NCBI RefSeq assembly: GCF_009914755.1
Contig: NC_060934.1
From: the human T2T-CHM13v2.0 reference genome, Homo sapiens
Strand: one strand, 5' to 3'
DNA length: 64,000 nucleotides
In this document: piece after piece, positions 1 through 64,000 of the stretch
Numbering within the stretch: the first letter of the stretch is position 1
How the letters are laid out: the number at the start of each line of letters is the position of its first letter
Program-made: the position numbers and the translations under genes
The notes under the pieces: model-generated
What the model was told of the DNA's origin: nothing
Databases searched by the model: none
Seen by the model: only the letters and a program-made list of their open reading frames with translations

Positions 1-492
1 AGAAAACTGTCAACGTCTTTCTTTCTGACCAAAAAAGGTTTGGAGTGTGTACCATATCATAAAAAGCAGAGGCTAATAGCCCCTCAATGGCAGTAGACTG
101 TTATCCTTCCATGGGTAAATTCATTCTCAGAAGAAAGTCTTATATTTTTTCTGTGCCCTAGTACTTAATGCCTTACACGTAAAAAGCATTAATCTTTGTT
201 AGAGTGCATTAATCAAACCAATAGAGTTTAAATTTGTTAATTCTAGTCTTTAAGTCAATAATGCTGCATAGCAAACTGCAGACTATCTGTGGGCCACAAC
301 TATCCAAGTAAAGAAAAATTTTTCAGTTGATTTAGCTTTAGCTGTCTTCTTTGTAGCCTGTGGAGTACAAGGAGGGCAGATATATTTTGTCAAGGGGCCT
401 AGGGTGAAACTGAAAACTCTAAATTACCTTATAATTCAGACATAAAAACAATTCCACAAGTTTACCCTTTCAAATCATTTGGGAGCCATTAT

Positions 493-1784
493 CTTTTAAA
501 ATTTATTTTAGATTTGGAGGTACATGAGCTTGTTTGTTACGTGGGTATTACATGTATAACAGTGGGGGTTGGGCTTCCAGTGCACCCATCACCCAAATAT
601 TGGACATTGTACCCAGTAGGTAATTTTTCAACCCTCATTCCACCCCCTTTGGAGTCCCCAGAGTCTGTTTTCTCCATCTTTTTGTCCATTGTTTAGCTCC
701 CACTTATAAGTGAGACCATGTGATATTTTATTTTTTGCCTCTGTGTTAGTTCATTTAGGATAATGGCCTCCGGCTCCATCCATGTTGCTGCAGAGGACAT
801 TATTTCATTCTTTTTTATGACTATTTAGTATTCTATGGTGTGTATATACCACATTTTCTTTATCCAAACAACTATTGGTTAACCTTTAAGTTGGCTCCAT
901 GACTTTGCTAATGTAAATAGTGCTGCAATGAATATGTGAGTGCAGGTATACTTTTTACATGATTTCTTTTCCTTTGCATGGTTATCTAGTAGTGGGATTG
1001 CTGGGTTGATTGGTGGTTCTCTTTGTAGTTCTTTGAGATATCTCCATACTGTTTCTCATAGAGATTGAGCTAATTTAAATTCCCACAAACAATACATGAG
1101 CATTCTCTTTATCCATGTCAACATCTGTTGTTGTTGTCTTTTTTTTTTACTTTTTAATAAATACCATTTTGACTAATTTGAGATGATAGTTCAGTGTGGT
1201 TTTAATTTGCATTTTTCTGATAATTAGTGATGTTGAGCATTTTTTCATGTGTTGGCTGCTTGTATTTCTTCTTTTGAGAAATGTCTGTTCATGTACTTGG
1301 CCTAGTTTTCAATGGAGTTATTTTTTTCTTGTTGAGTTGTTTGAATTCCTTGTAGATTTTGGATATTAATATTTTGTTGGGGGCATAATTTGTAAACATT
1401 TTCTCCCATCCTGTAGGTTGTCTGTTTATTCCGTTGTTTCCTTTACTGTGGAGAAACTTTTTAGTTCAATTAAGTCCTATTTGTCTGTTTTTAATTTTTC
1501 TGCATTTGTTTTTGGGGTCTTTGTCATAAATACTTTTCCTAGGCTGATGTCCAAAAGAGTTTTCCCAAGTTTTCTTCTGGCATTTTTATAGTTCCAGGTC
1601 TTACACTTAGGTCTTTAATCCATGTTGAGTTAATTTTTGTATATGGTGAAAGATAGGGGTTCAGTTTCATTTTTCTGCCTATGGCTAGCCAGTTTTCCCA
1701 GTACCATTTATGGAATACGATGTCTTTTCTCCATTGTTTACTTTCGTCAGTTTTATTGAAGATCAGTTTGCTGTAGGTATGTGG
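493..1784 (-). mobile_element. 5'-truncated old primate LINE-1 3' end (L1PA15/16-L1PB-like)
   Basis: Reverse-complement L1 3'UTR and ORF2 end motifs (ctcccacttataagtgaga, tccatccatgttgctgca, gctagccagttttcccagtaccattta). TSD tgggagccattat at 480-492 and 1785-1797. Confidence 0.85.
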
Positions 1785-3801
1785 TGGGAGCCATTATTTT
1801 GACAAAGGCACTGAGGCTTTAGCAGTAAGAAAGAAAAGAGCCTTGAAATAGAAACATATAAATCTATCTAAGAGGTGGCAGCAAAAACAATCAATGATAG
1901 ATTTTGGCTTATATGGATTTTGCTGCTCATCTATAAGAAGGTAAGATCAGTGTCAGTTATACTATCTACTATGGTAGATTCACAGCCTCTTATGATGACA
2001 TGGGGCAAAGTCATAATGAGTGGTATATTAGGAAACTAGTGTGACTTCAACAAGACACGTAAAAATATTTTAGAAGTGTAAAACAAATTAAATGCTTGAT
2101 TTGTATATGTGACATCAGACAAACTGGTTTGACTGAATACATACTGATATATTTTCTAAAATAAACATGTGTTTGGGGTTCTATATATAAAGACACCCTT
2201 AAGAGACAGAATATATAAGGTGACTAATGAGGGCCTATAATGGTTCTATTGAGTATCATATTTATTTTGTATTGTTCTCTTTTCCTGCCTCCATCCACCC
2301 ACAAGGGCATTTGGCTATTATGGGACAAGAAATAAAAAAGAAAAAGAACTAGAAAGAGTGATTTATCCATGAATGTAAGACAGTAAAATAATATGAAACA
2401 AAAACCAGGGCAATGGAATGTAATATGTAGCAAGAATGAACTAAATGTGCATGGTCTATCTCTAAAGCTCAATTTTGCCAGGCAATGGCTTAGAATTTAA
2501 TTTTGAATTAGTCTGGTTCCTTGGAGTATTAGGACCTTTTCTGTAGGCTTAGTGTCCATGTAGTGTCTCGGTAGACTTAGCTTGTTTGTCTATGTATAAT
2601 TAAGGCCCCTTTATTCTTCAGTTTTATATCTTAATCAAATCACTATTTTTAGCTGCACAACATTTTTGTGAAGGAAAAATTAAATGCAATATAGAAATGT
2701 TCTGTAATAAGAGAACTATCAAATGTGGGACCAAAGAAATAATCTCCTTTATCACTACTGCAAGCATCAACTAAATCCATGCAAAGTTCTAAGTTTTGCT
2801 CTGTGAACATCTGAACTAAGGCTTATTTGTTGCATTTCATGGACTGTCAACATCTTCTACACCATGAAAGATTACCCCATGATCTGTCTCACAAAATGTG
2901 TGAATCCATAGATACTGTGTGGATATATGACACGTATCATAAATAGAAAATCTTATTATCAAGCTTCATGACAATTCCTGATTTAAATGTGTAAGTAATC
3001 ATAGAGTAACCAAGAGACTATATAAAATGTAACTACAATGCAGCAGTTATTTCATTTGCAGTGTTATGCATAATTAGCTTTAATATCATTCATGATCTGT
3101 AAAAATGAGACCTGTAGGCATTTTTTTCAGCTTAGAAGTACAAAACTTCAAGAAGGCTGTTGTAAGGAATAATAAATAAAAGTTATTATGAAGAAATTTA
3201 TGAATATGAATAGCTATACACTCAAATGTAATCAAAGATCATTTTTGCATGTGAATAAACTGGTAATTTATTTATAAGTACTTACTTGCAATCAAACAGT
3301 TCAGATGGCGATAGAACAGCTCTATTGTGATCAGACCACCCCAGTTATAATGTTTTTAGTTCTGGACATTATATTTTAAGAGGCAAATACATATATATCT
3401 ATATATAGAGATATATACATATACATATATATATATATGTACATGGCTGTCACGTGACAAAGAATTAACTGTTCTCTGTGTTTTTGAGACAAGGAAACAT
3501 TGACAGTGGGAAGAAGTTTTTGGTTCCATATAATGAGACTACTAGAGTTCACTGTAGATAGAATAGGCTACCTCAAGAGGAAATACTTTTCTAGTTGCTA
3601 TACATATTGACATACATACAACTTGACTTAGCTATTGTGGAGAAGTTTCATACATATGAATGGCAGTGGTAAAAGAAATCTTCCACTCTTGAGAGCATTT
3701 GACAGCTTTACGAAAATTATATGTGACTATAACACAAATTGGAACAATAAAGTCTCATTTGTGTGTCCTAATAATGGGAACCTTTATTAAGAATAGCAGA
3801 A

Positions 3802-4103
3802 GGTCATCCCATTGTCTCTTGGTATCCATAGGAAATTGGTTTCAGGACCCCCTGAGGATATCAAAATCCACAAATGATCAAGTCTCTGATATAACATGGG
3901 GTAGTACTTGTGTAAAACCTATTGCACAGACTCCCATGTATTTTAAATCATCTCTAGATTACTTATAATACCTACCATGATAGAAAAAAGTCTGTTTGTA
4001 CATATTCAGTACAGGTGAAACCATCTATTTGAAAAAAATATTTTCATCTATGGTTGCTTGAATCCACCAATGTAGAACCCACAGTTACAGAGGGCCAACT
4101 GTA
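3802..4103. mobile_element. MER2-like TcMar-Tigger DNA transposon remnant
   Basis: ggtatccata..ggtttcaggaccccc..caaaatccac and terminal gagggccaactgta resemble MER2. Confidence 0.7.
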
Positions 4104-5899
4104 GTCTTCTGTCTCCATGGCCCTCACTATTGCTACATTTTAATTGAAATCCCTCCCATGATTAGCTAGTGAGCTATATAATGTGGTCTCCCTTGCTAAG
4201 AATAGTTAACCAGAAACAACTCCATTTATATGCAGTCTAAGAAAACAGCAGTCATTTGGAGAAGAGTAAGATGATGGCAAGGACAGTGTTTCTCATTGTA
4301 TCGTAACAAGAAACCTAATGGCTACTCAATAAGGTACATCAACTTCACACATATATACACATATACATCCATGCATACATAGTATTGAATCATCATTCAG
4401 TAGATGTTATTGGCAGACTAATCTCTTTAATAAGCTTCTACTCACTCTGAAGTTTCTCTCATCATGAATCTTGAAGCAGGCCTACTTTGAATGGAATCTG
4501 GAAAGTTTAACTCCAATTGAATGCAGTGTGGTAGTTTTGTTTACACAAATAATACAGAGGAAAGTCTCCAGGCAAGATGTGGCTGTTAAATTAGCCTTTC
4601 TTATCAAACTAATGAGTGTATGGCAGATGTGAGATACATAACATCACCACTGTTACAGTACAAATTAAGAGTGGGTTGGGGAATGTACAGAAAAATGAAA
4701 AGGCTTTTCAAAATCCTATAGACATTTGTTTTAGCTTAGAAAGAACTCTGGGAAACTAAAATGTGTTCATCATTATAAAAGTCACAGCTTTAATTCTGCT
4801 GAGATAAAAATCCTTGAGAAAAACCCATCAGGAAATTTCTGTGGTTATATTTAAGGAGATACTAACTAAATTAGGGTTTCAAAAGAGCAGTTTTGAACTG
4901 CATGCCAGAGAAATAGACTAGAGGTCCTGTTTTTCAGTAATGTAAAGAGCTAAGAGGATTAATTTTAGCCTGGTGGAAAACTCAAAACTAGAAAGATATA
5001 TCTGTGAAGGCAAGAACAACCTGGAATATGGGGCAAACTAATTGTGTCTATATCCTTATAGCTCTGCTCACTGTATAGTTTATTTCCAAGATTACCTGAC
5101 AAGGTACTTAGGGAGGGCTGTGTACTTGAACACAGTTTGAGAATGCTTCACTCTAATAGATAGTGAATAGGAGGGGCAGGACCAGAGAGGAGAAGAAGAG
5201 AAAAACTCCCAGAGTGGTTGTCTGTAGAGAGGTTCTTTCTTCTCTATCCTTCCCAAGATTTCTTACCCCAGCCCCTTCAACACTAACTCCTTTCAAATTT
5301 TGACTACTGTCAGCAGAGGATATTCCAAGACAGGTTACTCTGAGAGCCATTTTAATTTAGCTTTGTTTATTCACAAACATAAAACAGCAACAACTAAAGT
5401 TGTTGCTTTCTTTCTTAAGGATAATCTGTGTAAAACTGGAAACTAACAATTGTGTTTTAAACACTGGGAAAGTCTACACAATATATTTTTCTTCATGTGC
5501 CATATGATACTGTACTATACTATTAATATTTATAGTATATACATGTCAGTATTATGACAATTTAATCTTTTAAAATATCAAAAAAAAGAAAGGACCACTA
5601 ATGTTTGTGATTTTTTTTTTTACAATCTCAGAAACACAGTAGCATAACATCACTCTCTCAAGTCCATTTTCTTTCCATACCCAGTTAAACTATCCTGGTT
5701 TATAATCTTACAGTTTCTTGCTGGAATGATAATAATCTCTTCTAAACTCTAGCCTTCTTTCAATTCTACTCACTCTATGAGACATAGGCAGATTAATCTT
5801 CATATTACTGCTTTGTAATTGTCACATACCTGCCTTAAAAGCTTCGGTAGCTCAGTATTAACTACGGTACACAAATAGCCATTGTACCTTATTGAGCAA

Positions 5900-6700
5900 G
5901 TTCTGATTAACAAAGTGTTTTAGTGGGTTGGTCTTAGAAGCAGCATAAAGAGAGGTAGGAAGACTATATACATGGTAATTTCAATAATGTTAAAATCGTG
6001 AGAATATGGCAGTAGTGTTACTAATTCAGAAAAAGGCACATATCCAAGAAACAGTGAAAAATTGTAATGATTTTGATGATTGTTTGATTTAAAGAGAAAA
6101 AGAGAAAATCAGAAAGTTGGGTAATATAAGCTAAGAAGATACTGCTCCCAGTAACTATAATGCGTGAAATTAGAAAAAGAAATTAGTTTGGGGAAGTAAT
6201 TGATTAATTAGAAATGATTATAGGAATGCAAATAAAAATTTTCATTAGACAGTCAGAAATAGGGCAATGGCTTTTGTTTAGAGATAGGGAGTTGAGACAG
6301 GAATCTGACAATAAAGGTGAGAATTTAAACATTAAGAGGAAATTAAAATTCATGAGAATTCATGAATTCTCAGAGGAAACAGTTTTAAACAGAAAAGAAC
6401 ATAATGTCAAAGGTTGAACTTTAAAGTACACCTACACTCAAGGGGGTAGCATAGAAGCTAGAGTTGATAAACAGGAAGCACACATATCAGAAGAGATCCA
6501 GTAGAGTTTAGCACTACAGAAGTTCAGCAGAAATAAACTGCTGAAATATCAAAGAGGATGCAGATGATAAAAGGCCTTTACATTTGGTGATATGAAAATC
6601 TTACCAAATCCAAATGACATTTGAAGAGTAAGCAGGGTGCTGAAGATTGCTGATACATTGTATGAGGATAAAAAGTAAATGGAAGCAATGAATACCACGT
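5900..6700. mobile_element. Degraded L2-like fragments
   Basis: Purine-rich degenerate L2-like motifs; boundaries approximate. Confidence 0.35.
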
Positions 6701-7044
6701 TTATAGCACTTCACATTTTATAATGGGCCCCTTCCATACATTAGAATATTAAAATTGGACAATAACTGGTTCAAGTAAGATAGTTTTTAAAATCAAGGAG
6801 ATTTGGCAATGTAAAAAGAGAAAGAAAAGAGAGTCCGGAGAAAGAGAAAGACTGAAGAAGCTAGAGGGGAGAAAAATAGGAAGCTATGTCTATCCTGCAG
6901 TACACAGGCACTGAATGAAGAGCACAGATGAGGGAAGGAGAAGTGACAAGTTACCGGATCCTACTGAGCTAAAGATAAGAGCAAATGAGCAACTTCATTC
7001 TGCCTTCATTTTTCCCCCCAGGAAAGAGAGGGTGGGATCATTTT

Positions 7045-9200
7045 AAATTTTAAAAAATATTTTGACTGATAAAAATTACATGTATTTAGGATATACCTTT
7101 GGGTATATACCCAACAGAGGGATTGTTGGATCATGTATTATATTTTTAATTTTTGGAGGAACCCTCATACTGTTTTCTACAATGGCTGTACTAATTCACA
7201 TTCTCACCAACAATGTGCAGGGTTTTCTTTGCTCCACAGCCTCTCCAACACTCGTTATCTTTTGTCTTGTCAATTAATAGCTCTTTTAACAGGTGTGAGG
7301 TAATATATTATGGTTTTAATTTAGATTTTTCTGACATTTAGTGATTTTGAGCATTTTTCATATACCTGTTGAACATTGGTACGTCTTCTTTTGACAAATG
7401 TCTATTTAAATCGGGCTGTTTTCATAAATCGGGACTGTTTCCAATTGAGTTGTTTGCGTTTGTTATATATTTTGGTTAGTAGCCCCTTTTAGGACGTATG
7501 GTCTGCAAACAATTTTTCCCCATTCCATAGGTTGTCTCTTCATTCTGTTTATTGTTTTCTTGGCTCTGCAGAAGCCTTTTAGTTTAATGTAATTTCATTT
7601 GTCTATTTTTGCTTTTGCTGTTTGTGTCTTTGGGTTTATGCCCCACCCCCCCCCGCAATTACCAATGTCATGAAGCTTTTCCCGTTTCCTCCTATTAGTT
7701 TTATAGTTTCAGGTATTTAAGTATTTAACTCATTTTTAGTTGATTTTTCTATGGTGTGAAATAAAGGTCTAATTTCATTTTTCCACATGTGGATATCCAG
7801 TTACCCCAAAACCATTTATTGAGGAGACTGTCCTTTCCTTATTGTGTGTTCTTGGCACCTTTGTCAAAAATCAGTTGACTAAATACATGGATTTATTTTG
7901 GGTCTCTATTCTGTTCCACTGGTCTATGTGTCCATTTAATGCCAGTAACATGCTGCTTTAATTACTCTAACTTTGTAATATAGTTTGAAATCAGGAACTG
8001 TGATGCCTCTGGCTTCGCTGTTGCTCAAGACTACTTTAGCTCTTCAGTTTGTGTGTGTGTGTGTGTGTGGTTTCATGTACATTTTAGGATTGTTTTTTCT
8101 ATTTCTGTGAAACGCCTTTGGAATTTTGATAGAGATTGCATTGAGTCTGTAGGTTGCTTTGGACAGTGTGGATATTTTAACACTATTAATCTTTCCAATC
8201 TATCAAGGTGGGATATCTTTCCATTTACTTGTGTATTTTACAATTTGTTTCATCAATATTTTACAGTTTTCATTGTACAGATCTTTCATATCATCGGTTT
8301 AACTTACTTTAGGTATTTTATTCTTTTTGATGCTATTGTAAATGGAATTGTTTTCTTGATTTTCAAAAAGTTTGCTGTTTTGTTGCTGTTGTATAAAAAC
8401 ACCACTGATTTTTGTATGCCAACTTTGTATCCTGCACCTTTACTGAATTTTTAAGTTCTAAGAGTTTTTTGGTGGAGTCTTTATGATTTTCCATATATAA
8501 GATCATGTCATCTGCAAACAGAGATAATTTTTCTTCCTTTCCTATTTGCATGCCTTTTTTCATTTTCTTGCCTAATTGTTCTGGCTAGGATTTCCAGTAA
8601 TATGTTGAATAGAAGTGGTGGGAATGGGCATTCTTATTTTATTCTTGATCTTAGAAGAAAAGCTTTCAATATTTTTTTTTTTTTTTGCGACGGAGTCTCG
8701 TTCTGTTGCCCAGGCTAGAGTGCAGTGGCGTGATCTCAGCTCACTGCAAGCTTCGCCTTCTGGGTTCAGGAGCCATTCTCCTGCCTCAGCCTCCTGAGTA
8801 GCTGGGACTACAGGCGTCCACCACCACGTCCAGCTAATTTTTTGTATTTTTAGTAGAGACGGGGTTTCACCGTGTTAGCCAGGATGGTCTCGATCTCCTG
8901 GCCTTGTGATCCACCCACCTCAGCCTCCCAAAGTGCTGGGATTACAGGCATGAACCACCAAAAGCTTTCAATTTTTCACGATTAAGCATGATATTAGCTA
9001 TGGGCTTGCCATACATAGTCTTTACTGTGTTGAGATGCATTCCTTCAATGCCTAATTTGTTAACGGTTTTTATCTTGAAAAGATGTTAAACATTGTTGAC
9101 TTCCTTTTCTGCATTTACTGATATGATCATATGGTTTTTGTCCTATAGTCTGTTAATATGGTATATCATATTTATTTATTTGTATGTTAAATCATCCTTG
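7045..9200 (-). mobile_element. Old L1 (L1MA/MB-like) ORF2 3' part, interrupted by an Alu
   Basis: Minus-strand ORF 8363-8563 translates to an RT fragment ([14 protein letters not shown]). L1 motifs run throughout. Confidence 0.85.
8671..8959 (-). mobile_element. AluY, slightly 5'-truncated, inserted in the L1
   Basis: AluY diagnostics (ctgcaagct, accgtgttagccaggatggtctcgatc). TSD aaaagctttcaat at 8658-8670 and 8960-8972. Confidence 0.9.
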
Positions 9201-9699
9201 TGTTTTAAAATCCTCAATACATTAAACCATAAAGATAGTCTAAATATGAAAGTTCTCAGTTTTTAAGAAGTTATGAAACTATTTCCATAAATTTGTACTG
9301 TAAAATTAACCAAATATGCTTTCTTAATGTCGTTTTGGTGTCCTACAGTAATAATATCCTAACTTTTGGGGGTGCTTTATAGTTCGTAATAATACTTTTA
9401 TATGCATTATGTTACTTGATCTTCACAAGTCCCAATACTTCTTGAGTCAGGACAAACAATTTAGAATATTTGGATTGCTTTCAACTGTGTTTCTATTGAT
9501 TATGAGTTTTCCTTTGCCCTTCCATTTACAATAGGGCTTAGGAAAAGTTTCCATAGTGTTATGAGAGGAAATAAGATGCACTCATTTATTATGCATTTTG
9601 TGGAGTTTGTTTCTGTTTGGTTTTGGTTCTTGGCACCCTCTGCGAGTCATAAAATCCTTAGTTGTGCCAGGGGTTGTGGGTCATTTTATTATGAATAAG

Positions 9700-10200
9700 A
9701 TAGACCTATGGACTAGCCTACCAAAAGGACTGTGTAGCCTACTTTGATAAAATCCTAGGCTAGCTGGAGCAATATAACTAAATACATTCGAAGTATCGGA
9801 GTTCACTAAAATAATTCAGCAAATTGTCCTAAGTATCTTCTCTTTGCAAATACTATAATATGTGCTTAAAATCTACAGTATCACAGGAGAAATAAGAAAT
9901 GTTCACAGAAGTGATACAGGATTTTTATGTCTTTGCAAGCTCAGAATATGTGAGCAGAGCGATATTATTGTCAAAAAAACTAATGGGCTCCTGGGCTGCA
10001 TTACAAGATGTCTGGCACACACAACAAAGATGGTGTTACTCTACTGTGCTTTCTTTTATATTCTTATTATATTTCCACACCTGGTGTGTTTACCTATGGA
10101 CTCAGAAAAATTGGAGTTATCTAGAAGAGAGTGTGTAGAGTGACAGAGGGACTCAAAACAATGGGATATCACAAACATTTGCAAAAACCGTGAGTATTTA
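9700..10200 (+). mobile_element. L3/CR1 fragment
   Basis: gtcaaaaaaactaatgggctcctgggctgcattac resembles the conserved CR1 RT 3' block; boundaries approximate. Confidence 0.5.
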
Positions 10201-11253
10201 GGCAGATATTTGAATATATATGTATAATAGGAAGGATTATTATTCTGTATCACGAACAAATCGGAAAATTAAGGCCTTTGTAGTGCTCTTATAGGAGATA
10301 TGTTTGGGCTCAGAATGCGAAAGACTTTGGATAACTTCATGAGGATTTTAATTTAATATTTATTAGGAGATAAATAACTTCTTGTCAAGGGCTTTGACAT
10401 TGGATAAGGTATTGAATTAGATATATTTAAGTCCCTAAAATTTGATTCTGATTCTTCATGTACATTAATAACTTATAAATCATAACATGATGTCTGTAAC
10501 AGAACTATAAAGCCCCACAGAAATACAACATAAAGGTTTTTGACAGAGGGAATCATTTCAAAAGAATGTAGCATACGAGTTGGGGCTCGGATGATTGGTA
10601 GGATTTTGATTGTAATAGCAGACATCTCAAGCTAATGATTAAGTGATGTTGAGTGTATGGGGATTGCAACTACACTGCAATTTAGGTACAAAAAGGTAGA
10701 ATTTTCATTTTGTCTAAACTGATTCGATCATCTTCATGAAATCTCAGTCACTGACAAACGGGAGGGGAAATAATGTGTTTTTATTCTAACCCAGAAACCT
10801 GGGTTCATTCAGTATTTTAAGCAGTTCCTTAAAGTTCAAGTTTATTACGTTAAGACCCTCAGTCTCTAAGATTTCCACCTTTCCCCTACATCCTATTTTA
10901 GATAGTATCTGGAAATATCAGATATCCCTAGATACCATTACCTGAGGCATTGGGACAAAGGGTCATTTGGTTTGAACAGGTTCTTCTGCCTCCTCTGGTC
11001 TCTGAGGTGACATTCCTCATATGTCTAGTTGCTTCTGGTCTTTCACTTGAAGTTGGTAGCTAGAGAAACTCATGGTCTGTGCTTCAGGGCCTTGCGGCCA
11101 TCTCTGACGGACGGGTCTCAACTCTTTGGTACTTTAGACATCCCTGGTCTAGAAGGTCCACTCCATAGCCTTTGCTAAAGTGTCACCTTGCTCTTTTAAC
11201 AAAAAACTTCAGGGAAGATTGGATAGCTCTCAACTCAACCACGTTCTGAGTAC

Positions 11254-11877
11254 TGTTGGAGCCAAGAGAACACTTCCGCTTAGCCCTCTGAAGGTTAGGT
11301 GAAAATTACTGACAAGAGGCAGATGAAGAGGAGAAAAGGCATACAAATTTATTTGATCATAGCTTTACATGAAATTTGAACACCACATTTCCAACATAAG
11401 CCTTCAGAATGAAGACCAAAGACACAGGGAAAATTGACCATTTTAATCCTTAGGTTCAACAAGGTATGAACAGTCATGAAGAAATATGACTGGACAAAAG
11501 GGATATGACCTAATACTAATAGATTGAGTAGGGAAACCCAGAAAGGCCTGTCTGTCTAGATTCTTCTTGACCTGTCTGAGCATGCACTTCTTCCTTTTGG
11601 CTATGTGGCAGGGCCCTCTCTGGAATGAGGATCTTATGACCTTCAGTTAAACAAGGTAGGTAAGATAATTTCTTTATGGCCAGTTTTTACACAGAAAAGC
11701 AGAAGAAAAATTAGAGTAATATTTTCAGATTTTATGGCTGGCTTTGGGGAAAAGGAATTGTGGTTTCTATAACCCACGTTGGGGAACAGGGATTCTAGTT
11801 TCTTATAGCTAGCCTCAGGGGAAAATGAGACTGAGAGGCTGAAGGTCAGAAGATGAGAGGAAAAACTTTTACTTCTG

Positions 11878-11921
<44 letters not shown>

Positions 11922-11956
11922 TGGAGGAGGGGAGTATTGTTTTCTGAGTCTCAACA
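11254..11956 (-). mobile_element. Solo ERV1 LTR (MER31/MER67-group-like) with an internal T40 run
   Basis: TG...CA ends. 4-bp TSD gtac at 11250-11253 and 11957-11960. The motif gagaaaaggcatacaaatttat is nearly identical in the LTR at 33185. Confidence 0.8.
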
Positions 11957-13819
11957 GTACATAGAAACTTACAGCACTCTGGAAAGTCAATGCCTACCCT
12001 GTCTCCGCCCTGTTCAAGGTTACTGGAATGTGGTTCCTGCTCAGCCTGATATCTTCCCAGATATCTGAGAATTGGGAAAGTAATTTCTCTGTCCTTGAGT
12101 TTTCCCACACCAATCTGGATATTTCTAAAGCCACAACCCCTCACCCTACATCTTCAGGGTGGGAACAGTAAAAATGTTTCTGGTGTCTTTCTTGAGCTCT
12201 TCTACCCCTTTCCCGTAATTCTCCAAGCCAAAGAGAATAGGATTTTCTTCTACTTTACCTACTTCATAGCCACCACCTTCCTTATATCAATCTCTGACTA
12301 AATCCTTCATACTGGACTAAGATACCTTGTCTTTACTATGGGAGAAACCCTATCATTTGGTCCACCAGGCCTAGCCTTGATATGTTGAACCATAAACAAA
12401 TTTACATTTTATGTCTTGACAATGCCTCGATTTGAAGCCTAAAAACTCGATTTAAAAAATCCTATATTTAATATCGAAAGTTAAAAAGTAAATATTTCTT
12501 TTGTATTTTTTATACAAGAATCCAAATCCTCAGCAGAAAGGTGCCTTGGATTGATTAAGTTGTATACCCAGAAAGTGACATTAATACACTTCTTGAAACA
12601 TTACCCTTTCCGATTACACAAATATTCTAGCCGACAAATCTGATCATGCTAATTTCCTATTTAAAGCCTTTTTAATAATTTCTCATTCCCTTAAGATAAA
12701 ATCATTTTGGAGATCTTCCTGACCATCTAACCTAGGTTATAAACCTCGTGCGTGCTTCTACAAGCTCCCATACTTCCTCTTTCTTAACACCCATCCTACT
12801 TTTACTTTTTCAATATATATCTTTCTTGATAAATTTGAACTCCAAATTTTCAACACATAGCACAGTGTCCTGGACATAGGTGCTTCATAAATATTTGCAT
12901 GAGTTTGAATTAAATGCATGTCGTATTTCTTACTTGAAAATCAGTAAATTGTTATTCTAGTTTACACAGTTCCTTTTTTTTGAGATTTATAAATTTGAGA
13001 CTACTCTAAAAAATGAACCCACTGTTGGGCTTACAATACCAATTTCTAGTTCTACAGAGCCAGGCTTTCGAACACAGAAAATTCACCAGTAAGTACTTTC
13101 TTGTCATATCCTTTGACAGGTAATAATTTACCCTCTCCTTGGGGACACCCCTACCTTAAGACAAGAATTCTTTCAAACTTCAAAAACATCCATCTTCATT
13201 AATAAGTTCATAATGAAGACTTTTCACTTTAAGATGCCTAATTATCTTTCACAGATATTTATGAAATTTCAATTGTGCCAAGATTTTTCACAGGCTTATT
13301 TTACTTTAAGCTGGTCCTTCCATTTATTGAAGCTTCAATTAATTAGACTTCATCATGTTATAGCTAAATGGATGTGACTAGAAAGAGCAGCATACAGACA
13401 TCTATGTGTAAACTGTTACTTGTTGGTTAACATTTATGTTTGAAATGGAAAATCAATAAAAGGGAACTTATATTAATTTATAAGCACATTAAGAAAAGAG
13501 GGGACACTATTTTTGATCCCAAGATAGCAACAAAACTAAAAACTTTTCCAAAGAAGCAAACGGGAACAGAGGTCAATAGGCTGTGACCTCTATTTTATGT
13601 TTAAAACGTTTGCACATCCACTAAGTGCACTGCAGAATCTTAAATGCAATTAAAATCAATGGGCATACAAGTTATAGAGTAGCTTGAGGAAGCACAAGTC
13701 AATCTTCATTAGCTATTGTAGCAAAGATTCCTTCCAAATCCATGGGAGCAGGTGCTGTTTATACTCCCTTCATTGACGCCCAGAACAATGGCATAGGGTG
13801 AGCATTGAATACTTATTTG

Positions 13820-15270
13820 CTACGCGCATGAATGAATGAAGCTACGCTGCGAAGGCAGACTGCGTGGCTGCTGGTCCCGTGGCTGCTGGCCCCGCAGCAT
13901 GTCTGCCGCCTTTTCAGCAGGCTTGCTGCATCTCCTCATTCCCTCACCTTTCTGGCAGTAAGGAGTTCCCACGTTTGCCCCGCTTCAGTGTCGTGGACTG
14001 GCAAAATGCTGTCTCTAAACCCCTCCACGCCTCAGGTAATCCGCTCATTTCTCACACAGACGCAGCTGTTTCCGAGGAATGTCCGGCCGAGCCCGCAGGG
14101 TGCGGGCAGCGAGTATCCTGGGACCTTCAGGGGAGGAGGTGGCTCCCACACCCCAATACCGTACAGAGAGTCCGAAGAGTCCGGGCCCTTATTTTTCCAA
14201 TTCTTGGTAAACAACAAACATGCTCGCCCTCGCCTCCCCGTGCAGACGCCTCAGGGCCAACTCGGGCTTCGCCAGGCACCGAGAGCAGACAGAAGACGCC
14301 AAATGGCTATCACCAGGAGAGAGGGCGAGGCAGCCGCGCGGCGTATAGCGCTCGCCCTTCCCGCGCGCTCGGTCGCCCGACGCCTCACGCGCGAGGTTGC
14401 CTTGGCAGTGGCTGGAGGGCAGGTGGGGGCGCGTGCGCGCAGAAGGGCGGGGGAGGGGCCGCCGCGCGCCAGCAGGTGGGCGCGTTCTCCCGCGCGCGTG
14501 CGCGCGTCGTGCCCTCTCCCTCACGTTCCCCGCGCGCCGCGTCCCCTCCCCGCCGGGAGCGCGCGCCTCCCATCCTCGCGCCGGGTCCTGCTCGGTCTCT
14601 CAGAGCCGCACACTCCGCGGAGCTCCTGCCACAGCCGTCGCCTTCGCGGCGGCTCTCCAGCCCCGCGCCTCAGCCTCGGCGCCGCATCACCGCGTCCCAG
14701 GCCTCCTTCCCTCCCTCTGCCACTCCCCCTCCCTTTCCCGCTCTTCTTGCCCACCCGGCCGGCAGAGAGAGCCTGGATACGAAGCAGGCGGGCTTCAGAG
14801 TGGGTTGGAAAAATGGAGGTGCCGCGCCTGGATCATGCCCTCAACAGCCCCACCAGCCCCTGTGAGGAGGTGATCAAAAACCTCAGCCTGGAGGCCATTC
14901 AGCTGTGCGACCGGGACGGTAAGAGCGGCCGGGACCGCGAGGAAAGGGACAGAGTTCGCGCCGAGGCGCCGGGGCCACTCTGGCTCCGCCGACGCCGCTC
15001 GCCAGGGCGGCAGGGTCTTTTGTTGTCCCCTCTGTGCAAATAAATGCAGATGTGGGTTACCCTCCGCCCACCGCCCTCCCCTCACCCCAGAAACAAAAGG
15101 ACCCCGGGGCTCGCGCCTTGGCGCGGAAAGTAGCCGTCCACAACCGTGGCGCCCTTCGCCGCCTTCGCCCGCCTGGCCCGGACGAGGGCGACGTTCCCGC
15201 TCGCGGCTCCTGCCCCGACGAGGCGTTTCCGATCTTTGCCGCAGTCCGGATTTCCTGGGTCTCTGGGCAC
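13820..15270. promoter_or_regulatory. PHYHIPL: CpG island / PHYHIPL promoter
   Basis: Abrupt GC- and CpG-rich block in AT-rich surroundings. Contains GC box gggcggggg (14445-14453), NRF1-like gcgcgtgcgc (14429-14438 and within 14491-14506) and two CAGGTG E-boxes. Confidence 0.9.
14813..14918 (+). CDS. PHYHIPL: PHYHIPL (phytanoyl-CoA hydroxylase-interacting protein-like) first coding exon, 35 codons + 1 nt
   Basis: ATG in good context (aaaATGg) encodes MEVPRLDHALNSPTSPCEEVIKNLSLEAIQLCDRD(G), which I recognise as the PHYHIPL N-terminus. Phase-1 donor G|GTAAGA at 14918/14919. Confidence 0.93.
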
Positions 15271-15473
15271 TGAAGGGGAAATGCCCTCGGGATGTTTCTA
15301 GCAACCCCCTTCCCCCAACACACACACACTAGTTGGCATTCTCTTCCAGAAACTTATCATTTTCTTTTTTAAACCTCCCATCCTCAGACTCCCCAAATTA
15401 ACAAGTCTTTTTAGCCTCTTGGATTGGGATTAGGATGACAGTTTTTCAGTGAGGGCGCAGAAAAACAGTGCAT

Positions 15474-15494
15474 TTCAGCACCAAGGACAGACAC
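15474..15494 (+). promoter_or_regulatory. RE1/NRSE (REST binding site)
   Basis: TTCAGCACCaaGGACAGacac matches the canonical RE1 TTCAGCACCnnGGACAG with the standard 2-nt spacer. Confidence 0.85.
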
Positions 15495-15516
15495 AATCTT
15501 CATGGTTCCTGGGCTC

Positions 15517-15523
15517 TGAGTCA
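15517..15523. promoter_or_regulatory. AP-1 consensus site
   Basis: TGAGTCA 22 nt downstream of the RE1; short motif, function unproven. Confidence 0.4.
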
Positions 15524-15549
15524 GACTGTCGAAAATATTGGCCTAATAT

Positions 15550-15577
15550 ATGTGCTGTGATTCAGACTTTGTGGCGA
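15550..15577 (+). CDS. PHYHIPL: Candidate alternative first coding exon of PHYHIPL (MCCDSDFVA + 1 nt)
   Basis: ATG, 9 codons + 1 nt, then donor A|GTACGT in the same phase (1) as exon 1. The product would be 26 aa shorter than the exon-1 form, consistent with my recollection of a shorter PHYHIPL isoform. Confidence 0.7.
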
Positions 15578-17799
15578 GTACGTACCATTGCGTGTTGATA
15601 TTATATCGTTTATTCTGTTGTTGAAGTTGGCAGGCTCCTGTGGAAGGAAATTGATTGAATACAGGTCTGAGCGTTGAAGACATAAGCTAGTGCTGTGTGC
15701 GGTGTGGTTAGTTACAGTGCTTCTGGGTTAGCTGGACTAGTTAGAGTCTGCTACTTTAGTAATGTGGTACAAAACTTCATTTGTAAAGAAATCATTTGAT
15801 TAGTAATTGGTTGGCCGAATAATTGTAAAATTCTACATCTGACAAAGGAAACACAGTTCACATGTTGTTAAGAGGGCCCCAAATACTTTTGACTGTAAAT
15901 GAAATTAATGTTTAACTGTATATAGAGGTAATGATTGTAAAACATGTCTTTAACCAAAGTTATGTACAGATACTAATACGCTCACAGTAAGGTCATAAAA
16001 TTTATCAGCCTAATCCAAATAGGGAGCAGAGGTCTTGTTTCCAAAGTCATTTAAATGGTAATCACTTGGTTACGCATTGCTATTCAGCACGTTTATATCA
16101 AGCAAGCACCGAATTTGTTTATTACTAAATTTTATATTTATTAATATAAATTTATATTTAATAATTTTGAAACCAGAATTCAAACTTTTTGAAACCAAAA
16201 CCACTTTAATTTCTGATACAGGTGTAGTATATGAATAAATAAATACGTTTGCAAAGACAGCTTGTATTTCCTTTATTCTTAGACTGTTTTAGTCACCATG
16301 GTAGTAAGTGCACATATTTATGGTATCTAAAAACATTTATCATTTTGGTATTCCATATGTAAGCTTGCATGATTATAGACTGTAAAGATTATTTTTAATA
16401 ACGCATAGGAAGTCATTTGGATTTTAGTTTAGACTTTTATGAAATGACTTTTTGTAATGTAACCATTGCAAGTTGTAAATATTTTTATTTTCTTAGGGTT
16501 GAGAGAAACACAAGACTAATAAAAGTAGACTTCATTTTTATTTATTGCAATGATAAAGCAAAAGCTCATTCTTGTACTCAATGGAATTAGGCATTCATTG
16601 TTGCTCTTCAGAACCCAGTAATCTCAATACTTAAAACCGCATTTACCACGTGTTTCAAAGATATTAGGGAAAATTTAAACTTTTTAATGAAGTTCACAGA
16701 GTTAAGAGAGTGCAAAAAATAATGCTGTATTTACTGTGATCCCCTAGAGGAGTAGCTATTTTATTCTGGTATTATTTTTTAGTTGTTTCTTTTCAAATTA
16801 GGAATCCCACAAAATGAACAAATTATGTAACATTTAATTTTGGGGAGGGTGCTGGCACTAAGTAACATCTATGAAAATTACTATTTGCAGACTTCCAAGT
16901 AATTTACATAGACTAATTAAATAGGGTTTTATTTTATAAAATAGTATACACCAACAAATACAAAGAGCTAACTCTTCTACTAGAAGATGTATAAAATTTG
17001 GAAATACTTTGTTTAGAGATGTTGTTAAATGCTTAACTTATTTTGTTATCCTATCTTACATGTCAATTCCAAAAATATTAACTTGGTTGGCTTCAAAGGG
17101 ATAATTTAGGGGGAATAATGTCGTTTGTTTTTAATAGAACAGCATATGAAATGTTGCATTAAATTTGTCAAACAGACCTTACTTAGCATCATTTTGTATT
17201 GAGAGATTTTCAGCTAGTTGCTTTTTACTCCCTTTGCTTCCCTCCTTTCACTTTCTTTCCACTCAAGTCTCGTTATTTTACTTCTGTAACTATGTAACAT
17301 AGAAAAGGATGTGGCAGAATATGGGACAGAAGATCTATTTTGTGTTTAAGTACCTAATAAGAGCTATATTTCATAATTTATGATAGAATACATTTATTTT
17401 GTTTGCTCTTTTCTCACTTTCTTTTAATCTACTGTTAATTTGGTGATGAAAAAAAATGAGAGAAACATTAATTCCCTGGAAGTGGAATAAAATAGAATAG
17501 GGGAAAGTATAGTTATGTTCTCCAATCAGAGATATTTTTAATTTTATAATGTTTTCATACTGTATCAACCAAGAGTTATGCCTGCTGGTGAACATAACTG
17601 TATATCTCTCTTATGTTTCATTGGATTTTTTTGTTTTTGTTTTTGTCTGTCACTTGCCTATTTTCCTATGAATTGATGATTACATTATAAACAATAATTC
17701 AATTTTTTTCATAGTTTCTAAAAATATTTAATAGTTTCTGAAGAATATGGGTTAGAGTCCACATGGTCATATAATTGGCTTTTCAATTAAGCAAGACAG

Positions 17800-17802
<3 letters not shown>

Positions 17803-17846
<44 letters not shown>
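17803..17846. repeat. (AC)n microsatellite
   Basis: About 22 uninterrupted AC units. Confidence 0.95.
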
Positions 17847-17847
<1 letters not shown>

Positions 17848-18208
17848 CCTCATGGATTGTCTTCCCTAGGCATGTGTACTTTGTTTGCCAGGACCTGGTC
17901 CTTGCCCAGGTATTACTCTGAAAATATACTGTAAATCCAGAGGTTTCTATTCCTATTGCAAGTAGAAGAGTATTTTTGTTTCTCCATCTCTGCTGTGCTG
18001 AAGTATACTCAAATTGCATACATGATGTACTTTTATTATGACTTTTCAAATAAAATGAAAGAGAAAATTTCTTGTTTGGAAACAATAATATGGGAGCCCA
18101 TTTACAGTTTGATAGATACTTCAGACCTTCACTGACCTGTGACAAGACAAAACAGCTCCCACCCCACACACAGAATTTTATATTACTTGTGCTTTTCGTC
18201 TTTTAATC

Positions 18209-18272
18209 ATATATATACACACACACACACACACACATACACACACATATATAATATATATATATAGAAAAA

Positions 18273-18316
<44 letters not shown>

Positions 18317-18323
18317 TTTTTCT
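18209..18323. repeat. Compound (AT)/(AC)/(TA)21 microsatellite
   Basis: Seen directly; includes a perfect palindrome at 18266-18323. Confidence 0.95.
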
Positions 18324-18929
18324 TCCTCGTTGAACAGGAAAGATTTATCTACATGTTGCCTTACATGTATCTAAGCTGCCTCCAGCTTTGTTATAGTAAG
18401 GAAGAAAATACATAATTAATTTGTTTTAAAACATTTAAATCTACCCTCAAGGCTTCGTGGCTTTAACAAATATTATTTTCATGAGTCCGGCACTTTATGA
18501 CTGTCCAGATACGGTATAAACCATAGGGTTTATGATGTAGTCAGCAAGGAAACACATTGGAAAGAAATTACACAGAAGCTAACAGATTTCCTTGTCTTTG
18601 TCTCTAACAATACTTACGTGGAAAAAATGGAGGAAAAAAAGATTTTATCTCTTTTACATATTTAAAAAGATAAATTTCTTTGAATGTTGAGTTTATCAAA
18701 TTTATTTAAATTATAAGTCAATTAAGACCTCACTTATGTTATTGGCATGTGGATTAAACAAATTTTAACTTTGGAAATAAAAAGTAACAAATGCTTAATA
18801 GCACAGTGATGTTAGATAATCCGTAATGGCATTTTCTGAAGCAGACATCTAAGAGGAGTACCCATAACTGTTAACTTTAATAGTCTTTATTACAAGAATG
18901 TAAGGTAGTCATTACTCAGTCTCAGTGAC

Positions 18930-19140
18930 ATGCAGTGTAGCATAGTGATAATACCATTTTAGATCAGACCACCCCTGTTAGAATATTGGCTCTTGAAAGC
19001 CGTGTAACCTTAAATTACTTAACTTGTTTTAGCCTCAAGCTTTCTTATGTAAAGTGGGTATAATACCAATCCTGTAGGATTGTTTAAATAAGTAAAGCAT
19101 TACTTTCATAGAATTTACCAGTGTTGATATTAATACAAAA
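18930..19140 (+). mobile_element. MIR
   Basis: gcagtgtagcatagtg ... aaattacttaacttg..agcctca ... gtaaagtggg MIR core. Confidence 0.6.
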
Positions 19141-20284
19141 TAGACAGTAATAATTATTATTCTGAATGGAATATTGTCCACGTAACTTCTTGAATTGAAC
19201 CACTGCTTTTTAAAATTTCTTTTTTGCCAGTGTCTAGGTCCTTGTCGTTTTTCTTAATTTCAGTTACATGTTATAGGAAATCACTTCAACTTCATGAGTA
19301 ATTACTATAATCTGTAAATTCTGAATTTTAAAGAATAGTAAATTTTGAAATCACAATTATAGTACTCTTATCTTTTACTTCTCTTTTACCATCCTATCAG
19401 TAATATCTTTATCACCTTAGCCCTAAAAATTGTTTTCAGTTTCTAGTTCAAATCTGTCATTTGCTATTTTTCATGTGGCTTGTAACCTTGATGGTTGCTT
19501 TGTTTAGGTATTTGCCTTAGAGCCCTTCTCTGTTCTTAATTTACAATGTTTTTCTTTATTAACTTTTTCCAAGGATAGACATGTACTAGGACACGTAGCA
19601 TGTAGATTAATTTCTTTGGCCCAAATATGACTATAGAGATATTAGTGAGTATGAAACAAAACAAAAATAAAATAAAAACTAAAAGAAACAAAAAATTTGG
19701 AAACCATCAGATTGTATTAAACCAATTCATATTCTTGGTAGGGTTCTAATTCATTCCCAGGGAAGACCAGGAAGTTACTAGAGCAAGTTACATCAAAGGA
19801 TATGTGACCAGACTCCCTCCAGTGGTAGAATGACTGATGTGTTGTATGTTTAACGCTGGCAACTTACTTTGTTGCCTAGGTAGGCCCGGTCAGAAATTCA
19901 CTCTCTATAGAATGCTATTTAGACAACATTCAAATTACTTGGTTTTATCTCTACTGATATTTCTTCCTAAATTAGGCCCAATGTTGCTTTTTCCTCTAAC
20001 TTATGTGAGTATACTTTCCTGATTACTTTTATATTTCATCCTGGGCCTCGATAATAACAGCAGCTATGTCACTCATTGCAGCAAGCATAAATCCTTCTAC
20101 TTTCTGGTTTTCCTTCTCTGCTTTTCTTTAGTAAATGCATAATATAAGTTTTGCCTTGTAGAATGTGCCTCCTTCTTGGATTTATTTTCCATTTCTGTTA
20201 TATTGCTGTATGTGAATCTTTTTATCCTTTATTAATTAAATTCTATTTTTACTATAAAACCTATACCTCCTTTTTAAACTTTAA

Positions 20285-20566
<282 letters not shown>

Positions 20567-22098
20567 AGTAGTTAAACCGTCCTTTGAGCAGACTATATTT
20601 TATATACATACATTTGAGAGTAAAATCAGTGTTTGGAGACAACTTAAATGTATAGAAGAATAGGACAGTCTGAGCAGAAAAAAATAGGTAGAAAGCTTCA
20701 GCATATTCTGTATATGTTAAGGGTAGGGACTGGAAATGGTATATAAGAAACCAAAAAAGAATCATGAGGAATTCATGATGATTGAAATTTCAGGCAACAT
20801 GGAAAGTGATCAGGAGTAACTTCAGGATTTTAAGTCTGGGAAATCTGAAGAATCATTGACAGGAAAGGAGAAAAAGAGAAATAAAATAATTTTTAAACAT
20901 CCTGATGACATTAATTTTTTACATCTCAGATTTTAGGAGCTGGTGAATATCCAAATATGTCCTAAGCACTTTTCTAGAGGCATATCTCTCTCATAGATAT
21001 TGTTTTACCAGGATGATATTATATATACTGCTTTGTCATTATTGTTTCAGTGTGTTTCCCCATGAGATTACCCACTGATATTCTTTTGAGGCTTTTTTTT
21101 TTCTTCATTCTCACTCCTCAAAGGCTATACAAGGTCTGATGATAATACTGTGAGAATCAGTACAATATAAAACTAACCACTTAATAGTTTAGAGAGGATT
21201 GTGAAATAGTGATTTTTGAGCTATCTCCGTAAAGAGATTGTTGAATCTAAGGAGACATTTTTGAGAGATTAGTATAAAGCAAAAAGAATTTTTGAGTTAT
21301 ATGAAGATGTTTCAAATCTAACATTAAGAGAACCCTTAGAAACTTAAAAAGTCAGCAATTCTTGTGTTCTGGGGAAAAGAGTTCTAGAATGGGGAGAATT
21401 GCTCATAGAAACATATATTCCACTAGGGAGACTGGAAATTAAGTGAAAAGGGAAAGGTTAGGATGTAACTTCAGTTTTACAGTGACTTTTAATGTGCTTT
21501 GTATCTCACCCTTTGAGGGAAAGGGGTGGTCACATCCAACTTTAAACAACAAAGATGAAATAAATCTACAACCAGGTTTGTTACAAATGTAACTAAGAGC
21601 TCTGTATTTTGAAGATGCTCAACAGATGTGAGTTGAACCAAGAACGTCATACTTGGAATTGTCGTTAGTTTTGTTTGTTATGTTATGACTATTTGAGCCA
21701 TGTAGTGGCTCATTTAAAAGGGGCTGCTCCGTGGGGATTGTGCATATACACCATTTGTTGTAGTGGTTGTGGCAACTAGTGTAAATAGATCTGTATTTTT
21801 GTTTTCTATAGCCTGTGGGAATGTTGCTCTCTAATAATAGTATGAAAAGCTTATAGTTTCCTTAGACATATGCCAATAAAAACAAGGCATAAAAGATTTT
21901 TCAGTATACTCTGATTTTTTTGAGAAATAGTGTCTCATCTTCCATGAATTTGAATATTGGTGAATCTCTCAGTCTTTAACATTTTAAAAGCTGTTGATAA
22001 ATGCCAACAAGAATTATGTAACTTTTGATCATCTACTGTGCAATAGGTCCAATAGGTCCTTAATGGCTGCATTTTAGAGTTATATCTGTGATGCAGAA

Positions 22099-22324
22099 CA
22101 GGGGCGTGCATGTTATGTTCCCTGGGCAAAATCCATAAGCCTGCTACCTGTTTTGGTAAGTATAATTTTATTGGAATACAGCCATACTCATTTGTTTACA
22201 TACTGTCTATGGCTACTTTCTTGCTACAACAACAGGGCTGAGTAGCTGCAACAGACCACATAGCCCACAAACCTTAAAATACTTATTGTCTAGACCTTTA
22301 TAGGAAAAGTTTGCCAACACCTAG
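22099..22324. mobile_element. MER58A-like hAT-Charlie element
   Basis: ttttattggaatacagccatactcatttgtttacatactgtctatggct ... aaaagtttgccaac. Confidence 0.75.
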
Positions 22325-22584
22325 TGCAGAAGATTGAGACATGAGTTAATCTCTCTTGATAGGAGTAAAAATATTGCAAAGAGAGTTTTTGGGAAAAAAC
22401 TGTGTACTCATCTTACTTTTATATATTTCCAGGGTTTTGCGATTAGGCGAGTCAGGCAGAGAGATGTAGAGACTTGAATAATGTTATCAGGCAGTAAGTT
22501 AGTTCTGTATGGAGTCAGTCAGAGATGGGTGGTCCCCTATACCATTGCATCTGATAGGCAGTGACGGAAACAGGCCCTAGTTTT

Positions 22585-26851
<4,267 letters not shown>

Positions 26852-29800
26852 ACAGGCCCTAGTTTTAACTTGAAATCTAGCCTTCATATAAATAAGTTTA
26901 GAAAGAAATGCTATATATGCACATGCGTTTCCAGGTACACTTATAATTCTATCAATAGATATGTTTTAAAAAGTGTCAAATGTAGTGTGAACTTTGAGAA
27001 ATATGTATAATTATATTGATGCATATTACAAAAATTTATGTAAATATCATATTATTCCTTTGAAACCAAACTCTCCTTAAAAAAGAGTCAAGATCATATT
27101 CATCTTTCTGTCTTCCATAGTCTATCTCAAGCTGTCTGTAAATGACCCTCTTATTTTTCTTTTTTAATTTCCAATCTGTTACAGTCTGAAACTTATTAAG
27201 AACATTGAAAAAGAATTTCTAGAAAAATGAAATTAAAATGATACAAATGAATCCAACAGAAGTAAAATTCACTGTTAAATTGCTTTAAAAGTTTCTAAAT
27301 GCTTAATCCTAATTTTTATATTTAATTTCATCACAGATTGATAGTTTGTAGACTATTGCTTGTGGGTAGACCACATTTTTAAGTAGCACCAGCTAGAGGA
27401 CCATGCCATTCTATTCTTGTTCAATGATTAATTTATAGGAACTTCCCTTAGCCAGTTAAGAGTCTACTTTGTTTTCTTTTGTTCTTCTACTTACTATTTT
27501 TATTATTTATTTTTACATGCATTCCAACTTTAGGTTCTGAATTAAGAACAGGAAAAAAGGACACAAAAATGGATATAACTTGGATTCTGGGTTCAAAGGA
27601 TTTAGGAAGACAATTTATTTTGAGAATCAATATATTTAAGTAGATAATTATAATAATATTTGATAAATACTATAATGGAGTATAGAAGAGAAAGTGGTTA
27701 TTTCTATCTTGAGTCTAAGGAGCAACATTTTATTGAGGGTTAAAAGTAAAATAAAAATTTGCCAGAAGAAAAAGTAGGAGAGGGGTATTTCTGGCTGAGA
27801 TAAGAGAATAAACAAAGGCTTAAAATCATGTATTCTGGGAATGCATAGCATTTGGTATTGCTGGAGGAAAGAAGTGTGCCTGGTGGAAAATTAAGCTGAA
27901 AGCTAGTTGCAGCTAGCTAGGTTATGCCATGATTAGGATTTTGGATTTATTATCTTAGATTTCAAACTTTCTAATTTGTGGAGAACGTTTGTTTTATTAT
28001 ATAACATTGTGTAATAAGTAAAAGTAGCATTTTATTGTGTAATTGTACTATAATTTTATACGTACAGCATTTTTCAAATAGTCAATCAGTGGTATAGTGG
28101 GAATTTAAATTAGCAGCTATGCTTGAAAGTTGCTATTTTATATCAGCTTCAGCATCCACTATATTTCTGTATCTTATTTTTATTGCATTATATTTTGAAA
28201 ATTCTGGTTCATACAAATAAGTGGTGGCAAATTGTAATGTTTTTAAGTCATCTGGCCTTTTCAGGATATTCTTCAAATAAACTGATCAAGACCAAAAAGA
28301 GAAATATTCAGATTTTTGTCAAAGTAGAATAATGAAAGAATAAATGTTTCATTTGAGGGTAAGTGACAGAATCGATTCATCAGTCATTTCATTTTTCATT
28401 GTTTGATGATAAAATTCTGTATCTTGTATCATTCTGAGATATTTATTGATAACATTTTTAAAACTCATACTTTTCTGCTGATTCTGTTAAAATTTCAGAA
28501 CAGTTGATTTATTTTCCTTGCATGATGAATCTTAACTGTAAGAATCAATTTCATTTCTGAAAATTTATTTGCATTATAAGCTTGGTAATATTGTGACTAT
28601 ATTGTCAAATTGAATTTCTTCAGCTTATTAAAGAGCTGGATAATCAAATTGGTTTTCCCTAGTTACTTATATTTGAAAGATACTTATCAGAGTTTTTAAA
28701 AATTACATTTAGAAAGTGTTTCTTGTTTTTCGAAGAATATTTATACCTTGATTCAGGACACCCAGCTAAGTTTGGTATGAAAAATGAGCTTTGAAATTTT
28801 CTGTTCTTAACCTTACAATTAGCTCAGAAAAAAATCCCCGACTTCAGTGTAAAGGATAGTTTAAATGTGATTATCCAAAACTATTTTTTAAATATCTAAA
28901 TATCTAATCCTTATTAGTGTATAATTACTACTTGATGAAATCTGGCAACAACTTTTACAGGAGCTACCATTCCTGTGATTTTTTATGTTATCTATTTTCC
29001 TCAATATAGTTGTCTCAATATTTCTGACAGTTTAGTTAGTGGTGTGTTAAAAATTGGTTTAGACATTAACATTTTCTTCTCCATTGTGTATTGTTTTACG
29101 ATTTCTGAATTTACCTAGTTAAAAAACTTGTGCAAAAGCAAATGTAGAGATCTGACCCATATATATTCTCATTGAGTTAAATTGGAAAGATCTTACATAA
29201 TCTCAGCATTTGAATTAACTAGGTATATGCGATGAATATTTTTTGTATTACATTTTCAGGTATGTACCAATATTTTGTTTCAGTTTTTTGACAGCAGCTC
29301 ACTCATTTAACATTTGTTGCAGTATCAATAATGCAACATTTGATAAGGTTTTCTCTAATTGTGTATGCTTTTGTTCATAGGTGATAACTTTATTCTGATT
29401 ACATTTTAGTCATTAGATTTGCAGTAACTTCAGTCACTGTATGTTTTACTGAAAATTTATGGAATTGTCAGCAACCATATCACTATTTTGCCAAACTTTG
29501 TTATAAAAAACCCAATGAAAAGTTGTCAGTTTTTATCACTACAATGTAAGTCTTAATGATAGATGACTATCATTATATTTTAGCCTTGAGTGACTATTCC
29601 TGAGAGCTTCCAGCATATTTATTTCATTTTGAACATAGTTGCCACTGTGGTCAATATATGCTGAAAACTCAACAGGTACTAATTAATAGTAAGACTTAAT
29701 ATATCTTGAGTCAAATAAGTAACAACATATCCATTTTAAATTTGTCTGTTATTTCCTGTTTTCAGCCAGTTTCATTTCTAGTTTTAGAGATAATTATTTC

Positions 29801-30268
29801 ATTTCCTATACTGGAAAAAGTATAACTTTATCCCAAACAAGAATAACTTTATCAGAATACAATTAGAGAAGAAATATGCAAATTTCATAGTAAACTCTTA
29901 ATCTGTTTAAGAGAGGAAGGGCCAAACAGTTGAACCAGAGCCTTACCTACAACTAATTGAACTCTGCATTCAAATACATAATGTCTTTGTAAAACTTTAC
30001 TTGAGCGTATACTTGCTGGCTTGAATTTAAACAAACACACATGAAACAGAGTTACACCTTTTATTAGCACATGGTGCCATTTTGTGCACTGAGGTAGCAG
30101 GCAAAGTCTTCTTTTGATGTTTACCCAAAATAACAGAGGACAATTTAATATTTGCTATTTGTATTACAGTTTAAAAATAGTTTTAAAATAATTAAAAAGG
30201 AAGTTAAATGATAATGTTTGATACACTTCTCAGTCACCTCTTTATTAAAAAATATTTAAGTCATTGGT

Positions 30269-30440
30269 CAGTGGTTCTCAAAATTTATCACCTAGACGGC
30301 TTACTAAAATAGATTGCTGGGACCCATCCCCTGAGTTTCTGATTCCTTAGATCTGGATGGAGCCCAAGAATTTGCATTTCTAACAAATTTCTAGGGGATG
30401 TTGGTGTTGGTGATCCAGGGTCCAGACTTACAGAAGCAAT
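30269..30440. mobile_element. MER5A-like hAT element
   Basis: cagtggttctcaaa ... gagtttctgattc ... agaatttgcatttctaacaa. Confidence 0.8.
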
Positions 30441-30599
30441 GCTTTTGGTAGCATGACCAAAGAATTTCTTAGGTGGGGAAGAGATATTGGATATTTGTTG
30501 TTTAGATACAGTGTTCTGACATCCATTGGATGAATGAACTGGGATATTGAACTCAAGAGAGTGTAACTACCTAAATGGCAATTATAGATAATAAGTAGG

Positions 30600-30960
30600 A
30601 TTTTTAAGACAAGATAGATAAAAATTAGGGGTGGAATTAAACAACATTTCTGAGACAAAAATCTGTTAACTTTGTGATCAAACTGGAAGTGTGGCATATG
30701 AAAAAGGAGTTGTTGAGGATGACTAAATTTGCTAGATTTGGAGATGGGGTACATTTTGATACCAGCAAATAAAATAGGAATTTTTAACTGGGGGGAATAT
30801 TAAAGAGTAGGCTTGAAGACAAGCGATTACAGTTCTTTCTGGACCAGTTAGATTTCAATATCTGTGGAATATCTAGATGGAAATTTTCAGAAGGCTGTTA
30901 GAAATTTTCATCTGTGTCTCATAGGGAGAGAGTTTGAGAATAAAGATGAAAATTTGGTAG
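30600..30960. mobile_element. L2 fragment
   Basis: Degenerate L2 motifs (ctgtggaatatctagatggaaat); boundaries approximate. Confidence 0.4.
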
Positions 30961-32033
30961 TACTCTCTGAGTTATTTTCTCTTGTTATATTTCTTCTTCA
31001 TCAAGTGTTCTTCCTTCATCTTCCAGTCAGTCTTTGAGACCCATATGAGGTTTTTCAACTGCTCATTAGAGTGAGTACATTAGAATGCTTATGCCTTTTG
31101 TGTACATGTGTGGTGTCTGAAAGGATCATTTGGAAATTAATTACTTTAGATATAATTATATTTGGTAGGTTGTGGTTATTTGGGGCAGTTAACATGGAAG
31201 AAATACAATTAACCTAAGCTCTGTGCTTGATAGATTTCTCCCCCTTATTTTGACTGACAAGAGAACTAAGTGTATGATTATCTGTGCTTACTGTAGAAAT
31301 ACACTGGATTAATTTTTTCCCCTTAAGCAACATAATCTGTGTTGCATAAAATAAATACAGTGCATAAAATAAATGAACTGGTGGAACTCAAATTAGCAGA
31401 AAAACAGTGACAGTGAAGCCTAAAGAAAAATTAAAATCTTCAGCAAATCTGTGTCTAAGGCTTTCAAATTGAACACATATGTCCAAGATTTTCTTTTTGA
31501 CCTTGAACCTACTAATTTTCATGTTTACTAGGGTATTTGTTGAGTGCTAGGCTACAATAAGACATAGTCTCTTTTTTTAAACTTATTTTTCTTGCAGACT
31601 CTTTTTGTTTAAGCTTAGATAAACCTTCCATTTTAATAAATATGGTTTTTTAGTTTTTGTATAACATTTTCAAGCTGTGCTAAGGCTGAATATTTGAGCC
31701 TATTTCTATATATTTTCTTCTGGTGTAATTCAGTATATCCAATGTTAATTTATGTGGTGCTTGTTAGCTTGATACAACTTTTTTGGCTGTTATTTTTGGT
31801 GATTAAAAAAGGAAGCCCTAATGACTAAAAAAGCAGTGGTTCTGGAATTTGCTGTTTATACTACTTGTTTTGCTAAAAGCTTTACATATTTACATTCTAA
31901 TGATCAAATTTACAGAATTGAAATTAAGCTTAAAATAATGATAAACGTTCCAAATTCCAAATACAATTTAGCTACTTCTTCTAGAACTTTTGTTTTGCAC
32001 TATGTATTGTAGAAGTATTTCTTTACCTATATG

Positions 32034-32215
32034 TTTTTTTTTTTTTTTTTTTTTTGAGGCAGTCTTGCCCTGTTGCCCAGGCTGGAGTGCAGTGGTGTGA
32101 TCTTGGCTCACTGCAATCTTTGCTTCCCAAGTTCAAGCAATTCTCCTGCCTCAGCCTCCTGAGTAGCTGGGATTACAGGTGTGCACCACCACACCCAGCT
32201 AATTTTTTTGTATTT
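32034..32215 (-). mobile_element. AluS right arm (5'-truncated)
   Basis: Poly-T tail then the Alu right monomer up to the A-rich linker. Confidence 0.9.
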
Positions 32216-33184
32216 CTAAGATATTTATTTTTCTAAGAGCTTCATATGGATCCACCATTGAATGTTTTCCTTTGCTACCCTCATAATAGTTTCAAGAATG
32301 TTTTCCAATTTCTTTTCCTATAGTGTTAATACTTTTCTATTTTAATTTTCTGACATAGAAACACCACCTAGTTTCACTCTAATATGATAATATTTTAATG
32401 AGAATTTTAAATATATTTCCCTGAATGCATGCATAGTGCTATTTAGTGCAGATAATGTGTGTGTATTTATTTTCATTGCACTGTGAAATGCTGATGTGCC
32501 ATATTTTAAGGAAATCTGAAATATCTAAACTTAGAAAACACATTAATCAGGGAATAGTTATTTTCCCTGCAATAGTGTTCTCTGTCAGTTCTGCAGTGTT
32601 CTTCGTTGTTTCTTTCAGAAGGATTTGACAAAAAGGCAAAATGGCAGTGAAATGTGATACCAACTAATTTGTCTTAAAACAACGGTTTCTTAAGTTATCT
32701 CTGAAATTTTTATGAGAGGAAGTATATGCTAGACATTGGAAATTCAAAGATCCAGCATTTTTAACTTCACCTATTTATAGGCCATGTCAAAGGTAGCTAA
32801 ATCGGATAATTTATTGACAATTTTAATAGCATGCTAGACAGCTGAATTTCTGGCATTTACCTGTGAGTGTAGAAAGCTTGTTGCCCAGCATTTCTGTCAA
32901 TGTTTCTTTATATTTTATTTGAGCATACAGAATTCTTGTGAAATGTCAAAAACATTATTTTTAAGTAAAAAATGACCCCTGAGAAAGAAAAGTGTGGAAT
33001 ATAAGAAAACAGAAAGGGGGAAAGGATTTGTTAAAAGTGTTTTACAAAATATTTGCACTGACTAATGTTATTATATTAATTATGTAATTTAAGGTATTGT
33101 TTAATTTATTTTGGTGCTAGAATTTAATTGCTTTTAAAATGACTTTTATTCTCACATTATCATTAAGAGTCTGTGAATGCATTG

Positions 33185-33667
33185 TGTAGGGGATGAAAAT
33201 GTCTTTCCTTCTCATCTTAGGTTCATGGCTGAGGCCACATAACAAAAGACTAACAAGAGAAAAGCATACAAATTTATGTAATATAAGCTGTGCATGACGT
33301 GGGAGCCTTCATAAGGAAATGAAAACCCAAAGAAATGGGTAAAACCTATGTATTTTTTAATGTTAGGTTTGATGAAGAGTGGACAGTCATGGAGAAGTAT
33401 AATTGGAAGACAAACGCGTATGATTTCATGGTAATAAGCTGGTGGGAACTTCACAAGACTTGTTTCTTCAGATTCACCTCTGTGTCCTATGTCTTCAGAG
33501 ATAAGGATATTCTTTTCCTCCAGGTATAGGGAGGCCATCTCTCCAGTGAAGGTCTTATGACCTGCCTCAGGGGAGAAGGGTAGGAGAAGGAGTGACCTTC
33601 CTGCTTCTGTTGTTTTCTCAAATTCTTTCAGCTGAAAGTATTTTAGGGTACCATGTCTCGAAACCCA
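33185..33667 (-). mobile_element. Solo ERV1 LTR (MER31-like)
   Basis: tgtagggg... start; acaagagaaaagcatacaaatttat; ggtcttatgacctgc. Flanked by cattg repeats at 33180-33184 and 33666-33670. Confidence 0.75.
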
Positions 33668-34375
33668 TTGCTTACTAACATTTTTCTGTTGTATTCTACT
33701 ACTTGGTAAATTATATGCTTTAATTGTTTTTACATATGTAAAGACTTTGAAAAGTATCCTTTGTAAATGCCATGGTTATATTGTAATGGTCTTCAAGTGA
33801 TGTTTATGAACTCCAGAAGGCATAATAGATAATCAGTTGGACCATGGAATAAAGTAATAGAACTTTTGTTAATGTTTATTTTTATATTATCTAGAATAAG
33901 AAAAAGTTTTATTAATGTTAGCTATAGAGCTTAATACTTGATATATCAAACTGTCACATATACTCTATGTGCATGAGGTACATGTGTATAATTGGTATAT
34001 GCTTAGTGTTTTGTACATACAGATAGTGATGTACTTTCCCAGCCTGATGTACCCATTCTTGTGTGATACCTTTTCCAACTGTGATAGCCCTTAAAACAAA
34101 GTATCTAAATAAACTGAATTTAGAATTGGTCATTGAATTGCTGTGTCACAAAATGTTAAACCAAGTTTATCAAAATAACACATATTCATATATTTTTAGT
34201 AAAATGTTTTTATTCTGAAGTAGATAAAAATAAAATATTTAAAATTATTTTGTATTTTATAATTTTAAATTGCTATTTTGCCCAGTCTATAATGTACATA
34301 ATATATTAGTATATATATATATGTATAATTTATAAAGAAATGACTGCACTTATGAGTACACTGTCAACATTTTTT

Positions 34376-34670
34376 TTTTTTTTTTTGAGATAGAGTCTTG
34401 CTCTGTTGCCCAGGCTGGAGTGCAGTGGTGTGAATCTCGGCTCACTGCAAGCTCCACCTCCCGGGTTCACGCCATTCTCCTCACACCTCAGCCTCCTGAG
34501 TAGCTGGGACTACAGGCACCCACCACCACGCCAGGCTAATTTTTTGTATTTTTAGTAGAGATGGGGTTTCACCGTGTTAGGCAGGATGGTCTTGATCTCC
34601 TGACCTTGTGATCCGTCCGACTTGGCCTCCCAAAGTGTGGTATTACACGTGTGAGCCACCGCGCCCGGCC
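34376..34670 (-). mobile_element. AluY
   Basis: Full-length Alu. TSD agtacactgtcaacatttttt at 34355-34375 and 34672-34692. Confidence 0.92.
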
Positions 34671-35975
34671 AAGTACACTGTCAACATTTTTTATGCAGGG
34701 GTATGAGATGAAAAAAGTTTTAAGAATAGATTTGTATTATATTCTATTTTTGTACGTCTTGCTTTACACAGCAAGGTATATCTGTAATAAATAAATCCAC
34801 CCAATGTATTCAAAGATGGATTTCATTACACAATTATATACTCTTTATTGTCAAAAAGATTTCTTAAATGCGTATTTTAACGTGATGTTGTATATAGCAA
34901 TTTAGATGAATTCCCTGGGCTCTGGAGGTAAACAGTTCAAGATAATTTTTAGTTATGTATATGAAATCTCAATCTAGGTGCTCATCAAGGAGCTAAAACA
35001 ACACCACAAATTTAGAAGCATGTTGCTATTCACTGCTACCTATGATAGTCCTGTTTTCCAAAAGATGTTCTCATTATCCTCCCCAGTTTCTCAGGCATTG
35101 ACCTTCAGGGGCATTCTTCACATAAAATATTAAGATAAAAATCCCTTGAATTCTATCTCCTCAGTGGTCTGATCTTATTTTACATCTTATAACTTTATAA
35201 CTGAGTAACAAAATTTCCTTTATGATCTGGCCATCACCAATCTTCTGTTCCTCCAGTCCCATCTTATTCTTTCTCTGAAAATAATCTTTTGAGAATAAGT
35301 TTTCAGTACCTGTCTTCCCTGTTAAGAAACCTTAAACCTTAATTCAAATGCAACATATATATGGACTTTCATGAACCTCTTTTTAGGGTCATTTGGTTTT
35401 GGCATCTGTTACCCTGTTGTGCAAAACTTCACCTGGCTGACTAGTAAGCTCTACTTTTTTTTTCCTACATTTTGTGAGTTTTCTTTCCAAAATTTCACTA
35501 AGTTCAAAGTGAACTGCTTTTCCATGTATAATGCATGTCTGTACCTTTGTGCCAGGGCCAGCATTCCCTGCTTTTACTCTTCTTTAACATTTATAACCAT
35601 CTTCTTCTATTCTGGCTGTGCTACCATATTTATTGTCTTTGAGTCAACACTTTACTTTTACTTATTTAGGATTGTGTATGTTGGTTACAATTACCAACAA
35701 TTCCAGGGCCTACTTTCCTTTACATTTGGTCTTAAAATGTTGCTACCTGTTTTCATTGACATCTACCTTATCTCCAAACTATTTTGTGCTCCTCTTACAT
35801 ATTATTTATATTCATTACTTTTTATTTTAACCTAGGTCAAATAATGAAGTTTCATTTGTGTGTTTTTATTGCCAGCTACTCAGGGTTGTGCTTGAGGCTT
35901 GATTTGCATTTATGTCCTCTTGTGGTATGGAGCACAGAGATAGAATGGGCACAGGAAGATGAACTTAGATCTCTT

Positions 35976-38900
35976 TATTTTTTTTAAGTATTTCTAAAGC
36001 AGTAATCTTTTTTTATTATTATTATACTTTAAGTTCTAGGGTACACGTGCACAACGTGCTGGTTTCTTACATATGTATACATGTGCCATGTTGGTGTGCT
36101 GCACCCGTTAACTCATCATTTACATTACGTATATCTCCTAATGCTATCCCTCCCCCCTACCCCCACCCCATGACAGGCCCAGTGAGTGATGTTCCCCTTC
36201 CTGTGTCCAAGTGTTCTCATTGTTCAATTCCCACCTATGAGTGAGAACATGCGGTGTTTGGTTTTTTTGTCCTTGCGATAGTTTTCTGAGAATGATGGTT
36301 TCCAGCTTCATCCATGTCCCTACAAAGGACATGAACTCATCATTTTTTATGGCTGCATAGTATTCCATGGTGTATATGTGCCACATTTTTTTTAATCCAC
36401 TCTATCATTGATGGACATTTGGGTTGGTTCCAAGTCTTTGCTATTGTGAATAGTGCCGCACTGAACATACATGTGCATGTGTCTTTATAGTAGCATGATT
36501 TATAATCCTTTGGGTATATACCCAGTAATGGGATGGCTGGGTCAAATGGTATTTCTAGTTCTAGATCCTTGAGGAATCGCCACACTGTCTCCCACAATGG
36601 TTGAACTAGTTTACAGTCCCACTAACAGTGTAAAAGTGTTCCTATTTCTCCACATCCTCTCCAGCACCTATTGTTTCCTGACTTTTTAATGATCGCCATT
36701 CTAACTGGTGTGAGATGGTATCTCATTGTGGTTTTGATTTGCATTTCTCTGATGACCAGTGATGATGAGAGTTTTTTCATGTGTCTGTTGGCTGCATAAA
36801 TGCCTTCTTTTGAGAAGTGTCTGTTCATATCCTTTGCCCACTTTTTGATGGGTTTGTTTGATTTTTTTCTTGTAAATTTGTTTGAGTTCTTTGTAGATTC
36901 TAGATATTAGCCCTTTGTCAGATGAGTAGATTGCGAAAATTTTCTCCCATTCTGTACGTTGCCTGTTCACTCTGATGGTAGTTTCTTTTGCTGTGCAGAA
37001 GCTCTTTAGTTTAATTAGATCCCATTTGTCAATTTTGGCTTTTATTGCCATTGCTTTTGGTGTTTTAGACATGAAGTCCTTGCCCATGCCTATGTCCTGA
37101 ATGGTATTGCCTAGGTTTTCTTCTAGGGTTTTTATGGTTTTAGGTCTAACATTTAAGTCTTTAATCCATCTTGAACTAATTTTTATATAAGATATAAGGA
37201 AGGGATCCAGTTTCAGCTTTCTACATATGGCTAGCCAGTTTTCCCAGCACCATTTATTAAATAGGGAATCCTTTCCCCATTTCTTGTTTTTGTCAGGTTT
37301 GTCAAAGATCAGATGGTTGTAGATGTGTGGTATTATTTCTGAGGCCTCTGTTCTGTTCCATTGGTCTCTATCTCTGTTTTGGTGCCAGTACCTTGCTGTT
37401 TTTGTTACCGTAGCCTTGTAGTATAGTTTGAAGTCAGGTAGCGTGATGCCTCCAGCTTTGTTCTTTGGCTTAGGATTGTCTTGGCAATGAGGGCTCTTTT
37501 TTGGTTCCATATGAACTTTAAAGTAGTTTTTTCCAATTCTGTGAAGAAAGTCGTTGGTAGCTTGATGGAAATGGCATTGAATCTATAAATTACCTTGGGC
37601 AGTATGGCCATTTTCACGATATTGATTCTTCCTATCCATGAGCATGGAATGTTCTTCCGTTTGTTTGTATCCTCTTTTATTTCTTTGAGCAGTGGTTTGT
37701 AGTTCTCCTTGAAGAGGTCCTTCACATCCCTTGTAAGTTGGATTCCTAGGTATTTTCTTCTCTTTGAAGCAATTGTGAATGGAATTTCACTCATGATTTG
37801 GCTCTCTGTTTGTCTGTTATTGGTGTATAAGAATGCTTGTGATTTTTGCACCTTGATTTTGTATCCTGAGGCTTTGCTGAAGTTGCTTATCAGCATAAGA
37901 AGATTTTGGGCTGAGACGATGGGGTTTTCTAGATGTACAATCATGTCATCTGCAAACAGGGTCAATTTGACTTCCTCTTTTCCTAATTGAATACCCTTTA
38001 TTTCTTTCTCTTGCCTGATTGCCCTGGCCAGAACTTCCAACATTATGTTGAATAGGAGTGGTGAGAGAGGGCATCCCTGTCTTGTGCCAGTTTTCAAAGG
38101 GAATGCTTCCAGTTTTTGTCCATTCAGTATGATATTGGCTGTGAGTTTGTCATAAACAACTCTTATCATTTTGAGATACATCCCATCAATATCTAATATA
38201 TTGAGAGTTTTTAGCATGAAGCGCTGTTGAATTTTGTCAAAGGCCTTTTCTGCATCTATTGAGATAATCATGTGGTTTTTATCTTTGGTCCTGTTTATAT
38301 GCTGGATTACTTTTATTGATTTGCGTATGTTAAACCAGCCTTGCATCCCAGGGATGAAGCCAACTTCATTGTGGTGGATAAGCTTTTTGATGTGCTGCTG
38401 GATTTGGTTTGCCAGGATTTTATTTTGGATTTTTGCATCGACGTTCATCAGGGATATTGGTCTGAAATTCTCTTTTTTGATTTTGTCTCTGCCAGGCTTT
38501 GGTATCAGGATGGTGCTGGCCTCATAAAATGAGTTAGGGAGGATTCCCCCTTTTTCTACTGATCGGAATAGTTTCAGAAGGAATGGTACCAGCTCCTCCT
38601 TGTACCTCTGGTAGAATTCGGCTGTGAATCCATCTGGTCCTGGACTTTTTTTGGTTGGTAAGCTATTATTTACTGCCTCAATTTCAGAGCCTGTTATTGG
38701 TCTATTTAGCCATTCAACTTCTTCCTGGTTTAGTCTTCGGAGGGTGTATGTGTCGAAGAATTTATCCATTTCTCCTAGATTTTCGAGTTTATTTGCATAG
38801 AGATGTTCATAGTATTCTCTGATGGTAGTTTGTATTTCTGTGGGATCGGCAGTGATATCCCCTTTATCATTTTTTATTGTGTCTATTTGATTCTTCTCTC

Positions 38901-39551
38901 TTTTCTTCTTTATTAGTCTTGCTAGCGGTCTATCCATTTTGTTGATCTTTTCAAAAAACCAGCTCCTGGATTCATTGATATTTCGAAGGGTTTTTTGTGT
39001 CTCTATCTCCTTCAGTTCTGCTCTGATCTCAGTTATTTCTTGGCTTCTGCTAGCTTTTGAATGTGTTTGCTCTTGCTTCTCTAGTTCTTTTAATTGTGAT
39101 GTTAGGATGTCAATTTTAGATCTTTCCTGCTTTCTCTTGTGGGCATTTAGTGCTATAAATTTCCCTCTACACAATGCTTTGAATGTGTCCCAGAGATTCT
39201 GGTATGTTGTGTCTTTGTTCTCATTGGTTTCAAAGAACATCTTTATTTCTGCCTTCATTTTGTTATGTACCCGGTAGTCATTCAGGAACAGGTTGTTCGT
39301 TTTCCATGTAGTTGAGTGGTTTTGAGTGAGTTTCTTAATCCTGAGTTCTAGTTTGATTGCACTGTGGTCTGAGAGACAATTTGTTATAATTTCTGTTATT
39401 TTACATTTGCTGAAGAGAGCTTTACTTCCAACTATGTGGTCAATTTTGGAATAGGTGTGATGTGGTGCTGAGAAGAATGTATATTCTGTTGATTTGGGGT
39501 GGAGAGTTCTGTAGATGTCTGTTAGGTCCGCTTGGTGCAGAGCTGAGTTCA
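35976..39551 (-). mobile_element. 5'-truncated L1PA (PA5/6-like), about 3.5 kb, with a short extra segment in the tail
   Basis: 715-codon ORF2 fragment (37405-39552) including the RT FADD motif. TSD agatctctt at 35967-35975 and 39552-39560. Confidence 0.95.
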
Positions 39552-40154
39552 AGATCTCTTCAATATTTGCTTTCTCATTTTGTTAGAGGCTGTCAGTTCT
39601 TGGGCCAATCCTAATGTGGTATGATGATTTTGAGTAATCAGAGTGTAATGAATCCTTCCTAATTCTAGTTTCAGCCATTGAATAATGAAATTTGGAATTA
39701 AAATAAAATGCTTACTAATGATTTATCATAATTATGAATTAAAATATTACAGGTGAATCTGGGCCTTGATATTTTTAAAGTTATAAATATATTTGAAACC
39801 TTACTTGAAGATTAGAGGTTTATCATTTATTTTTAAATAATCTATCAGAGAAATATATAGGAAGTTCTCCTAACTGACTTGTGGTAGAGTTAGGGGTCAT
39901 AAGAGTAAAGCAAAAGAATTTGAAGGATAAATAGAAGTTAGGAAGGAAAAGTTGAGAAAATATATGAGCTATTGGGAGATAGTAGTAAACAGTGAGTGAA
40001 AGATTACATAGGCAGTAATAGACCAGGTATAAGGAATCACTCCAACGAAGGCTTAGTAGTGACTGGGGTTAGGGTAAGATTGAGAGTTAGATGAGATTAT
40101 GTTAGAGATGAAAATATGCCAGGTCTTGAAGGACTAGTTTAAAATATTATCCCA

Positions 40155-40320
40155 AAGGAGTGGGGGTTGAAAAATTACCCACCGGGTACAATGTCTAATA
40201 TTTCAGTAATAGGGTACACTAGAAGCCCATCCCCCACCGTTATGCATATATTATCCATGTAACAAACACATGTACCCCAGAATCTAAAATAAAAATGTTT
40301 TAATAAAATTTAAAAATATA
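40155..40320 (+). mobile_element. Very short old primate L1 3'UTR insertion
   Basis: gggtacactagaagccca...catgtaccccagaatctaaaataaaa, the same type as 493-1784. Degenerate TSD aaaatattatccca / aaaagttattcca. Confidence 0.7.
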
Positions 40321-40958
40321 AAAAGTTATTCCATGTCAACTTTTTTACATGATTAGCCAAGGAAAAATTTGAAGCATTAGAGTAACATTGTCTTCACATG
40401 AATGGTTGGGAGGAGAATTTCAACAATTATTGTTCAGATAATTAAACCTCAAATAACTTTTGCTGAATGACTTGGGTAATTTAGATATGTGTGTCTGTGC
40501 TTCCTTATTCTGAATGATACCACTTTTATACCATTTTGGTGTGCTTATACAGCTTTGAGTGCTTAAATAGTATTACATTTTATAACCAGAATTAAGGAAA
40601 CAGAATGTTAGGCCTAGGAAGTGCCTTCAAAACTATTTAATTCAAACTTTCTGTTTTCCAGTTGTGAATATGTGGGATTATTGAGGTTAAATTACCTGTC
40701 TAATTTCATATAGCTATTAAACAGCAGAGTCAGGATTTGAACCAGTTTGTCCATTTCTGAAGCTCATGCTCTTAACTAATATCATTCTACAAAATAAAAT
40801 CAATAAGTACCTTAGACATGATTTTTCAAACTGTTTTATTAATATATTTTTTACTTAGGGTTTAAAACCTACTATGTAGACATAATAATTTAGAAGGTCG
40901 TAAACTGCAGCACCCATAACTTCTGCAGAATATAGTGATTACTAAAAAGGCCATAGAT

Positions 40959-41877
40959 TGCAATCTACCCATCTGACAAGGGCTAATACCCAGAATCTAC
41001 AAAGAACTAAACAAATTTACAAGAAAAAAATCAAACAACCCCATCAGAAGGTGGGCAATGGATATGAACAGACACTTCTCAAAAGAAGGCATTTATGCAG
41101 CCAACAGACACATGAAAAAATGCTCATCATCACTGGCCATCAGAGAAATGCAAATCAAAACCACAATGAGATACCATCTCACACCAGTTAGAATGGTGAT
41201 CATTAAAAAGCCAGGAAACAACAGGTGCTGGAGAGGATGTGGAGAAATAGGAACACTTTTACACTGTTGCTGGGACTGTAAACTAGTTCAACCATTGTGG
41301 GAGACAGTGTGGCGATTCCTCAAGGATCTAGAACTAGAAATACCATTTGACCCAGCCATCCCATTACTGGGTATATACCCAAAGGATTATAAATCATGCT
41401 ACTTTAAAGACACACGCACACGTATGTTTATTGTGGCAGTATTCACAATAGCAAAGACTTGGAACCAACCCAAATGTCCATCAATGATAGACTGGATTAA
41501 GAAAATGTGGCACATATACACCATGGAATACTATGCAGCCATAAAAAATGATGAGTTCATGTCCTTTGTAGGGACATGGATGAAGCTGGAAACCATCATT
41601 CTGAGCAAACTATCGCAAGGACAGAAAGCCAAACACCACATGTTCTCACTCATAAGTGGGAATTGAACAATGAGAACACTTGGACACAGGGTGGGGAACA
41701 TCACACACCAGGGCCTGTCGTGGGGTGGGGGGAGGGAGGAGGGATAGCATTGGGAGAAATACCTCATGTAAATGGTGAGTTAATGGGTGCAGCACACCAA
41801 CATGGCACATGCATACATATGTAGGAAACCAGCACGTTGTGCACATGTACCCTAGAACTTAACATGTAATTTTTTTA
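40959..41877 (+). mobile_element. 5'-truncated L1PA (PA6-like) 3' end, about 0.9 kb
   Basis: ORF2 C-terminus (41058-41666) plus 3'UTR. TSD aaaaaggccatagat at 40944-40958 and 41878-41892. Confidence 0.95.
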
Positions 41878-42597
41878 AAAAAGGCCATAGATAATGGTAA
41901 ATTGCTCATTTAGATGCATGTATAAGGGTTATTTTCCGTTTACTAGAAAGGGAGTAAAAGAAGCCTAAAGGATTACATGTTGTTACGGGAATTTACATCA
42001 AGATCAAATTCCATGGGAAGTCTTTATGTAGATTTAGAATATAAAGGATTTATAGAATGTATGTAGGGTTTAGGCCAATAAACCAAGTTTCTGAAAACTT
42101 TATATAAAGAACTATTATAAGTAAAACAAACAAAGTATAAAGTATGTTTTCAGCATGTAGAAATATTAAATTTAAAATCTTCTATCCTGCTAGGAGACTA
42201 GACCTTAAGTTAACACTAAAATATTATGAAAATTGATGACTGCTGCCATTTAAATTCTGTGTTACTATTAGGGTAGATGGTATTGAGGTGACAGTTCATA
42301 ACCATTCTAAACAGTCTAAGTGATTACAAGTTAAATAAAGTTATATTTTATCATGTAATGAGTCTGTGTATGATGACTTTTAACAGAACCCTTTTTTGTG
42401 GGAGCTTTAAATTTCTCCTGTCAGTCGAACTAGAATTATTTTAAAAAGAAAGAGGAGGAGAATTTCAGAGTCCTGGATTAGTGCAAATTTAGTTTGGTTT
42501 CATTCCCATGTCAACTAGGATAACTCAAGGACCAGATTCTCAGTTTATGTTGATTTTGTTCCCTTTTGTGTGTATGTCCTTTTTATTTTAAGTGTGA

Positions 42598-43108
<511 letters not shown>

Positions 43109-43591
43109 TCATAAAGTTTTTAAAAGAACATCAAGGGAATATACTTAAAAGTTTCACTAAAATAAGATAAAATTATCCCAGTTCCTTGTGGACACTGTAT
43201 TCATGTTATCCTGATGTAACAGCTTTTTCTCATGTGACATTCTAGATCATGAACGTGAGATTGATTATGTGTGGGTTGGCCATGGGACCAAAAGGGAAGT
43301 AGTTGATTCATCTGTTTTCCACAGCATTTTCTCTTTAAAAGAAAATTACAACCATGTTTTTCTTTCACCAACCATGAGATTTCCTAATTGTTCACATTAT
43401 TAATAATTGTTTTTATTCTTTAAAGTTCTTAATGTAGTCACCTATTTTGTGAACTCATCATGTAAAGCATATTTGTGAGTATTTTTCTCTTGTATTTATT
43501 TCATGTGCCCTGGTAAAAGAATGATATAACATGCTAGTTACCAATATGCTAGAGTATTACAGAGTTTTATGTGTAACCTATGTTCATCATC

Positions 43592-43736
43592 CTACTTCAG
43601 CTAATATTTTTCAGGCAGAAAAAGCAGAAAAAGCTTTTCAGTAGTATGTGGGCCGGAGTACACTGGTCCTCATGGCACAGTCCCTCATGGCTACTTCAGC
43701 TAATATTTTTCAGGCAGAAAAAGGCAGAAAAAGCTT
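43592..43736. repeat. 45/46-bp direct repeat flanking an inverted 50-bp L1 5'UTR copy
   Basis: Copies at 43592-43636 and 43691-43736. Insert 43641-43690 is the reverse complement of 45311-45360 (48/50). Confidence 0.92.
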
Positions 43737-44477
43737 GACTTCTGGGGTGGCAGCAACAACAATAGGGTTTGAATTAGTATTAAGCCATAAGTCTTAGCCT
43801 GATAATTTTTCTGGCTTTCGTAATATAAATTCCTTAATACTACTTGTAAGTTTAGCCTGTCTTCGGTCACTGGGAATAATTCTGCATCTGAGAACAGATA
43901 CTGTAAGGAACTTAAGGTCAGGATTTCATGGCCTTAGCACTGAGTAATTCTTGGCATTACTTTGTCCTAGTACATTAATTCTAGTAATTAAACTCTTATT
44001 TTAACTTCTTTGATCAAGCGCCTTCTTATATCTATCTCTAGCAATTGAATCCTGGTGTTTTCATCTATAAATGAATCTATCCCTTATTTTCTTGCCCAAA
44101 TCCTAGTCCCTCCAGCCTAAGGTTCTATTTTGAATACCAGGATTTTGCCTTTCATGGTTTCTCATGGGTAGAACTGTACAACTTGCTGGTAAGCCTCCTT
44201 GATACAAACAATAACCTAATAGCCTGATCTCCTTCCCATTGCCTTTTGTTAGACTACTTATACTGCGTGTCATACTTTGTCTACTGAATGGGACTTCTGC
44301 CATTTGTAGGCTGTGAGGTCTCTATCTGTCTTGATTATCTCTCCCTTCCTATTATTTGGAGTTCTCGTGATTGGCATCGCTGCTTCAAAGGTCTTTCTAA
44401 TCTCTGGATCTCTGCAAACTGACTCTTAATGGTGTAACCCAACGTAGTCTAACTGAGTCTGTTTTTACAGTAGCCAG

Positions 44478-44522
44478 CTAGAAATTCTGGAAATTCTAGA
44501 AATTCTGGAAATTCTGGAAATT
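44478..44522. repeat. 9-bp minisatellite (CTRGAAATT)x5
   Basis: Seen directly. Confidence 0.9.
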
Positions 44523-45078
44523 GCCTAGTTCTGGAAGTCCAACAAACCAAGCAAACTCAGTGAATACAACTCATGTTGTGTTTAGACGCAGAAACATTTA
44601 GAAGCACATTTATTTAATTCAAATTTGTATATTGGTACATAAGGGAGACAGAAAATTGTAAAAGTACATAACTAAAAGCTGTTATGCATTTCTTTTTTAT
44701 TTTTTAGTTGTTTTTGAAGAACTTACATCCAAACAGACAAGAAAAGGATAAAAGCACCATTGGTTCATGGCAAGTTATTACATTTTAAGTGATTAACTGT
44801 AAGTGCACTTCATCTCCTGCACTAGTCATGTTTTTGACTTCCCCAAATTATGGAAAGTGTGACATGCTTCATTAACATAATACTTAACATTACAAATAGG
44901 AAAAGATGGGCTTCTTTAGCAAAACAATACAGTAAGAGGGCCCTTTTCTCAATGAATGATAGGCTAACACAACAGAGATCTTTCAGTTAAAGCAGAATCT
45001 TAAGTAAGGTACATAGCTAATGTAAGGTACATTTTAAGTAAGGTACCTTAGCTGTATACATTACTTAAGAATATCACA

Positions 45079-48000
45079 GAGGTGGCTGGCAAGATGGCAG
45101 CATAGGAACAGCTCCAGTCTGCAGCTCCCAGTGAGATCAACACAGAAGGTGGGTGATTTCTGCATTTCCAACTGAGATACCCAGCTCATCTCATTGGGAC
45201 TGGTTAGACAGTGGGTGCAGCCAACAGAGGGCCAGCCAAAGCAGGGTGGGGCGTTGCCTCACCTGGGAAGCGCAAGGGGTCAGGCAACTCCCTCCCCTAG
45301 CCAAAGGAAGCCATGAGGGACTGTGCCATGAGGACCAGTGCACTCCGGCCCCCATACTACACTTTTCCCACAGTCTTCGCAACCCGCAAACCAGGAGATT
45401 CCCTCAGGTGTCTCTGCCACCAGGGCCCTCACAGTGTAAACAAAGCCACCAGGAAGTTCAAACTGGGCAGAGCCCACCGCAGCTCAGCAAAGTCGCTGTA
45501 GCCAGACTACCTCTCTAGATTCCTCCTCTCTAGGCAGGGAATCTCTGAAAGAAAGGCAGCAGCGGCCAGGCACGGTGGCTCACACCTGTAATCCCAGCAC
45601 TTTGGGAGGCCAAGGCCAGCGGATCATGAGGTCAGCAGATCGAGACCATCCTGGCTAACACAGTGAAACCCTGTCTCTACTAAAAATACAAAAAATTAGC
45701 TGGGCGTGGTGGTGGGCGCCTGTAGTCCCAGCTACTTGGGAGGCTGAGGCAGGAGAATGGTGTGACATCTGGGAGGCGGAGCTTGCAGTGAGCCGAGATG
45801 CACCACTGCACTCCAGCCTGGGTGAGAGAGCAAGACTCTGTCTCAAAAAAAAAAAAAAAAGGGCAGCAGCCCCAGTCAGGGGCTTATAGGTAAAACTCCC
45901 ATCTGCCTGGGGCAGAGCACCTGGGGGAAGGGACGGCTGTCGGCGCAGCTTTGATAGACTTAAATGTTCCTGCCTGCCAACTCTGAAGAGAGAAGTGGAT
46001 CTCCCAGCACAGCACTCGAGCTCTGCTAAGGGACAGACTGCCTCCTCAAGTGGGTCCCTGACCCCCATGCCTCCTGACTGGGAGACACCTCCCAGCAGGG
46101 GTCAACAGACATTTCATATAGGAGAGCTCCGGCTGGCATCTGGCGGATGCCCTTCTGGGAGGAAGCTTCTAGAGGAAGGAACAGGCAGCAATCTTTGCTG
46201 TTCTGCAGCCTCTGCTGGTAATACCCAGGCAAACAGGATCTGGAGTGGACCTCCAGCAAACTCGAGCAGACCTGCAGCTGCGGAGACTGAACGTTAGAAG
46301 GAAAACTAACAAACAGAAAGGAATAGCGTCAACTTCAACAAAAAGGACGTCCACACAGAAACCTCATCTGAAGGTCACCAATATCAAGGACCAAAGGTAG
46401 ATAAATCCATGAAGATGAGGAAAAACCAGCGCAAAAAGGCTGAAAGTTCCAAAAACCAGAACACCTCTTCTCCTCCAAAGGATCACAACTCCTTGCCAGC
46501 AAGGGAACAAAACTGGACAGAGCATGAGTTTGACAAATTGACAGAAGTAGGCTTCAGAAGGTGGGTAATAACAAACTCCTTTGAGCTAAAGGAGCGTGTT
46601 CTAATCCAATGCAAGGAAGCTAAGAACCTTGAAAAAAGGTTAGAGGAATTGCTAACTAGAATAACCAGTTTAGAGAAGAACAGAAATGACCTGATGGATC
46701 TGAAAAACACAGCACAAGAACTTTGTGAAGCATACACAAGTATCAATAGCCGAATTGATCAAGCAGAAGAAAAGATATCAGAGATTGAAGATCAACTTAA
46801 TGAAATAAAGCATGAAGACAAGATTAGAGAAAAAAGAACGAAAAGGAACAAACAAACCCTCCAAGAAATATGGGACTATGTGAAAAGACCAAACCTACAT
46901 TTGATTGGTGTACCTGAAAGTGACAGGGAGAATGGAACCAAGTTGGAAAACACTCTTCAGGATATTATCCATGGAGAACTTCCCCAATCTAGCAAGGCAG
47001 GCCAATATTCAAATTCAGGAAATACAGAGAACGCCACAGAGATACTCCTCGAGAAGAGCAACTCCAAGACACATAATTGTCAGATTCACCAAAGTTGAAA
47101 TGAAGGAAAAAATGTTAAGGGCAGCCAGAGAGAAAGGTTGGGTTACCCACAAAGGGAAGCCCATCAGACTAACAGCTGATCTCTCAGCAGAAACTCTACA
47201 AACCAGAAGAGAGTGGAGGCCAATATTCAACATTCTTAAAGAAAAGAATTTTCAATCCAGAATTTCATATCCAGCCAAATTAAGCTTCATAAGTGAAGGA
47301 GAAATAAAATTCTTTACAGAGAAGCAAATGCTGAGAGATTTTGTCACCACTAGGCCTGCCTTACAAAAGCTTCTGAAGGAAGCACTAAACATGGAAGGGA
47401 GCAACCGGTACCAGCCACTGCAAAAACATGCCAAATTGTAAAGACCATCGATGCTATGAAGAAACTGCATCAACTAACAGGCAAAATAACCAGCTAACAT
47501 CACAAAGACAGGATCAAATTCACACATAACAATATTAACCTTAAATGTAAATGGGCTAAATGCTCCAATTAAAAGACACAGACTGGCAAATTGGAGGCAT
47601 CACACTACCTGACTTCAAACTATACTACAAGGCTACAGTAACCAAAACAGCATGGTACTGGTACCAAAACAGATATGTAGACCAGTGGAACAGAACAGAT
47701 GCCTCAGAAATAACACCACACATCTGCAACCATCTAATCTTTGACAAACCTGACAAAAACAAGCAATGGGGAAAGGATTCCCTATTTAATAAATGGTGTT
47801 GGTAAAACTGGCTAGCCATATACAGAAAACTGAAACTGGACCCCTTCCTTACACCTTATACAAAAATATACAAAAATTAACTCAAGATGGATTAAAGACT
47901 TAAATGTAAGACCTAAAACCATGAAAACTCTAGAAAGAAACCTAGGCAATACCATTCAGGACACAGGCATGGGCAAGGACTTCATGTCTAAAACACCAAA

Positions 48001-49026
48001 AGCAATGGCAACAAAAGCCAAAATTGACAAATGGGATCTAATTAAACTAAAGAGCTTCTGCACAGCAAAAGAAACTATCATCAGAGTGAACAGGCAACCT
48101 ACAGAATGAGAGAAAAATTTTGCGCTCTATCCATCTGACAAAGGGCTAATATCCAGAATCTACAAAGAACTCAAACAAATTTACAAGAAAAAAACAACTC
48201 CATCAAAAAGTGGGCAAAGGATGTAAACAGACACTTTTCAAAAAAAGACATTTATGCAGCCAACAAACAGATGAAAAAAAGCTCATCATCACTGGTCATT
48301 AGAGAAATGCAAATCAAAACCACAATGAGATACCATCTCAAGCCAGTTAGAATGGCGATCATTAAAAAGTCAGGAAACATCAGATGCTGGAGAGGATGTG
48401 CAGAAATAGGAACGCTTTTACACTGTTGGTGGGAGTGTAAATTAGTTCAACCATTGTGGAAGACAGTGTGGTGATTCCTCAAGGATCTAGAACCAGAAAT
48501 ACCATTTAACCCAGCAATCCCATTATTGGGTGTATACTCAAAGGATTATAAATCATTCTACTATAAATACATGTGCACACATATGCTTATTGTAGCACTG
48601 TTCACAATAGCAAAGAGTTGGAACCGACCCAAATGCTCATCAATGATAGACTGGATAAAGAAAATGTGGCACATACACCATGGAATACTATGTGGCCATA
48701 AAAAAGGAACAGTTCACGTCCTTTGCAGGGACTTGAGTGAAACTGGAAACCATCATTCTCAGCAAACTAACACAGGAACAGAAAACCAAACACCACATGT
48801 TCTCACTTGTAAGTGGGAGTTGAACAGTGAGAACACATAGACACAGGGAGGGGAACATCACACACCAGGGCCTGTTTGGGGATGGGGGTGCTAGGAGAGG
48901 GATAGCATTAGGAGAAATTCCTAATGTAATGATGGGTTGATGGGTGTGGCCAGTGTATACCTATGTAACAAACCTGCACATTCTGCACATGTATCTCAGA
49001 ACTTAAAGTATAATTAAAAAAAAGTA
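45079..49026 (+). mobile_element. L1PA7/8-like element with both ends present but internal deletions
   Basis: 5'UTR start ggtggctggcaagatggc; frameshifted ORF1 (46409-47441); ORF2 start fused to the ORF2 C-terminal part at 47592-47595; 3'UTR and A tail. TSD core aatatcaca at 45070-45078 and 49027-49035. Confidence 0.93.
45564..45860 (+). mobile_element. AluY inserted in the L1 5'UTR
   Basis: Full-length Alu. TSD ending ggcagcagc at 45555-45563 and 45862-45870. Confidence 0.92.
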
Positions 49027-49040
49027 AATATCACAAATAA

Positions 49041-49650
<610 letters not shown>

Positions 49651-49851
49651 TATTACAAATAGTTCCTTTTTTAAGTTCATTAAGCATAAATTTAGCTGCC
49701 TTACAGCACAGCATCTGAATAAACTGAAGTACTTTTTAGGTCAAGTGATTTTGTTTATAATTTGGCTTTAGTAAAAGCTAATGAAAGGAATTCATTTCTT
49801 AAAGTGAAACTCATATTTCTGATTTTTACATTTCCTTTCTCAGAGAAGGAA

Positions 49852-50268
49852 TGCAATGGTTTGAATGTTTATCCCCTCTAAAACTGATGTTGGAACTTAA
49901 TCCCCAATGTTGCAGTATTGAGAGGAGGGACTTTTAAGAGGTGATTAGGTCATGCGGGCTTTGCGCTCATGAATGGATTAATCCATTTATGGATTAATGG
50001 ATTAATGGGTTATTTTGGGAGTGGGACTGTTAGCTTTATAAGAAGAAGAAGAGAAGACTTGAACTAGCAAGCTCAGCCCCCTCACCATGTGATGCCCTGC
50101 ACTGGTGCAGGACTCTGCAGAAAGTCCCTACCAGCAACAAGGTCCTCATGAGATGCTGTCCTCAACCTTGTACTTCTTAGCCTCCGTATCTGTAAGAAAT
50201 AGCCTCTCTTTCTGTATAAGTTACCCAGTGTCAGGTATTCTGTTATAAGCAACAGAAAACAGATGAAG
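49852..50268 (+). mobile_element. MaLR solo LTR (MST-like)
   Basis: tgcaatggtttgaatgt...ttaatccccaatg...tcaggtattctgttataagcaacagaaaac. Confidence 0.85.
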
Positions 50269-50287
50269 AGCTTATTTATTTTGTTTC

Positions 50288-50728
50288 TGTTAAATTAAGT
50301 TTAGCCTAAAGCTGCTTTCTTACATATTTTTAAGTTTGGCCTAAAGGTTTCTCCATTCATAATGAACTGTAATCTCATTGCATGTATAAACAGACTGTAA
50401 CCCACTTGTGTAACAAGTAGCCCAGTCTCAGGCAATCCCAGCAGGCATACTTCAACCACTCCTAGGTGGACAGCCATTCAAACTGTGTTCAAATAAGGCA
50501 AATGGTCAACCGTTAACCAATCCAGCTGTTTCTGTAACTCATTTTTATTTTCTGCATGTCACTTTCCTTTTTCTGTCCATAAATCCTCTTCAACCACTCA
50601 GCAGCACCAGCGCTGCTCTGAACCTATTCTGGTTTGGGGAAGAGAGTGGTGGGAGTCTGCCCAATTTGTGAATCATTGCTCAATTAAACTCTGTTAAATG
50701 TAATTTGTCTAAAGTTTTTCATTTATCA
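50288..50728 (+). mobile_element. Solo ERV1 LTR (MER57-like)
   Basis: Starts tgttaaattaagtttagcctaaagctg, TG...CA ends. TSD tttc at 50284-50287 and 50729-50732. Confidence 0.82.
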
Positions 50729-51959
50729 TTTCCATACAGGTAAAACCAAACTGTAATTGAAGTGTATCCCCAGAAAGCTATGGGACCTCTTATAACTAAT
50801 GATAGTCACCCCAGTCACCCCAGGATTTTATCGGCTTATCAATTTGTACAACATAGATAATAAATTAATGATAAAGTATAATTCATGTAATGATTCTATT
50901 TGACTTCACTAGAAACCATATTTATTTGCCAATTCATTTTCGAGGTGACAGTTGGTTAAGTCACATTCATATTGTCTGTCAGCTCATAACTATAAATTTT
51001 ATAAATTAATTGGCAGACATACTCTGTATATGGTTCCAAAATATGGCTTTTGCTTAATAATTTGTAGAAGACTATTTAGAATGTATAAGGAGCCGGTAAA
51101 TATATTTGGATAAAAGGGCTTTCTTAAAAAAAAAAATCTAATCTCATTTTCTCCAATGCACTTTCTTCAGTGCTGCCAGAGTGATCCTCTAATGTAGAAA
51201 TCCAATTATGTCATTCAATGGTTACCTTTTGTCTGTGTTAAGTATTTACTCTAATATAAACAAAAATTTCTTTGATTTTTGCCCCATCTTATACTCTAGC
51301 CTTATTTCCTACCATTTTTCCTACCTTTTCCTAACCAAATCATTCTGCTGCATTGCCTTTAACACTCCATTGTCTTTGAAAGCTTGAGAATATTTATAAA
51401 AAAATAATATTTAAAAGATAGCTTTATATGTTAGGATAACCAGCTACGGGTATATTTACTCTCTGAAATGAAAAATGTAAAAATAATAAGGTGATCTCAA
51501 CTCATGTCTAGTGATTTGTAATGGGAGTCAGTTACTAGGGATAGTAGTCAAAACTTTGGTGATTATAATCAGGGACATGAGCTCCAGCCACAGAATGTAC
51601 AGCAAAGAGCCAAGGGCTGAGATTTTGGGAATGCCCACTATTGAATTGTAGAAGAAAAATAATGTTGTGTAAGTTAGAGTTCTTGGCTGAAAATAGCCAA
51701 GACTAGCTTGATTTTAAACAAAAAACAAAAAACACCCACTACAACATATCAGAAAGATTTTAAGTGACTCAATCAGTGTTAAAGTTTGAGGAGCTAGATT
51801 GGGAAGAAAACAAAGGATGAAGCATAGCTATAATTCTGCACAGGACTAGTTACTATGGGTACGACCACTAGTGGCATTGTCAGTGGATACTCAGCCTTTC
51901 TCATTGACCCTTCTGCCACTAGAAACTCCTTCTATGCCTCTGGAATCTTAATAATTAAA

Positions 51960-53000
51960 ATGGTGGGGTGATATTTCTGATCCATGGGGGGAAAGATGGA
52001 TTATTCAATAAATGATGTTGGGATTACTGGATAGCCATCTAGAGAAAAAAAATTTAATTGAAATTGATAAATGAATTTCTATTCCATACTATAAATTCCA
52101 TACAGATAGTTTCAGACATTTAGTGAAACCATACAAGCACAAGGAAAACATGAATATACATCTAAAAATATATATGCTTAGAATGCAGAAGATGCTTAGT
52201 TATGACACAAAACTCTAAAGCCATAACAAGAAAGATTGATAAATTTGATTGCAGTAAAATAATTAAAGCACAAAAAAAGATCCCTAAAATTTAAAGTAAA
52301 ATGAAACAATGTATCTGTTTGGTGACATCATCACACAAAAAAGAAGTATTCCAAGTGATTTGAAAACACAGCAATTATACTGTACATCCCTAGTGACATG
52401 TACCCTACAGAAAAAGATCTGAAAAAAGAAACTTTAAAAACTGTTTCCAGTAATAATTATTGGCGGTTATGTTGATGGTGTTATTTTGAGTCTGTTATGT
52501 GTGTATTGTGGGATTTTATAAAACAAGCAAATAAGTAGTATCCTAATTCTGTCATTCCTGCTCCGTTTGAGAACCAGTCATGGGAGAAAGGAAATATAAA
52601 TACAAGATGGTGTTAAATTAAAATCCTATAGTACTGAATTTGAATTAGAAGTATTGGTGGAACTCATGATGAGTTTTCTACTTAAAAATAAAACAATGAA
52701 ATGCCTACTTCTATCAAATGAAAAAGCTTAGAGACAAAGATCAACCCAATAGGAATTAGCATCCTTATTGCCCAGATGATGGTATTGAAATGCTATTTTC
52801 TGCCAAAAACAACCAGGAATTTTTGAAGAAATGGTTGATTCCAGGTCTAGACAGGGCAGATAACAAGGATATATACATAGAACATTCTAGATGGATACAG
52901 ATAAACTGACAGTGATGATGAATGTTTGTAGAGAGGAGAATTGAGGGCTGGGTGTTGAAGTAAGTAGTATACTTTTCACATTACACTCCTTTGCCTTTTT
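51960..53000 (+). mobile_element. Old L1M (MC/ME-like) fragments
   Basis: ttattcaataaatgatgttgggattactggatagccatct and aagattgataaatttgat L1 ORF2 remnants; boundaries approximate. Confidence 0.6.
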
Positions 53001-53439
53001 AAATATTATGCATTGTCTTCAGAATGATAAAACAAAATCATTAAAAATTATGTGGAAAGTTAAATTCTTGCTCATTGTTATAGTCTGTGCCTGAAAGAGC
53101 ATATTACTTGGGGATGGAGTTGACAGGATTTACCCATATAATGTGATGGCAAAACATTGTACTGTCATATGTATTTTTTAAATGATAGTTATTAACTTCT
53201 ACATTGAATCTACAGAAAAGGTCATTGCCTTCTAATGGGTTATCACCTGAGTAGTAAAAGAAAAACATGCAGTTTGGTAGTTCAGAGTCAACTGAAACAT
53301 TTGGATAATTCATTATGAGACTTTATGAATCAAATGAATAATAACTAAAATTTATTTTACCAGATCATCAAGTGGTATTTTTAGAAACATAGAAGTAATG
53401 TCCTATTTCTGAAGTCAGGGAGTAGACTGGTTCCTTTAC

Positions 53440-54760
53440 TTAAGCATTCATTTATTCAGTAAATATTTGCTATTTTTGACACAATGGAAATAATTGCGAC
53501 AAGACGGCCATGACCCCTGTATTCATATGTATCTTACACTCTGGTGGGAAAAACAGATAACGATATAAATAAATAGATAAAAACACCTAGAAATTATGGA
53601 ACTGCTGTAAATGAAATAAATAAGGAATTTATGGAGAATGTCAGTAGTAATGGGACAAATTTACTAGAATATGTGAATATTCTAGAAGGCTTCTCTAAGT
53701 AGTAATAGTTAAGCTGAGGCTAAAGGGTGGAAGGAGTAGCTTTTTAAAAACTAGAGGTAAAGCATTATAAGACAGACAACCAGCCTTCATAGAAAAAAAA
53801 AAACAGATTTTTGAAGGATTTTTAAAAGATCAGTTAATCTGTATTAGTTGGTGAAGTCCAAAATTTATGGTTGCAGCATCTGGGCATTACGTTGATGCCA
53901 TTTACTGAAGTACAGAAATACTAGGTTAGAGGAAAAGATTGGAAAGGAAAATCAAGAGTTCTATTTTAGATATTTTAAATTTGAAATATCTGTGAGACAT
54001 CCAAGTAGGGGTGTTGAACACATTTCAAATTATGAAATATAAAATTGGAAGTTGTCAGCAAAAAAGATCATAGATTACTTATAGGGAAGAGAGAGGAATT
54101 TACAGTACATTAGCCACAAGGATCATATGGCTATTTAATTAAAATTACATAAAGTTTAAAATTTAGTTCTTAGTCACGCTACCTATTTTCAAGTGCTCAG
54201 TAGATTCATGTGGCTAGTGGCACTCACACTGAATTTCAGCACTTGTGAGAAACATTATTGTACAAAGTTCAGTGCTTGTTTAGAAAGACAGCACTGGTCA
54301 GGAAAGAGGTTATTGATCTAGATCCTGTTCAGTTTCTTTGTAACTCTTGGCTTCAAAGATAAGAACATTCCTTTCTTTTGGATATCGGGAGGATCCTCTG
54401 GAATAAGAGTCTTATGACCTACTTCAGAGGAAAATTAGAGCATTTTTTCATGGACTGCTTCAGGGGAGTAAGGTGGGAGAAGATCAATGTGACCTTCTTA
54501 CTTCTGCTATTTCTTCCAGTGTCAAGGTGCCATACTTTAGGTAGCATGTTCTAAACCTCATCGGGGGTAAAGGCAGAGGAGAGCTGGAAAGTATCCATTG
54601 GATTTGCCACTATGCACTTTATTGGTGATGGAGTGGTAGAGGTAGAAACTAGATTTGACTGGGTTTAAGAGTGTGTAGTAAGTGAAGAAATGGAGATAGC
54701 CTTTGGCAGGTCTTTGGAGAAGCTTGGTTATGAAGGGAAGCAAAGAAATGGATTTTCTGA
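53440..54760. mobile_element. L2 remnant interrupted by a MER3/MER33-like piece (about 54100-54260) and a MER31-like LTR fragment (about 54330-54561)
   Basis: L2 end cattcatttattcagtaaatatt; tttcaagtgctcagtag..catgtggctagtggc; agtcttatgacctacttcag..gccatactttagg, similar to the LTR at 33185. Confidence 0.55.
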
Positions 54761-56111
54761 AGGGATATAGAAGTAAGGGCTTTATAAATTTACATATGTA
54801 TGCATGCTTATATATGTTGCTAAATTGTAAGCTTGAAAGCGCAAACTATAGTCTCATTGATTCATCTTTGAATCTTCTGGCACTTAGACATTCAACAATA
54901 ATGCATGTCTGTTGAACAAGTCAGTCATACTTCTAACTATCTGAGAAAATAGTTTGTAATACTTTACTTTACTATTCTTGGAGTGAGATACTAATCCCCC
55001 AAACTTATATTTTCACATATGGAGATCACTGATTTGCCTTTTGATAACCTTGAGGTGTTAAGTGATAGTATACTAGACTACCTTTTACAAAAACATGTTA
55101 TGTCCTGTATTTATTTTGCAGTAGAGACACTTTTTAGTCTTCAAGTGTAAAGGGAATTTGAAGTGGAGAAAAATGGTCTGATCTTTATATTTAAGAAGAT
55201 AGACTTCAATGTGCTGATCAATTTTTTAAGCAGTGATATGAATACAAATAGAGCCTCAATTTTAGAGAAAACATTACTATGCAATAGATCCTCTAGTGTT
55301 TAAAAGCGTATTTGATAAAAATGGGAATAAAATAAAATGACTAATTTGTCAATAACTATTATGTATATATTTTTAAGATGCAAATTTTTGAATTTCTAGT
55401 GCAGAAAAAATATACCTCTTGCTCATTTTTCTCTATAATATACAATTATAGTATTGTATTTCAAATAAAGATTTGTACTTGAAATGTTTTAGCTGCTTCT
55501 CTGTATTCTGATATCTCTAATATTCATATATTACCACTGTATATTGCATTTTTATATTTTTGCATAAATTTATTGTGTTTCACAATGAAAGGGCAAGTGT
55601 GAAGAAAATATATAAAATATATTCCATAATAAATTATATTTTATAAATTATTGCTCAATTCTAAAACTCAAATTTGGATAACTTTAATGTATTTATGATG
55701 ATTCATAACCAAATATAAGGAAAACTGAATGCAGATTACTTCCTACTAAGTAGATGTAATAGCCTTCTCTCAATCTTACCTTCTTTTTTGAGAAACAGTT
55801 CTTTTTAAGGATGCTTACCAGAAAAAAACACTTTGTCTTTCATATCCAGGGATTCAGGTATGCTGCCAGCATACACCTTGGACTAAGATCAGACTTTTAT
55901 ACTCTATTCATTCATTGCTACTTTCCAGTTGACCGTCCAAAGAAAAATTTCTAACGTTAATAATATACGTATACTTGACATCAGACCCAAAGTTGCCAGT
56001 GGCATTGCTCGGAGTCATCCAAGTCCCTGAGCTAAGGATTTGGGGGTTCTAACTAGCTGTTTTTGGTTTTGAACATTTTGGGCCTGGATAATTATATTTT
56101 CTTCTTATAGA

Positions 56112-56825
56112 CAGGGCTGGATCCAGGTTGTATAGTACCTGAAGTTTATACAACTTTGGATGCTATATTTGGGAAAAACAATACAAACTTATGGATACAA
56201 AATGAAGTACTAGGAACAAGTGCAAGTGATGGGTCCTCGAAGCTTAAGCTTCATTATCTTCCTGATCAATTCACTCGTCCTGTTGTAAAAGATATCATTC
56301 TCCTCATTTATAAGGTGAATTACTTGAGAACAAATAAATTTTACTAATTTAAGTAATCTCTTTAGATCATAGAGCTCCAAAAGTGGGAGAGATATTTGAT
56401 CCCAAAACCCTGTCAGATTCTAAAGTCTGTACAATGTAGAATGATAGGGTAGAATAGAAGAATCTGTGGCCTTTACATGTACTGATAGAGTGCCATAAGA
56501 GTTCTGAGAGAAGAGCTATCTGTAGACCCCATAGTCATCAGGAAAGGCATTTGGGAGGTTGGGCTTGAGATTACCTTCAAAGAATAGGTTAAAATAGGGC
56601 TGGATTCATATATTCATTTAAAAAACATTTTTCAGTGATCTTGGTCTGATATAGTTTGAGGGACTCTCTTTAGAAAAAAGAATACATAATTATAAATATT
56701 GAGTGATCTTGGTCTGATATAGTTTGAGGGACTCTCTTTAGAAAAAAGAATACATAATTATAAATAAAAAATTATGTGTTGGGCCCTGAATATTAAGCTT
56801 CATTAATCTCATGATAACCCACCTC
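56112..56825. mobile_element. Two related old hAT-Tip100-like MITE remnants (about 56112-56280 and 56596-56825)
   Basis: Both begin agggctggat and contain aatac..aa and ttaagcttcatta; family assignment tentative. Confidence 0.4.
56634..56766. repeat. Perfect 65-bp tandem duplication (68-bp period)
   Basis: 56634-56698 is identical to 56702-56766. Confidence 0.95.
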
Positions 56826-56874
56826 ATATTACAATGTAGCAGTATGGATTTTATGTGCACAATTTATTCTTTTT

Positions 56875-56992
56875 TATTTTTATTTTATTTTATTTATTTT
56901 TTTCGAGACTGAGTCCCACTCTGTTACCCAGGCTGGAGAGCAGTGGCACAATCTCGGCTCACTGCAACCTCTGCCTCCTGGGTTTAAGCGTA
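56875..56992 (-). mobile_element. Severely 5'-truncated Alu (about 90 bp plus tail)
   Basis: TSD cacaatttattcttttt at 56858-56874 and 56993-57009. Confidence 0.9.
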
Positions 56993-58679
56993 CACAATTT
57001 ATTCTTTTTGGAGAGATGTGGAATCTGTCCTCAGCATATTATATGTTTGCTTTGAAATTAGCTGATGTTGGCCACACACAGAAAAATAATATTCTAGGTA
57101 TTTTGAGAGACTTTTTGATGCCTCATAATCATATTTGGATTGTCCTGCATATATTCCTAAAAATAAGAAAGTGCTATTTAAGTGATTAAGTAGGAAGCCA
57201 AAGAAGTAGAGTTAGGAATAAATTGCTGTAGTGTTTCTGCACATGGAAGATATTCTTTACGTAGTTTGATATTTATATTCTGTGATATGGTATATAAAAA
57301 TGAAGTACCCATCAATAAGTTTCCTATAATAAAAGTGTCTGTAGTTACTCAGGTAGGAATAAATAAATTAAAATGAGGTTCACTGACTAGTCTCTATTTG
57401 CAGAGTTCATGAAGCTGCTTTATTTCATACCCAAAATTGTTGTATCAATAATAGCTTTTGTAAGTCACAACATTATGCTAATTGGATATATTTGTTGATA
57501 AAGTAAGAATTTATTTTTATTTTGATATGAATAGTGATCACTTTTTGCAGAAAGAAGTTTTAGACTTGATAATTGATGTTATTTTATTTTATGCAAGTAC
57601 CTTTATATATGTCAATTACATGAATTTGCTTGTAGATGGAAAAATTTTCAAGATTACTCAGTACATTAGGTGAACAAGGATCATTATTAGAGAGAGAAAA
57701 AGGGAACAACTTTGAGTTGACATCAGTAAGGACAGATATAATTTTCCCTAAGGCAGGTTTAGAATCATGTAGTAATTTCACTTCAAATGTATAATTTCCT
57801 CAGAGTTTCTAGTTAACTACATGGTATTAAACACAAAATACAGGTCCCTACTGAAGTCATGTAAAAATAACAAAGGGACAGGTACATGAAAAAGCAGACA
57901 AATAGAATTATGCAAACAACTTGTATTTGTTCTATAATAGTAAAGGAGCAGCAAAACCAGTTCAGACCCTAAGTTCAATGTAGCTTCTGTCTCCTTTCAC
58001 ACCATTTATTGTGCTGAATTGCTAATAACAAAGTGAATAGGTATGCCCCTTTTCCTGTTTTATTTTTATTTACTCCTGGGTGTCTTTGTTGAGGATTTAA
58101 TACTATAAAATGATAAAAAGATAGGCATAGTCAACTATTAAATAAATTAAAGTTGATCCATTCTGTTTTTTATCCTTTAAGTTTTTTCAAATCAAGAAAA
58201 ACAAAACACCATGAAAAAGAATGGGAGGTATTGACAAGTTCCCTCAATTTAAAAAGTTGGCAGTTGAGTTAAAGAGAAGCTGAGTGACACAGGTAAGCCT
58301 GTGTTACATGTCGGTGAGACATATTGGACCAGAAACCAAGCTTCTCTATTCCTACTCCACTAAACCTTGGTGTCTCATTTTGTCTTCTTGCAGGGAAATA
58401 TTACCAGAAAATAATTCTTGAATGTAAATATATATTTAATTTAATCATGAGGTAATGGAAAATACTGCTAACTAATAATAATAAATTCAAGAAGCTTAAG
58501 AAAATTGCACTTGAGAAAAAAGGTGCTAGCCTTAAGTTTTCCTACATTTGGAATTGGAAGTGACTTTAGGGAAAATCTAATGCAGAGCAGTTCTATTATT
58601 TTACAAATACAGAACAATGAAGATTAGTTAAGTGATTTGCCCCCAAACAATACAAATAGTTCTAGAGCAACTATGGTAA

Positions 58680-58935
58680 GGCAGGTGTAGTACAGTGGTT
58701 AGGAACCTGTACTTGAATGCCAGGCCTCTTAGAATAAAATCTTCTCTTTTACATCAGTTATTTGACATTGGGCAAGTCATATAACCTCTTTGTACCTCAT
58801 TTTCTTATCTGTTAAAATGGGGATGGTAGTAATTAGTAATTGATAAATATGATAACTAAAAAATTAAAAATTATTGTAAAACACTCAAATTACTGTCTAG
58901 CTGGCATAAATAAGTGCTTAATAAATGTTCCTATT
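58680..58935 (+). mobile_element. MIR
   Basis: gtgtagtacagtggttagga ... gacattgggcaagtca..taacctctttgtacctcattttcttatctg. Confidence 0.75.
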
Positions 58936-60829
58936 ACTAAACAGCTTTGATCCAATGCTGTATTTAAATAAATGCTATCTATTTTGGTTAACTAAGAAAC
59001 CTTTTATGCCTTGATTTGCCCAGACTAGACTAGACTAAACTTGCCTGGACTAGACTCTAATGTCTAAAATTACCATCTAGTCTTTCTTTTTTTAATCATA
59101 TAATTGTTTGATTTGTTCCATATTTCTGTTTAACTTTAGAAAAAGTATGTTTTTTGTGTCACCATCTGCTAAAGGCCTTTTCAACTTGATTTGCTGGATA
59201 GTTTTAATATTCTTTGACTAGTGAGGCAAGTGAAAAACAAATTTACCTCATCTTTAAAACATGTTTAACAAGGTGGCTGTATTTTATCATTGCCATTGCT
59301 GTTTTGGCTTTTATTAAGAGCAATGACTAAAAATAACATTTTATTTACTGTTTTTTAGCCCATGTACATATATTTTGAATGATTTAACTGCATAATAGGT
59401 ACTCAGTGAGTTTCACTTTTTCATTTGCTACTTGTTTACTAGTGCTTCGGTTCACCTTTAGCATCAATGATCACATCCATTTAAAATTGATTAGACAGTT
59501 TAACTTTGAATTTAACACTGGATATGGCTAAGAGAGATAAGTTTTTAAATAGGAGTGTGAAGCCTTAATTTTGTGCTGCTTCTCATGTCAGTGGAATCAG
59601 AATTTTGTGTTTCTTCTATGAACTGTGGAAATCTAGAGCTGTATTGTGAAGGATTAGCACCACAGAGATAAACAAGTTTTCCTGGCTTCTCATAAAAGCT
59701 CAAATCTCTAAAATCCCTGAGGATTGTGAATTAACTGCATTTAGATTCTTTCAGATATTAGTGTCTTGGGCTTCAGAGTCTGAAGTTCCAGGATGGTAAT
59801 ATTCCTTGCTATTGACCACATAGTTTGCCAGAGAGGAAAACTTTTCGTTAATATTTAGGTGTCAGATTATTCCATATAGAACTATTTTGCTAATATTATG
59901 ACAGTTAAATTTCCATGTCCTCTATTTCTAACTCCTAACCCTTGGAGTAATGAGAAGCTGTGAGAAAGTGTTAGTATCAGGAGGTTTCAGTACCCTTGTA
60001 GCTGGTTCAATAAATGTAGTTTCATCATTGGTGAAGAATAAAATAGTACCTCATAAAACTTTCTTGAAAAATGAATTGGAATGCCCTTAATAAAGAAGTA
60101 CTGTATATGGATTTCAAACAAGCCCAGGAATTATAATCACAGAATAATTAGAGATTTTAAGATCCAAAATCGGGGTGAAATGCCATTTGGATACTATGGT
60201 TATTGGGGAACTTTGCTTTTTTAACCATCTTTATTAATGAGATTAAAAAACTGTAAAAAATGCAGGTAACTAGGAGGTGCTGTAAGTATAACTGTAAGAG
60301 AAATAATTCAGAAAGCGGGGCTTAAGGATTAGATGCATAGAAAAGAGGTAATAAAAGCGAAATATTCTTTAAAAATAAAAATGAGAGACCTGTGGAAAGA
60401 AATAATACACCAAGCAGGGTGGCAAGCTATAAGGTTAAAGGAGACCCTAAAGGCAGGAAATTAGATGTGATCTGCAAAGTGATTTAGTTAAAAGAAACAA
60501 CAAAACAAAAAGGAGGAGAGCATATTTGAGAGAGAAGCATGAGGTAATTTAGAGATTATTTATACTAAAATATCATCACATAAAAATTAGGACATTATTA
60601 CCTTTTTCAGTATGTATGGATTTACTCAAAAATACTTGAATATATCTGGACACTAATGAATGTCAGAAAAGTGGGGGGGGTTTCAAAAGAAAAAAAATTC
60701 ATTAAAGATTACTAGAGGCACTGATGTTCTGGAGTGAGTTAGAAAAGTTATGCATTAATTAGACCAAGGATAGAGTGAATTAATAATTGCATTTTATATT
60801 AGTGCATTGTTAAATCATATAACATTTAT

Positions 60830-61020
60830 TGTCTACTACATGCCAGATGTATTAGATGTTTTATGTGGCTGCATAACCTCATTTCATACTCATTTACCCT
60901 ATGAGGAAACAGGCTTACAGGATTGTTAACATTTACTCAAGGTCAAACAACTCCATGTAGCATAGCTAGAATTCCAACCCATGTCTGTCTGACTAGTAGG
61001 TGCTCTTAGCCACTCTGTAA
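60830..61020 (-). mobile_element. MIR
   Basis: atgaggaaacaggcttacag ... caaggtca ... gaattccaacccatgtctgtctgact. Confidence 0.65.
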
Positions 61021-61627
61021 CTAATCATTGTGTACTTATGTATGTGGGATATAGCTATCAACATAGGAAATTCATTGGGATATTAGCATAATGGAGGTAT
61101 GTAATTTGTGATAAATGTTCAGAGGTTTCCAAACAAATGCAGTTTACCTTACTGTAAATTAAACTTAAAAATTTGTACGGGCCTTTGGCTTAATTCAGAG
61201 ATCTGCCCATGGGGTTCTATTACTTTGCTCTTTAACTTTGTTCGATCCTTCTTGGATCAGTCTTGCAATTCATTCTTGTCTTTTCCTGAATAACATCTAT
61301 GTTTTGCCCTCTTTTGAGTGCTATCTTAATATGCCAGCCTATTTCTACCTTTCTTGTGCAGGGTAGCATAATTTTTACTTTCCATTATACCTCAGTCCCA
61401 CACCTTGTTGTCTGTTTATTTCAATACCTAAGATACTTATCCTCAGTTCCTAGCTTACTTTAGTTCTGAAAGTTGGATATCCATAATTGTAGTGGTCTTA
61501 AATCTGTAAAACACATATGGATGGGAAACCACTGAATAATGTAAATAAATATGAATAACGATGATAAAATAAAAATAATAAAAATAACTGAGTTCAATGA
61601 TATTAAAAACATAAGTCAGTTTAACTA

Positions 61628-61917
61628 TTTTTTTTTTGAGACAGGGTCTCTGTCACCAAGGCTAGAGTTCAGTGGCATGATCATGGCTCACTGCAGCCTT
61701 GACCTCCCCCGGGTCAGGTGATCCTCCCACCTCAGCCTCCCAAGTAGCTGAGACTAGGGGTGCATGCCACCACACCCAGCTAATTTTTGGATTTTTTGTA
61801 GAGACAGGGTCTCACTGTGTTGCCCAGGCTGGTCTTGAACTCCTAGGTTCAGGTGATCCTCCCATATCAGCCTCCCAAAGTGTTGGGATTACAGGCATGA
61901 TCCACTGCACCCAGCCC
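61628..61917 (-). mobile_element. AluJ
   Basis: gagacagggtctc, tcatggctcactgcagccttgacctcc, ggtgatcctccc. Confidence 0.9.
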
Positions 61918-62295
61918 AATTGCCCTTTTTTATAGATAAATAAGCTAAGGCTCAGAGAGACTAAATGATGTGAATAAAAAGTAGGTAATTAAAGAAACAT
62001 GCAAATCTATATTTTTCTTCCAAGTCCATGGACTTTTCCGTTACTATATATCATGCTCTCTCCCAGTTTAGTTTCTTGTTGGGCTTCTAGTTTGAATATT
62101 GTGTTATACGGGTGAATGTTATGTTATATGGATAATAAATACTCAATGTATAATTTCACATGGTACTGGGTCTTAGACTTGTTTAATTAATTCATTAATT
62201 CCTAAAGTCTAAAGTTAAATTGAATGAGCTTCTAAGAAAAATGTATGTTAACCTACACCTTTGCTGATTTTGATGCCCATGGAGAAGAGTCTTAC

Positions 62296-62490
62296 CTAGC
62301 CACAAGGGAGGCTGAGGTAGGAGAATCACTTGAGCCTGGAGGTTGAGGCTGCAGTGAGTCATGATTGTGCCTCTGCACTCCAGCCTGGGCAAGAGTGAGA
62401 CCCTGTCTCAAGGAAACAAAACAAAACAAAACAAAACAAAACAAAACAAAACAAAACAAAAAACAAAACAAAAAACAAAACAAAACAGAA
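62296..62490 (+). mobile_element. AluJ right-arm fragment with a (CAAAA)n tail
   Basis: gaggctgaggtaggagaatcacttgagcctggagg ... ccctgtctc then a CAAAA repeat. Confidence 0.88.
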
Positions 62491-63122
62491 GAGCAATTGA
62501 ACTATATATCAAAAGGGTTTAAAATATCAGTTCTTGGAACTAGTGCCAAGTCATAGAGAAGTTTTCATTGGCCTTCTGTTAAATTAGACAAATCCAGAAA
62601 ATTTAGTGAGTTCTTCATAAAGTTGAATTTATTCACTTTAACACATTGTATTATTCTGAAATTAAATATTTCTACATTTGATGTTAAAATATAATTTTTC
62701 AAATTACGTTGTAATTAGAATATGGTTTTCTTTTTGCTCTTCACAAAATCAAAACAATTCTCTTATTTTTGTTGAAATTTTGGTAGTCTGTTGAATGAAA
62801 AGATTGAGAAATATTGACTAGACCTCTAAAGCCATACTCAGAAAGAGGAGTATATAAATCTATAACATAAAAATAGTAACTCTGCTATTTACTCTTATCT
62901 ACTAATATTATAATAAACTGCATAAGAATAATCTGGTGAATGCTGCCAGAAATGTCAAGTTAAAAAACCAAAAAGGATGAAAAGTTTAAAAGTCTGATAA
63001 AAAACTTACTGTTCTTAATATATATTAAAGAATTTCCAAGTAAGATGGTACTTTTGGGCATGAGCATCAAACTATCCCCTCCATAAGACCTGGGCCAAAA
63101 TGAGTAAGAAATGAAAATAGAG

Positions 63123-63492
<370 letters not shown>

Positions 63493-64000
63493 TCAACATT
63501 ATACTCCCTGAGTAATATGTGTCATATAATTTATCCATGGAATCCCATTGTAAAAGTTTGTATTCCTCCTCCTCCTCAGAAAATCACACAGTATTGCAGG
63601 AAAAATAGTAAAGAAGCTCTTGGAAGATCTGTGCTGTCACCCTGTGATTGGATAGAGTGAAGGATGGACAGCTAGCAACTTCACTTGGAATTTTCCTTGT
63701 TGCCATGGATTAATAATTATTGAAAGCAGATATGCTAGGGGCCACAGAAAGTGAAGCTTTATCTCCTGATGGTAATGAGGCTTACCTCTAAAGTGGTAAG
63801 ACACTTCTCCATGGGAATCAGCAATTCAAGGGAAGAATTCAAACTTAGTTACAAATTGTAACTGGAAGAAAAAGTCAGACCAGGCAGAATACTGGTAGTA
63901 GAAAGCCAGCCCCTGATTAGTAGATTAACCAAACCAAGAGAATAAACTAATATGAAGTTTCTTTGCTGTGATTCTCCATATCTCTAGTTCTTTTTTCTCT

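What the first reader, a model, noticed from the sequence alone, without database searches (positions are those of the whole stretch)
43592..43736. Templated inverted insertion inside a 45-bp duplication: a template-switch scar copied from the neighbouring L1
Seen: 43592-43636 is repeated at 43691-43736 with one extra G. Between the copies are 4 filler bases (ttca) and 50 bp that are the reverse complement of 45311-45360 in the L1 5'UTR 1.7 kb downstream (48/50 identity). The return junction has 2-bp microhomology (ct). There is no poly(A) tail and the duplication is far longer than a typical L1 TSD, so ordinary TPRT is unlikely. Established: dup-inverted insert-dup with microhomology is the signature of FoSTeS/MMBIR or Pol-theta templated insertion. 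Inference: the donor is this local L1 copy, because the insert shares gaggaccag and catactac, which I recall differing from the subfamily consensus.
Basis: partly seen in the sequence, partly recalled or inferred. Interest (0 to 1): 0.8.

Follow-up and report, generated by a model that had tools for sequence, protein, structure and literature searches.

The report
Inverted L1 snippet inside 45-bp duplication
A 50-base piece of the neighbouring L1 element was copied backwards into an intron and sits between two copies of a 45-base stretch, an ordinary but unusually clean scar of error-prone DNA repair or replication.

Summary
43592-43636 recurs at 43691-43736 with one extra G. Between the copies lie TTCA and a 50-nt inverted copy of 45311-45360; the match is 52 nt (50/52) if the shared CT is counted.

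The donor claim also holds. A whole-genome scan for the 52-mer at up to 3 mismatches finds only the insert and the adjacent L1, while a control 52-mer from another copy finds 40 places. Insert and neighbour share two rare bases: C at 45335 and C at 45353, each in 1 of 53 other copies, never together. The insert keeps the family's A at 45352, where the donor now has C.

There is no poly(A) and no TTTT/A site, so ordinary L1 insertion is unlikely. The best reading is a template-switch or templated-insertion scar (MMBIR/FoSTeS or Pol-theta type) with no expected function. The sequence cannot separate the sub-mechanisms, nor a DNA from an RNA template.

New here: the donor L1 has a private ~310-bp deletion with 4-bp microhomology 66 bp from the template start. 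It may be a second scar of the same event. Age and polymorphism could not be tested, because no primate or pangenome data were available.

The parts
43592..43636 (.). Copy 1 of the duplicated target (45 nt)
   Evidence: families D3, D5; the only other genomic match is copy 2.
43637..43640 (.). 4-nt filler TTCA at one junction. It does not match the L1 sequence next to the template.
   Evidence: With its flanks, TTTTCAG (43635-43641) equals 43608-43614 inside the duplicated segment, but 17 of 256 possible fillers would do as well, so this is not significant.
43641..43690 (-). 50-nt insert, the reverse complement of L1 5'UTR 45311-45360. The match runs on through CT to 43692 (52 nt, 50/52).
   Evidence: I2; alignment; unique genome-wide; shared rare variants.
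43691..43736 (.). Copy 2 of the duplicated target (46 nt, with an extra G at 43723/43724). Its first 2 nt, CT, are the junction microhomology.
45309..45360 (+). Donor segment, about 230-281 nt into the adjacent full-length L1 5'UTR
45078..45563 (+). 5' part of the donor L1. The element's 5' end lies at about 45078-45080. The L1 resumes at 45855 after an Alu insertion.
   Evidence: colinear with other copies L035, L044, L045.
45426..45429 (+). Junction (CCCT microhomology) of a private ~310-bp deletion in the donor L1, 66 bp beyond the template start
   Evidence: 55 of 55 informative loci keep 299-328 bp here. CCCT sits at both edges in the 10 copies shown, 9 of 10 exactly at the right edge.
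45564..45854 (+). Alu inserted in the L1 5'UTR, with a 16-nt target duplication (45548-45563 / 45855-45870). It forms an inverted pair with the Alu at 42819-43132.
   Evidence: (D6, I1, I3, I4).
42819..43132 (-). Alu in the opposite orientation. Together with the Alu at 45564-45854 it brackets both acceptor and donor.
   Evidence: (I1: 63 nt, 87%), and the hub's mask list (42854-43132).

Best explanation
This is a one-off scar of error-prone DNA synthesis in the germline, with no expected function. A 3' DNA end at the acceptor site left its proper template. It copied about 50 nt from the 5'UTR of the L1 that lies 1.6 kb away on the same chromosome, in inverted orientation, and then returned 45 bp behind the point where it had left. 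That 45-bp stretch is therefore present twice, with the L1 snippet between the copies. In four-point template-switch notation the points are 1=43636, 2=45360, 3=45309/45311 and 4=43592. One junction has 2-nt microhomology (CT) and the other has 4 nt of filler. Shown: the anatomy, the identity of the donor copy, and that the copy was made after this L1 had acquired two rare bases. Inferred: the process itself. It was either a replicative template switch (FoSTeS/MMBIR) or the joining of a staggered break with a Pol-theta-type templated insertion. The sequence cannot separate these two.
For: The dup-filler-inverted insert-dup anatomy is as described. The donor is the adjacent L1. A genome-wide scan at up to 3 mismatches finds 2 places, the insert (0 mismatches) and the neighbour (2 mismatches), and the backwards-read control finds 0. 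The scanner does see this family: a 52-mer from copy L004 finds 40 places, none with C at either diagnostic site. BLAST gives the neighbour 96% and the next best 92%, with 40 of 303 candidates scored. Among 53 distinct other copies, C at 45335 occurs in 1, C at 45353 in 1, and none has both; the insert and the donor have both (also 0/28 and 1/28). At 45352 the insert keeps A (51/53 of other copies) while the donor has C (0/53). This fits copying from the donor before its latest change. The donor is intact at 45309-45360, so the event was copy, not cut. There is no poly(A), and the nick site implied for L1 would be GCTT/GA rather than TTTT/A. Published descriptions of this kind of scar match: inverted insertions near their template with junction microhomology, about 100 germline events of at least 25 bp per person (PMC8421209, passages read), and the four-point template-switch model (PMC5453318, passages read).
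Against: No empty orthologous site was seen, so the ancestral single-copy state is inferred. One junction has a 4-nt filler and no microhomology. A 45-bp duplication is not what Pol-theta joining of a simple break usually leaves; from recall, it usually leaves deletions. The 1616-nt distance exceeds the published search radii: MMBSearch looks within 100 bp, and the four-point paper says it does not attempt long-range switches. Which junction was entry and which was exit is ambiguous. A single-stranded DNA template 1.6 kb away has to be assumed. An RNA template gives the same product.
Confidence: 0.75

Rival explanations
1. The template was RNA rather than DNA. The 3' end at a break copied a local transcript that carries the L1 5'UTR in sense orientation. 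That transcript could be this L1's own RNA or the PHYHIPL pre-mRNA, which is transcribed on the + strand through this intron. A polymerase with reverse-transcriptase activity made the copy, and the break was then joined.
For: The hub's gene table places the site and the L1 in a + strand PHYHIPL intron, so a + sense RNA covering 45309-45360 exists whenever the gene is transcribed. This supplies a single-stranded template without further assumptions. The junctions have end-joining features, filler and microhomology, like those described for class 2 templated sequence insertions thought to come from RNA (PMC5110952, passages read). The shared rare variants fit equally well, because the RNA comes from this copy.
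Against: Nothing in the insert is RNA-specific: no splice junction, no poly(A), and no end at a transcript terminus (the donor is about 230-281 nt inside the element). Class 2 insertions are described as lacking target duplications (PMC5110952), whereas here there are 45 bp.
Confidence: 0.12
2. This was an L1-machinery event. ORF2p nicked the target and reverse-transcribed an internal piece of this L1's RNA (target-primed reverse transcription with internal priming and early abortion), leaving a long target-site duplication.
For: A target duplication flanks an L1-derived insert. The donor L1 is full-length at its 5' end, so it could have been transcribed.
Against: There is no poly(A) tail, and the insert contains no L1 3' end. 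The implied first nick, GCTT/GA, is a poor match to TTTT/A. The primer end plus filler cannot pair with the RNA next to the template. The insert is an internal 50 nt ending at neither end of the RNA. Retrotransposition has no reason to land 1.6 kb from its source. From recall, 45 bp is longer than the usual 7-20 bp duplication.
Confidence: 0.05
3. The structure arose from two or more unrelated events. Either a 45-bp tandem duplication was later hit exactly at its junction by an insertion, or a snippet from some other L1 was later made similar to the neighbour by gene conversion.
For: None specific. It cannot be excluded without orthologues.
Against: It needs an insertion exactly at the duplication junction. 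It also needs 2-nt overlap between the insert's L1 match and repeat copy 2. From recall, 52 bp is very short for gene conversion. No other genomic copy comes within 3 mismatches of the insert.
Confidence: 0.04
4. The structure is an assembly artefact or a chance resemblance.
For: None.
Against: Chance expectation is 0.00 in 100 shuffles. The flanks are single-copy. The copies differ by two substitutions and one indel, which does not look like a chimeric read joined to its own source.
Confidence: 0.01

Closest known systems
MMBIR-type templated insertions (MMB-TI; Osia et al. 2021, PMC8421209, passages read)
   Same: The insertion is an inverted copy of a template on the same chromosome. The donor is left intact. 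Microhomology is present at a junction. The event is carried in the germline without a larger rearrangement. 'Complex' events that copy in reverse and then forward are described there.
   Different: The template is 1616 nt away, whereas their tool looks within 100 bp. One junction has 4 nt of filler instead of microhomology. The return point lies 45 bp behind the departure point, which gives a flanking duplication.
Short-range template switch, four-point model (Loytynoja and Goldman 2017, PMC5453318, passages read)
   Same: A single switch-and-return in which the 2->3 fragment is copied as its reverse complement. The event can be written with four points.
   Different: The paper states that it does not try to explain long-range switches. 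Its events are mostly seen as local mutation clusters or replacements, not a 99-bp net insertion with a donor 1.6 kb away.
Polymerase-theta-mediated end joining with templated insertions (Kamp et al. 2020, PMC7368036, passages read; Schimmel et al. 2019, seen only as a citation)
   Same: The insert is identical to nearby sequence, there is short microhomology, and tandem duplications with inserts at the junction are reported.
   Different: The C. elegans duplications described there are 1 kb-1 Mb and the templated inserts come from the immediate vicinity. Here the duplication is 45 bp and the insert is 50 nt from 1.6 kb away. POLQ dependence cannot be tested from sequence.
Templated sequence insertion polymorphisms, classes 1 and 2 (Onozawa and Aplan 2016, PMC5110952, abstract and passages read)
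   Same: A short stretch templated from elsewhere is inserted and the donor is kept. The target duplication resembles class 1, and the filler and microhomology resemble class 2.
   Different: It fits neither class. Unlike class 1 it has no poly(A), no polyadenylation signal and no TTTT/A site. Unlike class 2 it has a 45-bp duplication. The donor is local, not distant.

Membership tests
MMBIR-type templated insertion (MMB-TI) | The insert is an inverted copy of a template on the same DNA, and the template is left intact | tested here: met
   I2: 52 nt, 96%; donor intact.
MMBIR-type templated insertion (MMB-TI) | The template lies close to the insertion (within 100 bp in the operational definition of PMC8421209) | tested here: not met
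   1616 nt lie between the arms. The template is close in genomic terms but outside that operational radius.
MMBIR-type templated insertion (MMB-TI) | Microhomology at the switch junctions | tested here: inconclusive
   There are 2 nt (CT) at one junction and a 4-nt filler with no microhomology at the other. A possible extra templated step, TTTTCAG, is not significant: 17 of 256 fillers do as well.
Pol-theta end joining with templated insertion | Dependence on POLQ | not testable with these tools
   This needs genetics.
Pol-theta end joining with templated insertion | The insert matches sequence flanking the break, and microhomology is used | tested here: inconclusive
   The insert matches sequence 1.6 kb away, not the immediate flank. 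Microhomology is present at one junction only.
L1 target-primed reverse transcription / class 1 TSIP | Target-site duplication of at least 5 bp | tested here: met
   45 bp.
L1 target-primed reverse transcription / class 1 TSIP | Poly(A) tract at the 3' end of the insert | tested here: not met
   There is no A-run at either junction.
L1 target-primed reverse transcription / class 1 TSIP | Insertion at a 5'-TTTT/A-3' site | tested here: not met
   The implied nick is GCTT/GA on the + strand.
Class 2 TSIP (break repair patch) | No target duplication, with end-joining features at the junctions | tested here: not met
   End-joining features are present, but so is a 45-bp duplication. The definition comes from PMC5110952.
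Four-point short template switch | [quoted passage not shown] | tested here: met
   Points 43636 / 45360 / 45309-45311 / 43592. The range is longer than that model was applied to.

The most novel reading that the evidence does not exclude
The inverted insertion and the donor L1's private ~310-bp microhomology deletion (CCCT, 45426-45429) are two scars of one multi-break repair event. A break inside the L1 5'UTR was resected. On its left side this exposes the L1 + strand, which is the strand the insert was copied from under the filler-at-entry polarity (priming from the end at 43636); the template starts 66 nt from the deletion junction. A 3' end from a second, staggered break 1.7 kb upstream primed on that wrong end and copied 52 nt, an aborted inversion of the 1.8-kb middle piece. 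It then let go and rejoined its proper partner through CT, while the L1 break closed through CCCT. If true, the locus records an intermediate of multi-break end joining in the germline, with the single-stranded template accounted for.
Probability: 0.25. Interest if true: 0.5.

Novelty: new member of a known kind. Interest (0 to 1): 0.32.

Why it matters
Templated inverted insertions are a known class of germline and cancer mutation. Genome-wide tools look for templates only within about 100 bp (PMC8421209) or decline long-range cases (PMC5453318). This locus is a fully resolved example with a donor 1.6 kb away. Because the donor is a repeat with private variants, it can be named with near certainty among thousands of look-alikes. 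The case shows that repeat-derived 'orphan' snippets can be local repair scars rather than retrotransposition products, which matters for repeat annotation. If the nearby microhomology deletion belongs to the same event, the locus also shows where the single-stranded template came from. No effect on PHYHIPL is expected. The site is intronic, about 980 bp upstream of an alternative exon.

Tried and rejected
1. Generic L1 origin, from any copy or from family RNA. Rejected.

2. Paralogous empty site. Both flanks are single-copy, so the genome holds no internal empty-site copy.

3. Filler templated from inside the duplicated segment. TTTTCAG at 43635-43641 equals 43608-43614, but 17 of 256 possible fillers reach a local match of at least 7 nt. 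It is kept only as a possibility.

4. Clustering of donor-private substitutions near the template or deletion. 8 of 15 fall in 45280-45429, about 5.6 being expected. This is not significant.

5. Dating. Two substitutions in 52 nt, none in 45 nt, and one indel. This would suggest millions to tens of millions of years, but error-prone synthesis could have made these changes at the event itself, so no date is claimed.

6. L1 target duplication and 3' end. No convincing match to the sequence upstream of 45080 was found downstream; the best was 9 nt. The L1's 3' limit was left unresolved.

8. Hinch et al. (PMC7615360) was read for templated insertions at meiotic breaks. The passages shown held nothing that bears on this case.

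9. No paper holds both 'PHYHIPL' and 'template switch' (0 papers in the searched library).

Full report
**What is there.**
On the + strand the sequence reads: 43592-43636 (45 nt), then TTCA (43637-43640), then 50 nt (43641-43690), then 43691-43736 (46 nt).
- The two outer blocks are direct repeats. The first 33 nt are identical. The last 18 nt differ only by one extra G in the second copy, in the GG at 43723-43724 (families D3 and D5).
- The inner 50 nt are the reverse complement of 45311-45360.
- The complementary match runs two bases further, into the CT that also starts the second repeat copy. The inverted repeat is therefore 52 nt at 50/52, with 1616 nt between the arms (I2; alignment).
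- No A-run sits at either junction.
- A 32-mer from the match, at up to 3 mismatches, occurs twice in the window against 0.00 expected in 100 shuffles.
- The left flank plus repeat (43450-43640) and the right flank (43737-43940) are each single-copy in the 3.1-Gb genome. The only other hit to the 45-mer is its own second copy, at 98%.

**What the donor is.**
- The sequence at 45078/45080 onward is the 5' end of an L1 on the + strand. It is colinear with other genomic copies over 45078-45429 and 45426-45563. An Alu interrupts it at 45564-45854, with a 16-nt target duplication (D6), and it resumes at 45855.
- The template therefore lies about 230-281 nt inside the element's 5'UTR.
- I could not name the subfamily, because no repeat library was available.

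**Is the neighbouring copy the donor?**
- BLAST of the insert against the whole genome gave the neighbour at 96% and the next best copies at 92%. Only 40 of 303 candidates were scored.
- An ungapped pattern scan of the whole genome with the 52-mer, at up to 3 mismatches, gave exactly two places: the insert itself (0 mismatches) and the neighbour (2 mismatches). The backwards-read control gave none.
- The tool warns that very common words may be skipped, so I ran a positive control. The homologous 52-mer of another copy (L004) found 40 places at up to 3 mismatches. None of them has C at the 45335 or 45353 position. The scanner therefore does see this family.
- I compared the copies column by column. 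Among 28 other copies, and then 53 distinct ones, the counts were as follows:

| Position | Insert | Donor | Other 53 copies |
|---|---|---|---|
| 45335 | C | C | A in 51, C in 1, G in 1 |
| 45353 | C | C | G in 50, A in 2, C in 1 |
| 45352 | A | C | A in 51, G in 2, C in 0 |
| 45341 | T | C | C in 47, T in 5, G in 1 |

- No other copy has C at both 45335 and 45353; the insert and the donor do.
- The simplest history is that the L1 inserted and acquired (or arrived with) the two rare bases. The 52 nt were then copied. Afterwards the donor changed at 45352 and the insert at 45341.
- Alternatively, those last two changes are errors made during low-fidelity copying.
- Either way the template was this L1 copy or an RNA made from it, not the family at large.

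**Why not ordinary retrotransposition.**
- Class 1 L1-mediated insertions are defined by a target duplication, a poly(A) tract and a TTTT/A site (PMC5110952, abstract and passages).
- Here only the duplication is present. The implied nick is GCTT/GA. The insert is an internal 50 nt that reaches neither end of an L1 RNA. The primer end plus filler cannot pair with the sequence next to the template.
- It does not fit class 2 either, because class 2 insertions lack target duplications.

**How it most likely arose.**
- The structure is a switch-and-return. Synthesis reached 43636, moved to the L1 at 45360, and copied to 45309/45311 on the opposite polarity. It then returned to 43592 and copied the 45 nt again.
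- In print this matches the inverted templated insertions attributed to MMBIR. About 100 germline events of at least 25 bp are reported per person, some copying in reverse and then forward (PMC8421209, passages). It also matches the four-point template-switch model (PMC5453318, passages).
- The same product would come from a staggered break whose overlapping ends are both kept, joined after a Pol-theta-type templated extension. Templated inserts and duplications with inserts are reported for that pathway (PMC7368036, passages).
- I cannot separate these mechanisms from sequence. I also cannot tell which junction was entry and which was exit.
- The filler with its flanks (TTTTCAG) recurs inside the duplicated segment. 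That would give a three-step path with microhomology at each step (TT, G, CT). However, 17 of 256 possible fillers would do as well.
- An RNA template is also possible. The PHYHIPL pre-mRNA, on the + strand according to the hub's gene table, and the L1's own transcript both carry the template in the right sense.

**Points against, and limits.**
- No empty site has been seen.
- One junction lacks microhomology.
- A 45-bp duplication is, from recall, atypical for Pol-theta joining of a simple break.
- The age is open. Two substitutions and one indel separate the copies, but these could be copying errors, so the event could even be polymorphic.

- All other copies align to the donor's 5'UTR in two blocks, with 299-328 extra bases between them. 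This holds for 55 of 55 loci that gave two alignments, which are 52 distinct places. Two further loci, L016 and L058, gave fewer than two alignments and are uninformative.
- The donor therefore has a private ~310-bp deletion. CCCT sits at both edges of the deleted stretch in the copies inspected (10 shown; 9 of 10 exact at the right edge). A single CCCT remains in the donor at 45426-45429.
- The junction lies 66 bp beyond the template start at 45360.
- For a background rate, I sampled 29 other copies chosen only by their first 121 nt. Of these, 25 are colinear over the first 1400 nt and 4 have a disruption of any kind.
- That is about one disruption per 10 kb, or roughly a 2% chance of one falling this close to the donor. 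The figure is post hoc, and the sample is probably biased toward well-preserved copies.
- A break at that spot, once resected, would expose exactly the L1 + strand. If synthesis primed from the 43636 end (filler at entry), that is the strand the insert was copied from; priming from the other end would need the - strand, which that break would not expose.
- I therefore give about 25% to the reading that insertion and deletion are two scars of one multi-break repair.
- An inverted Alu pair (42819-43132 and 45564-45854, I1, 63 nt at 87%) brackets both sites. It could have favoured breakage or juxtaposition, but its timing is unknown.

**Verdict.**
- It is a new, well-resolved member of a known kind of mutation, and no function is expected.
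- Interest is modest. It rises somewhat if the neighbouring deletion proves to belong to the same event.
- No paper in the searched library holds both 'PHYHIPL' and 'template switch'.

Noticed in passing
window 45426-45429: The donor L1 has a private ~310-bp deletion in its 5'UTR with 4-bp microhomology (CCCT), 66 bp from the template start. All 55 informative loci (52 places) keep the 299-328 bp.
   Followed up: partly
window 42819-43132 and 45564-45854: An inverted Alu pair (63-nt core, 87% complementary, about 2.4 kb apart) brackets both the acceptor and the donor. The right-hand Alu sits inside the L1 5'UTR and has a 16-nt target duplication (45548-45563 / 45855-45870).
   Followed up: partly
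window 43615-43636 and 43714-43736: The 3' end of the duplicated segment is itself a short tandem repeat. AGGCAGAAAA occurs twice, perfectly, in copy 2, and one G is missing in copy 1. The G indel between the two copies lies in this repeat.
   Followed up: no
window 44478-44522: A 9-nt tandem array (CTAGAAATT / CTGGAAATT, 5 units) lies about 200 bp upstream of the PHYHIPL alternative exon at 44716-44798.
   Followed up: no
window 44997-45070: Directly upstream of the L1 5' end there are three direct copies of a 16-mer (ATCTTAAGTAAGGTAC-like). There is also a 27-nt inverted repeat, 85% complementary, with a 19-nt spacer.
   Followed up: no
L070:1497-1618 and L070:1622-2892: Another genomic L1 copy of this family has its first ~127 nt inverted relative to the rest of the element. 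This is a 5' inversion of the kind usually ascribed to twin priming (from recall).
   Followed up: no
window 49560-49648: An antisense Alu-like stretch is followed by a 30-nt A-run at 49619-49648, at the end of the masked L1 block. The L1's 3' limit and its own target duplication were not resolved.
   Followed up: partly
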